Assembly: GCA_963808625.1 (NCBI GenBank)
Contig: CAWEHK010000035.1
Coordinates: forward strand, 32,001 to 96,000
Direction of reading: 5' to 3'
DNA from: an uncultured delta proteobacterium
Lineage (GTDB): Bacteria; Desulfobacterota; Syntrophobacteria; Syntrophobacterales; Syntrophobacteraceae
Length of the DNA: 64,000 nucleotides
The position numbers and the translations under genes were made by a program. A model generated the notes under the pieces. That model worked only from the letters and a program-made list of their open reading frames with translations, had not been told where the DNA came from and did no database searches. Below, one piece after another: positions 1 through 64,000 of this stretch (within the stretch, counting starts at the first letter, position 1; each line of letters opens with the position of its first letter).

Positions 1-655
1 TGGCCGCGCCGGTAGTCGGCAGATGCCGGGCCAGCGTGTAGCGCTGGCCAGCTCTATCGGCGCAGAACCAGCCCTCCTGCATTCCCTTCACCATAATCTT
101 GGCGGCAATGTCGGGGGCCATGGCAAGATCGAGGTTGTCGTTCAGGCGTCCGTCAAGCCCCAGTTCGCGATCTGCCCTCTCGTAGTTGGCCTTCCAGGTG
201 AGCTGAACATAGCCGCGGCCGTAGAAAGGATAATAGCGCAGGTTCGCGCGCCGCCAGCCCTCGCTAAGCCAGTACGCCTCGCGCACCGGCTGCATCGTGC
301 AGTTGGTCTCGTGGCAGGCGGTCGCCAGCGCGTAGGCGGTGAAAGCGAGGGGCCAGCCCGCCTCCTTGGCCGCGGCGAGCACCGCCTGCAGGCCCGTCAC
401 CTGATCGGGCTTGAGCGTGCTCCCGAGGACGTTGCACTCGCGCACCGAATCGAAGAAGGCCTTTGGGTTGTCGAGCTCCACGGTGCCAGCCCCTGCGGGC
501 GCCGCGGGCACCGGTTCGGTCACGGTCGGCGGTGCCGCCACCTCATCCTGCTCTACGCCGAGCTGGTCGAGAAGCGCGTCAATCGCCTTCACTTCTGCGG
601 TGGTGAAGCCCTTGCCGCGCTGAGCGCGGATGGTGTCGAAAATCGGCTTGCGCAT
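1..655 (-). CDS. Glycoside hydrolase family 19-like (lysozyme/chitinase fold) muramidase/endolysin; 3' end runs off window
   Basis: Not in ORF track (open at the edge). Hand translation from ATG at 655 (RBS AAGGAG upstream): MRKPIFDTIR...AYALATACHETNCTMQPVRE...YYPFYGRGYVQLTWKANY..., the GH19 HET and GRGxxQLT..NY motifs. Confidence 0.8.
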   Translation of the reverse strand, partial: MRKPIFDTIRAQRGKGFTTAEVKAIDALLDQLGVEQDEVAAPPTVTEPVPAAPAGAGTVELDNPKAFFDSVRECNVLGSTLKPDQVTGLQAVLAAAKEAGWPLAFTAYALATACHETNCTMQPVREAYWLSEGWRRANLRYYPFYGRGYVQLTWKANYERADRELGLDGRLNDNLDLAMAPDIAAKIMVKGMQEGWFCADRAGQRYTLARHLPTTGAA

Positions 656-835
656 CTTCTTCTCCTTATCCCAAGCTAAAAAGAATCAGGTAAAAGAAAA
701 CCAAGGTTCCCCCCAAAGTTTAGACAAAAAATCGACCAAACTAAACTTCTTTCACCTCCCCTCAACAGCCATCATCAACCGACCATGATATGATTCTTTT
801 ACCCACCCGGAGGATCGGGCTCTGTTGGAGAAGCA

Positions 836-914
836 ACCTGAGCGCCCAGCTTCACCTGTCGGCGGAAGGGGGCGATGCCCGCTACAGCCGGTCAGGTGCA
901 TCCGAATATTCAAG
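836..914 (-). other. Degenerate attC-like (integron cassette) recombination hairpin
   Basis: Minus strand reads ATGCACCTG...CAGGTGAA (L-box-like pair with an extra-helical base) around an inner GGGC-ATC-GCCC stem. Outer R boxes are degenerate (CTTGAAT / GCTCAGG instead of RYYYAAC / GTTRRRY). Confidence 0.4.
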
Positions 915-1023
915 CAAGAGAGCGTTTGCAGCTGCTTGTAGAAACATAACCTTGCTCCAATTTCATCAGGCTTGAGGACAAGTGCCTAGTACTACAACGA
1001 TACTTTGGTGAAGGTCCAAGCTG

Positions 1024-1090
1024 TGTGGGGCAGGTTTTCCGGCCTGCCATGCTGAACTGCCAGAAGGCGGGCTAGAAAGCCTGCCCCACA
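1024..1090. repeat. REP-like palindrome pair, family B (GTGGGGCAGGYTTTCC...GAAAGCCTGCCCCAC)
   Basis: Inverted pair. Related copies at 9627-9676, 14752-14880 and 62466-62489; weaker ones at 7360-7382 and 18160-18181. Confidence 0.8.
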
Positions 1091-1127
1091 GAATGAAGGA
1101 CCGTCTGCAGAAACCTCGTTGTCAGTA

Positions 1128-3394
1128 CTAACTACACCGCGAAAACCCGCACGAGCGGCACACGATGCATCCGCCTTCGTGTTCTACGGCGCCGCCGCAG
1201 TCGGGGCAGGCGCCCATCAGGCTTTGAACGGGGGTGATGTTGGCCTGCGCGTGATGGTTGAGGACGGTGGCGATGGCGTCCGAGCACGAGACGATCTGTT
1301 CGCCGTTCTGCCACATGGGCGAGGGGCAGCGGATGCCCATGAGCTGCTTGATGATGGCCTCGATTTTGACGCCGGAACGCAGCGCCAGGGAAATCAGGCG
1401 CCCGGTGGCTTCGATCTGCGAGTAGGCGCAGCCGCCGGCCTTTCCCATCGAGGCAAAGACTTCACAAAAACCGTGCTCATCCCAGTTGACGGTCACGTAA
1501 AGCTTTCCGCAGCCGGTGTTGATTCGTTCCGTAATGCCGCTGGTCATATCCGGACGGGGGCGTGGTTCCACCTGCGGGTACTGAGGCTTGCGCTGGATAT
1601 TCAGCACCTGGGCGTCGCGGCTGCCGTCCCGGTAGATCGTCAAGCCCTTGCAGCCCAGGTCATAGGCCATGAGGTAGGCGTTGCGCACATCCTCGGGAGT
1701 CGCGCTGAACGGGAAGTTGATGGTCTTGCTTACGGCATTGTCGGTGTACTTCTGAAAAGCCGCCTGGATGCGGATATGCCATTCCGGGCTGACATCATGG
1801 GATACCACGAAAGTCCGGCGCACCTTCTCCGGGATTTCGCGGAAATCCTGGATGGTCCCTTTCTCGGCAATCCGTTTCATGAGCGTCTTCGGAATGGAAG
1901 CCCTCCGCCTTGGCCACTTCCTGGAATAAGGGATGGACCTCGAGCAGTTCCTGGTTATCCAATACCTTACGGACGTAGCTGATGGCAAAGAGCGGCTCGA
2001 TCCCGCTGGAACAGCCCGCGATGATGCTGATGGTCCCCGTCGGGGCGATGGTGGTGGTGGTAGCGTTCCGCATGATAGGGTGTATCGGGACGATCGTAAA
2101 GCGAGCCCTGATAGTTGGGAAAGTTGCCTCGCGCCTTGCCCAGATAAGCGGAGGCCGCCTTGGATTCCTCCTGGATAAAGGCCATAACGGTTTCCGCCGT
2201 CTGCACCGCTTCCTCGGAATCGTAAGGGATCCCGAGGGCGATCAGCAGATCGGCGAAGCCCATAACGCCGAGCCCGATCTTGCGGTTTGCCCGGGTCAGT
2301 TCCTCGATCTTCGGGAGCGGGTATTTGTTGACCTCGATGACATTATCGAGGAAATGGACGCCGTCCCACACGACTTCCTTCAAATGGTCGTAATCGAGGT
2401 TGCCGGCTTTGACCATGTGGGCGAGATTGATCGAGCCGAGATTGCAGGATTCATAAGGCAGCAGAGGCTGTTCGCCGCAGGGGTTGGTGCTCTCGATCTG
2501 CCCCACGGCCGGAGTGGGATTGAAGCGGTTCATCACATCCAGGAAAATGAGCCCAGGCTCGCCGTTTTTCCACGCGCACTGCACAATCTGATCGAAAACG
2601 CTTCGCGCGGGCAGGCTCTTGAAGCGCTCCCCCGTGCGCGGATTGATCAAATCGTATTCGGTATCTTCCTTGACCGCATTCATGAAGGCATCGGTGGCGG
2701 CCACGGAGATATTGAAATTGGTCATGCGGTCATTGTCGGTCTTGCAGGTGATGAATCTTTCGATATCCGGATGATCCACCTTGAGGATACCCATGTTGGC
2801 GCCGCGGCGGGTGCCGCCCTGCTTCACGGTTTCCGTAGCGACATCGAAGACCGTCATGAAGGACACCGGACCGCTGGCCACGCCCTGGGTGGTCAGGACC
2901 TGGTCGTTTTCCGGCCTGATCCGGGAGAAGGAAAAACCCGTGCCGCCCCCGCTCTTGTGGATCATCGCCGCGTGCTTGATGGCATCGAAAATGCTGTCGA
3001 TGGAATCCTCGACGGGCAGCACAAAACACGCCGAAAGCTGGCCCAGGGGGCGCCCCGCATTCATCAGGGTCGGCGAGTTGGGAACGAAGTCGAGGGAGGC
3101 CATCAGCCGATGGAATTTTCGCGCCGTTTCCTCGACCTTTGCTGGTCCTTCATAGGCAGCGTCGCCTTCGGCAATGGCCCGCGCCACCCGCCAGAACAGC
3201 TCTTCCGGGGTCTCGATGAGCTCGTTGTTCTCGTCCTTCCTGAGATAGCGCTTCTTGAGCACCACCAGCGCGTTGTCCGACAAGCCCAGCGGCGGTCCTT
3301 TTTGTCCTCGCGTCTTGCGTTTCCCTTCGGATGTCATAACTCGCTCTTGTTGTGGCAGGACTTGGGTGTCACCCATGTATTCATATTCCGTCAT
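1128..3394 (-). CDS. nrdJ: Class II (adenosylcobalamin-dependent) ribonucleotide reductase with C-terminal TSCPD-like and zinc-ribbon domains; two frameshifts near 1990-2070
   Basis: [53 protein letters not shown] and SSGIEP motifs spread over ORFs 1967-3427, 1795-2073 and 1128-1988; ends [20 protein letters not shown]. Start uncertain (3394 or 3337). Confidence 0.9.
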
Positions 3395-3731
3395 CTTAAA
3401 TTTTATCCTTTTTCGAGACCAATACAATTGTCCGATGAGTGAAAAGTGCCGGCGGTCATCGAAGATATCCCAATCGCTTCTGGCTGCCGATTCCGAGGCT
3501 TCAGCCGGTCCTCATGACCATCCTCAAAATTGTCCTCATCATAGGGAAAAAGAAACCGGTGTCAAAAGATAAAATGTCTTGGAAAAATGAGGTCTTTCAA
3601 CCAAGTGACAAGATATTAAAACCAAAATAACCGACTTCAGAGAGATGCCTGACGGACTTCCTTGGCCTATCGATGGCGCCGCTTTAAGTTTATACTCGGC
3701 GCGGAAGATGGCATTTGAGCAGGTTCGGAAT

Positions 3732-3795
3732 CGTCATACCGGCGAAAGCCGGTATCCAGGCAATCCTTCTGGATTCCGGTTTTCACCCGAATGAC
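3732..3795. repeat. Palindromic repeat family A (CGTCATWCCGGCGAAAGCCGGWATCCAG...ATGAC)
   Basis: Two hairpins in inverted arrangement. Copies at 6972-7051, 11885-11949, 18328-18407 and, degenerate, 28941-29012. Confidence 0.8.
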
Positions 3796-3866
3796 ACTGT
3801 CAGCGAATATGGTTTCTTAATTCTGCCGTGCTGTGCGAAACTGACAGGGAGTGAAAACGATCCGGG

Positions 3867-6357
3867 ATGAAACCATTTACGATCATGACTATCGTCCTTA
3901 CGGTGTGGCTGATCGCCTGCCCCTGTGCGGGGCAGGAGAAGGCGGACACGCAAACTACAGTCCCGCAATTGCTCCCCAAGGTGTTCACCAAAGACGAAAG
4001 CGCCGCCCCGGGCAAAGACGCCAAGACCCCAACTTCCAGCGCTTCCTGGGCTTGCGGAAGTTGTCCCCCGTGCGGCCGATTTGGGGCAGAAGGCGATCAA
4101 GGCCGAAGAAGCCATTGCCGCGACCAGAGACATTTCAGCCTTGGAGCGGCGGATCGGCGACACGGAAAGCCACGTCACACAGCTAACCAAAAAGATCGCC
4201 GGCCTGGGTGATCCTGCAAACTGGAATATTTACCGGCTGCTCGACGCCCAGCACATGATTGACGGCGAAAAAAACAAGCTTGGTGCCCTTGTTGATGCCA
4301 TCTCGTTAAGGCTTTCGGAGCTCGAAACCATCCGCATGGCCTGGGAGGAAGAAGCCACCTTTTGGAAGAAGTGGGAAGAATCCCTCAGTGAGGTACAAAC
4401 CGAGATTCCTCCCGGGACCTTTAAGAAGGCGACGGAAACAGCCCACGCCGTCCTCCAGTCGGTTGCCAACGCCTCCGGCCCCCTCCTGGCTCTCCAGCAA
4501 AAGCTCACGAAACAGCTCGACGAAGCTCGCCAACTGAGCACTCCGATCGAATCGGCGTTGAAAAAATTGCGCAGTGAGAGATTCGAAAAGAATGCTCCCT
4601 CTTTCGTTACCAGGGAGTTCTTTGAGCAGTTCGACAGGAGGCTTTGGGACGCGGTGAAGGGCGGCATAATCGACGGTTGGAAGTTGGATAGCGAATACCT
4701 TCCTCTCTTCACCTGGATGATCTCTCTGCAAGTCCTTTGCACCATAATCCTCGTTTACCTTATTCGGAGACGTCGGCATTTACCCGAGAAAACCGGGGAA
4801 TGGCACTTCGTCAGGAAACATCCCTGGGCTTTTGCGATTTTTGTAACCCAGGCGGTGACCGCGCTCTTCTACCAGGTGCCGGCCCCCTCCTGGTTGTTCC
4901 TGACCTTTGCCCTGGTGATCTTGTCAGCCTCGTTTCTGATTTCCGACCTGCTTCCTCATCCGCGGATACGCCGGGTGGTTGTTCGTCCTGGCAGGGGTTC
5001 AGATTATCTCGGCGGTGTTGAAGCTGATTTCGCTTCCGGTGCCCCTCTTCAGTGTTTATCTGGCGCTGATTCTGGTGGTGATAATCTGGTTCTTCCTCAA
5101 CCAGGCCAGGCGTCAGGTAGCCGAGCGGGAAGGCAGGATGGACCTGCTTGCTGCGGGATTGCGCGGGGGAGCGCTGGTCGGATCTGCCGCCCTGTTTGCC
5201 CTGCTGGCCGGCTATACGCAACCTGGCAGACTATCTGATGCGTTCTTCCATCGGGACCATTTTCCTGATCATCGTTGCAGGCTTGCTTTTCCACCTCGGA
5301 AATGGATGTGTCGAAGTTCTGTTGAGCCAACCGGCTGTTGCCCGCCTGGGGTTTATTATCCGGTTCGGAGCGGCCCTCGAATCCCGCCTGAAGAATTTGC
5401 TTAAAGCCATCCTCTGGATCGGGGTTTTTTTGGCCCTGTTTCAACTGTGGGGCGTCTACACGTCTTTCGGTCAGGCGTGGGAAAAGATCATCGATTTCAA
5501 GTTTGCCCTTGGTGAGCTGAATCTCAGCCTTGGCCGGATTCTGCTGGCGGCGCTATTCTTCTATCTCATCGTTTCCGGTTCCTGGTTTATCCGCGCCTTT
5601 CTGGACGGCGAGGTGTTTCCGCGCCAGCAACTCGATCGCGGCGCCCGGGATGCGATCAAGAAGTTGATCCACTACTCTCTCCTGTTTTTTGGGATCATGG
5701 TTGCGATTGGCGTCATCGGCCTCAACCTGACCAGTTTCGCTTTTCTGACCGGCGCCATCGGTCATTGGCGTGGGTTTTGGCATGCAGAATATCGTGAATA
5801 ACTTTGTCAGCGGTCTGATGCTGCTTTTTGAACGGCCATTCAAGATCGGCGATATGGTCGTCGTGGACAATGAGACCGGCACGGTGAGAAAGATTGGGCT
5901 GCGCTCGACCATCATCGAAACCTTCGACCGCTCGGAATTGATTGTCCCCAATTCCCAGTTTATTTCCGGAAAAGTGACAAACTGGACCCGCACCAGCCAT
6001 ATTGCCAGGATTAGAATTCCGGTTGGGGTCGCCTATGGCAGTGATGTCGAGCTGGTTTTGCGGCTGCTCAGGGAAGCTGGTGAAACCGACCCGCGGGTTC
6101 TGTCCAACCCTGCGCCCAATCCCCTCTTTCTTCGCTTCGGGGACAGCTCCCTGGATCTCGAACTGCACGTCTGGATTGCCGATGTGGGAGATCTGCTGGC
6201 CGTCAGGAGCCATCTCTGTCAGGAAATCGCCCGCCGCTTTCAGGAAGCCGGCATCGAAATTCCCTGTCCTCAGCGCGACCTGCATTTGCGCTCCATTGAT
6301 GAAGGCGTGCTCGAACGGGCGCTCGGGTTGCGGAAGAAAGATGTGCCCGCGGAGTAA
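3867..6357 (+). CDS. Large MscS-family (MscK-like) mechanosensitive channel, split by about 4 frameshifts
   Basis: Signal peptide, coiled-coil periplasmic region and multiple TM helices, then the MscS core GFGMQNIVNNFVSGLMLLFERPFKIGD...IGLRST...IVPNS...VGVAYGSD...GIEIP.PQRDLH across ORFs 3867, 3925, 4979, 5148 and 5770. Confidence 0.85.
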
Positions 6358-6505
6358 GGGAGAGAGTTTCAGCGTCTTTATAACTGTGGAAGATATAACA
6401 TGGTGGCATTCAAAGCCTTTCAAAAAGGATGGTTGAGTGCTAATATAGAAAAACAAAATACGAAGCGCCAACCGGCATTCTAACTTTAGGGCAAAGGAAG
6501 AGCTC

Positions 6506-6898
6506 ATGGACGCAAAATCGAAGAATGTGGCAAAGAAATGGGTGGAACAGGCGATCGCCTTCTACAAGGTTTCCGGCAAGCGGATCGCGCTTGCTGCTTT
6601 TACGGATGTTTCCGGCATGTTTGTTAAGGATGCGATGTACATTTATGTATTGAGTCCCAATGGCACCATGCTTGCGCACGGAGTGAACGAGAAGTTTGTG
6701 GGAGAGGAGTTCATTGACCTCAAGGATATCGACGGCAAGCCTTTCATCAAAGAGATCGTCGACACCGCCAACACGAAAGACAGCGGGTGGGTGGAATACA
6801 AATGGTACAATCCTGCAACGAGAGAGTGGCGCCCCAAAATCACGTATTTTGAGAAGGTTGATAATTTGATCATTTGCAGTGGGGTCTACGGCGGATAA
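6506..6898 (+). CDS. Stand-alone single Cache (sCache_2-like) domain protein
   Basis: MYIYV...MLAHG...LKDIDGKPFIKEI...GWVEYKWYNP...PKITY...IICSGVY pattern; no signal peptide or TM segment. Confidence 0.8.
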   Translation: MDAKSKNVAKKWVEQAIAFYKVSGKRIALAAFTDVSGMFVKDAMYIYVLSPNGTMLAHGVNEKFVGEEFIDLKDIDGKPFIKEIVDTANTKDSGWVEYKWYNPATREWRPKITYFEKVDNLIICSGVYGG

Positions 6899-7188
6899 GT
6901 CTAAGGTCGGAGGCATCGTTCTCGCGAGGAAGAAATTGGCTTGAACAGCGCGTCCAAAAAGGGCTTCCGGTCGTCACCCCCGCATGCTTCTGGCGGGGGT
7001 CCAGGGAACAAGCAGTGCCTGGATTCCCGCCAGGAGCATGCGGGAATGACGATTTTGGGCTCTTGATGGACGGGCAATCATATGACGATTTGGGCCCCAT
7101 GCGACACGGCAACACATCACAAAGCCACTTTTTGAAAGTCTTTAGGCACCCCCCAAGGGGATTGATTCAAGGAGAAGGAGAAGAGTGC

Positions 7189-7344
7189 ATGAACATATAC
7201 AAAACCGATATCAGACCTTCCAAGTTTGATCCGAAAGTACTGATCGCGAGATGTCCAAAATGTCAAAATGTTCTGGTCATGAATGAAGAGCATGTGATTT
7301 GTAACAAGTGCGGGGAAGAGCTGTTTGTTGTCGATGAAGATTGA
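7189..7344 (+). CDS. Small zinc-ribbon protein (51 aa)
   Basis: RBS AAGGAG then ATG at 7189; CPKC-x12-CNKC. The upstream part of the tracked ORF is translated repeat DNA. Confidence 0.6.
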   Translation: MNIYKTDIRPSKFDPKVLIARCPKCQNVLVMNEEHVICNKCGEELFVVDED

Positions 7345-7450
7345 AGGCGTGAACATAAAGGGCGGGTTGGAAAACCCGCCCTCCGTTTATGGCTTTGGCG
7401 TTGATCAAGATTGAAGACGGGAACATAGAGAAGTTTTTGTAAGGCAAACG

Positions 7451-8122
<672 letters not shown>

Positions 8123-8125
8123 TCC

Positions 8126-9730
8126 TTGCGCCTGCGCTCGATCCGCGCACGCCTCACCTTCTGGTACACCAGCCTCCTGACGGTCACCCTGCTGCTGCTG
8201 GGAGGATCGGCATACGGGCTTCTGTCCTACAGCCTCTCCCATGAGGTCGATGCCGCCTTGAACGGCGTTGCCACGACGCTGGCCGAGCGGTCTCATGGCG
8301 ACCCCGTCAGCATCCCTCCGGCCGAAATTGAGGAGATGTTCCGGCGGTTTTTCGGTTTTTCTCCGTGGGACCGCTATTATCAAATGTTCGATCCGTTCGG
8401 TGACCGCGATCCGCGAGAACCCAAATCCCCCCAGCAACGCCCGCCCCTCAGCAAGGAGGCCCTCAATAACGCCTCGCAGGGAATTCCTACCTTCGAGACC
8501 GTGGACGGCCTTGGAGTTTATCCCGTGAGGCTCCTGACCATGCCGGTGATGGACGGCCGCCGCGTGATCAACCTGCTTCAGGTGGGGATGTCGCTGCAGA
8601 GTGTCTCCGAGACGCGCGTGCGCTTCCTCTTGATCATGGGGGGGTTGCTCCCCGTTGGTCTACTGCTTGCCGGGGTCGGCGGGTGGCTCCTGGCTCGCCG
8701 CGCCCTGGAACCGGTTGCCCGGATGACCGAAGCGGCCCAGCGGATCAGTGCCGAACATCTTGAAGAGCGGGTCGAGGAAACCGGGGCGGGCGATGAACTG
8801 GACCAGCTCGCGAAAACCTTGAATCAGATGCTCAGCCGGTTGGATGCCGCTTTCAGCCAGATCCGCCAGTTCAGCGCCAGCGCTTCCCATGAACTCCAGA
8901 CGCCCCTCACGGTCCTCAAAGGGGAACTCGAGGTTGCGCTCCGCTCGCCGCGTTCGCCGCAGGAATACCGGGCCGCGTTGGCGAGTTCCCTCGAGGAGGT
9001 CGATCGCATCGCTCAGTTGGTCGAGGGGCTCCTGCTCCTGTCCCGAGCCGAGGCCGGCGTGTTGAGAATGGACCAACAGCCCGTGGACCTGGCCCAGCTT
9101 CTGGAAGAGGTGCAATCGCGCCTGAAAGTCCTCGCTCACAGCCGTTCGGTCGCACTCTGTCTCGGACCCCTGGAACCGATCGCCATCGTGGGTGACCGCG
9201 AGCGTCTCAGGCGGCTCCTGCTGAACCTCACCGACAATGCGATCAAGTACAGCGCGCCGGGCGGCTCGGTTGCGCTCTCCCTGCACGGTGATGACAAATG
9301 GGCATCCGTTCTGGTTGCCGATACCGGGATCGGCATCTCGGGCGAAGAACAGGAGAAGATTTTTCAGCCTTTCTATCGGACCGAGGAAGCCCGGTCCCAG
9401 GCTGAGAATGGCACGGGGCTCGGCCTCTGCATCGCGCGCTCGATTGCCGTCGCCCATGGCGGCGCCATCGAGGTCGAGAGCACTCCCGGAGAGGGCAGCA
9501 CCTTCCGCGTGCTGCTTCCCGTCCCCGTTGAGCAGTCAATGAATCCCGCCGACAGCCCCGAACTGCCACGAAGTTCCCAAGGAAAATACGTAATACCGAG
9601 GTCGCTTTCATTCGACAACCTTCGCATGTGGGGCGGACTTTCCAGTCCGCCGACAGGCTGGAAAGCCTGTCCCACAGAATGTTTCTCGATCATTGCCGAT
9701 GGTTCGCAACGGAGTATTAGAGATTTCTAA
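8126..9730 (+). CDS. Sensor histidine kinase (CusS/CzcS-like: TM-sensor-TM-HAMP-HisKA-HATPase)
   Basis: ASHELQTPL H-box, NLTDNAIKY, DTGIG and GTGLGL. The last ~65 aa read through a REP, so the true stop may be near 9530. Confidence 0.85.
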   Translation: MRLRSIRARLTFWYTSLLTVTLLLLGGSAYGLLSYSLSHEVDAALNGVATTLAERSHGDPVSIPPAEIEEMFRRFFGFSPWDRYYQMFDPFGDRDPREPKSPQQRPPLSKEALNNASQGIPTFETVDGLGVYPVRLLTMPVMDGRRVINLLQVGMSLQSVSETRVRFLLIMGGLLPVGLLLAGVGGWLLARRALEPVARMTEAAQRISAEHLEERVEETGAGDELDQLAKTLNQMLSRLDAAFSQIRQFSASASHELQTPLTVLKGELEVALRSPRSPQEYRAALASSLEEVDRIAQLVEGLLLLSRAEAGVLRMDQQPVDLAQLLEEVQSRLKVLAHSRSVALCLGPLEPIAIVGDRERLRRLLLNLTDNAIKYSAPGGSVALSLHGDDKWASVLVADTGIGISGEEQEKIFQPFYRTEEARSQAENGTGLGLCIARSIAVAHGGAIEVESTPGEGSTFRVLLPVPVEQSMNPADSPELPRSSQGKYVIPRSLSFDNLRMWGGLSSPPTGWKACPTECFSIIADGSQRSIRDF

Positions 9731-9902
9731 TCCCCTTTTTAATCTTCTCTTAACGTTCCCCCTCTCGCCTTTTGAGGCAAGCAGCCGGCAGGTGCTTCGA
9801 CCCGGCGGAAGCGGAGCGGAGCGTCTCGAAAAAGAAGGAGGAACAAAGATGCCAAGGGAATTTGGACACTGGTGCATTTGGGCGGAAATCGTTAGCCAGT
9901 TC

Positions 9903-9976
9903 CGGTGGGCACGGTGAAGCGGTGCCCACTTTAAAGTGTTCCCGGTTCCGTAGGGTGGCAGATTTTTTTGTCCACC
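9903..9976. repeat. REP-like family C (GTAGGGTGGGCA...TGCCCACC)
   Basis: Hairpin copies here, at 46876-46916 and at 50501-50589. Confidence 0.7.
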
Positions 9977-10007
9977 GGAAACATGCACGAACTTATTCAC
10001 GTGTGTA

Positions 10008-10898
10008 CTAAAAGTCATAATCGAGCGTCACCGCGACGCGGTTGCGCAGTTCTTTTCTCACCGCAAGGTTCCATTTCTTTGCCGCATTGGCCGACCCATA
10101 GATATTTCCCAGGTAAAAGGGCAGGCCAATGCCGCCGACGATGCCCGCTACGGCATAGTTCTCATGGTACACCGCGGTTACCGTACCGGCGATTGCCAGG
10201 GCATTGATGAGAAAGGCAGTAATGCCGTCCCCGTAATGTTCGGCGTAAATGTACCCGCTGCCGGGCAGGACTGCGGACATGATGCCGGCCAGCGCTTCCG
10301 ACTTTCGGGGAAGCTGCTGGTAGTGATCGAGCAGCCCAATGGCTTCTTTTGCCTTTTTCGAACCGGGATAATCGGGGTAGGTTTCACCAAGTTTTTCGAG
10401 TCCCTGCCGGCTGGCACTCACCTTTTCCTGGTCCAGCGCCAGCATCGCGTTGGCAACCAGGGCCAGCGGCGCATACTCAGAGTCCGGGTAGGAAGCGGCG
10501 AGCGTCCCCAGGGCGGTCCCCGCATCCTGGTATTGCTTCAGTTTCCAGTAAGCGAGTCCCTCATAATACTGCGCCTGCGGGGCATAGCGGCTCTCCGGAT
10601 ATTTTTCCCTCAGGGCTGCAAGGGTCCGGGTGGATGGCTCATATTCTTCACCGCGATAATAGGCCGTGCCCATTCTGAAGAGGACGTAATCCCCCTGGTC
10701 GGATTCCGGAAAGATGATCAGGAACTTCTTGTATTCGGTGATTGCCCGATAGGTCTCCCCTTCCTCCAGGAAGGCATCGGCGATCTTCAACTGCATGGCT
10801 TCCGTCACCATGACCCCCGTTTCCGCAGCGTCGGACCGGTTCATGAGGGGTATAAAGGTAAAAAACAGGAGCAGCAGCAGTCTCAGTGAAGGTCTCAT
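10008..10898 (-). CDS. Exported TPR-repeat protein (BamD/CpoB-like repeats) with C-terminal membrane segment
   Basis: Probable ATG at 10898 overlapping the upstream stop; hydrophobic signal; repeated YPxSxYA TPR units; C-terminal SAVLPGSGYIY plus TM helices. Confidence 0.7.
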   Translation of the reverse strand: MRPSLRLLLLLFFTFIPLMNRSDAAETGVMVTEAMQLKIADAFLEEGETYRAITEYKKFLIIFPESDQGDYVLFRMGTAYYRGEEYEPSTRTLAALREKYPESRYAPQAQYYEGLAYWKLKQYQDAGTALGTLAASYPDSEYAPLALVANAMLALDQEKVSASRQGLEKLGETYPDYPGSKKAKEAIGLLDHYQQLPRKSEALAGIMSAVLPGSGYIYAEHYGDGITAFLINALAIAGTVTAVYHENYAVAGIVGGIGLPFYLGNIYGSANAAKKWNLAVRKELRNRVAVTLDYDF

Positions 10899-11314
10899 GG
10901 CTCGGACAGGAGGTTTCGTGAAAGAGGATCGAAGAGTCTCCCGTTGGGAAGGAGGGTATAGTCGGGTCCGGGTTTCTTCCAAATATGACAGCGCATCAAG
11001 CGATCTCCCGTCATCATCAGGCCCACTATCGGACCCTGCTCCTGGATGGCCGCATAGCCGTATCGCGAACAGGTGGGGCGGAAGCCGCAGCGTTCTCCCC
11101 CGACGGGAGAGATCCACTTCTGATAGAACTTGATTGCCTGAAGGAAGGCAATCCTGACGCACGAGGTCTCGTCTTGCAGCGCCGGCGCCGGCTGCTGCAA
11201 CCTTGCAGGGGGCCCTTTCATCTCCACTTCGGAAGCCCGGACACACATGGCGGGGCCCAGCGTGCACCACGCTGCAAAAACGCATAAAGCAAAGCGGATG
11301 GTCTTTTTCCGCAT
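10895..11314 (-). CDS. yidD: Membrane protein insertion efficiency factor YidD-like protein with N-terminal extension
   Basis: IKFYQKWISP....CGFRPTCSRYG..AI...G...G......RLMRCH three-Cys signature. Confidence 0.75.
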   Translation of the reverse strand: MRKKTIRFALCVFAAWCTLGPAMCVRASEVEMKGPPARLQQPAPALQDETSCVRIAFLQAIKFYQKWISPVGGERCGFRPTCSRYGYAAIQEQGPIVGLMMTGDRLMRCHIWKKPGPDYTLLPNGRLFDPLSRNLLSEP

Positions 11315-11467
11315 CCCTAACCCCGAAGTACACGAAACACCCGGAAGACCAGAATTGATTTCTTCATGTTTTCCGCGTCTTCCGTGTGTTCCGTGGTTTG
11401 AAAAAGGCCCAGCAGGAGCGCATGTTCATGTTGTCTCTGGAGAGCTCCGCGATCTGCCGCTTCCGGA

Positions 11468-11698
11468 TTACTTCCCTTCGGTCCTCTGTTTGATGATCTT
11501 TTCCTTGGATTCGTTGTATTCTTTTTCCGAGATGATGCCCTGGTCGTAGGCGTCCTTGAGAGCTTTCAGCTCATCCCCCAGGGTGGTCGTGGTCGTGGTG
11601 CTCTCGTTTTTGACCGTCGAGCCGCCGCCGCAGCAGCCTCCAAGGCTGACCGTGAGGATGATCATCATCCCAAGCAAACAGGCTTTTAGAACTTTCAT
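11468..11698 (-). CDS. Small lipoprotein with SHOCT domain
   Basis: Lipobox LGGC, Thr-rich linker, ELKALKDAYDQGIISEKEYNESKEKII; RBS AGGAGGAG. Confidence 0.8.
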   Translation of the reverse strand: MKVLKACLLGMMIILTVSLGGCCGGGSTVKNESTTTTTTLGDELKALKDAYDQGIISEKEYNESKEKIIKQRTEGK

Positions 11699-11994
11699 CG
11701 GTTACTCCTCCTGTTAATTTCGTGGCGAACAGTCTATACAGGTAAGGGCCGCTGTTGGCAACGCCAAAGGTGGGTGGGTGTCTTTTCCCGGGTTTTCAGA
11801 CAGCTTCTTGGTCCAGCGCCACAGAATAAAGTGTCCATAAACCCGGCGCGTAACCGGTGAAAACCTGAATCCATGAACCATGTGCGTCATTCCGGTGGAA
11901 ACCGGAATCCAGGAAAACTGCTTGGATACCGGCTTTCGCCGGTATGACGATCTGAATCCGGTCACTATCCAGTTTAGGTTTGAATGCTTCGTTT

Positions 11995-12049
11995 CGTAGG
12001 AGCGGCATCCTGCCGCGATTGGCTCACCGTCGCGGCAGGATGCCGCTAC
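11995..12049. repeat. GTAG-type REP doublet (GTAGGAGCGGCATCCTGCCGCGA / TCGCGGCAGGATGCCGCTAC)
   Basis: Inverted pair visible directly in the sequence. Confidence 0.75.
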
Positions 12050-12177
12050 AGAGAAACAGAGATTCATCAGCATGGAAAGATCTCAACCTTAACAAGTATA
12101 ATTAGAGTTGGGCCTGGAACCGGTCATTGACTGAGATAGGACCTAGTTGAGATGGACCTGTGTATTGGGACCTGTAC

Positions 12178-13262
12178 TCAGGAGTACAAGCCGGAGATCG
12201 GCCCTAAATTCTTGCGCCTGCGGATGGCTTCGAGCACACCGACGGTGCCGGTCATCATGTTGTCACCCCAGGGGGCACCCATCACCAGGGGCAGGCGCGA
12301 CTTTTGCGCCATGTCCCCGTTTCGGGCCGGTCGCCAGGATCAGCTCTACCGAAGCCAACCCCAGCGCCCTGCGCAGATACGCCCCGTGCCCCCCTTCTTC
12401 AAGAATCCGGCGATGTTCGAGCTTGCCCTCGGCCAGTTCCTCGACCAGGGCGTCCAACCGCTCGCAGGTGATGTCCCGTGTGTGGTACTCGAAAAAGCCC
12501 GCGAGCTCCCCCTTCTCGAGCGCCGCACCAACGGTGTGCGAAGTGGCGACATCCAGGACGATAATCCGTTCCTTGAGGCTCGCCTGAGAATCCATCGAGG
12601 CCCCGAGAATAGCCGCCATGCCGCTGTCCATGACGAAGACTTCGCGGGTGGGGAGCCTTTCCGCGCTCTCGAAAAGCGACCTCAGCCGATTGAAAGTCTT
12701 TGGGAGATCGTCTTTGCCATACAACAGCGCATGAGGATAAGGGTTGTCATCGAGCCGCTCTTTAAGAAAGGAATGACGGTAATCGAGGTGCGATACGCCC
12801 GGCGGCGGCATGCCATGATCCTGCACACAGACGCCGACGATGTCGAATTCGAACGGGACGCCCAGGGCTTCTACGATTTGCTGCAGCCGGTCTCTTTCCA
12901 GGTCGCCGATAACCAGGTTATGGTAGGTGCAATCTGCCCGCAAGGACCTCGGCTTCTTCGTCATCGACAACCACGATCCCCCATGAGCGCACGGTTTCCG
13001 GATTATGGTGAAGGGTGAACGCCGCGGCGCGGGACATGATTACTTCTGCTTTCAAGGCCCGCGCTTTGAGGACCTGGGTGAGGGGCCCTCCCCCCATCTC
13101 GCACCCTGTCACCAGGAGTTTCCCCGGGAGGGTTTCCGCCTTCTCCGCAAGCCCGAGGACCGGGGACCTGGCAACGGCCTTGTAATGCTGCGGCGATTCG
13201 TCGTCGAAATACAGGATATCCATGGTGCCGGCGCCTATGTCCACGATCAAAAATCGGCTCAT
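12178..13262 (-). CDS. DUF1786-family (ASKHA-like fold) protein, 2 frameshifts
   Basis: VDIGAGTMDIL, CVQDHG, VMDSGMAAILGA, LDVATSHT, FEYHT and GGHGA; reframed C-terminus APWGDNMMTGTVG ending at TGA 12178-12180. Confidence 0.7.
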
Positions 13263-13632
13263 TTGGTCTAACCTTTCTCATTTCGTTTTCAAGAAGGCTG
13301 CCATCTTCTTTCTCACCCCCCCGCAGAGACGCAGGGGGCCGCCGAGGTCCATATAACAAAGGTATCTCTGCGCACTCTGTGGTGGCTACTTATAAAACGA
13401 GATATGTCAGGACAAAGTATAAGCTCATTTATCGTCCTGCTCAAAATCTTTACTGCTTAAAATGTTTGATTGACCGTAGCGAGCGCCACGTTTATATTAG
13501 CAAACGAAAAGTTTCCTTCGGAGTTTCTTTCGGTGCCGCTTATCATTAAGTTTGTTGAGCGGGTAAGCCCACGGAGGATGTTCACCAGCCTTTGTGGGTT
13601 ATTTTTTTCTGTGCAGATCAAGGAGCAAAGGA

Positions 13633-14697
13633 ATGTCAGAAAGTCGAGGATGGTTGTTTTTAGTTTGGTTGCCCTCTTGGTCCTGGTTGCGTTCGGGTCC
13701 TCGGTGGGCTTTGGGGCAGCGAGAAAGATTCCAAGAAGGGGAGCGTCTCAACTTCCGGCAAAAAGGATGCCACAAAGGAGAAATCGGCAGTGGCGGGGAC
13801 CGCGAGCAAGGACAAGGTAGCCATGGTAAATGGGACCGTCATCACCCGTTCGGAATACGATAAGGAACTGGGTCGCTTCGAACGGCAAATGGCCATGAGC
13901 GGGAAGGCCCCGAAACCGACAGACGTGTCGGAAATGAAAGGACGCGTTCTCGACGGTCTGATCGATCGCGAATTGCTCAAGCAGGATAGCAAGAAGCTCG
14001 GCATTGCCGTGGATGATAACGAAGTCAACCAGCAGTTGGCAGCGCTGAAACAGAAGTTTGGAAATCGAGAAGGAGTATACCGATACGCTGGCCAAGATGA
14101 ATCTCACCGAGGCCGAATTGAAGGCGCAATTGCGGCAGGACCTGGCTCATCAAGAAGTTGATCGATCGGCAAATAGGCTCCAAAGTGACGGTTACCCCGG
14201 AGGAAATGAAGGCCTTTTATGACGGTCACCCCGAGTTTTTTAAGGCGCCGGAGAGGGTTCGGGCCAGTCATATCCTGATCAAGGTCGATGCGGCCGGCAG
14301 TGATGCCGATAAGGCAAAGGCCAAGGAGCGGATCACGGCCATTCAGCAGCGGCTCAAAAAGGGAGAGGACTTTGCCGCCGTTGCGAAGGAAACCTCGGAA
14401 TGCCCCAGCGGCGCCAACGGTGGAGACCTGGACTATTTCCAGCGGGGCCAGATGGTTGGACCGTTTGAAGATGCGGCATTCAAGCTGCCGCCCGGAACCG
14501 TGAGTGACATTGTCGAAACTCAGTTCGGTTACCATTTGATCAAGGTCACCGACAAGAAGGACGCCTCCACCGTCGCCTACGACGAGATCAAGGGCAAAAT
14601 CGAAGATTACCTGAAACAGCAGAAGGTCAACGAGCAATTGGGCCAGTATGTCGCTCAGTTGAAGAAGGGCGCCAAGATCGAAACATTTTTGAATTAA
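13633..14697 (+). CDS. Exported PpiC/parvulin-type peptidyl-prolyl isomerase (PrsA/SurA-like), frameshifted
   Basis: VAMVNGTVIT SurA-type N-domain; RASHILIK, GEDFAAVAKETSECPS..NGGDL, ETQFGYHLIKV. Start approximate. Confidence 0.85.
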
Positions 14698-15058
14698 GAG
14701 ACCGGCAAGACCTGGCCGGGGCCTAATTCAGGCCCTGTCGATTCAGTTTTTTGTGGGGCAGGCTTTCCAGCCTGCCAATCCCATTCTGTGGTGCGGCTTT
14801 TCCCCTGCCCTTTCGGTTTAGTGGTGTTGGCTCTCCAGCCTGCCAATTCGGTCATGGCAGAACGGAAAGCCTGCCCCACAAAACCGCTCTGCAACCAACT
14901 TCTTATTCTTCTGCAGCCGCCAATCCGGAAGTCGTGCTGGACGCCCGGCCTTTTTCTGATTGCAATCCTTGGTCAGACGGGATAAACCTTTTCCCTGCCG
15001 CTAATCACGTGAAATCCCGAGGTCTTTGCAGGAAAACAACCTAACCGGATGGTTCAGG

Positions 15059-16631
15059 ATGGAAAGGTTTCCCTTCACCGAAGCAGATCGGCAGCAAATG
15101 CACGCGCTCGAGATCAGCGAGGATCAGGTGCGGGCGCAGCTCGCAGTGTTTCGAAAAACCCCGGCATGCATTCGTCTGCAACGTCCCTGCACCCTGGGTG
15201 AGGGCGTGCATCAAATCGCGAAGGCCGACCTCGAAAGCTATCTCGAATGCCACGCCAGGGCCGCGCAGGAGGGGCGCTTCCGCAAGTTTGTGCCGGCCTC
15301 CGGAGCGGCCACTCGCATGTTCCAGTCCCTCCTGCAGATCTACCACCTTCCCCAATACCTCGAGCCCAAAGAGCTTCACCGAAAAGCGAAGTATGGCGTC
15401 GCCGTGGCGTGCGATTTCCTGAAATTCGTGGAGGGCATTCGCCAGTTCCCATTTTGTCAAGATCTCGAGACCGCCCTTGCCAGAGACGGCCTGGACCTCA
15501 GCGACCTGATCCATTCCCACCAGTATCGGACTATTCTGGACTATCTCCTGACCGACCTCGGGCTCAATTATGGCGGCCTCCCCAAAGGCCTGTTGAAGTT
15601 TCACTGCTATCCGAACGGATGCCGCACCGCCTTCGAGGAACACCTCGAAGAAGCGGTGTCCTTACGTTGCGTGCGCAAAGGGGATTTGCCGGATTCATTT
15701 CACGGTCTCTCCCGAACATGAAGAGGGCTTCAGGCGGCTCTTTGAAGAGGTTAGACTTCGCAATGAAAAGCGGCATGGGGGCGCCTTTGAGGTCAGCTTC
15801 TCCCACCAGCACCCGTCCACCAACACCATTGCCGTGGACATGCGCAACCGCCCCTTCCGGGATCGTTTCGGGCGCCTCGTCTTCCGGCCCGGGGGGCATG
15901 GGGCGCTCCTCGAAAATATCAGCGACCTCCAGGGCGACCTCGTTTACATGAAGAACGTTGACAACGTGAGTCAGGGTCGGTTCATGGATGCGATCGGCTT
16001 CTGGAAGCGAGTTCTCGGGGGATGTCTGGTGGCGATCGAAGGTGCGGTGCACGAGCATCTGCGCCGTCTGAAAGCCGGCGTAACGCCGGGTGCGGTCACC
16101 GAGGCCGAGGCCCTGGCGGCGGAAAAACTGCTCGTGCGTTTTCCCAAATCCTATGCCGAATGGCCTCTCGATGACCGGCATGCCTATCTGGAGAAGAAAC
16201 TGGACCGGCCGATTCGCGTCTGCGGCGTCGTCAGGAATGTGGGCGAACCGGGTGGCGCCCCGTTTTGGGTGGAGGACCGTAACGGAGAGCTCTCCCTGCA
16301 GATCGTCGAAAAGGCCCAGGTCGATTTCAACTCCCCGGAACAGCAGGAGATCTGGAACTCATCCACGCATTTCAATCCGGTTGACCTTGTCTGTTCCGTC
16401 AGGAATTATGAGGGCAGGCCCTTTGACCTGGCACACTACGTCGACCACGATGCCGTCTTCATTTCCAGGAAGTCCATGGGAGGGAGAAGCCTCAAGGCCC
16501 TCGAACTTCCCGGTCTGTGGAACGGTGCCATGGCCGAATGGCTCACGGTGGTCGTGGAGGTCCCACGGATTACTTTCAATCCGGTCAAAACCGTTTTCGA
16601 TCTCCTCAAACCCGAACACCAGCCGGAGTAG
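15059..16631 (+). CDS. DUF4301-family protein, frameshift near 15660
   Basis: KFVPASGAATRMF, PKGLLKFH, FRPGGHGALLEN, GEPGGAPFW, THFNPVDLVC and ELPGLWNGAMA.W motifs. Confidence 0.85.
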
Positions 16632-16640
16632 CGGAAGGGA

Positions 16641-16880
16641 AGACAGGAGACAGAAGACGGAAGACAGGAGTCAGGAGTCAGGAGTCGGGTAGAAGTAGCA
16701 GACAGCGTAGACAGGGTAGATAAGACAGGATCGATCAGGGGAGACAGGAGTCAGAAGTCAGGAGTCGGAAGCGGGACGGTTGATGGTTGATGGGTGAGTG
16801 GTTGATGGGTTGATGGGGTTGATGGTTGATGGGTTGATGGTTGATAGTTGATGGTTGATGGTTGATGGTTGATGGGTGAT
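16641..16880 (+). repeat. Compound heptamer tandem repeats (GGAGTCA/GAAGACA-type, then GGTTGAT-type)
   Basis: Visible directly downstream of the DUF4301 stop codon. Confidence 0.9.
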
Positions 16881-17020
16881 TTTGTTCTGGCGTATGTTGA
16901 TGTTTCTCTTTATAAGGGCTCTCTTTACAGAAACGACACACCTTCGGGCAATCGAGGAGTGGTCAGAAGAATCGTTGCCGGGTTTCCGACAGGGTATTTC
17001 GACGAACATAAGGGAACGAC

Positions 17021-17947
17021 ATGATGCGTGCACAGAACTGGATGGTTGATCTACGGACTCGCAATCTGGCAAGTGTCTACCGGGTCAGGAAGACACTTGT
17101 GTTCACCTCATCGCGCTTCCAGGAAATCCTCATTGTCGAAACCGTAGGTTATGGCAAAGCCCTTTTTCTTGACGGGGTCCCTCAGTCTGCAGAGGCTGAT
17201 GAGTATATCTATCATGAGGCATTTGTTCACCCGGCCATGTTCATTCATGCTGCGCCGAAGAAGGTGTTTGTTGCCGGGGGCGGCCCCGGGGCGATGCTGC
17301 GGGAGATCCTCAAGCATGAAGCCGTCGTGAAAGCAGTTATGGTGGATATCGATGAGGAGATGATCAGCGCGGCCAGGAAATATCTACCGGGCTGGCATCA
17401 GGGGGCCTTCGAAAACCCTCGGGTGACCTTGAAACACGAGGATGCCAGGGCCTTCCTGGCTGATTCCGGGGAAACCTACGATGTCATCTTCATGGACTGT
17501 ACCGACCCCGTCAAGGACAGTCATGCCGCGTTGCTCTTCACCCGCGAGTTCTTCGAACTGGCCCGGTCGCGGCTCGATGCCGGGGGCATTTTCGCCATCC
17601 AGGCGGAACAGACCAGCCCTGGCGAACTGACCGCCCACCTGTCGTTGGTCAAGACCCTCAGGGAAAGCTTCAGGTCGGTCGTTCCCTACCAGGTTTGGGT
17701 CCCCTTTTTCGGGGCGCCGTGGGGATTTGTCATCGCCAGTGACGAACCGCTGGAGCCGCTCCTCAGCCCGGAGTCCCTGGCGCCGCGCTTTCAGGAGAAA
17801 GGAGACCTCGGCTTAAGGTTCTATGACATGGAGTCCCACCGGCACATGTTTGCCCTCCCCAAATACCTCCGCGATGCCATTGCAGACCCGAATCTGGGCG
17901 CGGTCATTCACGATCACAAGCATCTGGTGATCGGGGGCGACGCATGA
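17021..17947 (+). CDS. speE: Spermidine synthase-like (aminopropyltransferase/class I SAM fold) protein with atypical GGGPG motif
   Basis: FQEILI...GKALFLDG..QS...DEYIYHE, MVDIDE, EDAR, DVIFMDCTDP and LFTREFF. Confidence 0.75.
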   Translation: MMRAQNWMVDLRTRNLASVYRVRKTLVFTSSRFQEILIVETVGYGKALFLDGVPQSAEADEYIYHEAFVHPAMFIHAAPKKVFVAGGGPGAMLREILKHEAVVKAVMVDIDEEMISAARKYLPGWHQGAFENPRVTLKHEDARAFLADSGETYDVIFMDCTDPVKDSHAALLFTREFFELARSRLDAGGIFAIQAEQTSPGELTAHLSLVKTLRESFRSVVPYQVWVPFFGAPWGFVIASDEPLEPLLSPESLAPRFQEKGDLGLRFYDMESHRHMFALPKYLRDAIADPNLGAVIHDHKHLVIGGDA

Positions 17948-18501
17948 CCTTCTCTTTTGGTAGACCTCGCCCAAGACCTCCTCTTATCTGCCCGGGCTAC
18001 GAGAAGACACTCCACCCCGGCCCCATTCTCCAAGTCTCTCGTTCTCAAGCACGTATTCATACCCTGTCATCCCATCTAAAAAGAGCGCGTCGAAGTTCAC
18101 TGCGTGAAGAGCATCATCGCCTCTTTCGCTCGATGTCCTCATTCTGACTTGGGTTAACGGGAGGCGGGTTTTCCAACCGCCAGGCGACATCGGTTCTAGC
18201 GGCAATGTCTTCATCCTGAGCAGAGACCACACAATCCTGATCCTGCCCGGAAAGCAAGTGGGGGATTACCCCATATGCATCAGGCTAAGTACAGCACAGC
18301 AGAATAAAGTGTCCATTACCACCCGGTCGTCATTCCCGCATGCTCTTAGCGGGAATCCAGGGAATTTGCACAGCCTGAATTCCCGCCAGAAACACGCGGG
18401 AATGACGAGTGGCATTCGGACACCCATTTATGCGGGGGCGTACTAAGGGGTTTACCCGAGGTGGATTTATGCCTGCGACCGCTTGCCAGTCGGATGATGA
18501 A

Positions 18502-18723
18502 TGCCCTGAAAGGGCTTCATAAAAAATAGCCCAGGGTCAGCAAGAGCGCCACCCTGGGGAGGGGAAACCCAATTTCCTTTTCTTTACCCTGAAAGGGTTA
18601 GATAAATCGTTGTACCGCTATGTTTTATGTAACCCATTCAGGGTAGATAGTCGTGTTGTACCTGGCTCCCCAGGGTGGCGCTATCGCTGACCCTGGGCTA
18701 ATTTATCGAGCCCCTTCAGGGCA
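18502..18723. repeat. Long (~220 bp) imperfect palindrome of the CCCTGAAAGGG / CCCAGGGT type
   Basis: TGCCCTGAAAGGGCT...TAGCCCAGGGTCAGC..AGCGCCACCCTGGGGA mirrored by TCCCCAGGGTGGCGCT..GCTGACCCTGGGCTA...AGCCCCTTCAGGGCA. Confidence 0.85.
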
Positions 18724-18763
18724 GTAAAGTTAGCTTGATGCAATTGGGGATTGCCCCCCACCG

Positions 18764-20200
18764 GTGAAGCGAAGTCCGCCGCGCTCTCCCACGAGCATGC
18801 TCCGGTCCCTTCTCCTCATGACCCATCTCAAAATTCCCAGCATCACCACGTGGGTCAAACAAACGCGCACCGTTCCGCTCTTTGCCGTTCTCGCCGGCTT
18901 TGAACGGGATGACACGCCGGGGATCGGGACCTATTACGATTTCTTCGGGCGCCTCGTTGATGGTCCCTATCAGAAACCCTGTCCCCATCGGGTCAGGGAA
19001 TCTCAGGTCCTCAAGGGACGGCATCAGAGAAACCTCGGAGCGGAGAAAAAGGCCCATCTGGAAAAGCACGACCCCTCGTGCCCCCAGTCGGAAAAGCTTG
19101 CCAATGAACTCCTGGCCGATGCTGACAAGCCGCGACCGCAGGGCCTGCCAAAGTTCCTCGAAGACCTCCTCATCAAGATCGCGATCGTCCCAACCATCCA
19201 GGACGGCCTCGTTGACAATCCACATGAACTCATCGTTTCCGGCGATGGCTCCATCCTCGTCACGGCCGCCTCACCCCGCGGCAAACCCACCTGCGCCTGC
19301 CGCACCCACCAGTGCGACCATGAACGGAGCTACACCTCGCCCACCGCCAAATGGTGCTACGATCACTACCGCGACACTTACTTTTTTGGCGATCGCTATT
19401 ATCACCTGGTGCTCCATCAGAATGGCCACGACCTGCCCCTGCTCACGCTCTTGCCAGGTGGCAACGAGAGCGATTTCACCCTCTCCCTCAAGGCCTTCGA
19501 CCGTTTTCTCAAGGCCGCCCGGGAACACGGCCTCGATCTGAACATTGCCATCTTCTGCGGCGACGGCCACCATGACTCCCACGCCCACTACCGCTATTTC
19601 CTCAAAAAGGACGTCAGTCCCGTGATTCCCCTCGGCGAGAACAGCAAAAAAACCTATCCCCATTTGCTCGATGAACAGGGCGTAAAACTTGACAGCGACG
19701 GCGTACCCCTTTGCCCGCAAGGAATGCGCATGCGCCACCATCAGTATCAGGAAAGCCGCCACACTCATGTCTATGGCTGCCCGGCAAAACGCAATACCCA
19801 TCGCGACGGCAAATCAGTCTATGTCATGCACCTCGAGGATTGCCCGCAACAGAAGGACTGTGCACCCGAAAGCGTTCTCGCCCCTCTGGTCTACATCAAA
19901 TCCGATACCGACCCGCGACTCTATCCCCCCATTCCTCGCGACAGTGAGCGCTTTAAAGAGCTCTACAAAGAGCGCAGCGCCACCGAGCGCTGCAACGCCC
20001 TCAATGACACCTGCAAACTGGATCGATCATGCCGAAACGCCAGCTATGGACTGATTCGCCTGACTCTGGCGAACATCGTCGAACATGCCGTGGTCCGCAA
20101 CCTGGAAGCCGTGAAACGGTCCTCCAGGAAGAAGCTCCTGGCCCAGACCCTGAGCATGATCGGCATCATTTACCGCGAGGAATTCTTCAACAGCGGATAA
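18764..20200 (+). CDS. DDE transposase of the IS4/IS5/IS1182 superfamily, probably 5'-truncated
   Basis: DUF772-like N-terminal stretch (MLRSLLL...FAVLAGF...PGIGTYYDF), SGDGS, CGDGHHD, a Cys-rich insertion and the Y..R...ER.N signature (LYKERSATERCN). No good RBS or start. Confidence 0.75.
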   Translation: MKRSPPRSPTSMLRSLLLMTHLKIPSITTWVKQTRTVPLFAVLAGFERDDTPGIGTYYDFFGRLVDGPYQKPCPHRVRESQVLKGRHQRNLGAEKKAHLEKHDPSCPQSEKLANELLADADKPRPQGLPKFLEDLLIKIAIVPTIQDGLVDNPHELIVSGDGSILVTAASPRGKPTCACRTHQCDHERSYTSPTAKWCYDHYRDTYFFGDRYYHLVLHQNGHDLPLLTLLPGGNESDFTLSLKAFDRFLKAAREHGLDLNIAIFCGDGHHDSHAHYRYFLKKDVSPVIPLGENSKKTYPHLLDEQGVKLDSDGVPLCPQGMRMRHHQYQESRHTHVYGCPAKRNTHRDGKSVYVMHLEDCPQQKDCAPESVLAPLVYIKSDTDPRLYPPIPRDSERFKELYKERSATERCNALNDTCKLDRSCRNASYGLIRLTLANIVEHAVVRNLEAVKRSSRKKLLAQTLSMIGIIYREEFFNSG

Positions 20201-20444
20201 CGATAGGAGTCAAAATGTAGGATTGCTGCTGCCAAACTGAATCAAAATAACCTTCGCCCGGCCGAAAGCCCCTTTCGGACCGAACACCCGAGCTGTTCCC
20301 CTTGTTTCCGGAATGCCCCGCAACTCGACCCAGGATCACCCGTTTTGACCGACCTCCGACCGTCTATCCCCACCCAATGCCCCCCCAAACCACCGCAAAA
20401 CACCCCCGCCACACCAACACGAACCGCCTTCAACAACCAATGGG

Positions 20445-20467
20445 CTCTCGGATTTCAATTCCGAGAG
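20445..20467. other. Hairpin CTCTCGGA-N7-TCCGAGAG, probable right end of the upstream IS
   Basis: 8-bp perfect stem ending a ~260-bp C/A-rich non-coding tail, 13 bp before the istA ATG. Confidence 0.45.
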
Positions 20468-20480
20468 TTCTCGAAGAAGG

Positions 20481-23228
20481 ATGAACGTTTTGAAGCCAGA
20501 TCTGCAAGTGACAATCAAGACATTGCTGGGTAAGGGTCTGAGTCAACGGGAGATCGAACGAAAGACGGGGATCGATCGAAAGACCATCCGGAGGTATGAT
20601 CAGTCAACCAGTTTGATGGGGTTGCAAGAAAGTGAGCATTCAAAATCCCCCACTGAGCAAGATGTGGCCACCGGGTCGGGAAAGCCATCGGTGGACAATC
20701 CCCCATCCTGGCCACCGGCTCAGAAACCAGACTTCCCCAAGCATGTTCGTTCCGCCTGTGAAACGCATCGGGAGTGGATCCAGGAGCAGGTGAAGCTGGG
20801 CCGTAATGCCATGGCCATCTACCAGGATCTGGTGGAACTGTTCGGTTTCAATCACCGCTACAACAGCGTGAAGCGGTTTGTGCGGGGGCTCAAAAGACAA
20901 GACCCTCAGCAGTATGACCGGCTGGAATTCTTGATGGGAGAAGAAGCCCAGGTGGATTATGGGCTGGGCGCACCGACTCTTCATAGCAGTGGGAAGTATC
21001 GGCGCCCCCGTCTGTTCATCATGACGTTGAAGTATTCAGGGCGTGCCTTTCGTAAAGTTGTATGGCGATCGAGCAAGGAAACGTGGGCCAAGCTGCATGA
21101 GGAAGCCTTCCGCTATCTTACGGGGTGCCCCCAATATGTCACCCTGGACAATCTCAAGGAAGGCGTGATCAAGCCGGACATCTATGAACCGGACCTCAAT
21201 CCTCTCTATGCCGCCATGTTGGAGCACTACAAGGTGGTGGCGGACCCGGCGAGGGTCAGCGACTCGGACCGCAAGGGAACGGTGGAAAATGCTGTGAAAC
21301 ACACGCAGAACACCGCCCTGAAAGGACGCAAATTCGGCAGCATCGAGGCCCAGAATGAATGGTTGTTGCACTGGGAAAGTCGCTGGGCATCGCTGCGGAT
21401 CCATGGCCGGGCCAAACGCCAGGTAGAGGAAATGTTTCAGGAAGAGAAACCCTATCTGACGGAACTGCCCCTGAGGCCGTTTCGCTATTTTCAGCAGGAG
21501 ACCCGGACGGTCTACGATGACGGGACGATCCAGGTGGGCAACTCCTACTATGCGGCGAGTCCCGCTCCGTTAGGCAGTGAGGTGATGGTGCGGATCTTCG
21601 ATGAAGAAATCGAGATTCTCGATCCTCGCCGGATGGAGGTCATTCGTCGACATCCAAAGAGTATGCGGGCGGGTTCCTTGATGATGGAACCCGGGGACCG
21701 GATCTTCAATCCGTCTCGGGAAACGGACCGACTCTTGGCCCAGGCCGAAGCCATCGGCCCGCACACCTTCGGCTTGTGCGAGCAATGGTTTAACGAAGAA
21801 GGGCGCAGCGGCCAACGCCGGATGTATGGCCTGGTTAATCTGGTTCGGCATTACCCGGCCGACACCGTGGAGAAAGCGGCAGAACTGGCCAGACACAATG
21901 GACTGAGAAGCTCCAAAGCCTTGCGGCGGATGGTGGAGAGCATGGCCGCGGAAGCCGGGGAAAGGAAGGTCGAACCATCCGAAGGGCTCACGCAAGACCA
22001 TCCCTTGATTCGCTCGGGTGAAGACTACGCCGCCTTCTGGGATCAGCATGCCGCCCAAGCGGCGCCTGAGGCCGGAGCCGTCCCAAAGGAGAGCATTCCC
22101 TCCAGATCGCCCATCATCTGCCGGGAGCAACTGCCCCAAATCTGGCGGCAAGCAAGTTGGCTGAAGGTGATCGAGGTCTTTCAACTGAGTGTAGACCACA
22201 AGCGCCGCCGCCGAGACGATGAAATCTGGCTCAAATCACCGTTTACGCTTGAGGAGCAGGCCTCAATGCACGTCAGTTTATCGGCAAACATCTACAAGGA
22301 TTTCAGCAGCGGCAAAGGCGGCGGGATCATGCAATTCTGCCGGGAGATGCTGCGCCGGCAGGGTCGGGAAATGACCATGTTCGAAGCAGCGCAATGGATG
22401 GTAGCCGAAGGAATCTCCACGGCGAAGCCCGAAACCTTCCGTGCACACGGCGAGCGGCCGCAGCCAGAGGCAACAGGCCATCCCCTGGTCTCCAATCACA
22501 TCAATCGCGCCATCGAAGTCGATCTGCGCCGTTATCTGCGCCCGGATCATCCCGAATGGCGTCGTCGGGGCATATCCGCTGGCACCTGCCGCTACCTGGG
22601 CTGTGGGTATTTGCCAAAGCTTGCCAGGGGAAGTGCGGCCTCTCCCCTCAACTCCAGGTTAGTGTTCCAGATTCGCGGCCTGAGAGAAAACGGCCATGAT
22701 CTTCAGGCGATTATCCTGAGTCATAGCGGACGGGCACTCTCCCGTGAACAAGAAGACGCGGATGGAAAATACTGGAGCTATCCGTTCCGGAAAGGTTGGG
22801 AAATCTACAATCAGGATCAGCTTCTGTTAGATGCGGAAGCTCGCCGTCAAGCAAACACTTTTGGCCTGGTTCTGGTGGAGGGGTTTTTTGATGTGGCCAA
22901 GCTGGTGGAAGCAGGTTGCCGGAACGCCGGCGCCTTGATGGGCACACACCTCTCCGGGGAACAGATCGAGCGGTTGGCGTGGCTTCGTTCCCGCATCCGG
23001 TTCCCTCGGATCGTGTTGTTTCTGGACCGGGACCAGGCTGGGCGCAACGGAGCCCGGCAGATACGCGAGCGACTTCGGGGTCACCACTTCGAGGTGAACG
23101 TGTTTGACTGGGATCGGAACATCTCCTGGAATGGTAAACACCTTGAGCCGATCCCGGACGCTATCCAAGACCCGGCCGACATGCCGGTGGAACAACTTCA
23201 GCAGTTGCGCAGGGAAGGCATCATTTAA
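20481..23228 (+). CDS. istA: IS21 transposase IstA fused to a DnaG-type primase (915 aa)
   Basis: aa 1-525: HTH (SQREIERKTGIDRKTIRRY) and DDE triad AQVD159, LD223NLK, KGTVE269. aa ~560-915: SPF..E..ASM.V...Y.DFSSGKGG zinc-ribbon-like module, RRGIS..LG.GY..RLVF..SGR..KY primase core, TOPRIM VE800GFFD, ALMGT.LS.EQ, LD849RD851QAG, DPAD. Confidence 0.9.
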   Translation: MNVLKPDLQVTIKTLLGKGLSQREIERKTGIDRKTIRRYDQSTSLMGLQESEHSKSPTEQDVATGSGKPSVDNPPSWPPAQKPDFPKHVRSACETHREWIQEQVKLGRNAMAIYQDLVELFGFNHRYNSVKRFVRGLKRQDPQQYDRLEFLMGEEAQVDYGLGAPTLHSSGKYRRPRLFIMTLKYSGRAFRKVVWRSSKETWAKLHEEAFRYLTGCPQYVTLDNLKEGVIKPDIYEPDLNPLYAAMLEHYKVVADPARVSDSDRKGTVENAVKHTQNTALKGRKFGSIEAQNEWLLHWESRWASLRIHGRAKRQVEEMFQEEKPYLTELPLRPFRYFQQETRTVYDDGTIQVGNSYYAASPAPLGSEVMVRIFDEEIEILDPRRMEVIRRHPKSMRAGSLMMEPGDRIFNPSRETDRLLAQAEAIGPHTFGLCEQWFNEEGRSGQRRMYGLVNLVRHYPADTVEKAAELARHNGLRSSKALRRMVESMAAEAGERKVEPSEGLTQDHPLIRSGEDYAAFWDQHAAQAAPEAGAVPKESIPSRSPIICREQLPQIWRQASWLKVIEVFQLSVDHKRRRRDDEIWLKSPFTLEEQASMHVSLSANIYKDFSSGKGGGIMQFCREMLRRQGREMTMFEAAQWMVAEGISTAKPETFRAHGERPQPEATGHPLVSNHINRAIEVDLRRYLRPDHPEWRRRGISAGTCRYLGCGYLPKLARGSAASPLNSRLVFQIRGLRENGHDLQAIILSHSGRALSREQEDADGKYWSYPFRKGWEIYNQDQLLLDAEARRQANTFGLVLVEGFFDVAKLVEAGCRNAGALMGTHLSGEQIERLAWLRSRIRFPRIVLFLDRDQAGRNGARQIRERLRGHHFEVNVFDWDRNISWNGKHLEPIPDAIQDPADMPVEQLQQLRREGII

Positions 23229-23272
23229 AAAAAGTAATCACCGGATGAAAAAGAAAACAAGGAGCCAAACCG

Positions 23273-24073
23273 ATGGACATGCCGAACGCAGAAATCCAAA
23301 GACATCTTGGGGCGCTTCGCCTCCATGGTATGAAAGCCACCCTGGAGCCCCGACTCATTCAGGCCAATCAGGGCGCTTCCTTTATAGAGATGTTTGCCTG
23401 CCTGGTGCAAGATGAGCTCGATTGGCGGAGCTCAAGGCTTACTGAAACCCGCTTCAAGGCCTCCGGTCTCACAGAGCGACCCACTCTGACGGAATTCGAT
23501 TGGGGCTTCAATCCGAAACTGCCCAAGAAGGAAATCTATGAACTGGTCAGCGGCAAGTTCATTCGAGACGGCGATGACGCCCTGCTGATCGGGGCGCCGG
23601 GAACGGGCAAATCCCATATCGCCAAAACGGTGGCCCACTCCGCCATCCAGACCGGCTATAAAGTCGTGTATCGGGAAGCTCACACCTTCTTCGAAGACCT
23701 CTTCGAAGCCACTCAGCTCAAACGGAGAAAAAAGATGACCAAGCTCTTCTCCGAAGCAGATCTCTTGGTCATCGACGACTTGTTCCTGCGAAAGAAAGTC
23801 AACGATCACGCTACCGACGATTTGCTCGATATTATTCTGAATCGCTATTCCTCCAGGAAAAGTTCGATGATAACCTCAAATCGACCCCTGGAGGACTGGG
23901 GAAAACTCCTTTACGACAATGCCGCCTCCTCGGTCATCCTGTACCGCCTCCTTCACCGGGGCCATCTGCTCAAGTTCGAAGGCAAAAGTTATCGCCTCAA
24001 GGAGGCATCGATCCGGTTGACGGAAAACAAACGAAAATCTCTGGATGAAAAAGGAATAAGCTTGGATCTCTGA
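23273..24073 (+). CDS. istB: IS21 helper AAA+ ATPase IstB (DnaC-like)
   Basis: EFDWGFNP, Walker A GAPGTGKSH, Walker B LLVIDD, ITSNRP..DW, GKSYR; RBS AAGGAG. Confidence 0.92.
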   Translation: MDMPNAEIQRHLGALRLHGMKATLEPRLIQANQGASFIEMFACLVQDELDWRSSRLTETRFKASGLTERPTLTEFDWGFNPKLPKKEIYELVSGKFIRDGDDALLIGAPGTGKSHIAKTVAHSAIQTGYKVVYREAHTFFEDLFEATQLKRRKKMTKLFSEADLLVIDDLFLRKKVNDHATDDLLDIILNRYSSRKSSMITSNRPLEDWGKLLYDNAASSVILYRLLHRGHLLKFEGKSYRLKEASIRLTENKRKSLDEKGISLDL

Positions 24074-24132
24074 GCAGATTAACGGTAGGTTATTTCTCTA
24101 CTGTCGCCGAAGCACTTCGACCCGACTACAGG

Positions 24133-24185
24133 GTGGGGGATTTTGACCCGGCCACAAGTGGGGGATTTTCAAGTGGCCATCCGGG
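24133..24185 (+). repeat. IS21 right terminal repeat region
   Basis: GTGGGGGATTTTGACCCGGCCACAAGTGGGGGATTTTCAAGTGGCCATCCGGG: two iterated putative transposase-binding units. Confidence 0.8.
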
Positions 24186-24758
24186 CTTCTGGTTGTCCAA
24201 TCTGGGCATCTTGACCGAAGCGACTGGGTTTTCACCCAGATAGATCTTCCAGAGTTTTGCTAGATTATATAGACGATTCATGAGGACGATCTGATGCTTT
24301 ATAGTGGCCTCAGTGAAAGGCCTACCGTGAATATTCTTACCCTCCTTCAGCTCTGTTTTCATTCTTTCGATATCGGGACCAGTAATTGAGTCCAGGCGCA
24401 TTTTCCCGAATCGGGGTTCAAGGTGAGCCCTGTAGTTGTATTCATCACACTTCCAAGTCTTTTTATTGTGTTTAGCCCAAATTAGGTACTGTTCCAACAG
24501 ATCATTGAGCTTCGGGCTTAGATTTACCCTATGGTGGGAGATGTCGTACTCAGCCCTGACAAGGTCACCCTTTATTGCAGCTTCAGTCTCTCTGGCAATG
24601 GTGAGATTATCGACCATCCGGTTTACGCGCTTGCCCTTTACGCTGACACATACCCTGTATTTTTTCTCCCTCCCAAAAATCATGCCACAGAACGGGCATA
24701 TCTTGGAATCAATCGCGACCGAGGACCTGCACTTTGTACAATAAATTTGGATAGCCAC
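24186..24758 (-). pseudogene. Tyrosine integrase, N-terminal part only (Zn-ribbon, arm and core-binding regions), interrupted by IS21
   Basis: CTKC..CPFC N-terminus; HLEPRFGKMRLDSIT..DIE...ATIKHQI.LM.RLYNLA..W.....NP SAM-like domain. After LDNQK the frame runs into the IS end; no catalytic domain in the window. Confidence 0.8.
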
Positions 24759-24939
24759 GACTCACCCCTGTTCATCCGCAAGATAAAGTTCAAATCTGAG
24801 TTTTACGCGCACATTACGCGCACGGATGCAGCAAAACTAAGCTCAAATTATCGCAGAAAGTAGAACGACTTTAATAGGTAACATTATGACTTGTCAACAA
24901 TAATATGATATAGTGTTAAAAGAGAAAAAGGATATTCGG

Positions 24940-24988
24940 TTGAATGGCATTCAAGAGGTCGTCGGTTCGATCCCGTCCATTTCCACCA
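24940..24988 (+). other. 3' fragment of tRNA-Ala(GGC), att-site duplication (not a full tRNA)
   Basis: TTGA-ATGGCAT-TCAA anticodon arm, GAGGTC, T-arm GTCGG-TTCGATC-CCGTC (one mismatch), CCACCA end; no 5' acceptor strand or D-arm upstream; next to the integrase 5' end. Confidence 0.85.
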
Positions 24989-24993
24989 GGAAA

Positions 24994-25030
24994 AATAAAG
25001 GCTTAGGAAGGTTGCTCCTAAGCCTTTATT
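24994..25030. terminator. Bidirectional terminator-like hairpin after the tRNA fragment
   Basis: AATAAAGGCTTAGGA-AGGTTGC-TCCTAAGCCTTTATT perfect 15-bp stem. Confidence 0.7.
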
Positions 25031-25578
25031 GCTGTGGATGACTTTTGGGATGACTTTTTGATCCGAGGTGGTGTTTTGACACCTAAATAGTTCTGTTCGC
25101 AGGTACGATCCTTCACAACTTCTATGGGGAAACCGTTAGACCGTACGGTAGCATAGACATCGATTCCACATGCCTCCATTGAAGGTTTTGCATCCTCAGC
25201 ATGGATGCACTCTCTCATGGTGCATTCTTTACAAAGCCGACAAGGCCCTGCACCGAGTGCCAAAGCTTTGTAGAAGCCACTGAGAAAGATTTCTCTTTCC
25301 AGCTTAGCGACAATCTTGCTTGGTTTCACTTTCCCATTACAGTGAACAAGGAGAGCCCGTTTGTACCCGTCCAGGACTTCTCTCATCATTTGAGGCGTAG
25401 GGGTGTTCGGTGGGCAACAAAGACTTGTGTTATACCCGCCACAGCCGAATTGACATTTGAGACGAACCCAAGGAGCGGTAACCACGGTCTGAGGGCTAAT
25501 AACCTTTGCCCCTGTGGCCCCGAAAGCCTTTGCTTTGGCAAGAAACTCATCAATATCTGCCAATCTTTCATCTTCCAC
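25018..25578 (-). CDS. DUF2284 predicted metal-binding protein; C-terminus apparently replaced by att-flanking DNA
   Basis: WVRLKCQFGC..Y....CCPP, GAGPCRLCKEC....C and PSMEACGIDVYATVR. Confidence 0.8.
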   Translation of the reverse strand: MEDERLADIDEFLAKAKAFGATGAKVISPQTVVTAPWVRLKCQFGCGGYNTSLCCPPNTPTPQMMREVLDGYKRALLVHCNGKVKPSKIVAKLEREIFLSGFYKALALGAGPCRLCKECTMRECIHAEDAKPSMEACGIDVYATVRSNGFPIEVVKDRTCEQNYLGVKTPPRIKKSSQKSSTAIKA

Positions 25579-25735
25579 TGTCTATCCTCCTACCGAAACC
25601 CCAAACCGATTTGTCTTCTCTGTCAATGAACTCGACCAGTTGATGGTGGCGACTTTGTGGGCTGGCAACGATAATGGCTCATCGGTGTCGGGTTTGGTCA
25701 GCGTTGCCATTGCAGGCAGTCTTATTCAATGGTTT

Positions 25736-25933
25736 TCAGTCTGCTCCAGTGCTCTGACAGTGGGGGCAATCGATTTTTCCATCACCCTCGCACTGTCTGC
25801 ACGGCCGGGGTAATGGCAAAGTCTGCCATTCGCCGAGTGTTCCTGGTGGAAGATGGACAGTGCCAACACCCCGGCACTCATCGCATTTAATGGTTCCTGA
25901 ACCTTGACAAGATGGACAGTCTGTTGTCTTCAT
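25736..25933 (-). CDS. Small DnaJ-type zinc-finger protein
   Basis: Four CxxCxGxG-like repeats (CPSCQGSG, CDECRGVG, CRQCEGDG, CPHCQSTG). Confidence 0.65.
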   Translation of the reverse strand: MKTTDCPSCQGSGTIKCDECRGVGTVHLPPGTLGEWQTLPLPRPCRQCEGDGKIDCPHCQSTGAD

Positions 25934-26001
25934 TGATGGTTCCCTGGATGGGTGTGATCGTGCAGCCACTCAGCAAGGCTCACATCCGTCATTCAGTGGC
26001 G

Positions 26002-26322
26002 CTACTTCTGTCGGCCTGGGACCGGCGGTTTATCTTCTTCTCGATTGACCTTCTGCCTCAATATCGTTGAGCACTTGAATGTGACCACTTTGCGCGGATC
26101 AAGCGTCATTGGCTCTCCACTTTGAGGGTTTCGTCCACGGCGTTGATGCTTCTCTCTGATGGAGAATTTGCCAAAGCCGCTGATGAGCACATCATCACCC
26201 TCTGTCAGAGATTGCTTGATTCGTTCGAAGAGCGTCTCGATGATCTGGGCCGATTCACCCTTCGTGAACAGATTCTGCGCGAATAGATTTTCTACAATAT
26301 GAGCTTTGGTCAGCGTTGCCAC
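26002..26322 (-). CDS. ihfA: Integration host factor alpha-like protein (island-borne paralogue)
   Basis: TLTKAHIVE, VLISGFGKF...K..RRGRNPQSGE...RKVVTFKCS. Confidence 0.85.
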   Translation of the reverse strand: MATLTKAHIVENLFAQNLFTKGESAQIIETLFERIKQSLTEGDDVLISGFGKFSIREKHQRRGRNPQSGEPMTLDPRKVVTFKCSTILRQKVNREEDKPPVPGRQK

Positions 26323-26379
26323 GTTATCCCTTTCAATTCCGTTTGACCGTCTGGAACCAAGCCAGGATCATTTTGCGCG

Positions 26380-26955
26380 TCATCTCATAAAAATCCCAAT
26401 GAATTTGAGGTAGCTGCAATCATCTCTCGGATCATGGTGAGTCCTGACAGAATCCAGTACCCGGTAGAGGCACTTCAATCTTGTGATCAGAGTCTCAGTC
26501 TCTGCAAATGATTCGCGAAATGCAAGAATGTCATTGATGCCGTCAACAATGCCCTGAACGTTGGGTGGCAATTCGGTGAGAAACCTTGAGGGTAGGTCCA
26601 ATTGCGCCTTGCCCATTTCCAGCAGGTACACGAGTGCCGTCTCCACGTGCCTGTCGGTGATGTTCCCCCGCTCCCTATAGTTCTTACTGATCACAAACTC
26701 AATGTTCTGCAATACGTCGGCATAGGGGTCTTCGTTGCCGATGATGGATTTCATTTCCCGCTCAAAATCCGATAGCTTCTCTGCTTCCTGGCGGTCGGTA
26801 AAATACTCCTTGGACTTACCCAAGTAAAAGCAGTCTGGAGGGCAAACTATCTCTTTCTGCCTTTTCGTTCCGCAACACTGAGGGCAAATGGCAGCTCCCA
26901 ATGAAGGGCAGTTTCGTTTTCCTTTCCTTGCAGCACAAGATCCGCATTTTGCCAT
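26380..26955 (-). CDS. Hypothetical protein with N-terminal Cys-rich (Zn-binding) motif
   Basis: CGSC..KGKRNCP....ICPQCCG...IVCPPDC.YL; RBS GAGGGG. Confidence 0.65.
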   Translation of the reverse strand: MAKCGSCAARKGKRNCPSLGAAICPQCCGTKRQKEIVCPPDCFYLGKSKEYFTDRQEAEKLSDFEREMKSIIGNEDPYADVLQNIEFVISKNYRERGNITDRHVETALVYLLEMGKAQLDLPSRFLTELPPNVQGIVDGINDILAFRESFAETETLITRLKCLYRVLDSVRTHHDPRDDCSYLKFIGIFMR

Positions 26956-27033
26956 CGGCTAACCCCTCTTTGAGTCTCGAATGCCTATAGTCTCCGGTTG
27001 ATCGGTGAAGGGATTGGGAGAATCCATCTCATG

Positions 27034-27967
27034 TTACCCAAACCGTTCTCTCAAGATATCCATGAACTCAGGCTCCAGAGCATCGATGACCTGGATAACG
27101 CTTTCTGGATCAGCCATGTATCCTTTCTCATTAAGGAACCTGTAGAAGAATTTCAATGTTGGCGGAAAGGTGACATACTCGTGCGGCTCCGCGATCAACT
27201 TTCGCAAGAGGTAATCAAAAAGGAACTCCTCGAAGTAGGCTGGTGGAACGGAACGCAGGATGACCGGATCGTCGTGACTGTAAAGGTAGATGAAATTCAG
27301 GAACAACTCCAAATTGGATGCAAAGGCCCCGCTCTGTTCTGTTGCCCCCTTCTCGTGAAGCCATTTTTCAAAGCGATCCGCCACATCTTTTTCCATCGAG
27401 AAGTAGAAACTCTCCCATTCGTCATATTCCGCACCGTCAATAATGTACTTATCCATCCTCTTTATCTTCTCGATGGCGGCTTGGTCATGCTCATCAGATG
27501 GTATCGGTGCTGATAAAAAGCTGATGTTGCCGTAATGAAAAGGGGCGATGAGGTGAGAGACATCTTTCCTCATAAACATGACTAAGGGATTCTGAGATCG
27601 GACATCTTTTGGAAATAGAAACTGTTTTCTCTCGATCATCCTTTGAAATAGCTCCTTTGCCTCGTCATCGTTCATCTTGAAAAGAGCCTGCATGCTATTC
27701 AGGATGTCGCCTTTCCTTTCCTCCAGGTTGTCAAAAGCCCTACCCTGCAACGTGGCCTCAAAATTCCAGATGGCGTTGACAATCCCGAAAACCTCATTCA
27801 GTGCTTGATGGCTGTCTCCCGCATCTTTCATGAGAGGTTTTGCAAATTCCATCAGGGCTTGAGTGATAGAGACAGCACGGAATCCGTGTGGTGCTTCCAT
27901 ATGTTTTTCATTCCTTTGACTTAGCACGTTTTCTCTCCCTCGCTTTCTTGTCTTTCTTCTTAGCCAT
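27034..27967 (-). CDS. Hypothetical acidic helical protein; probable start MAKKKDKK at 27967 with a frameshift near 27910
   Basis: 297-aa ORF with a Lys-rich leader in another frame behind the RBS GGGGAG. Confidence 0.55.
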
Positions 27968-28171
27968 AGAGTCTCCCCACCCTTGGACGATAAATGAATT
28001 GTTTCAGCGCAAAAAGGATGTCAGGATACCGGAACTGAGGGTGGAACATCAAGAAGAGATCCGAAATGATTGTCGCAGAGAGGCATTAACGAGCACATTG
28101 GTATTCTGTCTATGGAATCTCGATGATCCGATAGGAAAAGGGGCCGTCGCTCCAATCAGTGGAGATTGACC

Positions 28172-28375
28172 ATGAACTTTGAAAGAGCTACCGTTTTCAA
28201 GCTCCTGGAGCAAACCATTGGTATCCGAATCAAGATCATTTCCAACGATTACCACGAAATCCCCGGGTACGGAGACCACATCAACACCCACCAACCGATC
28301 GTTTTTCAAGTCAAGGAAGAGGAGCCCGATGATTGGGCTTTCGGGGTTCTGTTCTGCCTTTCATTGATGTCATTT
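28172..28375 (+). pseudogene. Hypothetical gene truncated by IS insertion
   Basis: RBS GGAG then ATG; the reading frame runs into an IS end-like sequence at 28376. Confidence 0.45.
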
Positions 28376-28945
28376 ACTGAAGTTTCGCACACCATCTGGG
28401 AGCTTTAGGTGATGGCAAGTAGCTGACATATCGTCATTTTTGGCGGTAAGGCAGCCCCAAATGCAGTAGTGTTGATTTTGCTAAGTCATCACAACTACAC
28501 AAAAAAAGGAGCTGCCATGAAGAAGAATATCGTATTTTCTCTCTCCCTTCAAAAGGAAATCGAGAAACGCCAGCTCAATATGGAATCAGAGGTGAACAAA
28601 TCCATGAGTGAGCTGGGGATAAGGACCTTACTGCATCAGTCCGGCATCCAAAAGGAGAAGGGTTACTCAACCGTTACTCTGCTCTTTGCTCTGATCGTTC
28701 TGCCCGTGATCAGGCAATCCCTTTCAGCGCTATGGTCTGGGCAGTTTTTTGAGAACCTCATCCAAGCTCACAAGGACACTTACTACCGGTTTTTGAATTA
28801 CCCGTGCTTCAATCCTTCTTGTCCAAATGATCCAGAGGTGCTGGCAAAATGGGATCAGTGCCCGCTTTGCCCTCTTTGATTCCTGGTTTGCCTCAGACAA
28901 GGTCATCTCCAAGATCCTTGACTTTGGTTATGGCGTCATCTGTCG
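28376..28945 (+). mobile_element. IS4-like element remnant (left end plus internally deleted transposase)
   Basis: End-like ACTGAAGTTTCGCA; N-terminal piece MKKNI...SGIQKEKGYS...KDTYYRFLN joined to the DDE piece ALFDSWFAS...GYGVICR, cut off at a family A palindrome. Confidence 0.65.
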
Positions 28946-29319
28946 GCCGACGCGAAAGCCGCAATCCAGGTTTTCCGTGGGGTTCTGGACCCCGGCTTCC
29001 GCCGGGGTGACGATATGAGCCAGTTATGAGATAGTTACTAAGGCCACTTGGGCGATGGTAATGGTATTACTGCCTTTCATGGGAGCCATCTGCTGGCTCC
29101 TTTTTGGCCGCACGAAGGCATGGGGCACGGTGGCCGGTACACAATGTGTTTAATGTTCCGGGCACTTGGTTCGCTCTGCTGTGGCCCGGTTTCGCCCTCA
29201 CTTGGAAGCCCTATGCTTCGCCATTCTTTGCAATTCCTATAGGCCGAACGATATGTGGACGCCACTATGGGATTTTCATTCCGAGCCTCAGAGAGAAAGA
29301 GTGGGTATCCTTTATGTCC

Positions 29320-30777
29320 TCACTCCTGCCGATCGCAAGCCCTTCCTTTTAGTTGGAAAAACAGTCTGAGCCCTTTGCGCACCTTCTCCGAGAAGAGCTT
29401 GGGGGCAAGGTATTTGCCCGCGATTCGTTTGTTGATTTCCGCAAGCGTTGGATAGGGGTGCACGGCAGCGGCCAGGGTGGCGAGTTTTACCCTGCCGTTC
29501 AGGACTGCCACCCATTCGGCAAGAAGGTCTCCGGCGTGTGCTCCCAGAATCTGGATGCCGATCGGATTTTCGTGCTCATCCAGGAGCATTTTGATTTTGC
29601 CGGTCGGATCGCCGTCCGCCAGGCTGCGGTCGTTGTTCTGGAACTCTTCGGCCCATACGGAGTAACGTATTCCCGCCAGCCTGGCCTGTTTTTCATTCAT
29701 GCCGATGCTGCCTAGAGCGGGGTCTGTGTAGGTGCACCACGGCAAATAGGAATAGTCGGCCCGGCGCGGGAGGTGGAAAACGGCGTTGCTGAGCACAATT
29801 CCCCCTTCGTAGCCGGCGGCATGGGTGAATTGATAACCGCCGTTGACATCCCCGATCGCATAGATGTGTTTCTGACTGGTGCGCAAACGGGAGTCTACCT
29901 TAACCCCCATCCGGTCGCATGCCACGCCGATGCTTTCGAGTCCAAGGCCGGCGGTATTGGGTGATCTTCCCAGGGCCATCAGGATGGTTTCCGCCTCAAG
30001 CGTGAGAGCTCTACCTTCGTTATCGATAATCGAGACGGCGCGGCAGTGGCCATGGTCTTGAACGGCTTCGATTCTGGCCCCCAGATAGAACTTTACCCCT
30101 TCAGCGTGCAAACGTTCCCTCACCAGATCGGCCATATCCCGGTCCTCTTTCACGAGAATCTGCGGGGCCAGGTCGATCACGTGGATCTCCGACCCGAGAC
30201 GACAAAAGCTCTGGGCCATTTCACAGCCGATGGGCCCGGCCCCCAGGATGATCATCGATTGCGGCAGGCGATCGAGGTAGAAGATTTCCCGGTTGGTCAC
30301 GAAGGGCGTGAAATCGAGACCTTTTATCGGGGGGATGGCCGGGGATGATCCGGTCGCAAGCACCCAGCGTCTCGCCGCGTAGATCGTACCGTTGAGGCGC
30401 ACCGCGTGGTCATCAATAAAGGTCGGGGAGCCGAATAGCACCCTCGCTCCGAGTCGACAGAACCGCTCCTCGGAGTCGTGCTGCTGGATGACGGCAATGA
30501 CCCCGCGGATGCGCTTGACAATTTGCTGAAAATCCACCGGTGCCGTGGTTGCAGGCGGAAGCCCGAAGCGCTCGGCGTGTTTGATGAGATGATAAAGATG
30601 AGCCGACCGGATAAGCGTCTTGCTGGGAACGCACCCGTAGTGCAGGCAATCTCCGCCAAGGTCTTTTTCTTTTTCGATGAGCAGAGTTTTCGCCCCCAGT
30701 TGGGCGGCCCCGGCGGCAACCGTCAAGCCCCCGGCGCCACCCCCGATGATCCCGAGATCGAACTCGTACGCAGCCAT
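29320..30777 (-). CDS. Flavoprotein disulfide reductase (LpdA/MerA-like family)
   Basis: GGGAGG, GGDCLHYGCVPSK redox disulfide, ATGS, GAGPIGCE, YAIGDV and HPYPTLAE. Confidence 0.85.
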   Translation of the reverse strand: MAAYEFDLGIIGGGAGGLTVAAGAAQLGAKTLLIEKEKDLGGDCLHYGCVPSKTLIRSAHLYHLIKHAERFGLPPATTAPVDFQQIVKRIRGVIAVIQQHDSEERFCRLGARVLFGSPTFIDDHAVRLNGTIYAARRWVLATGSSPAIPPIKGLDFTPFVTNREIFYLDRLPQSMIILGAGPIGCEMAQSFCRLGSEIHVIDLAPQILVKEDRDMADLVRERLHAEGVKFYLGARIEAVQDHGHCRAVSIIDNEGRALTLEAETILMALGRSPNTAGLGLESIGVACDRMGVKVDSRLRTSQKHIYAIGDVNGGYQFTHAAGYEGGIVLSNAVFHLPRRADYSYLPWCTYTDPALGSIGMNEKQARLAGIRYSVWAEEFQNNDRSLADGDPTGKIKMLLDEHENPIGIQILGAHAGDLLAEWVAVLNGRVKLATLAAAVHPYPTLAEINKRIAGKYLAPKLFSEKVRKGLRLFFQLKGRACDRQE

Positions 30778-31036
30778 CGTTGCTCCTTTCTTTTGTTTTG
30801 GTGATGATCTCCGGTTGCGCTTACTGGCTAAAATCAGCTAATAATTCATCCCCGTAAAGGTTCGAATGTTTCATTCTCGCGCAAGCGCCGCAGAGGACGC
30901 AGAGACGCCTGCCAGAGGCCTTTCTCCGCGATCTCCGTGCCTCCGCGCGAAATTGAGAGTGAAAGTTCTCAAGCCAAACCAGTATAGCTGGAAAATGGCA
31001 GGCAGAGCTCAGAAGTCGGATTCAAAAAGAAAAGCG

Positions 31037-31495
31037 ATGCGACTGATGGAAATACAAAGTGACCTCAAGAAAGCGTACGAAGCCAGCGTAACCACCTCCT
31101 GGGCCATGATTGTGATCCTGGTGCTTTGCCCAATCGTGGTCGAGATCGTCAGGATGTTCAACGCGCCCTTCACGGGATTTGCCCCTCAGGCTGCAACGCG
31201 AATCAAAGACTTCGTCTACGGACTGGCAATCCTTTTGCCCCTCTGCATAAGGACGATACGAAAAGCAATACTGAAGCGGAGCCGTTTTTCAGACGGGGAG
31301 AATTTGACCGGCAAACTGCGAACGGCCTCAACCATCACGGTCTTGATTGCCGAAATGCCGGCGATTTTGGGGTTGGTGCTGTTTCTCATGGGTGGTTTCT
31401 ACCGCGAATTCTATATTGCTCTCGCCTATTCCGTGCTGGTGTTGGTCGCCTATTTTCCCCGCTACCGCCATTGGGAGAAGCCCTTTGCATTCTAG
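31037..31495 (+). CDS. Hypothetical 4-TM membrane protein
   Basis: Four hydrophobic segments; AEMPAILGLVLFL...YFPR; start uncertain. Confidence 0.6.
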   Translation: MRLMEIQSDLKKAYEASVTTSWAMIVILVLCPIVVEIVRMFNAPFTGFAPQAATRIKDFVYGLAILLPLCIRTIRKAILKRSRFSDGENLTGKLRTASTITVLIAEMPAILGLVLFLMGGFYREFYIALAYSVLVLVAYFPRYRHWEKPFAF

Positions 31496-31813
31496 CTTCT
31501 CGGCGATCGGCAAAGAAGGAAAATTTCGTCCCGGGGGATGGTGCAAGGTGTGGACCCTCAACGGTTTCTGCAAAAGTCCCCAGCAGAGTGCCATTCAAAA
31601 AGAAATGAATTTGCTTTACGCCTGGGATACTATGCTGTACGAGTCGCGTCTGAGTCACGCATGATCCGTGCGTAGAAGATGGCGGCAGAAGGAAGAGGGG
31701 TGCGGGTGAGGATAAATCGTTCGTGCCGGGTCCAATCTCCTCGGTTTTATGTGCACCAGTGGTTTGACCGTGTTTTGGGCGAGCGGGTAAGTTCGGGGAT
31801 ATGGGGGGAGTCG

Positions 31814-31996
31814 ATGAGCGAGAGGAATTATCGAAACGTGATCGGGTTAGCGTTGGCAGCATTGGTTTTATTCTGCTCCGGCTGTGCCAACACGGAATCC
31901 TTCAGGGGCTTCGCCGTGGGCCCACCGAGTGACTTCTATTGCACTGTGGATAACCGGTCACCATTCCCGCCCTATTGTCATCCCGATCACTGGTAA
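31814..31996 (+). CDS. Small putative lipoprotein (60 aa)
   Basis: RBS GGGGAG; basic N-terminus, hydrophobic core and CSGC lipobox. Confidence 0.5.
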   Translation: MSERNYRNVIGLALAALVLFCSGCANTESFRGFAVGPPSDFYCTVDNRSPFPPYCHPDHW

Positions 31997-32135
31997 GGCA
32001 CTGTCCAAAAACAACTTGCACTCATTTCAGCCCTTTTTCGAACCACGAAGAACACGAAGAGCACGAAGAGCACGAAGAAATCACTTCGTGTTCTTCGTGG
32101 TAAAAGAAGGCCTTTTATTTTTGGACGCCCCCTAA
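31994..32135. repeat. MITE-like element with a 9-mer tandem repeat core (CACGAAGAR)
   Basis: Ends TAAGGCACTGTCCAAAAA / TTTTTGGACGCCCCCTAA enclose ACCACGAAGAACACGAAGAGCACGAAG... and its inverse; the same 9-mer occurs at 48197-48222. Confidence 0.55.
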
Positions 32136-32249
32136 GGCAACCGCGCGTCGTGCAAGAGGAGGGAAGGCGCCGGCATTTATCCGGCGACCGTTGCACCCCA
32201 ACGCAATTATCGGTCAGCTTTACAGCGAGAGCATTGCGTAAGGTCTTGC

Positions 32250-32759
32250 CTACCAGCGATTGCGGTGGACGCGGTCCGCTCGGAAGCGATCTTCGGGTTT
32301 CAGGGTTTGCGCAGGATATCCCATCACCACCAGTGCCAGAGGAATGACCTTCTCCGGGAGATTACAGAGCTTCCTGAATCCTGCGACCCGGTCCTCCATT
32401 GGGGTGATGCCGGTCCAGACCGCGCCAAGACCTTTCCCGTGAGCGGCAAGAAGCATATTTTGAGTGGCCGCCGAACAGTCCTGCACCCAGTAGCCCGGAT
32501 ACTTTTCCAGCGCCAGGTCAGCGCAGATCAAAATCGCCAACGGCGCCTCTCGAGCCATTGCGGCATAGGGGTTGAGACTGGGAACCTTGCCAAGGATCTC
32601 CCGGTCGGTAATGACGACAAAATGCCACGGCTGCTGATTCCCTGCCGAGGGTGCACTCATCGCCGCTGCGAGAAGTTCTTCAACCAGTTCAGCAGGAACT
32701 GGCTTCTGTTAAAACTTACGGATACTTCGTCGCGTGTGTATCGCTTCAATCACGTCCAT
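32250..32759 (-). pseudogene. Nitroreductase-family gene with in-frame TAA at codon 17 (32709-32711)
   Basis: MDVIEAIHTRRSIRKF*QKPVP...AMSAPSAGNQQPWHF...QDCSAATQNMLLAAHGKGLGAVW; RBS GGAGG. Confidence 0.85.
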
Positions 32760-33264
32760 TGTTCATTACCCTCCATTGAGTTCCTCTATGGCCTTTTTCG
32801 GTGACTGTTTTTGCCGCACATCGTCTCACAACCGACTGCCCAATCATCGTCTTAACAACAAATGCACAGTCATGGTCTTAGTAACAACTGCACAATTCTG
32901 TCATTTCGAGCATCATAGGACATCTATGCCCTCAGTTCGAGAAAAGAATCGGACTTCTCATCTTGGAGCCTGTTTCAGTTTGAATCCCTCTCATAGTCGA
33001 TCACCCACTTTTGAGGAATCCCTCCATTCCTTGCTTGAATTTGACCTCAAGCTCCTTCATATTGGGGCCACCCGATGCCATTTGACCATTGATTCACCAT
33101 AACCCTTATTCGGAGGGTCTAGGATGCAAAGGAGTTCAGTACAACCCGACTTTTTGCTTCGACTTCGCGTCGGAAAAACTCCTCATCGTTAGGTGCTTTG
33201 AGCGTGCCAGGGGTACGTGGGGAAGAGGAACAGTCGATTGAGCAAGACGCCTTTAGAAACCATA

Positions 33265-33742
33265 GAAAGCTCTCAACCAAGCGGTGAGGCGCAATCCCGA
33301 CCGGTTCCCTGCCGACTTTGTGTTTCAACTCAAGCCGGAGGAGGCGAACATAATAGTCCTTTCAAGGTCACAATCTGTGACCTTGAAGCGGGGTCAAAAT
33401 ATCAAGTACCTGCCCTATGCTTTCACGGAACACGGGGCGATTATGGCGGCCAACGTGCTCAATAGTCCGCGCGCCGTTCAGATGAGCGTCTTTGTGGTGC
33501 GGGCGTTTGTAAAAATGCGCAGGCTCCTGGGCAACACCCGCGAGCTGGCGAATCGTCTGGCGGCATTGGAAAAGGAGCTCAAAGAGCGCCTGGACGTTCA
33601 CGAAACTGCTATTGTGGATATTCTCCAGCGCATCATGGATCTGATCAACCCGCCTGCCCCGCCCGACCCTCCTCCGCGCAAGTCCATCGGTTCTCATGCC
33701 AAGGAACGCTCCGCCAAGTACCAGTTTAAGAGGAAGAAGTGA
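33265..33742 (+). pseudogene. ORF6N (KilA-N-like) DNA-binding domain gene, 5'-truncated
   Basis: ALNQAVRRNPDRFPADFVFQL, LPYAFTEHGAIMAANVLNS.RAVQMSVFVVRAFV; the usual N-terminal part is missing. Confidence 0.75.
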
Positions 33743-34168
33743 TGAGTCTGACACCCGAACAGAGCCAGGAACTGATCGGGCTTCTAGAAAACGGAGAGGA
33801 GCTTTCCCCGAGTGGGCCCGTGTCCTGTTTCCACCGGAAAAGCGGGAATACGAGCTGGTCTACCACGGCAAGGAGCGCGAGGAAAAGATCATCGCTGATA
33901 CCCTCGCCGTACCCCTCCAGCCGGTCCGCACTTTCGGGCGCAACGACGCCGACTGGCACAACATGCTGATATTCGGCGACAACCTTCAGGCGATGAAGAC
34001 GCTCCTGGAAATGAAGAAGGAAGGCTAACTTTGCAATGCGGATGGGACGCCGGGCGTACGACTGATCTACATTGATCCGCAGGACTTCAACAAGTTCTTC
34101 ATCAAACTGCGAAAGGACGACCTGCAGGGTTTTCGGTCGGAACTGGATGTCGCGTTGGGACAGTACTG
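33742..34168 (+). pseudogene. Type III restriction-modification methyltransferase (mod) remnant
   Basis: EYELVYHGKERE...WHNMLIFGDNLQAMKTL...G*LCNADGTPGVRLIYIDP; one frameshift, one stop, and it breaks off inside the DPP(Y/F) motif. Confidence 0.7.
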
Positions 34169-34337
34169 AAGAGACCAATGGTGATGGCTACTGAACATTG
34201 AACGGAACTCACGGATAGTCATTACAGGGTCATCGTTGTCACAAGAAGAAACCATGCATAACTCCTTCGCCAGTTCATCGGTGGTTCCCGCTCAACCCGG
34301 GTCATGATGGGGCGGTGTCAGGAAAGGTACCCAAGTC

Positions 34338-34859
34338 GTGGAAGATTCAACAAACCGGAAATCAGCAGTGGAACAAGCAGGAGAGGATCTATTCAACTTT
34401 GCGGTTGACCGTGAGGATATCAAGACGCTGCTGGCAGCGCTGCCCAGCGAGACCGACATCGAACGGGGTAAGGTTGAATACGAGCTCGGGATACTGAGAA
34501 TTATCAGCGTAGGCTGGAGCATATCCTACTTTCTTGAACACTCCCCATACAAGAATCGCCTAGCGGAACTCTACTGGAACGCTGTTCAGGAAATGTCGCA
34601 AAGCATATCTTCGACAGCCGGGCTGATGGTCGGCAAGGAAATCGATTATTTCCAGATCCTGAAAGCTCGTTTAGATATGTACGTGGAAGCTATGCGCCAA
34701 AGGCCCGATGCTCCTGAACCGGCGGTGGTCATAGGGCCGGTATTTGCCGGGGCCTGCGGCAATGTGAATAATGTCTATGCGGTCCTGACCGGGACCAAGA
34801 TGTTCATCGCTGCAGTGGGTAGTGTTAAGGCCTACCTCGAAGCGATGGAGCCGCAGTAG
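34338..34859 (+). CDS. Hypothetical protein
   Basis: 173-aa ORF with protein-like composition; no motif recognised. Confidence 0.6.
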   Translation: MEDSTNRKSAVEQAGEDLFNFAVDREDIKTLLAALPSETDIERGKVEYELGILRIISVGWSISYFLEHSPYKNRLAELYWNAVQEMSQSISSTAGLMVGKEIDYFQILKARLDMYVEAMRQRPDAPEPAVVIGPVFAGACGNVNNVYAVLTGTKMFIAAVGSVKAYLEAMEPQ

Positions 34860-34861
34860 GC

Positions 34862-34888
34862 GTTCCCAAGCTGGAGCTTGGGAACGAG
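34862..34888. repeat. Palindrome family E (GTTCCCAAGCTGGAGCTTGGGAAC)
   Basis: Larger composite copies at 48240-48380 and 58426-58567. Confidence 0.8.
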
Positions 34889-34976
34889 CGTAACTTATCG
34901 TTTTCTCTGTGTCCTCTGTGGTGAATGTTTGGTTGCGGCTTTTGGTTGCGCTGTGCATCCAGTGGAAGGAACAACC

Positions 34977-37900
34977 ATGAAGAAGATGATGCTCTTGGCG
35001 GTAATCACCTGGGCGTTTCTGAACGGCAGCCTTGCCGCTCTGGCAGGGGTTCCGGATACGAACACCATTCCGTCGGAACTCGAGAGATGGAAACCGTGGG
35101 TGCTGCATGGCAAGGAGGCGCACTTCTGCCCGATCACCTACAATAACGGGGAAGCCTTCCAATGTCTTTGGCAGTCGCGGTTGCAGCTTGCGCTGGATCA
35201 GCAGGGGGGCCGTTTCACTCAGGAATGGCAGGTCTTCGTTAAGGAGTGGGTGGTCCTGCCGGGAGGTCCGAACCTCTGGCCCCGCGAGGTTAAGGTCGAC
35301 GGGAAGGCCGTTCCGGTGGTCGCGCGCAACGATCTCCCCATGGTGCTCCTCGCGCCCGGAAGACACGCCGTCGAAGGTTCCTTCAAGTGGGGCGAAATGC
35401 CGGAAATGATCAATGTCCCTGCGGCAAGCGGCCTGGTCTCGCTTTCCATCAATGGTCAGGCAACGAGGCTGCCGCTTCTTGACGATGCCGGTCGCCTCTG
35501 GTTGCAGCAGCGTGCTGCTGCGGGGAGTCAGGAAGACCGGATGGAGGTCAGGATTTATCGGCTGCTTGACGACACCATCCCGATGCAGGTGACCAATCTC
35601 GTGAAGATCAATATCTCGGGGCAGGCCCGGGAAGTGAAGCTGGATGGCATCCTGCTCGAAAGAGCTTTGCCCCTGAGCATGCAGAGCCTGCTTCCGGCAA
35701 GACTCGGCCCGTCCGGTGAATTGTTGCTTCAGGCCCGTCCCGGCCAATGGGAAGTCCGGATCGTGACGCGTTTCGATGACCCGATTCGGGAGCTCGGGCC
35801 CGTAAGGGGAACCTATGGGCAGGAAGTGTGGGCCTTCGCGGCGCAGAATCAACTGCGCATGGTTCAAATCGATGGGGTGCCCGGAGTCGACCCTAAACAG
35901 ACGGACGCTCCGAAGGAATGGGAAAAGTATCCCACCTTCATTGTGCAGCCCGGTGTGGTGATGGTCTTTAAAGAAATCCGGCGCGGTGATCCTGATCCGG
36001 CTCCCGATATGCTCAACCTGAAGCGCACCTGGTGGCTTGATTTTGCGGGGACCGGTTTCACGATCCGGGACCAGATTGACGGAACCATGAGCCGACAGTG
36101 GTATCTCGCCATGAATCCGCCGGGGATTCTCGGGCGTGTGTCGGTGGATGGAGCAGACCAGCTCATCACCAGCCAGGGGCCGGAAAAGAAACCCGGCGTG
36201 GAACTCCGCAAGGGGCGGTTGGATCTGGTAGCGGAATCCAGATATGAAGCATCGTGCCAAATGCTTCCTGCGGTTGGTTGGGACCACGACTTTCAGTCCG
36301 TTTCGGGAGTGCTCAATCTGCCTCCAGGGTGGCGGCTCCTGACCGCCAGCGGCGTGGACGTCATGCCGGGGACCTGGTTTGAGCAGTGGACCCTCCTGGA
36401 CCTCTTTCTGGTATTGATCATTGCGCTGGCGGTGTTCAAATTGTGGAACACCCGCTGGGGCCTGCTGGCTCTGGCAACGCTTGCCCTCACCTACCATGAG
36501 CCGGGGGCGCCGCGGATGGTCTGGCTCTGCCTGCTGGCCGCCCTGGCCTTGCTGCGCTTTCTCCCGGTAGGATGGGCGAGGAGATGGGTGGGCGTCTTCC
36601 GCCTGGTGGCTCTGGTTTCCCTGCTGGTGATCGCGATTCCCTTTATGGTGCAACAAATCCGCTGGGGGATTTACCCCCAACTGGAAACTCCAAGGGCGAG
36701 TCGGGGCTTCGTGGCGGACCTGGTGGGGCTGGCACCGGCGCCCCAAATCCTGGAAGAAAAAGCAGAGGCTCCGGCGCCTGCGGCACGGAAACGCACGGCA
36801 GCCGCTCCTGCTCGATTGCCGACAGAAGGCGCCGCCGACATGCCTGACGTCCTCAAGGAAAAAACCGCCCTCACTCAAGATCCCAAAGCCCTGATCCAAA
36901 CCGGCCCCGGTCTCCCCACCTGGTCCTGGCGTGCCATTGCCATGAAGTGGAATGGTCCCGTAGCCCGGAGTCAGGAAGTTCGCCTCTGGCTGATGTCGCC
37001 TGCGGTGAACCTGATTCTGGCGTTTCTGCGGGTGGTGCTGCTGGCGCTTCTGGTCTTTCGGATGCTCGACCTTCGTCACTGGAAGGAACGCGGCAGAACG
37101 TTGAACCTCTCGGCTGGGATACTATTCGCTTTGCTCTTCCTGCCGCAAGGGGTGAACGCAGACAACTCCGGCATCAGTTTTCCCCCACCGGAACTCCTTC
37201 AGCAACTTCAGGACCGCCTTCTGGAACCGCCGGACTGCCTGCCCAACTGTGCGGAAAGCCCCAGCATGGAGGTTGATTTGACGGCGGAAGGTTTGCGGGT
37301 CCTGTTCCAAATTCACGCCGCGACGGAAACGGCTGTGCCTCTGCCAGGGAACACCAAAGCCTGGCTGCCGGAAAAGGTGCTTCTGAATGATCAACCTGCC
37401 GACGGGCTCATGCGGGACAAGGATGGACTGCTGTGGATGCTCATTCCCGCAGGCGTCCACAACGTGACGTTGAGTGGCAAAGCCCCGGCTGGGGATACCT
37501 TCCAACTGCCGCTGCCGCTAAGACCTCGTCAGGCGAAGGTGGTCAGCCCCGGTTGGGACGTTCAGGGTCTCCACCGGGACGGGCAAGTCGAAGCCAGCAT
37601 TCAACTGACTCGTCAAAGGAAAGAAGACTCACGGACGGAGGATTGGACGGGAAACGCCGTGCCGCCCTTTCTCCGCATCGAACGGGAGTTGTCGCTGGGA
37701 TTGAGTTGGCAGGTTTTCACGACCGTGCGACGGGTGACACCGGCGGGGACACCTGTCGTTGCGGCGGTGCCGCTGCTTGCCGGAGAATCGGTAACAACCT
37801 CCGGAATCCGTGTGGCTGACGGCAAGGCGCTCATCAATATGGAGCCCGGCACGAGCGAGATCACGTGGAATGCGACGCTGGAGCGTCAGCCTGAGCTCCG

Positions 37901-39056
37901 GTTGCAGGCCACTTCCGGCGATGGTGGGGTTTCGTGGAGCGAAACCTGGATTTTGGATGCCAGCCCGATATGGCATTGCGAACTGGCAGGAATTCCGGTG
38001 ATTCACCATCAGGACCGGGCGGGATTCTGGAAACCCCAGTGGCAGCCCTGGCCGGGGGAAAGCGTTACGATCACGGTGACGCGACCGGAAGCCATTCCCG
38101 GACAGCTGGTTACCATCGACGAGGCCCGGCTGCTGTTAGTTCCCGGGGAGCGCTTCAACAAGGAAAGTCTGGCGCTTACCATCCGCACCAGCCAGGGCGG
38201 ACAGCACAGCATCACTCTGCCTCGGGAGGCAAACCTTCAGCAGGTACAGATCAATGGCAAAACGCAACCCATCAAGCAGCAGGGAAGGGCGGTTATGGTG
38301 CCCTTGCAGCCGGGAGCTCAGAACGTCTCCCTGGAATGGCATCAGGATCGAACGGCTTCAGTCTTGACGGTGGGGCCCGAGGTGGAGGTGGGTGGTGCGG
38401 AACAACGTGCGGTCAACGCGAACGTGACGTTCAATATGGAAAATAACCGGTGGATTTTATGGACGGGGGGACCCAGGCTGGGACCGGCGGTGTTGTTTTG
38501 GAGCTACCTGCTGGCAGTCATTCTGGCCGCTTTCGGGCTGGGAAAAATCCCGTGGACGCCTCTCAAAACCCACCACTGGCTCTTGCTGGGTTTGGGACTC
38601 ACGCAGGTGGAACCGCTCGTGGCCATCATGATCGTTGGCTGGCTGCTGGCTCTTGGTTTGCGAGAGCGATATTCCTTTCTGGAAGGCTCGGTCTATTTCA
38701 ATTTGATCCAGTTGATGCTGGTGGCCTGGACCGTGGCGGCCATGGGAGGCCTGTACCTTTCCATTGAAAAAGGCCTGCTTGGAATTCCAAATATGCAGAT
38801 TGCCGGCAACGGATCATCGGATTTCGTGCTCCACTGGACTCATGATCGCATCGGTTCGACCATGCCCCAGCCCTGGGTGCTGTCCCTGCCGATGTTCGTG
38901 TACCGCATCCTGATGCTCGTGTGGGCGCTGTGGCTGGTGCAGGCCTTGCTCAGATGGCTGAGTTGGGGATGGCAATGCTTCAGCAAAGGAGGATTGTGGC
39001 GCAAGGTATCTTTGCGCCACGTCAAACAGCACCCCGGAGGGCACAACGAAGCATGA
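34977..39056 (+). CDS. Giant (~1360 aa) exported multi-pass membrane protein of unknown function, internally duplicated
   Basis: ATG at 34977 with RBS GGAAGGA; signal peptide; two beta-rich regions, each followed by a TM bundle. Confidence 0.75.
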   Translation: MKKMMLLAVITWAFLNGSLAALAGVPDTNTIPSELERWKPWVLHGKEAHFCPITYNNGEAFQCLWQSRLQLALDQQGGRFTQEWQVFVKEWVVLPGGPNLWPREVKVDGKAVPVVARNDLPMVLLAPGRHAVEGSFKWGEMPEMINVPAASGLVSLSINGQATRLPLLDDAGRLWLQQRAAAGSQEDRMEVRIYRLLDDTIPMQVTNLVKINISGQAREVKLDGILLERALPLSMQSLLPARLGPSGELLLQARPGQWEVRIVTRFDDPIRELGPVRGTYGQEVWAFAAQNQLRMVQIDGVPGVDPKQTDAPKEWEKYPTFIVQPGVVMVFKEIRRGDPDPAPDMLNLKRTWWLDFAGTGFTIRDQIDGTMSRQWYLAMNPPGILGRVSVDGADQLITSQGPEKKPGVELRKGRLDLVAESRYEASCQMLPAVGWDHDFQSVSGVLNLPPGWRLLTASGVDVMPGTWFEQWTLLDLFLVLIIALAVFKLWNTRWGLLALATLALTYHEPGAPRMVWLCLLAALALLRFLPVGWARRWVGVFRLVALVSLLVIAIPFMVQQIRWGIYPQLETPRASRGFVADLVGLAPAPQILEEKAEAPAPAARKRTAAAPARLPTEGAADMPDVLKEKTALTQDPKALIQTGPGLPTWSWRAIAMKWNGPVARSQEVRLWLMSPAVNLILAFLRVVLLALLVFRMLDLRHWKERGRTLNLSAGILFALLFLPQGVNADNSGISFPPPELLQQLQDRLLEPPDCLPNCAESPSMEVDLTAEGLRVLFQIHAATETAVPLPGNTKAWLPEKVLLNDQPADGLMRDKDGLLWMLIPAGVHNVTLSGKAPAGDTFQLPLPLRPRQAKVVSPGWDVQGLHRDGQVEASIQLTRQRKEDSRTEDWTGNAVPPFLRIERELSLGLSWQVFTTVRRVTPAGTPVVAAVPLLAGESVTTSGIRVADGKALINMEPGTSEITWNATLERQPELRLQATSGDGGVSWSETWILDASPIWHCELAGIPVIHHQDRAGFWKPQWQPWPGESVTITVTRPEAIPGQLVTIDEARLLLVPGERFNKESLALTIRTSQGGQHSITLPREANLQQVQINGKTQPIKQQGRAVMVPLQPGAQNVSLEWHQDRTASVLTVGPEVEVGGAEQRAVNANVTFNMENNRWILWTGGPRLGPAVLFWSYLLAVILAAFGLGKIPWTPLKTHHWLLLGLGLTQVEPLVAIMIVGWLLALGLRERYSFLEGSVYFNLIQLMLVAWTVAAMGGLYLSIEKGLLGIPNMQIAGNGSSDFVLHWTHDRIGSTMPQPWVLSLPMFVYRILMLVWALWLVQALLRWLSWGWQCFSKGGLWRKVSLRHVKQHPGGHNEA

Positions 39057-40174
39057 GGACAGGAGATTCCCGACCCTTGGTTCATCTTGCTGCGGCTGCC
39101 GACCAGTTCGTCCCGCAGGGCCGGGTGGTCCACATCCAGGAATATGGCAAGGGCAATGTCCATGACACTTTCCTGGTAACCCTGGAATCAGAAGGAGATG
39201 AGCATTTCCTCCTGCAGCGCATGAACCGGCACGTCTTTCCTCAGCCGGACCTGGTCATGAGGAACCTGCGCATCTACACCGAGCATGCGCGCAAGCGCCT
39301 GGATCGAGCTCCTCTGAATTCCGGGCGCCGCTGGGAGACGCCGCGTGTGCTTTTGACAGACGATGGCCGGGACCATTGGCTCGACCCCGAGAGGTCGTTC
39401 TGGCGCGCGCTCAGCTTCATTGAGGCGGCGCAGTCGTTTGACACCATCCAGGATATGGAGCATGCAAGAGAAGTCGGCACGGCGTTGGGCATGTTCCACC
39501 GTCTCATCAACGACCTGCCCACCGAAAGTCTGGTCGATACCCTGGAAGGGTTCCACATAGCGCCCCGCTATCTTTGCCACTATGACGAAGTTCTGGCGAA
39601 AAATGTTGTGCGCCGGACTCCCGAAGTCGATTACTGCGCGCAATTTGTGAACGAGCGAAGGGCCTTCGTGCCCGTGCTCGAATCCGCCAAAGCCCGGGGC
39701 CGACTGCGTCTTCGCCCCATTCACGGCGATCCCAAGGTCAACAACGTCATGATCGACAACGCCACCGGGCAGGCCGTGAGCATCATCGACCTGGACACGA
39801 TTAAGCCCGGACTGGTGCATTATGATATCGGCGACTGCCTGCGGTCGTGCTGCAATCCCCTGGGAGAAGAAACCGAGCGGTGGGAGCTGGTGCGCTTTGA
39901 ACCCGACCTGTGCCGGACCATTTTGCAGGGCTATCTCGCGTTGGCACACGCGTTCCTCACCGCCAACGACCATGAATATCTGTTTGATGCGATCCGTCTG
40001 ATCGCTTTCGAACTTGGCCTTAGGTTCTTTACCGACTATCTGGAAGGCAGTGTGTACTTCAAGGCCAGGCGCCCGGAACACAATCTTGCTAGGGCGTTGG
40101 TTCAATTCAAACTCTGCGAGAGTATCGAAGCTCAGGAAAAAACCATTCGTGCCGTCATCCAGGACACGCGATGA
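39053..40174 (+). CDS. APH/choline-kinase-fold phosphotransferase (N-acetylhexosamine 1-kinase-like)
   Basis: G.GNVHDTF, LLQRMN..VF, IHGDPKVNNVM, IIDLDT.KPG...YDIGDCLRS, ELGLRFFTDYL.G..YFK; ATGA overlap with the upstream gene. Confidence 0.8.
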   Translation: MRTGDSRPLVHLAAAADQFVPQGRVVHIQEYGKGNVHDTFLVTLESEGDEHFLLQRMNRHVFPQPDLVMRNLRIYTEHARKRLDRAPLNSGRRWETPRVLLTDDGRDHWLDPERSFWRALSFIEAAQSFDTIQDMEHAREVGTALGMFHRLINDLPTESLVDTLEGFHIAPRYLCHYDEVLAKNVVRRTPEVDYCAQFVNERRAFVPVLESAKARGRLRLRPIHGDPKVNNVMIDNATGQAVSIIDLDTIKPGLVHYDIGDCLRSCCNPLGEETERWELVRFEPDLCRTILQGYLALAHAFLTANDHEYLFDAIRLIAFELGLRFFTDYLEGSVYFKARRPEHNLARALVQFKLCESIEAQEKTIRAVIQDTR

Positions 40175-40734
40175 ATGCCCAGAGCTTTTCTCTCAAAGCA
40201 TTTCCTTCCACCAAACCGCTATCCGATCTAAAGATCAGCGGCTGCATTGCCCGGCACTCCAACACCCTCGCCGTCCGATATACCCTCAACGGCGCACTGG
40301 CGGAACTCGATATTCCCGCTCCGGCAGACGTACCCGCCCGCACCAACGGTCTGTGGGAGGAAACCTGTTTCGAGTGCTTTCTCGCCGCCAAGGATTTCTC
40401 CCCGTACTGGGAATGTAACCTTTCGCCGGCCGGGCACTGGAATGTGTATCGTTTTGCGGCCTATCGCCAGGGGATGGAAGAGGAAAAGGCCTTCACCGTG
40501 CTTCCGTTTCGCATCGAGCGTCAGGTGGATGCGTTATTGCTGGCCCTGGAGTTCGATCTGAGCAAAATCATCCCGCTGGACCGAGCCCTGGCGGTTGCTG
40601 TCAGCACCGTCATCAAACACCGGAACGGCAGGCTGACCTACTGGGCGCTGACCCATCCGGGTCCGCGGCCGGATTTCCACCGGCGAGACAGCTTCGTCAT
40701 TGAACTGCAAAACCCGACTATCGAGAGTCGATAA
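40171..40734 (+). CDS. DOMON-like (CBM9-like) domain protein
   Basis: LWEETCFECF, YWECNLSPAGHWNVYRF..YR and YWAL.H....PDFH; ATGA overlap. Confidence 0.75.
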   Translation: MNAQSFSLKAFPSTKPLSDLKISGCIARHSNTLAVRYTLNGALAELDIPAPADVPARTNGLWEETCFECFLAAKDFSPYWECNLSPAGHWNVYRFAAYRQGMEEEKAFTVLPFRIERQVDALLLALEFDLSKIIPLDRALAVAVSTVIKHRNGRLTYWALTHPGPRPDFHRRDSFVIELQNPTIESR

Positions 40735-40752
40735 GCAACTTGGAGGTGAGCG

Positions 40753-43246
40753 ATGCAGCAGCCGGATTCCTGTTCCCCAGATCCGATATCAGCCACGCGG
40801 AGAGACGTAAGAACGGGTCACTCTCCGGACATTTTAAAGCAGGCGCTTTTGGACAATCTCTATTGCCTCCGGGGAAGGCTCCCGGAAAATGCTGCCACCA
40901 ATGACTGGTATATGGCCCTGGCGTATACCGTACGCGACCACATGCTGGAGGCATGGATCAAGACGTTCCAACGTTACCACATGAAAGACGTGCGGATTGT
41001 GAGCTATCTTTCCGCTGAATTTCTCATGGGTCCACACCTGGGCAATAACCTCATCAACCTCGATCTTTTTGAACCCATGCGGGAGGCGGTTGCCGGCCTC
41101 GGGCTGGAGCTGGAGCAGCTCATCGCCCACGAGGTCGAACCGGGGCTTGGTAACGGCGGGCTCGGCAGGCTGGCCGCCTGTTATCTCGATTCCCTGGCAA
41201 CCCTCCAGGTCCCGGCAATCGGCTATGGAATCCGCTACGAATTCGGGATTTTCGAGCAGACCATTCAAGATGGCTGGCAGGTGGAGGTGACCGACAAATG
41301 GTTGCGCCTGGATAATCCCTGGGAAATCCACCGCCCCGAGATCACGGTCAACGTCAAGCTTGGCGGGCACACCGAAGCGTATCACGACAGCGAAGGCCGT
41401 TACCGGGTAAGCTGGATACCCCATCGCGTGGTAAAGGGGGAAGCTTATGATACCCCGGTGGTCGGCTACGCAGGTACCGCCGTCAACATGCTGCGTTTGT
41501 GGCGGGCGGAGGCGGTCGAATCCTTTGATTTTCAGTGCTTTAACGTCGGCGACTACTACGGTGCTGTGGAAGAGAAGGTGTTTTCGGAGAATCTGACCAA
41601 GGTCCTCTATCCCAATGATGAACCCCTGCAGGGAAAACAGCTTCGTCTCGAACAGCAGTACTTCCTCGTATCCTGTGCCTTGCAGGATATCATCAGGATT
41701 CAAAGCCTGACCGGGAATGATCTGTGTGACTGCCACCGGACCTTTACGGTTCAGCTCAACGACACTCATCCCTCGCTCGCGGTGGCGGAATGGATGCGGC
41801 TGCTGGTGGATGAGCATCAAATGGGCTGGGAACAGGCATGGGAGATTACCCGGAACACTTTTGCCTACACCAATCACACGCTGCTTCCGGAAGCGCTGGA
41901 AAAGTGGCCGCTGCCGCTCTTTGGCAGCCTTCTCCCCAGGCACCTCGAGATCATTTATGAAATCAACCGGCGTTTCCTCGATGAGGTGCGGTTGCGCCAT
42001 CCGGGGGATGATCAGAAAATTGCGCGGCTGTCGCTCATCGATGAAACCGGCGAAAAGCATGTCCGCATGGCGCACCTGGCCTGCGTCGGCAGTCATGCCG
42101 TAAACGGCGTTGCGGCGCTCCATACGGAATTGCTGAAGCGGGACCTGCTGCGCGATTTTTATGAGCTCTACCCGGAGCGGTTCCATAACATCACCAACGG
42201 GGTGACGCCGCGGCGTTGGATGGTCCTCTGCAATCCCAGACTGGCGGACCTGATCAGCCGCAAGATCGGAAAGGGGTGGGTGCGCCGCCTGGAGGAGGAT
42301 CTCAAGCAGACTGGAGCCCTTTGCGGACGACCCCGAGTTCCGCGATGCATGGCGTCGGATCAAGCTGCAAAATAAGCGCGACCTGGCGCTTCTCATCAAA
42401 GAGCGAACCGGGGTCGCGGTCAATCCCGAGACGCTGTTTGACGTCCAGGTGAAGCGCCTGCACGAATACAAGCGGCAGCACCTGAATGTGCTCCACATCA
42501 TCACCTCGTACCGGAGGATTAAGCTGAATCCGGGCCTGGAGGTTACGCCTCGGACGGTCATTTTTGGCGGTAAGGCGGCCCCCGGATATTTCCTGGCGAA
42601 ACTGATCATAAAGCTGATCCACTCGGTGGCCGAGGTGGTGAACAACGACCGGGATATCGCCGAGCGCCTCAAAGTCGTGTTCTTCCCCGATCTCAATGTC
42701 AAAAACGGCCAGTACATTTACCCGGCCGCTGACCTTTCCGAACAAATCTCCACGGCGGGAAAAGAAGCCTCGGGTACCGGCAATATGAAGTTCGCCATGA
42801 ATGGGGCGTTGACCATCGGGACCCTGGACGGAGCCAACGTTGAGGTCCGCGAGGAGGTGGGGGCCGAGAACTTCTTCCTCTTCGGCCTGACTGCCGGGGA
42901 AGTCCATGACCTGAAAGCCAATGGCTACAACCCCATGGACTTTTACCATGGCAACCCCGAGTTGCGGGAGGCTATCGACCTCATTCGTTCCGGGTTTTTC
43001 TCGCGCGGCGACCGCGATCTCTTCAAACCGCTTGTTGACTCGCTCCTATATCATGATGAGTATTTGGTCCTCGCCGATTATCAGGCGTATATCGAGTGCC
43101 ACGAACGGGTGAACCGGGCTTTTGGCGACCCCGATCACTGGACGCGCATGTCGATTCTCAACGTAACGCGCATGGGGAAGTTCTCTTCAGACCGCGCCAT
43201 CAGGGAATACTGTGAGAAGATTTGGCAGGTGAAGCCGGGGAGTTGA
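40753..43246 (+). CDS. glgP: Glycogen/starch phosphorylase, frameshift near 42310
   Basis: [59 protein letters not shown] and EASGTGNMK (PLP lysine). Confidence 0.92.
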
Positions 43247-43524
43247 TGGCGGATAGTTGATGGTTGACAGCCAACCGCGAAGAGCCAATCGCACCAAATT
43301 TCAGTGCTCTGGCCAAAACGCAGGGATTAATTCTTCATACCAGTGCGACCATTCGTCCCCAAAGAAAACTGGTGTGAGCCCCCGGCCAAAACGCCTGCGG
43401 GACCTGAGTCAGCAAAGGACAAAACGCTGCCTGAAGAGGCCAAGCAGGGGTAAGGCACTTTTCTGACACCGTGGCTGTCTAAGAATCGATAATCTTTTCA
43501 CCCAGGTCGCGGAAGGGCCAAATC

Positions 43525-43642
43525 AATCCCCCATCCCCCATCCGCAATCCGCAATCCGCAGTCCGCAATCCGAAATCCGAAATCCGCAATCCCCCATCCC
43601 CCATCCTCCATCCGCAATCCGCAATCCGAAATCCGCAATCCG
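43525..43642. repeat. Heptamer tandem repeat (AATCCGC/AATCCGA/CATCCCC), about 17 units
   Basis: Visible directly; abuts the ndk stop codon. Confidence 0.9.
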
Positions 43643-44386
43643 TCACCACTCGACTGATACCTTGCGGTTGACGAGATGTTTGGCCACTATGGTTTGAAGA
43701 GAACAGGGGGCCGGCAATCTCTGAGAAATCAATTGGAGGGCCTGCAAATCCGATTCCCAGACGACATCACCCGGGGCGAGCAAACAGAGACTGCCCGGTT
43801 CATAGGTGCTAAACAGCCTGTCATCTTTGTAATAGAAATGGTCTTCGCAGTGGGTGGCGGCAAAAGCGCGCATGAAAGGCGGGATATCATCCGGCTTGAA
43901 CCAGAGTTTGATTTCGCGCTCAGCTTCCTCAAGGGATGCCGAGGCATGAATCAGGTTGTCCATGCGCTCTTCAATTTCTTCGTCTTCAGCGTTTTTCAAC
44001 GGCATAATGGTGCCGAGAGAGCGGATGCATCCGGGCCTCTGCTCTCGGGCGTTATGAGGGTTCGTGGGCCCGGCTATCTCGCGAACCTTTTCAATAGCGT
44101 CCGGGCCTTGATAAACAAGGGCCATGATTCTCCGTTTATGAGGCTCCTCGGGGTAATGGAGATGACCCGTCAGGTATTCAATGAGCGAAGGATAGAACGC
44201 TTTGCCGCGATGTTCCGCGTAATGTTCCCCGGCAAGCATCCGCGTGACGTGGACCACCTTGGTGGCAGCAAACACCAGGCCGGTGTGGAACTCGGAAAGC
44301 TGTGAAAGCACATAGCCCGTCAGCGAATTCTTCATGGCGTCAGGTTTGATGAGTACCAGAGTTTGATCAAGCTCCTTATTGCGCAT
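43643..44386 (-). CDS. ndk: Nucleoside-diphosphate kinase with C-terminal extension
   Basis: TLVLIKPDA, HYAEHRGKAFY, GPTNP..A...PGCIR, NLIHASAS.EEAEREIKLWF. Confidence 0.85.
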   Translation of the reverse strand: MRNKELDQTLVLIKPDAMKNSLTGYVLSQLSEFHTGLVFAATKVVHVTRMLAGEHYAEHRGKAFYPSLIEYLTGHLHYPEEPHKRRIMALVYQGPDAIEKVREIAGPTNPHNAREQRPGCIRSLGTIMPLKNAEDEEIEERMDNLIHASASLEEAEREIKLWFKPDDIPPFMRAFAATHCEDHFYYKDDRLFSTYEPGSLCLLAPGDVVWESDLQALQLISQRLPAPCSLQTIVAKHLVNRKVSVEW

Positions 44387-44459
44387 ATGAGAGCCCCTTT
44401 GCGGTTAGAAGATATCGTGGTTTCAGGCCGTAGGCAAAAAATGTGTGTCCGTGACATGC

Positions 44460-44491
44460 AGACCGACGCGGTTTCTGAAACCGCGTCGGTC
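44460..44491. repeat. Perfect palindrome AGACCGACGCGGTTT-CT-GAAACCGCGTCGGTCT-type REP-like hairpin
   Basis: Long perfect stem in the ndk/hbd divergent intergenic region. Confidence 0.7.
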
Positions 44492-44806
44492 TTCCCATCT
44501 TGGACGACTTCTTATTGCCAGGCGCCTTTGTTATGAGAAGAAGATTATGCCGCAACAGCCGCAGAACTACAAGATATCAGTTAAAAAACTCCGCATGATC
44601 CGAAGCGGGGCGGGTGGCTGTCTGTCGCCGCGCATGAAGGCAAGCCCTGCAGCTCGGTTGCGGTAATCATCGAAGAGGTCGGAGAAGATTGCAGGGGTTC
44701 AGGAAGTAGTATATGGTGGTTCAATCTTCATTCATTGGGTTGAGCTTTATTCGAACCGGCAAAATCGAGGGATCGCGTGGGCAAGAAACCTGATAGGGGG
44801 AAAAAC

Positions 44807-45671
44807 GTGGAGATCATCAAGGTATGCGTTTTGGGCTCCGGCATCATGGGCGCGGGCATTGCCCAGGCAGCGGCGGAGGCCGGGTTCGACGTTACGCTAC
44901 GTGACATTGAAGATCGTTTCTTGGACAAAGGGCTGGCAACCATCAGGAAAAACCTCGAACGTGCGGTGTCCAAGGGCGAAGATGGAGGCAGCCGAGCTCG
45001 AAGCCGTTATGAGGCGCATCACAGTCACGACCGATCTCGGGATGGCCGCCGCTGACGCCCATCTGGTCATCGAAGCCGTCAGTGAAGTCATGAGCCTCAA
45101 GAAAGATGTCTTCAAAGAACTGGATGGCATGTGTCAACCCGGGACGATCCTGGCGTCCAATACCTCCGGGCTTTCCATCACCGAAATGGCGGCGGTGACC
45201 CGAAGGCCTGACCGATTCATCGGCATGCACTTCTTCAATCCCGTGCCGGTGATGAAGTTGGTGGAGCTCATTCGCGGGTTTCGTGACTTCCGATGCGACC
45301 CTTGCCGTGAGCAAGGCCTTCGTCGAAAAAATCGGGAAGACGCCCATCGAAGTCAAGGAGGCGCCCGGTTTTGCCGTCAATCGGATCCTATGTCCCATGA
45401 TCAATGAGGCGATTTTCGTCTATGCCGAAGGCGTCGCTTCTGCTGAGGACATCGATCGCGCAATGGTGCTGGGCGCCAATCATCCTATCGGACCCTTGGC
45501 TCTCGCGGACATGGTGGGCCTGGACACGCTGCTGCTCGTCCTGGAAGGACTTCATCAGGAATTGGGCGAGGACAAATACCGCCCCGCCCCTCTGCTTCGC
45601 AAAATGGTGCGCGCCGGGTATCTCGGGCGGAAAAGCGGACAAGGCTTTTACGATTATAGCAAAAGATCTAG
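44807..45671 (+). CDS. hbd: 3-hydroxybutyryl-CoA dehydrogenase, frameshifted
   Basis: [69 protein letters not shown] and [11 protein letters not shown]. Confidence 0.88.
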
Positions 45672-45702
45672 ATTACATTCAAGAACTAAGGAGGAACAGG
45701 TC

Positions 45703-46870
45703 ATGCAATACGATCTCACGGAAGAACAAGTCATTGCTCCAGAACATGGTCCGCCGGCTGGCCAAGGAGAAGGTTGCCCCGGGAGCGGGAAAGCGCGACG
45801 AAGAGGGAATATTTGCCTGGGAAATGGTGGAGCTCCTGCGTGAAAACGGACTGTACGGGATCGATTTCCCCGAGGCTTACGGCGGCTCGGACGCCGGGAT
45901 GCTGGCTCTGGCCATCGCCATCGAAGAGCTGTGCAAGGTGGATGCCTCGTGCGGCCTCTGATTGCCGACCATGAACTTGGGTGCCCTGCCCATCCTCCTG
46001 GCGGCAAATGAAGCGCAGAGGGCCAGATACCTGCCCAAGCTGGCTCCGGTGAACACCTTGCCGCATTTGCCCTGACCGAGCCCGCTGCCGGCTCCGACGT
46101 GGCGCGGCTCCGCTGCCGTGCCAAGAAGGACGGCGACTCATTACATTCTGAACGGCACCAAGAACTTCATCACCAATGGCGGAGTGGCCGACGTGGTGAC
46201 CGTTTATGCGGTCATCGATCCGGACAAGCCGACGCACAAGAATGCCGGGGTGTTCATCGTGGAAAAGGGAACACCGGGTTTCTCGGTGGGCAAGAAGGAA
46301 AACAAGATGGGGATCCGCTGGTCGGACACCGTGGAGCTCATTTTTGAAGACTGCCGGGTTCCGGCGGAAAACCTCCTTGGGTCGAGAGGGCGAGGGTTTT
46401 CCGATCATGATGAAGACCCTCGACTTCTCCCGCCTGCCGTGGCGGCCCAGGCCCTGGGCATCGCTGCCGGCGCCATGGAATATGCCGTTGCCTATGCCAA
46501 GGAGCGGGAGAGCTTTCGGAAAGCCCATCATCGAGCACCAGGGGATCGGTTTCAAGCTGGCGGACATGGCCATGCGCACCGAAGCCGCCCGACAGCTGCT
46601 GTACAAGACCTGCGCCATGCTGCAGGAACAGCCCAAGGATATGAGCCGCCTCGAGCCCGAATTCATCCGCATGAGCTCGATGGCCAAGTGTGTGTGCGGG
46701 GATGTGGCCATGTGGGTGGCCACCGAAGCGGTCCAGGTCCTCGGCGGCTACGGCTACATCAAGGAATACCCGGTGGAGCGCATGATGCGGGACGCCAAGA
46801 TCACCCAGATCTACGAGGGCACCAACGAAATCCAGCGGATGATCATCGCTCGAAGCTCAAGGCGCGGTGA
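45703..46870 (+). CDS. Acyl-CoA dehydrogenase (short/branched-chain type), multiply frameshifted
   Basis: [67 protein letters not shown]. Confidence 0.88.
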
Positions 46871-46978
46871 AGCTGTGCCCACCCTCGCGTTCCGTAGGGT
46901 GGGCAGGTTTGCCCACTGAACATGCAGAACTTATGCTCTGTGTCCTAGCCACTAACCACTGCTTCCAAGGAGTCGAAC

Positions 46979-48185
46979 GTGAGTAGACAACGATATTGTC
47001 ATTGTGGCGGCGGCGCGCACTGCTATCGGCCGATTTGGGGGCGCCCTGAAAGACGTGAGGGCCTCCAGGCTGGCAGCCCATGTGATGATAGGAGGTTATA
47101 AGGCGCGCTGATAACCTGGAGGCCGCATCTGATCAGTGACATCATCGTCGGGGATTGCGTGCAGTGCTTCGATGAAGCCAACACAGCCCGCACCGCCGCG
47201 CTGCTGGCCGGTTTCCCGGTAGAGGTTCCCGCCTTTACGGTGCAGCGGCAGTGTTCGTCGTCCATGCAGGCCCTGATTCCGGGGTCCAGCAGATTCGATG
47301 CGGGGATTCGGAAATCGTTCTGGTCGGCGGCGTCGAGTCGATGAGCTCGGCCCCGTACTACCTGCCAGCGGCGCGAGGTGGGGGATGCGCCTGCATGAAC
47401 CAGGAAGTGACCGATGCCGTTTGGGAGATGCTCTATTCCGGCAGCCGCCTGCTTGGGGATCCCATGATCATGGGCATCACCGCGGAAAACCTGGCGGCAA
47501 AATATAACATCTCGCGCGAAGCTCAGGACCAGGTGGCTGTGGAAAGCCACAACAAAGCGGAAGCCGCCATCAAGGCGGGACGATTCAAAGAGGAAATCGC
47601 GCCGCTTCCTGTTGCCGGGGAAAAAGGGACAAGAGGAATTATTCGAGCAGGACGAACATCCGCGCTTTGGTTTGACCATGGAGGATCTGGTCAAGCTCAA
47701 GCCGGCTTTCAAGAAGGATGGGACGGTGACGCCGGGCAATTCTTCCGGGCTCAATGACGGTGCCGCTGCGGCTATCCTCATGACGCGCAAAAGGGCCAGA
47801 GAGCTGGGCCTGACCCCGATGGCAAGGATTGTCACCCATGCCGTTGCCGGTGTTGAACCGCACCTCATGGGTTACGGACCGGTGCCCTCCAGCCAGAAGG
47901 CCCTGCGCAAAGCCGGAATGACCCTCAAGGATATTCAGCTCATCGAAGTAAATGAAGCGTTCGCTGCCCAGTACATTGCGTGCGAGCAGGGGCTGGGCCT
48001 CGATCGAGCCATCACCAACGTAAACGGCAGCGGCATCGGCCTGGGACATCCCGTCGGGGCCACCGGGCTTGCGCATCGTCGTCTCCCTGCTTTTTGAAAT
48101 GGCGCGCCGCAATCTCGAAGTGGGCCTGGCAACCCTGTGCGTCGGCGGCGGCATGGGGGTGACCACGATCGTTGCCCGCGATTGA
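46979..48185 (+). CDS. Acetyl-CoA C-acetyltransferase (thiolase), multiply frameshifted
   Basis: [62 protein letters not shown] and LCVGGGMG. Confidence 0.88.
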
Positions 48186-48685
48186 ATGCATTTTCACCAC
48201 GAAGAACACGAAGAGCACGAAGGTGGCGAAGCCATTTGGCTCGTTCCCAAGCTCCAGCTTGGGAATGCAGGACGGAAGCTCCAGCCTCAAGTGTTTCTTG
48301 AGTACAGATGACGTCCACAGCTCAGACGAAGCTGGAGCTTCCAAGCAGTTGGGTTCCCAAGTCGGAACTTGGGAACCAGCTTTGAGGGCCTCTTCAAACC
48401 GAGCACTGCACGAAAATTGAACTTTCAGACCTGCTTTGAGAGCTGCCAAGACAAAGTTACGATGCTTCCAAACATCCCGGGGTCCCGACAATTTCAGGAT
48501 TCCAGGATCTTCACTTGATTCGCACAGATGATTGTGGTATGGGACACACGTCTCATAACTCCCCCGCAAATTAGCGCGAATTCGGTATCATTATCCCCAA
48601 ACGGCCTGTGTCGGGGGGCTCCGAAAGCGTCATTCATAAGTCAAACACCAAGGGTCTCACTTTTCAAAGAAGGAGGTACGGTACC

Positions 48686-49678
48686 GTGGAAGTCTTCGAA
48701 CAAGGCATTGGAAGGTTGTTTACCGATCCAGACGCGGATAATGCGAGGGATCATTTCAGAACGAAGTCCCGGAGCATGACGAACAAACTGATGACCCTTA
48801 AGGAGGCCATTGAGAAGTTTGTCCATGATGGCGATTATCTGGCGATTGGGGGATTCGGTGCCGACCGGGCATCGATCGCCGCGTGCCATGAAATCGTGAG
48901 ACAAGGGAAGAAAAACCTGGGTTTTGCGGGTCACACCGCAACGCATGACTTTCAGGTTCTTTCGGCCGGCAAGGCGTTCAACCGGTGTGACGCCGCCTAC
49001 ATCGTCGGTCTCGAAGCAAGAGGGCTTTCCCCCAACGCCAGGCGATACGTGGAAAGCGGTGCGGTAGAACTTTGCGAGTGGACGAATTACGCGCTGGCGG
49101 CACGCATCAAGGCCGCTGCCATGGGGGTTTCTTTCCTTCCCGCGAGAAACATGATGGGAACGGACACCTTCAAATACAGCGGCGCCAAGAAGATAAAATG
49201 CCCTTTCACCGGGATCTTTTACTCGGCGATACCGGCGCTCTGGCCTGACATTTCGGTCATTCATGTCCACGAGGCGGATGTTTACGGGAATTCACGCATC
49301 ACGGACATCACCATCTCCGATTGGGACCTTGCCAGGGCCTCGAAACATCTGATTATCACCTGCGAGAGGCTGGTTTCGAACGAAGAGATCCGGAGCGCTC
49401 CATACCGAACCCAGATTCCTTTCTATTGCGTGGACGCGGTGTGCGAAGTTCCCTACGGGGGTTATCCCGGCGTCATGGCCTATGAGTATTTCTCTGATGA
49501 GGAACACCTGAGAGAGTGGCTCACGGTCGAACAGGACCCTGAAAAATTTAAGGAATTTCTTGATCGGAACATCTATCAGTGCAAGGACCACATGGAATAT
49601 ATCAACCTGCACGGCGGCAGGGAGAAGATGATGATGTTGAGAAGAAAAGAACTGCTGCTCAACGTAGACAAGAAGTAG
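48686..49678 (+). CDS. Family I CoA-transferase alpha subunit (glutaconate CoA-transferase GctA-like)
   Basis: KLMTLKEAIEKFVHDGDYLAIGGF, KAAAMGVSFLP...GTD, IHVHEADVYGN, VDAVCEVPYGGYP; GTG start with RBS AAGGAGG. Confidence 0.85.
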   Translation: MEVFEQGIGRLFTDPDADNARDHFRTKSRSMTNKLMTLKEAIEKFVHDGDYLAIGGFGADRASIAACHEIVRQGKKNLGFAGHTATHDFQVLSAGKAFNRCDAAYIVGLEARGLSPNARRYVESGAVELCEWTNYALAARIKAAAMGVSFLPARNMMGTDTFKYSGAKKIKCPFTGIFYSAIPALWPDISVIHVHEADVYGNSRITDITISDWDLARASKHLIITCERLVSNEEIRSAPYRTQIPFYCVDAVCEVPYGGYPGVMAYEYFSDEEHLREWLTVEQDPEKFKEFLDRNIYQCKDHMEYINLHGGREKMMMLRRKELLLNVDKK

Positions 49679-49699
49679 GGGAAAGGAGGAGCGCTCACA

Positions 49700-50471
49700 A
49701 TGGCTGACTATAACACAATGGAACTGATGATCTGCACGGCCGCCCGGGAGCTGACGGACGGTGCCTCGGTGGCCGTCGGGACCGGTGCTCCCTGCGCCGC
49801 GGCGATGCTTGCCCAGAAAACTCACGCGCCCAACCTGCTGATTATTTTCGAGGCGGGCGGTATCGGACCACTCCTTCCCGAAATGCCCATCTCCGTCGGA
49901 GATTCCCGGACCATCTGGAAGGCGATTATGGCGAGCAGCATGACCGATGCCATGGAAACATTCTGCCGGGGTCTGGTTGATTATACCTTTCTCGGTGGCG
50001 CCCAGATCGATATGTACGGGAACATCAACTCGACGTTCATCGGGACGGATTACCAGAAACCGAAGGTCCGCTTCCCCGGAAGCGGCGGCGCCAATGATTT
50101 CGGTTCTTTCTGCTGGAATATGATGATGATCACCCCGCAGGACTCCAAGCGTTTTGTGGAAAAGTGCACCTTTATCACCACCCCGGGATATCTGACTGGC
50201 GGTGATGCCAGAGTAGAAGCCGGTCTGGCGAGGGGAACCGGACCTTACCGGGTGATTACGAATATGGCTGTGATGGGGTTCCATCCGGAATCGAAAAGAA
50301 TGATGATCGTCAGCATCAACCCGGGCTACACCGAGCAGGATGTGCAGAATAACTGCGGCTTTGAGCTTCTTAAAGGCCAAGAAGATCAAGGAAACGACTC
50401 ATCCCAGCAAACGTGAACTCGAGGTATTGAGGGATCAGGTGGATCCCTACCGCTACATTATCGGCAGATAG
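49700..50471 (+). CDS. Family I CoA-transferase beta subunit (GctB-like), frameshift near the 3' end
   Basis: VGTGAP, IIFEAG (catalytic Glu position), FLGGAQIDMYGNINST, PGSGGAND, FITTPG; reframed tail LRDQVDPYRYIIGR*. Confidence 0.85.
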
Positions 50472-50685
50472 CGCGTGCCATAGTCCGGCAACTTGGTTTT
50501 GGTGGGCACAAAAGGCCGTGCCCACCCTACGATTTTTTCGAAGTCCGAAGCTGCTGGTGTAGGGTGGGCGCAGCTTTATCGTGCCCACCGGGACCGGATG
50601 ATTACTTCCGCCGAAAGGTACTGGCGGTCACGGCCAAGGCTGGGCGGATTGCCGGAGTGCAATGGTTGCGCAAGGAGGAGGCGAA

Positions 50686-51468
50686 TTGGATCAGACACTG
50701 GTTTTGGAGGATCGAAGAGGAGCGGTGAGCGTGGTGACGCTCAACCGGCCGGAGGTGATGAACTCTTTTAACTTCGCCATGCTGAGGGAACTGCGGGATT
50801 GCATGGAGAAGCTCCAATGGGATCGCGAAGTGCGGGTGGTGGTCATTACCGGAGCCGGCGAAAAGGCGTTCTGCGCCGGGGCTGATCTCAAGGAAAGGGC
50901 AACGCTGGCGGAGGACCAGGTAAGGCAGTTTATCTATACGATTCGCAACCTGTTTACCTTCATTGAATACATGAACAAGCCGGTGATCGCTGCCGTAAAC
51001 GGGGTAGCCCTGGGTGGCGGGACGGAACTTGCCCTGGCCTGCGATATCCGCATCGCGTCGGAGAGCGCCACGATGGGACTGACCGAAACGCGCCTGGCGA
51101 TCATCCCCGGAGCCGGCGGAACGCAGCGGTTGCCGCGCCTGGTCGGGCGCGGCAAGGCCAAGGAACTGATCTTTACGGGCCGGCGGGTGGATGCGAAGGA
51201 GGCCCTGGAGATCGGTTTGGTCAACAAGGTCGCTCCCGCCGAGAAACTCATCGATGCCTGCCTCGAGATGGCCGCCATGATCTGCGAGGCCGGGCCGGTC
51301 GCCATCGGCCAGGCGAAGTACGCGATCAACTACGGTCTCGAGGCGGACCTCCACACTGGGCTTGCCATCGAATCAAACGCCTATTGGGTAACCATTCCCA
51401 CCGAGGATCGTTTGGAAGGCCTGACGGCTTTTCGAGAAAAACGCAAACCCGTCTACAAGGGGAAATAG
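50686..51468 (+). CDS. Enoyl-CoA hydratase (methylglutaconyl-CoA hydratase-like)
   Basis: TLNRPEVMN, AFCAGADLKER, ALGGGTELALACD, GLTETRLAIIPGAGGTQRLPRL, EDRLEGL.AFREKRKP; TTG start with RBS AAGGAGG. Confidence 0.88.
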   Translation: MDQTLVLEDRRGAVSVVTLNRPEVMNSFNFAMLRELRDCMEKLQWDREVRVVVITGAGEKAFCAGADLKERATLAEDQVRQFIYTIRNLFTFIEYMNKPVIAAVNGVALGGGTELALACDIRIASESATMGLTETRLAIIPGAGGTQRLPRLVGRGKAKELIFTGRRVDAKEALEIGLVNKVAPAEKLIDACLEMAAMICEAGPVAIGQAKYAINYGLEADLHTGLAIESNAYWVTIPTEDRLEGLTAFREKRKPVYKGK

Positions 51469-51484
51469 ACGCGTCGCTCTTCTA

Positions 51485-52662
51485 CTACTTCCAGGCCAAT
51501 GGTCCCCATTTTTCCGGCAAAATGGCTTCCGCGGGCCAATCGGGAGGCACCAGCTGGCCGGGTTTTTCGCCCAGTTTCTGGATGAGCTTGCTTGAGACCG
51601 GGACGGGCGTATTGTGGATGCCCTTCTTTCAAGCGTCCGGCCGTTAATGACGGCCTCGGAACGGAGCCTGCGGCCGATCGTCCGCTCCATCTTCGCTCCG
51701 AGCCAGAGGACCCGGTCCACATTGTAGCCGTGTTCGATGCCCAGTTCGTCAATCATCACCAGGAGGTCTTCGAAGGTGATGAGACCCACATACCTCGGAT
51801 CGTAATAGTAGTCGCCCGTTCCTCTCACGGGACAGTCGTCGAGGAAATTGGCCGGCTGTCCGCCCAGCCCGCCCAGGGTCCCCTCGAAGCGGCAGATGCC
51901 GGCCTGGAGGGCCGCCAGGATCGAGGCCGAGGCGACGCGCTTGGTCTCATGAAGATGGCATAGATGGGCCTCGGGATTGGGCATGGCATCCAGGACCATG
52001 GAGAAATACCGGTAGACCTGGGCCGCAGAAGCGGAACCGTCATGGTCGGCGTGCTCGATGTCATGGGCGCCGATCGAGAAAAAGCGCTTGGTGAATTCCA
52101 CCGCATCCTCGAGCCTCGTGGCGCCGGTGATGGGGCTCCCCCAGATGGTGCTCACCGTGCCGCACATCTTGATGCCCACGTCGGCGGCCTTCTTGATGCA
52201 ACGTTCAGCCTCTTTCCAGTATTGGGTCAGAGTGGTGCCGGAGTTGGCAAAATGGTGTTCGGGGTCGGTGGAGACCATCATCAGGACACGATCGGGACCG
52301 ATGCCTTTCTGTCTTAGCTCGATGGCTTTGTCCACCGCCGGCTCGCGGATCGTCACCGCGGTCATGATGAGCTCATCGTATTTGACTCCCGCCCGCTCGC
52401 AGCGCTTCTTGAAGGCATCGCTCCGGAGCGCGGTGAGCACCTGTTCGGCATCCCGGAACTGGGGAATGCCCTCCGGACTTCCGAGGTTGGTTACCTCGAT
52501 CTCTTTTGCTCCTGCCAGGATCAACTCCTGGGCATAAAAAATCTTGGCATTGGTCGAGATGAATTTCTCTTCATGCTGAAAACCATCGCGCACGGTTATG
52601 TCGCCGAGGGTCACTTTTTTCGGCATTCTGGGAAAGATTTTCCAATAATCATATTCTGTCAT
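51485..52662 (-). CDS. HMG-CoA lyase-like (DRE-TIM metallolyase) protein, 3' frameshifts
   Basis: DITVRDGFQHE, HLHET metal motif, GGLGGQP; reframed tail ends ...LAWK* at 51485. Confidence 0.8.
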
Positions 52663-52756
52663 AAACCACGTCCTCCCTTTCAGACTCTACTCTTTGAGTA
52701 TTTGAATATTGCTTCTAAATCTCTGCGTCCTCTGCGTCTCTGCGGTGGAAGGGGCC

Positions 52757-54386
52757 CTAAACCTTGAGATCGCCCCAATCAGTTCTCCCGATCGGCACGC
52801 GGTAGCAGAGCTCCAGTGACCGGGCCAGCTTGTCACGCGCCTCGCTGAAGGCGATGACGCCGTCATGAAAGAGCAGGGCCCCGGTCAGGAAGGGATGTCC
52901 TTCCGCGTCATAACGGTCGATCATCATCTTGCGGAAGGCTGCCATTTCTTCCTCATTGACCTCCTGGCCGCGGTCGACGATGTTCTTCCGGCGGACCGTT
53001 TCCACGACGAAGGCGGCAGTCCTTCCGGACATAACCGTCGTGCGGCCCCTCATATTGGTAAAGCAGAATACCGGCCGAAAGGCCCTGCCGCACATCCCGT
53101 AGTTGGCAGCGCCGTGGTCGGGGCCAATGACGTACTGGATTTTCGGAACGTTCAGCACGCTGCAGGTGCGGACCATGTCCGATCCGTATTTTCCGATGCC
53201 GCTCCATTCTTCATTTTGCCCCACCATATAGCCCGGAGATCCCTGGAAAAAGATCACCGGCAGATTTGAGTTGCCGCAGCGGATCATCCATTCGGTTGCC
53301 TTTCTTGCGGCCTCAACATAGATGATGCCGTTGCCGTTGGAGGCAATAACGCCCACGGGCATCCCTTTCAGCCACATCTTGCCGGCCACGATCGTTTCCC
53401 CACGCGCGAGGCCGTAGGTCGGCTTGTATTCGTGGAAATAGCTGTCGTCGGCAAGACATTTGAGCGTCTCTCGGATCGGGATGGCGTGGTAGGTATGGAC
53501 GGGAGTGGCGCGCATCATATCCAGGTAATCATACTGTGGCTCCACTACCGGTCTTGCGCTCGCAGTAAAGGGTTTGAGAGGGTTCAAACTCGATGATGTC
53601 GCGGAGCTTCTGGACCCCTTCTTCCTGGGATTTAACGATATGGTCGCAGCCTCCTGAATGTTGCGTATGCACATAGGCGCCCCCGAGGTCCTCCATCGTT
53701 ACGGTCTCGCCGATGGCCGATTTCACCATGGGAGGGCCCGCCAGGAAGGCAAAAGCAAGCTTCTCGATCATGATGGACTCGGACGCGAGGTAGACGATGT
53801 AGGCGCCGCCCGCAGTATTCCCGCCGGTGGAGAGGGTGTATTGCTTGATGCCCATGGCTGACATGCGGCACATGTTGTAGAACATGCTGCCGAAGTGGCC
53901 GTCATCGGCAAAACAACCCAGTTGCAGGGGCAGGTTGATCCCCCCGGAATCGGCGATGTAGATGCAGGGCAACCGCAGGCGCTCGGCAATCGCCTGGGCC
54001 CTCATGTGCTTCTTCAGGGTGATCGGGAAATAGGTCCCTGCGGCGTAGCGGTTTTCATTGGCAAAGATCATGCAATCCTTGCCGTGAACGACACCGATGC
54101 CGGTAATCACGCCCCCGCCCGGGATGTGCCCCCGTTTCTCCGATTCGTAGATATCGCCGCCGTAAAGCTTGATCTGTCCTATGTGATAGCCCGCATCCAG
54201 GCCAAGCTCAAAGAATCCGGTACCCGGGTCGATCAACATCGCGATCAGCTCACGCATCGTTTTCTTGCCCTGCTTGGCAAGACGCTTGAGCTGGTCCTCC
54301 CCGCCGATGTGGTATGCCTCCTCACGGTGCGCAATGAGGATGGCATCCTGCTCTTCCCAATGCTTAATGCGGTCTTCCTCTACCAT
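52757..54386 (-). CDS. Biotin-dependent acyl-CoA carboxyltransferase subunit (methylcrotonyl-CoA carboxylase beta/decarboxylase alpha-like), frameshift near 53560
   Basis: GGGVITGIG, GTYFPITLKKHMRAQ, DSGGINLP, TAGGAY, LAGPPMVK, EDLGGA, PGYMVG and HGAANYGMCGRAF. Confidence 0.85.
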
Positions 54387-55528
54387 ATCAATCCTCCTCA
54401 ACCATCCCCGGGTGGGTCCCCCCACCCAGACAGCCAGTACTTTTCAGAGAACTATCGTCAGACAACGCAAATGAGATAAGTAAGCAAACACGAGATGAGG
54501 AACACCTTTGCCCTTCATTGACCGGTTGCGTTGCATTGCGGACAGGGTTGCCGGTGATTCTCCAGGCAACGAAACGCCTCCATGCAAGCCTGCTCCAATC
54601 TTTGAAAAGGGCGCTCTCCCACTCTCGGCAAGGGATTGAACACGCTACGTTTCACTGCAAGACGGCGGTAAGAGCTGTTGTAAAAATTGTTAAGAAACGA
54701 TCATCAAACAAGAAGAAGGCACGCAACCGCAGGAACAGGAGGCGAAGGTCGAGACAATCAACACCGGATCAGGAATCGAATCGGCCCAGGAAACCGTACA
54801 GAGGGAGCCTTTGCGAAACGCAGCATGGACCCTCTGGCAGCGAAGCCATGATATAATACAAAAATTGGCCAAGTCAATGGCCAAATCCTGGCGCAAGAAC
54901 CACCTGAGGGTGTAAGGAAGATCCAAGTTCAGGCAGATCTAAGTTCTTGACACCTTCGAGTGCCAAATGTAGGATGCCTTCTGATCAACCTCTACCAACG
55001 GCGATGGGCTTTGGGAAAGCAGGCATGGAGCTGGTCGGGTCGCTCCACGAAGGGATGCCCGGGGCATTCCCTTCCGGAACGGTTGCATGTGCCTGAACCC
55101 GAGATGAACAGCCCAAGAACTATTATAGAATCAACAACATCTGGTTATGGGAACGAGAGACTCCGTGTTTCAGACGCGCGAAGGCACGGCTGTGCATGGC
55201 GGGGTTCCCTGAAATTTCCGTGGTTCTCGACTAAAGTTCCTGTTCGCAATTCTGCCGGCTACACTTCCTGCTCCCTATCGTCACTTACATAAGCCTGGCT
55301 TGTGGCTGATTTTCGCAAAGGTTTGTTTATCCTATGAGAAAGTTATTACATGGTTTCATAAATTCAGTGTCATCTCGAGCTCAGCGATAGATCTCCAAGT
55401 TTTGTCCGGTTGCGCAAGGTTTTTCACTGCGTTCGAAATAGCCGATGCATCACGGAATTTATGACATTCAGCACTTAGGTAGCAGTGGGCCATCAATCAA
55501 TCATTTAATGCTGAGGAGAGGAGCACTC

Positions 55529-56714
55529 ATGGATTTCCAACTGACTGATGAACAACGCATGATTAAGGAAACCGTTTACAAGTGGTCGGTAAATGAGTTG
55601 GGACCGTTGCAGGAGAAAATTGATGAGGAGGATTGGTTTCCTCCGGACTTTTTCACGAAATGTGCCGAGATCGGAATCCTGGGGATCACCATTGATGAAA
55701 AATACGGCGGGCTGGGCGGGGATGTGCTCATGCAGACCCTCGCCATCGAGGAGATGAGCCGCATCTGCCCGGCCCTGGCCATGACCTACGGGGCCCATTC
55801 CAACCTGTGCGCCAACAACATTTATAAGAATGCCAGCGAGATGCTTAAAGACAAGTATCTCCCTCCCTTGGTGAGCGGGGAGAAGATCGGGGCCCTGGGC
55901 CTCACCGAACCCAATGCCGGCTCGGATGCCATGAGCCTGCGCACGCGCGCGGTCAAGAAAGGCGACAAGTACCTTCTCAACGGTTCCAAGATGTTCATCA
56001 CCAATGGGCCGATGGCCGACACCCTGCTCGTCTATGCCAAAACCGATCCCGAGAAGGGGGCGAAAGGGAATCAGCGCCTTCATCGTGGAGAAGGACTTCC
56101 CCGGCTTTTCCGTGGCCCGGAAGCTGAAGAAAGTGGGCATGAGGGGCTCACCCACGGCCGAACTGGTCTTTCAGGATTGTGAAGTGCCCGTAGAAAACCT
56201 GGTGGGTCAGGAGAACATGGGCGTCCACGTGATGACCAGCGGGCTCGATATCGAACGCATCGTGCTTGCCGGCGGCTCGATCGGGATGGCTCAGCAGGCG
56301 CTGGAATATTCCGTTCGTTATGCCGTAGAGCGCGAACAGTTCGGACAGCCGATTGCCAACTTCCAGATGATCCAGCAAAAACTCGCGGATATGTATACGC
56401 GCACCGAAGCCGCCCGGCTCCTGGTGTACCGTGCCGCGGACTTTGCCCAGAAGTCGCCCCGGGGAGGGAAGGGCACCGAGCTCACCCGGCAGGCTGCCGC
56501 TGCCATTCTCTTTGCCGCCGAGACGGCGACCTGGGTGTGCGATCAAGGGGTCCAGATTCATGGCGGGTATGGTTATTGCCTCGAGTTCCCCGTGCAGAAG
56601 CTGTGGCGGGATGCCAAACTCTATGAAATCGGGGCGGGCACCAGTGAGATTCGGCGCATGATTATCGCTCGTGAGCTGACTCGCGAGGAATTTGCCAGAA
56701 AGGCCAGTCGTTAG
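55529..56714 (+). CDS. Isovaleryl-CoA dehydrogenase-like acyl-CoA dehydrogenase, frameshift near 56065
   Basis: YGAHSNLC, GLTEPNAGSD, GMRGSPTAELVF, SGLDIER (IVD-type catalytic Glu) and RDAKLYEIGAGTSEIRR (Ala at the MCAD Glu position). Confidence 0.85.
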
Positions 56715-56817
56715 TCGTGAACCGTGAAAGCTGCTCAGGCCTGTTGCTCCGCCTTGCTGACCAATGGGACCGAGCGGCTGAAACCAGACAATTCACCAAC
56801 ACAAGGAGGAATGATTC

Positions 56818-58332
56818 ATGACAACGCCCGTTCAGCAAAAGATTCGAGACAAAAAGAGGACCCCTGAACAAATCGCAGAGATGGTAAAATCCGGGGATTG
56901 GATTAACAACGGCAGCGTCGGTGGGGATTCCACGGTCTGCACCGAGGCCGTCGCCAAAAGACTGGGGCCTGGCCCTGGTGAATTGAAGGACATCGAATTC
57001 TGGCTTTATGCCTGTTTTTACCCCCATCCCGAACTGCAGCAAATCGATCCTCTCCAGCAATATCACTGTGTTCACGAGTATTTCTTCTTCCCCTGGAACC
57101 GCAAGGCCAGGGATACCAACAACGTGACCGACTGGGCCCAGTGGGGATGGGCTTACGGCATGTGGGCTCACCATTACCGGTTCATCAATGCCGTCAAGGA
57201 AAAGCGAGGCATGGACTGGTGGTTCAATGCCGCTACCGCCCCGGATAGTCACGGCTTCTTCAACATGTCCTACGGCACCAACAACACCAACATATTTAGA
57301 CAGACCGCCAAGAAGACCGTGTTCGAGGTCCGGTCCGATTACCCCTGGGCCGAGGGCGGGCGGTACAATACCATCCACATCGACGATGTCGATTACTGGG
57401 TGGAAGTCGACTGCGAGAAGTACAAGTGGCCTCAGATCAACGAGAAGGCCATCAAGTCGAAGCCGGAAGAAGAGGCCATTGCGCACCACGTCATGAGCAT
57501 CATGCGGGACCGGGACATCGTTCAACTCGGCATCGGCGCCCTCCCTTCCGCATGTGTCGCGGCCATGGCGGACGCGGGATTCAAGGACCTTGGCATTCAT
57601 ACCGAGATGCTCAACTACGGCCTCATTAAGCTGATCGAATCCGGTCAGGTGACCAACGCCTACAAGTCGATCGATCGCGGGAAGAGCGTCTGGACCTTCG
57701 CCTTCCCCGTGGATGTGCAATGGTATTACGACACGGTTGAGCGGAACCAGCAACTGGCCGTCTACGACATTGGCTACACGAACAACCTCCAGATCCTCAG
57801 CCGCATCGACAACATGATTGCCATCGACAACTGCGTCGCGGTGGACCTGCTGGGACAGCAGTGTTCGGGATTCTATGAGAAGCGGCCCATTTCCAGCACC
57901 GGCGGGTATTTCCAGTTTGTGAGCTTCTGTGCCATGTCAAGAGGCGGCCGGGGCGTGGCATCCATGACTGCCCGAAGCAAGCATGGGACTTCGCGGATCG
58001 TGCCCTTCCTTCCCGAAGGGTCAACCGTGGATGTTCCCGCCCAGTTGTCCAACTATGTGTGCACCGAGTACGGCATCGTAAACCTGAGGGGGCTGAGCGG
58101 CTACGAAAGGGCGAGCGCCTTGATTTCCATCGCCCATCCCGACGACCGCGAGTGGCTCGAAAGCGAAGCGCGCAAACATGGCCTGCTGGCGCCGAAGTTC
58201 CCGGTCAGCATGCTTCCCAAAGAGGGCGGCGACCGAAGATATCCCAGCTACGAAGAGCGAAGAAAATACAAACTGCCGCTCCATAGCGAAGTCTGGGGGA
58301 TGGATTGGGATCCTTATCAGTCAGGAAAGTAG
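56818..58332 (+). CDS. Acetyl-CoA hydrolase/4-hydroxybutyrate CoA-transferase family protein
   Basis: VQLGIGALP, DLGIHTEM (catalytic Glu), VDLLGQ, TGGYFQF, SRIVP, VCTEYGIVNLRG and LISIAHPDDREWL. Confidence 0.88.
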   Translation: MTTPVQQKIRDKKRTPEQIAEMVKSGDWINNGSVGGDSTVCTEAVAKRLGPGPGELKDIEFWLYACFYPHPELQQIDPLQQYHCVHEYFFFPWNRKARDTNNVTDWAQWGWAYGMWAHHYRFINAVKEKRGMDWWFNAATAPDSHGFFNMSYGTNNTNIFRQTAKKTVFEVRSDYPWAEGGRYNTIHIDDVDYWVEVDCEKYKWPQINEKAIKSKPEEEAIAHHVMSIMRDRDIVQLGIGALPSACVAAMADAGFKDLGIHTEMLNYGLIKLIESGQVTNAYKSIDRGKSVWTFAFPVDVQWYYDTVERNQQLAVYDIGYTNNLQILSRIDNMIAIDNCVAVDLLGQQCSGFYEKRPISSTGGYFQFVSFCAMSRGGRGVASMTARSKHGTSRIVPFLPEGSTVDVPAQLSNYVCTEYGIVNLRGLSGYERASALISIAHPDDREWLESEARKHGLLAPKFPVSMLPKEGGDRRYPSYEERRKYKLPLHSEVWGMDWDPYQSGK

Positions 58333-58591
58333 CTTCCCATGAAAGATAAGGGGGAGTGGCCAGTGATCAAGAGTCAGAAAGGGCCAAAACGGTAAGGGTC
58401 TCCATTTGCTGGTGTGCTGGTTTTGCTGGTTCCCAAGCTCTGGCTTGGGAACCCACGTGTTTGGAAGCTCCAGCTTCGTGTGATGTGTGGATGTCAACTG
58501 CTGGTGAAGAGACGCGAGAAGCTGGAGCTTCCTCCTTGCGTTCCCAAGCTGGAGCTTGGGAACGAGCGAGTTCCCAAATGGCACCTTGCAG

Positions 58592-58618
58592 GCGGGCGGC
58601 AATTTGCCGCCCGCTTTT
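58592..58618 (+). terminator. Intrinsic terminator-like hairpin
   Basis: GCGGGCGGCAA-T-TTGCCGCCCGC followed by TTTT. Confidence 0.5.
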
Positions 58619-58671
58619 GCTTGGTGCCCATTCCGGCTTTTCCTGGAGAATGGATGAAAGGAGGGAGTTTT

Positions 58672-60000
58672 ATGCCCGGAGCTTTCAACGACTATGTGAA
58701 GAATAAATTCAGGAAGCCCGCCCCGCTGAAGGGACTGAGGGTCCTGGAGGTCTGCACGCTGCTCTTCGGCCCGGCCGGCCCATCGTTTCTGGCGGAAATG
58801 GGGGCCGAGGTCATCAAAATCGAGCTGCCCCCGCTGGGCGATGTGACCCGGTCCCTGAACCCGTTTGGCTGGTTCTACAAAGAGCAGGGGCCGGCCTTCA
58901 TGCACATCAATCCCAACAAATACTACATGGCGCTGGACCTGCACATCGATCTCGGGCAGCAGATTTTTAAGGAACTCGCCGCCAAGTCCGACATTGTGGA
59001 ATTCAATCTCAGACCGGGGGTCACGAGCCGCTGGAATGTGGGCTATGACGATATCCGGGAGGTCAACCCGCGCATCATCTACATTGAAAAAAACGGCTTC
59101 GGTCAGTGGGGGCGGTATGCTGCCGAGAACCGGCCTTCCAATGACGGCGCGGCTCAGGCCCTGGCGGGGTACGCCTGGACTTCCAGTTTTCCGAATCGGC
59201 CCCCGCTCAAGCAATCGGTGTGGGTGTGTGACGTCTTCGGGGCGCTCATGGGGGAAGTGGCGGTGCTCTCCGCACTCCATCACCGGCATAAAACCGGAAA
59301 GGGCCAATACCTCGAAATGTCCCAAAGCGAAAATATCATGCGCGCCATGGGCTGGGTCTGGCCCTATCAGCAATTGACCGGGAAAGGCGCGGAACCGGCC
59401 GGCAACCGTGACCAGTGCATCTGCCCTGCGGATACGTTCCTCTGTAAAGACGACAAATTTGCGGCCCTTGCGGCGCCGGCGCCGGATGAATTTCGAGGCC
59501 TCTGCACCGCCATGGGAAAGCCTGAGCTGGCGGACGACCCGAGGTTTTCCGACCACACGACGAGGCTCCAGGACGAAAATGCCCTCGCCATTCTGAAAAT
59601 CATTGCCGACTGGGCGCGAACCAAGACTGCGGACGAGGTCGAGACACTGGGGAAACAGCATGGCTTTGCCGCGACACGCCTCCATAATGCCAGGGATGAA
59701 AACGAGGATCCCCATCGCCGGGAGCGCGACTTCGTGAAAGAGATTGACGATCCCATGTACGGCAAATACGTTGAGCACGAGCTCCCGGTGATGATGTCCA
59801 AAACGCCGCCGAAAATCAAATGGACGGTGAGGCCGGTCGGTTTCGATAATGAGTTCATCATGGCAAAAATCCTGGGGAAGACCCAGGCCGAAATCAACGA
59901 GCTTTACCGTTACGGGGTCCTGGGAAAATGGAAAGACATGCAGGGCCGGCGCCCACCTCCGGATTGGGACCAGAAATCCGGAATGATCTTAAGGAGGTGA
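58672..60000 (+). CDS. Family III (CaiB/BaiF) CoA-transferase, subunit retaining the catalytic Asp
   Basis: LKGLRVLE, LAEMGAEVIKIE, NLRPG, GFGQWG, VCDVFGA; ATG at 58672 with RBS GGAGGGAG. Confidence 0.85.
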   Translation: MPGAFNDYVKNKFRKPAPLKGLRVLEVCTLLFGPAGPSFLAEMGAEVIKIELPPLGDVTRSLNPFGWFYKEQGPAFMHINPNKYYMALDLHIDLGQQIFKELAAKSDIVEFNLRPGVTSRWNVGYDDIREVNPRIIYIEKNGFGQWGRYAAENRPSNDGAAQALAGYAWTSSFPNRPPLKQSVWVCDVFGALMGEVAVLSALHHRHKTGKGQYLEMSQSENIMRAMGWVWPYQQLTGKGAEPAGNRDQCICPADTFLCKDDKFAALAAPAPDEFRGLCTAMGKPELADDPRFSDHTTRLQDENALAILKIIADWARTKTADEVETLGKQHGFAATRLHNARDENEDPHRRERDFVKEIDDPMYGKYVEHELPVMMSKTPPKIKWTVRPVGFDNEFIMAKILGKTQAEINELYRYGVLGKWKDMQGRRPPPDWDQKSGMILRR

Positions 60001-60006
60001 TGAGCG

Positions 60007-61356
60007 ATGAAAGAGCTTGAGAAAGCAAAACAGACAGAGTGGGCAGAGCGCATCCGATCCCTGGATGATCCGGCGACGGCGTCCAGGAAACCCGAGGCGC
60101 TCGATGATCTGGTGGTGCTCGATTTGAGCTCCCGCAGCATGGCCGGTTGTTTCTGCTCTTCGCTTCTGGCCGAACTGGGTGCGGAAACCATTCGCATCGA
60201 ACCACCCGGAGGCGATATCGTCAGGACCTATTCCCCCAACGGCATCATGCACAAAGACACCGGGCTGGCCTATCTGCAGGAGGGAAGGAACAAATACCAC
60301 GTAACGCTGAACCTGGAGACCGAGGAGGGAAGAGAAATGTTGCGATCCCTCGCCGGGCAGGCTGATGTCCTGATCGAAACCTTTCCCGCAGGGACCATGG
60401 ATGCATGGGGGATTGGCTATGACGCACTGAGCCAGCTCAATCCCCGGCTCATCTTTGCTTCGCTCACCGCTTTCGGGCAATTTGGCCCGGAGAGCGGAAG
60501 GCAGCAATACGATTACGACAATGTCAGCCAGGCCCGCTCGGGGATTCAGTACGCTACGGGAGAGATCCTGCCGGAGGGGAAGACCGTCGACGAGATGCCT
60601 CATGCCGTCCCCACCAAGGCCGGGCCCTGGATTGCCTGGGCCACCTCCGGAACGTTTGGTGCGGTGGGCATTCTCGCGGCCCTCTTTCACCGGACGATGA
60701 CCGGTGAGGGGCAGGCAATCGATGTTGCGACCCCCGAAGCCTATGAGCGTTTCAATGATTACGGGCTGCACTGGTATGGCGATCAGGGCGTGATCAACGA
60801 ACGCTTCGGCAACCTCGATGCCTGCCTGTGGCTCTATGGCTTCTATCCGACGCAGGATGGCGGCGTGTTTCTCGGCGGGTTAAGGCTCGAAATGTGGAAG
60901 GCCCTCGTGGATATGCTCGGCAAATGGGACGAGTGGGGGGCCGATGATTGGACGACCCTGGCTCCCTTTATGAAAAAGGACTGGCAGCTCAAGTACCAGG
61001 CCATGATCAATCCCCTGACCTCGCACTATACGAGCGAGGAACTGACCAACAAGTCCATCGATTATGCCAAGAGCGGCCGTCTGGCGCCCATCACCCCGGT
61101 CGTCGCCGAAATCGTGCCCCCCTGGAAAACCATGCAAGATGAAAACTGGCAGGAACGTGGCATCTTCACCCCGGTGCAGGACCCCATCTACGGCTCCATC
61201 GTCTGCGCCCAGGCCCAGTGGAAGGCCACCGAAACGCCGCCGCGGACCAAATGGGTTTGCCGACCCGTAGGCTACGACAACGGCTTTGTTTATCTCAAGT
61301 ACCTTGGACATGGTCCCGTAAGGCTCAAAGAGCTTGAGGAAAAGGGGATCATTTAA
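60007..61356 (+). CDS. Family III (CaiB/BaiF) CoA-transferase, second subunit
   Basis: LAELGAETIRIEPPGGD, GRNKYHVTLNL, ADVLIE, NPRLIFAS..AFGQFGP and GEGQAID. Confidence 0.85.
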   Translation: MKELEKAKQTEWAERIRSLDDPATASRKPEALDDLVVLDLSSRSMAGCFCSSLLAELGAETIRIEPPGGDIVRTYSPNGIMHKDTGLAYLQEGRNKYHVTLNLETEEGREMLRSLAGQADVLIETFPAGTMDAWGIGYDALSQLNPRLIFASLTAFGQFGPESGRQQYDYDNVSQARSGIQYATGEILPEGKTVDEMPHAVPTKAGPWIAWATSGTFGAVGILAALFHRTMTGEGQAIDVATPEAYERFNDYGLHWYGDQGVINERFGNLDACLWLYGFYPTQDGGVFLGGLRLEMWKALVDMLGKWDEWGADDWTTLAPFMKKDWQLKYQAMINPLTSHYTSEELTNKSIDYAKSGRLAPITPVVAEIVPPWKTMQDENWQERGIFTPVQDPIYGSIVCAQAQWKATETPPRTKWVCRPVGYDNGFVYLKYLGHGPVRLKELEEKGII

Positions 61357-61646
61357 AAGCAAGGGACGTATGGAGAAGGTACAAGTCTGTCATTGCTCCA
61401 AAATGGCAAAGAGGGTGTAAACGCCTCTTCTCAATGTTTAACGACACGAACGCGGAACCGGGTCTCTTGAATCGTCTCTCATCTGATAGCTGGTTTATGG
61501 CGGATTGGGCCTGGTCGTGACTCGCTGGTTGCCAGCGTGGGAATGGTTCCTCATCTGCTACTGAGCCCAGGCCCGAAGTGGTGGCTTCCGCAATCCTGAG
61601 CCAGGGGATGCGGAAGCCACGAACTAATGCACAAGGGAGCAGAAAT

Positions 61647-62348
61647 ATGGAAGCGGTGATTCGTGGCATAGGTATTCTCGGGGTCTTGCTGGTAGTCATT
61701 GGACTGTGGATGGAGTTCCGCCCGCCTCGCGTCAAAGCCGTGAGTCCTCTACCGAACGGCTTTACCCAGCCAGTCCTCGCCATGGAGCTTGCCAAAACGG
61801 TAGCTGACGTGGAGCAAATTGTCGGCCAGCAGGGCAACTCTGTGGATCAGCTGAAGGCGTTGCGGTGTAACACAAAGCGGGATTTCGCCTTGATTCTGAC
61901 CTACATGAGTCTGTTTCTTGCCATGAGCATGGTGCTTGCTCAGCGTGAATTTGCCTGGGCGCCATGGCTTGCTGTGGCCGCAGGAGGCTGCGCGCTTGCG
62001 GCCGCCGTTGCCGATGTTATCGAAAATCTGCGCATCCTTCGGGTGTTGGACCTGCCGCTGACATCGATGTCGGACTCCATGGTGTATGGGATTCGGCAGG
62101 TATCACTCCTCAGGTGGGGATTGATCTTTGCAACGATGCTACTCCTGGCGCCGACATTTGCCTTCCGAACTGGCGGAATTTCCGTCCTGGGACTCATCAT
62201 TGGGGCAAGCTTTGCGGTCAGCGCTGCGATCGGTTTTCTCAGCCTCCAGCGGTGCAATCCGCTTATCGAACTGGCGCTTACCGCATGTACGCCGGGGTTT
62301 CTTCTTCTCATTGTCTGCTCGCTGCGATGGCCTCACCTGTTGCGTTAG
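61647..62348 (+). CDS. Hypothetical multi-pass membrane protein
   Basis: About 6 hydrophobic segments; AAVADVIENLRIL motif; RBS AAGGGAG. Confidence 0.6.
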   Translation: MEAVIRGIGILGVLLVVIGLWMEFRPPRVKAVSPLPNGFTQPVLAMELAKTVADVEQIVGQQGNSVDQLKALRCNTKRDFALILTYMSLFLAMSMVLAQREFAWAPWLAVAAGGCALAAAVADVIENLRILRVLDLPLTSMSDSMVYGIRQVSLLRWGLIFATMLLLAPTFAFRTGGISVLGLIIGASFAVSAAIGFLSLQRCNPLIELALTACTPGFLLLIVCSLRWPHLLR

Positions 62349-62820
62349 GCGCTTTCGCACAGCAGTGCGGGGCAATTGTCGCTTCACTCCAATGTGGGTG
62401 GCGCCTGCGAGTTCTCGGGAATCCTTCCAGTAATACCAAGATACTTTGATAGAGCACCAAGCCCCGTGGGGCAGGCTTTCCAGCCTGTCATGACGAGTTG
62501 GCCGCAAAGCCGGGTAGCGCCCCTGCCCCGCAAATTGAGACCCCCGCAGAAGCTTTATCTGGCAAACAACTGCGAAACCGACCGTACAATGGCCCATGAG
62601 AGTTCGACCAGACTAACGGAGGCTATAAGTTTTGCTCGTGATTGCAGACGCTCTATGCCGTGGCAGAGGGAAGGTTTTGCTTTTTTGCTTTTGACAATCG
62701 GCTTTCCCAGGTAAAATCATCTTTATCCGAAGAGAACAGGATAGCACAATGAGGCGAATTGCCTCTATCTACGGCATTGCTTACGCTGTAAATCAACCAC
62801 AGCAAGGTTAAGGAGATTCC

Positions 62821-64000
62821 ATGAAGCCTCACGCCTTTATCGCCATGCCTTTTGGCTCCAAGCCGGATGCTTCCGGCCAGATCATCGACTTCAACCGCGT
62901 CTATACCGAGTACCTCAAACCGTCGCTGGAAGCAGCGGGGCTGGAGGTCTTTCGCGCCGACGAGGAACAGCGCGCCGGCGATATCCGCATCGATATGTTC
63001 CAGGAACTGCTGGTGGCAGACCTGGTGGTGGCAGACCTGACGCTTGAAAACCCCAATGTTTGGTACGAACTTGGGGTGCGCCATGCGTTGCGCGCTCGGG
63101 GAGTGGTGCTGGTGTGCGGCGGACGGACGACGACCGCCTTCGATCTCTACACCGATCGTAAGCTGCGCTATGGCATAGCAAGTGGGGGGCCAGATCCTGA
63201 AACGCTGCAAGAAGATCAGCGCAAGCTTACCGAGATGGTGAAGGCGACTATGGAGTCATGGTATGGTCGCAAGCTGAGCCCGGTCTACAACCTGATGCCC
63301 AACCTGCAGGAACCGGACTGGAAGTCGTTGCGCATCGGCGACGTGCGCGAATTCTGGGAGCAGCATGACGCCTGGGAGAAGCGGATCAATCTGGCCCGCA
63401 AGGGTGGGCGCATTGGCGACCTGCTGGTCCTGGCCGATGAGGCGCCGGTGGCCGCCTTTCGCGCCGAGGCATGGATCAAGGCCGGTGAAGCCTTGCGCAA
63501 GGTGGAACGTTTTGACTTCGCACTGGAGCAGCTTGAACGAGGTCTGGCGATCGAACCGCACAACCTCAAGGGTCTGCATGAAAAGGGCATTTGCCTGCAA
63601 CGGCTCGCGTTGACAGGCAGTCCCGCGTATTCTTTGGATCGCGCCCGCGAGCATTACCGCAAGGTGCTGGAAGAGTATCCCAATGATCCGGAGACCTGGG
63701 CGTTGCTCGGTCGTGTGGACAAGGATGCCTGGATAGCATCCTGGCGGCAGCCCGGCAATTCGCCTGAAAAGATGCGCGATGAAGCCGGCTATGAAGATGC
63801 CCTGCTCAGGGGGGCCATTGAGAGCTACGCCCAGGGCTACCGCCGTAACCCCGGTCATTACTACTCGGGTATCAATGCCCTGACCCTGATGCATCTGTCA
63901 CCGCGATCTCACAGGCGATACCCGGTACGACCGGGAGATGACCACCATGGCCGGCGCAGTGCGTTTTGCGGCTGAATCTGAGCAGGATCCGGATCTGCAT
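62821..64000 (+). CDS. DRHyd/nucleoside deoxyribosyltransferase-like + TPR-S (DUF4071/MAP3K TRAF-binding-like) protein; frameshift near 63900, probably continues past the window
   Basis: AFIAMPFGSK...IDFNRVY, FRADEE..AGDI..DMFQEL..ADLVVADLT..NPNVWYELGVRHALR, then TPRs, ETWALLGRVDKD and YYSGINA. Confidence 0.8.

Follow-up and report, generated by a model that had tools for sequence, protein, structure and literature searches.

Organization of the locus

The window analysed here is a stretch of 64,000 nucleotides of an uncultured delta proteobacterium. On its forward strand lies an istA-primase fusion ORF of 915 aa (20481..23228), followed 44 bp 3' by istB (23273..24073), which codes for a helper ATPase of the AAA+ class with 266 aa. 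An earlier note had described the fusion as one uninterrupted reading frame with the primase inside the element, between the istA core and istB; the frame from 20481 to 23228 was found open, with no stop, and the arrangement and the spacing to istB were upheld.

The IstA part (aa 1-525; 20481..22055, forward strand) consists of a first helix-turn-helix (HTH1), a disordered insert (aa 45-89), a second helix-turn-helix (HTH2), the DDE core with D159, D223 and E269, a beta-barrel (aa 338-392) and a helical C-terminal domain (aa 413-525). A flexible linker of variable length (aa 526-543; 22056..22109), previously noted as Ala/Pro-rich and with pLDDT below 50 in the full-length AF2 model, separates it from the primase half. 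The latter comprises a domain resembling the DnaG zinc ribbon but lacking the zinc ligands (aa 550-642; 22128..22406; Foldseek matches 1d0q_A and 2au3), and a DnaG RNA-polymerase domain (aa 690-915; 22548..23225), assigned from profile, structure and alignment matches, which includes a Toprim domain at aa 796-874 (E800, D804, D849 and D851). All of these segments are on the forward strand.

The linker was checked for an indel or stop that would separate two genes. Contigs from other samples span it and its length changes in frame only; 27-nt in-frame variants were present in the second copy of the same genome (906 aa; contig C36) and in contigs from other samples. Contigs from RNA libraries also cover the linker, where DNA carry-over is possible.

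Ends of the element and neighbouring sequences

The copy in the window is truncated at its 5' side (20473..24185, forward strand). The reading of this copy as a whole element did not hold: homology to the second genomic copy begins at 20473, which is 8 bp ahead of the start codon, and the left end of about 137 bp with the left inverted repeat (IRL) is missing. Exactly the span 20473..24185 is 97% identical to positions 105021-108706 of C36, another contig of the same genome (C36:105021-108706), where the copy is complete and its 906-aa fusion frame open. The IRL pattern had no match within the 64-kb window, and the 137-bp left end of the C36 copy was found, in a search of the genome, on C36 only. 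In place of the left end stands an unrelated insertion sequence (18764..20472, forward strand), with a DUF772/DDE_Tnp_1 transposase ORF at 18764-20200 recognized by weak Pfam matches and a right end at 20472; in C21, too, this is the base at which the repeat stops. A group II intron 3' end in the 273 bp that precede the ATG was considered and rejected, as Rfam gave no match at the gathering score between 16000 and 26000 and the upstream ORF is that of a DDE transposase. The other half of an interrupted integrase was sought to the left of the abutting insertion sequence and no Pfam match was obtained.

The right inverted repeat (24133..24185, forward strand) contains two direct copies of a site of about 22 nt, at 24133-24154 and 24158-24179, and is the only end with repeated sites in the window copy. 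Both ends, with repeated sites, are present in the second copy of the same genome and in 13 inspected copies from three other genomes. A CTGTCGCC box (24101..24108, forward strand), spotted by eye, has its inverted partner GGCGACAG in the left ends of complete copies. Two ORFs only, the istA-primase fusion and istB, are found between the element ends, and no Pfam or NCBIfam polymerase domain was detected in them.

Assignment to the IS21 family

The claim that aa 1-525 form a complete IstA was confirmed by a match to the NCBIfam model transpos_IS21 (NF033546; 240.8 bits, cut-off 160, aa 13-330) and by alignment of D159, D223 and E269 with the DDE residues of IS5376 IstA (PDB 8Q4D; aligned also to 8B4H); a Mu-transpos_C_2 match covers aa 329-397. 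The window IstB matched IstB_IS21 (PF01695) with 163.3 bits (cut-off 24.1, E 9e-48) and NF038214 with 193.9 bits, slightly below the 200-bit cut-off of that model. By the IstA family score and the IstB directly downstream, the element is, as judged from sequence, an IS21-family member.

The nearest named unfused element is IS1631 (with IS1631-like elements; Bradyrhizobium, and unfused in Burkholderia/Paraburkholderia), whose IstA shares 57% identity over aa 1-516/532 and is likewise directly followed by istB; that IstA has 585 aa and no primase, and its istB starts 4 bp after istA. Canonical IS21/IS5376, known from cryo-EM (8B4H, 8Q4D), has the same order of HTH, DDE and beta-barrel parts with aligned catalytic residues, and is also alike in the AAA+ helper IstB, the two repeated sites per end and the short target duplications. 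The canonical IstA C-terminus is described as a short flexible tail in PMC12486865, whereas in the fusion a helical domain, the linker and a primase of 370 aa occupy that position.

Fold and conservation of the primase half

A DnaG core with an intact TOPRIM had been proposed for the C-terminal half, and was recovered. Toprim_4 matched aa 796-874 with 42.5 bits (cut-off 25, E 7.6e-11), E800 and D849-x-D851 being Toprim acidic residues, and TIGR01391 (dnaG) gave a partial match, up to model position 337 of 414 (E 6e-24; 84.6 bits vs an equivalog cut-off of 283.6 bits). PDB entries matched by sequence were primases or primase-helicases in 13 of 13 cases. The AF2 model of the primase half (pLDDT 88.2) was compared by Foldseek and has the DnaG/TOPRIM fold; the best match was the zinc-binding and RNA-polymerase domains (ZBD+RPD) of Aquifex DnaG (E 5e-15), and all matches listed at E of 1e-3 or better (35 counted) were primases or primase-helicases. 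The RNA-polymerase domains of DnaG proteins matched at E 1e-8 to 1e-10, RNase M5 and RecR only at E 0.014 or above.

Seventeen motif or catalytic positions are identical in 19/19 fused members, and E800, D804, D849 and D851 are invariant in the same set. The basic-ridge motifs of the N-terminal subdomain (RxxFxxR, GR and K-Y/W), aligned to S. aureus and Aquifex DnaG, are invariant in the family. The zinc-ribbon-like module was borne out in its fold (1d0q_A, TMt 0.72) but not in its chemistry: all four zinc-ligand positions are occupied by S, T, D and S, in 19/19 fused members, and the match to the CHC2 ribbon model PF01807 is sub-threshold (21.2 bits, cut-off 24.9). This zinc-less domain is the most conserved stretch of the primase half (76-87% identity). 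Values of dN/dS, which are rough since dS is saturated (about 1.1), were 0.13 for IstA, 0.38 for the linker, 0.18 for the primase half, which is under purifying selection, and 0.136 for the ribbon domain within it.

The protein ends about 40 aa past the Toprim domain, and a C-terminal DnaB-helicase-binding domain is absent. The host's own dnaG is present elsewhere (421 bits), and the fused module is not a cellular DnaG orthologue. Compared with bacterial DnaG (Aquifex 2AU3, S. aureus 4E2K, E. coli 1DDE), the module shares the ribbon and RNA-polymerase/Toprim domains, the catalytic acids and the core motifs, but is only 19-24% identical, lacks the zinc ligands and the DnaB-binding domain, and is tethered at its N-terminus to a transposase. 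By sequence and model, it is a DnaG-type primase with an intact predicted active site, minus the zinc ligands and the helicase-binding domain.

Mobility and distribution of the fused family

Full-length homologues with istB downstream were searched for, and many were found. Of the best 120 database relatives of aa 540-915, at least 101 reach a length of 800 aa, most of these carrying rve/Mu-transpos_C_2 as well as Toprim Pfam domains, and an open frame of at least 800 aa surrounds the primase match at 39/63 genome loci examined. Within three other genomes, copies are 99.7-100% identical to one another over about 3.72-3.80 kb, and direct repeats of 4-8 bp flank 12/13 of the copies inspected there, the remaining one being ambiguous; no target duplication was seen around the complete copy of the genome to which the window belongs. 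The fused IS21-primase lineage is active and recently mobile.

Pairwise identity in the fused clade is 60-92%, across several phyla. In the IstA tree the 31 fused members make up one side of a branch with an SH-aLRT of 94, and an unfused protein of 547 aa (P0126) is sister to them. Among plasmids, none of at least 5000 matching PLSDB records covers 80% or more of the fused protein, and the primase half had weak matches only (33% identity or less, mostly to dnaG). A phylum sample of 401 genomes, queried with P0160, gave fused copies and a T4SS-linked free-standing gene, nothing else, IMG/VR gave one fused copy plus phage primases, and a further look-up with P0160 had no result. A right inverted repeat (IRR) within 60 nt of an IRL, as at a circle or tandem junction, was sought in all loci collected and none was found, which is no argument against circles. 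In current databases the fusions of about 900 aa carry no label more specific than 'IS21 family transposase' or 'ribonuclease M5', and literature searches, with ISfinder and subscription journals outside their scope, found no published description of an IstA-primase fusion.

Origin of the primase

The nearest free-standing relatives of the module are about 370-445 aa long and 31-42% identical over the whole 376 aa. Their neighbours include a relaxase at 8/10 loci, a coupling protein at 5/10 and MobC/NikA at 4/10, at least one of the three being present at 10/10; IS21 genes were beside none of the 10. These proteins, from uncultured organisms and encoded beside MobA/VirD2 relaxases, MobC/NikA and VirD4/TraG, have the length of the fused module, no helicase-binding domain and a likewise degenerate ribbon (S-x-C-T), but they are separate genes in transfer modules and are not joined to a transposase. 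The free-standing group is the more diverse, with a median pairwise identity of 44% vs 67% in the fused group. The fused primase thus appears, from these comparisons, to be borrowed from conjugative or mobilisable elements.

One further free-standing protein, P0134 (383 aa, 51% identical), carries the S/T/D/S signature of the fused clade; its sole contig is 1.9 kb long, and no locus for it was found in a metagenome scan.

Discussion

A replicative copy-out step has been proposed, though not demonstrated, for IS21 in PMC11208146 and 10.1101/2023.06.07.543989. The former also describes contact between the C-terminal region of IstA and IstB at the strand-transfer complex, so that a primase appended there would lie near the donor-target junctions. 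In copy-out/paste-in transposition, one transposon strand would be bridged and the element then replicated from the donor 3'-OH, and the other strand would need RNA primers. In the cell, the DnaB helicase recruits DnaG and clusters it by way of a C-terminal DnaG domain that the fused primase lacks. The IstA assembly at the transposon ends may stand in for DnaB as a primase platform, holding several primase domains beside single-stranded or forked transposon DNA; second-strand synthesis would then be independent of waiting for the host primosome. The closest relatives, the helicase-independent primases of conjugative and mobilisable elements, would do the same job on transferred single strands.

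The probability that this is an active IS21 lineage in which a DnaG-type primase tethered to IstA primes a replicative copy-out step is put at about 0.5. We infer that the domain makes primers, and the step of transposition at which it would do so; priming by the element of its own transposition replication is the mechanism best supported. The fuller proposal, that the transposase assembly replaces DnaB and clusters a zinc-less, helicase-independent primase at the ends, with the element, in place of the host primosome, priming copy-out or cointegrate formation, is given slightly less than an even chance. Replication of excised circles, raised in the earlier note, has no support if taken to mean an autonomous replicon, since no origin, helicase or polymerase was seen. 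Against priming count the loss of every one of the four zinc ligands from the template-recognition domain and the status of the IS21 copy-out pathway as a proposal. Canonical IS21 elements, moreover, among them the IS1631 group with its 57% identity, move with no primase at all, so that the domain is not mechanistically required by the family.

That IS21 relatives manage without it would also suit a passenger primase, with no role in transposition and serving the host or a plasmid, or a neutral fusion. Such a passenger is improbable: the linker varies in length and the frame of the fusion never does, across a clade of that divergence and phyletic range; the fused members group on one side of the well-supported IstA branch, the dN/dS of the primase half is low, and the host has its own dnaG. 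A non-priming role, in which the module binds single-stranded DNA, forks or SSB and so directs the transpososome (for instance towards templates on the lagging strand or conjugative DNA entering the cell), or recognizes a site in the element such as the GGCGACAG box, is unlikely, if the least so of these readings. It accords with the ribbon, stripped of its zinc ligands, being the best conserved part of the primase half and with the inverted box conserved in both element ends; the Toprim acids and DnaG core motifs, invariant in 19/19 members, would be unexpected were catalysis dispensable.

Toprim domains are also found in nucleases. The module might accordingly cut the non-transferred strand, as a nuclease of the OLD or RNase M5 kind, and convert the reaction to cut-and-paste, as TnsA does for Tn7; the JGI auto-annotation of these proteins as 'ribonuclease M5' and a weak TIGR00334 match in one free-standing relative point that way. 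We regard this as more improbable still than a passenger, given that the whole DnaG RNA-polymerase domain is present and conserved, together with the motifs of its N-terminal subdomain and with the ribbon, and that nuclease-type Toprim structures match the Toprim core of about 100 residues only, at E 0.014 or above vs 5e-15 to 1e-8 for primases. The possibility that sequencing or assembly produced the fusion, or that the locus holds a pseudogene, has a negligible probability. The source genome is MAG-like (54 contigs, 84.6% complete), and at 20472/20473, where the window copy meets another repeat on its left, no mapped contig reaches across the junction by 31 nt or more. For the fusion itself, however, this reading is already refuted by the presence of the element twice in the genome, by homologues in the hundreds and by linker-spanning contigs from independent runs.

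Casposons and Polintons are self-synthesising transposons, in which the element supplies a DNA-synthesis enzyme for transposition-linked replication. The IEE PrimPol acts on copy-out IS elements, according to 10.1101/2023.06.07.543989, and so is a case where a helper of the mobile element provides the enzyme. The enzyme in these systems, a family B polymerase or an AEP PrimPol, is not fused to the transposase, whereas the IS21-primase element has no polymerase.

The recruitment of DNA synthesis to copy-out/paste-in intermediates is poorly understood, and the IS21 replicative pathway is at the stage of a proposal. The existence in nature of an abundant, evidently active lineage with an intact primase covalently joined to its transposase suggests that priming limits the rate and is open to selection. 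The family also represents a conjugation-type primase re-used by a transposon, and in it the DnaG template-recognition domain occurs in a zinc-less form that is well conserved. If the priming reading is true, the element would be the first DDE insertion sequence of bacteria known to carry a gene for a replication-initiation enzyme, and would give direct access to the replicative step of IS21 transposition, which is still unproven.

The fused ORF and its family

A single 915-aa ORF runs without interruption from 20481 to 23228 of the window (plus strand), and a 266-aa ORF starts 44 bp after it (23273-24073). Residues 13-330 of the fused protein scored 240.8 bits against the NCBIfam IS21 transposase model (cut-off 160), a Mu-transposase-type beta-barrel was recognized by Pfam at aa 329-397, and, in an alignment with IS5376 IstA, whose structure is solved, D159, D223 and E269 coincide with its catalytic residues. 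The C-terminal part has a Toprim_4 match (aa 796-874, E 7.6e-11), a partial match to the dnaG model TIGR01391 (E 6e-24, under the equivalog cut-off) and a weak, below-threshold match to the DnaG zinc ribbon model. The 266-aa ORF is IstB (PF01695, E 9e-48). The coordinates and residues that the earlier note gave for an IstA-primase fusion followed by istB are therefore correct.

When aa 540-915 served as query in a word-indexed search, 8000 candidates were scored and 585 proteins reached E <= 1e-3. The 120 best relatives are all at least 69% identical; 101 of them are at least 800 aa long, and most carry transposase-side Pfam domains together with Toprim; the 19 shorter ones lie mostly on contigs below about 4 kb. 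Representatives clustered at 50% identity, searched exhaustively, yielded one more full-length cluster (P0123, 913 aa, 59% identity), along with IstA proteins that are not fused and primase-like proteins of about 380 aa that stand alone. A relative is encoded at 78 loci in contigs sampled at one genome per species; 63 were examined, 15 short or partial matches being left out. An open frame of at least 800 aa surrounds the primase match in 39 of the 63, and the others are contig-end run-offs, broken copies or distant free-standing genes. Full-length homologues of the fusion thus exist. Named hosts are mainly Desulfobacterota (Syntrophobacteraceae, Desulfoferrobacter suflitae DRH4, strain NaphS2, Desulfatiglandales), and the records add Acidobacteriota/Terriglobia and one Omnitrophota MAG.

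The genome of the window holds a second copy on contig C36, 97% identical, with an open fused frame of 906 aa and a linker shorter by 27 nt. The linker is also crossed by contigs from other public runs, X1 (22005-22615), X15 (21907-22862) and X16 (22014-22577). Their sole difference across the linker is a net in-frame length change of 27 nt. X15 and X16 come from RNA-library runs, and this cover is compatible with, and not proof of, a single transcript. The fusion is genuine, and the family that it represents is large; in public annotation the proteins appear as 'IS21 family transposase' or 'transposase/ribonuclease M5'.

Fold, active site and selection of the primase half

A profile of 37 primase halves gave 13 matches among PDB sequences, and each of these is either a DnaG primase or a primase-helicase of the T7 type. 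Foldseek, run with the AF2 model of aa 540-915 (mean pLDDT 88.2), placed Aquifex DnaG (ribbon plus RNA-polymerase domain, E 5e-15) first, followed by DnaG catalytic cores of five bacteria and then by T4 gp61, Twinkle and T7 gp4. The non-primase Toprim proteins RNase M5 and RecR gave no match better than E 0.014, and their matches were confined to the Toprim core. The TOPRIM fold proposed for the C-terminal half is borne out by these matches, by the model and by Toprim_4. Seventeen motif and catalytic positions, including E800, G801, D804, D849, D851 and basic-ridge residues, are invariant in 19 of 19 fused members. The 'zinc-ribbon-like module' of the earlier note holds as a fold, since the isolated Bacillus zinc-binding domain matches at TMt 0.72, but not as a zinc site: the four zinc-binding positions of DnaG are S, T, D and S in all 19, and free-standing relatives have S-x-C-T there. 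The protein stops shortly past the Toprim domain and so lacks a DnaB-binding domain. The primase half shares its fold with cellular DnaG and is predicted to function alike, whereas it departs from it in equivalog score, zinc ligands and helicase-binding domain.

Nei-Gojobori dN/dS over 16 ORFs, rough values because dS is saturated (about 1.1), was 0.126 for IstA, 0.182 for the primase half (ribbon 0.136, catalytic domain 0.171) and 0.379 for the linker. In the full-length AF2 model (pLDDT 80.3, pTM 0.40) confident domains are separated by low-confidence joins at aa 526-543 and 652-672, and the primase half is predicted to be a tethered module on flexible links. A normal host dnaG (421 bits) lies elsewhere in the genome, on contig C23, and a third DnaG-like open frame (C10:59315-60106, 672 aa) has weak zinc-ribbon and Toprim matches.

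Element ends and mobility

Both ends are visible in the C36 copy, with termini 5'-CCCTGATGGCCAC...GTGGCCATCCGGG-3' and two direct copies of a site of about 22 nt at each end; no direct repeat flanks this copy. Copies in three other genomes are 99.7-100% identical across 3.72-3.80 kb and have unrelated flanks, and direct repeats of 4-8 bp flank 12 of 13 inspected copies, one being ambiguous. The family has therefore been recently active. Duplications made by a single element range from 4 to 8 bp in length inside one genome (L028-L034, L038-L042, L020-L025), and from 5 to 8 bp in NaphS2; a DDE transposase whose spacing is fixed would not usually give such variation. Insertions of 1.8-3.5 kb interrupt some Desulfatiglandales and NaphS2 copies (L063 near 6600, L037, L032). 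Two non-coding features are conserved in the family (window 24101-24108; the 1455-1500 region of L002, the C36 locus; left ends of the family). A box, GGCGACAG, occurs inverted in both element ends. A hairpin, CTCTCATTTGT...ACAAATGGGAGAG, overlaps the istA ribosome-binding site, shows compensatory changes in some members and, judged from sequence, probably serves translational control.

The window copy is incomplete. Its homology begins at 20473, 8 bp upstream of the ATG, and a pattern search found the left inverted repeat nowhere in the window; the element otherwise has the features of the IS21 family. Left of 20473 lies the end of a different repeat, an abutting IS (18764-20472) that encodes a 478-aa protein with a weak DUF772/DDE_Tnp_1 transposase match and has a partial 98-100% copy with the same end base on contig C21. 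The junction 20472/20473 may reflect a true rearrangement or a join made during assembly. The right end interrupts a tyrosine recombinase gene (24126-24758, minus strand), of which the N-terminal half (zinc ribbon and SAM-like domain) runs into it; the catalytic half was not found left of the element. Two further repeats, of about 148 bp (18300-18447; at least 15 genome copies, 93-99% identity) and about 300 bp (18443-18750; dozens of copies, 70-94%, on both strands), look like MITEs.

Origin of the primase and of the element

The nearest free-standing relatives of the primase half share 31-42% identity with it and measure about 370-445 aa. Their neighbourhoods were scanned at 10 loci (79 of 102 ORFs of at least 90 aa). 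A MobA/VirD2 relaxase was found at eight loci, a VirD4/TraG coupling protein at five, and MobC/NikA and an integrase at four each; no locus was without a transfer gene, and IS21 genes were absent from the ORFs scanned. Another free-standing relative, multi-copy in a genome of the same phylum, adjoins a T4SS pilin gene. Median pairwise identity is 44% in the free-standing group, the more diverse, versus 67% in the fused group. When a tree is built from the IstA part, the 31 fused proteins make up one side of a branch with SH-aLRT 94, and an unfused 547-aa IstA from Burkholderia/Paraburkholderia is their sister. The closest named element, IS1631 of Bradyrhizobium, is 57% identical over aa 1-516; its IstA has 585 aa with istB 4 bp after, whereas the window element has the 915-aa fusion with istB 44 bp after. 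The simplest history is that an IS1631-like element acquired the primase of a conjugative element once and then spread across phyla; with few unfused sequences sampled, the tree supports a single origin without proving it. P0266 (753 aa) has 131 initial residues 75% identical to IstA aa 318-448 and a remainder that does not match the query, and could represent a further fusion at the IstA C terminus or else a chimeric gene call.

Discussion

The element is a real, conserved and active IS21 variant, and its architecture is well supported. It is also new: no IstA-primase fusion was found described in the open literature, including IS21 structural papers (ISfinder and non-open journals lay outside the scope), and the word 'primase' does not occur in PMC12486865 or PMC11208146. 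The element differs from casposons and Polintons and, because it has no polymerase, is not self-synthesising in their sense.

Cellular DnaG depends on DnaB for its recruitment and works in concert with adjacent primase molecules. Primases of conjugation need no helicase to prime the single strand that is transferred. Copy-out of the IS911 type needs replication of a bridged intermediate. PMC11208146, PMC12486865 and the preprint 10.1101/2023.06.07.543989 describe IstA as a tetrameric assembly on the element ends, and its C-terminal region as contacting IstB in the strand-transfer complex. We propose, at a probability of about 0.5, that the transposase assembly takes over the recruiting role of DnaB; several primase domains would thereby be positioned at the element ends, where they would provide primers for the strand that extension from the donor 3'-OH cannot make.

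A non-catalytic role of the primase half in DNA binding or targeting is doubtful, given the invariant active site of the fused members. That the primase is a passenger gene is in keeping with IS21 relatives that manage without one, and seems to us improbable. Nuclease-type Toprim structures match weakly, and a nuclease function of the Toprim domain is accordingly a very improbable reading; an artefact, refuted for the fusion itself, has a likelihood close to nil. Priming by the transposase-tethered domain, the mechanism that we infer, is directly testable. More speculatively, a primase domain derived from conjugation might tie the transposase to incoming or transferred DNA.
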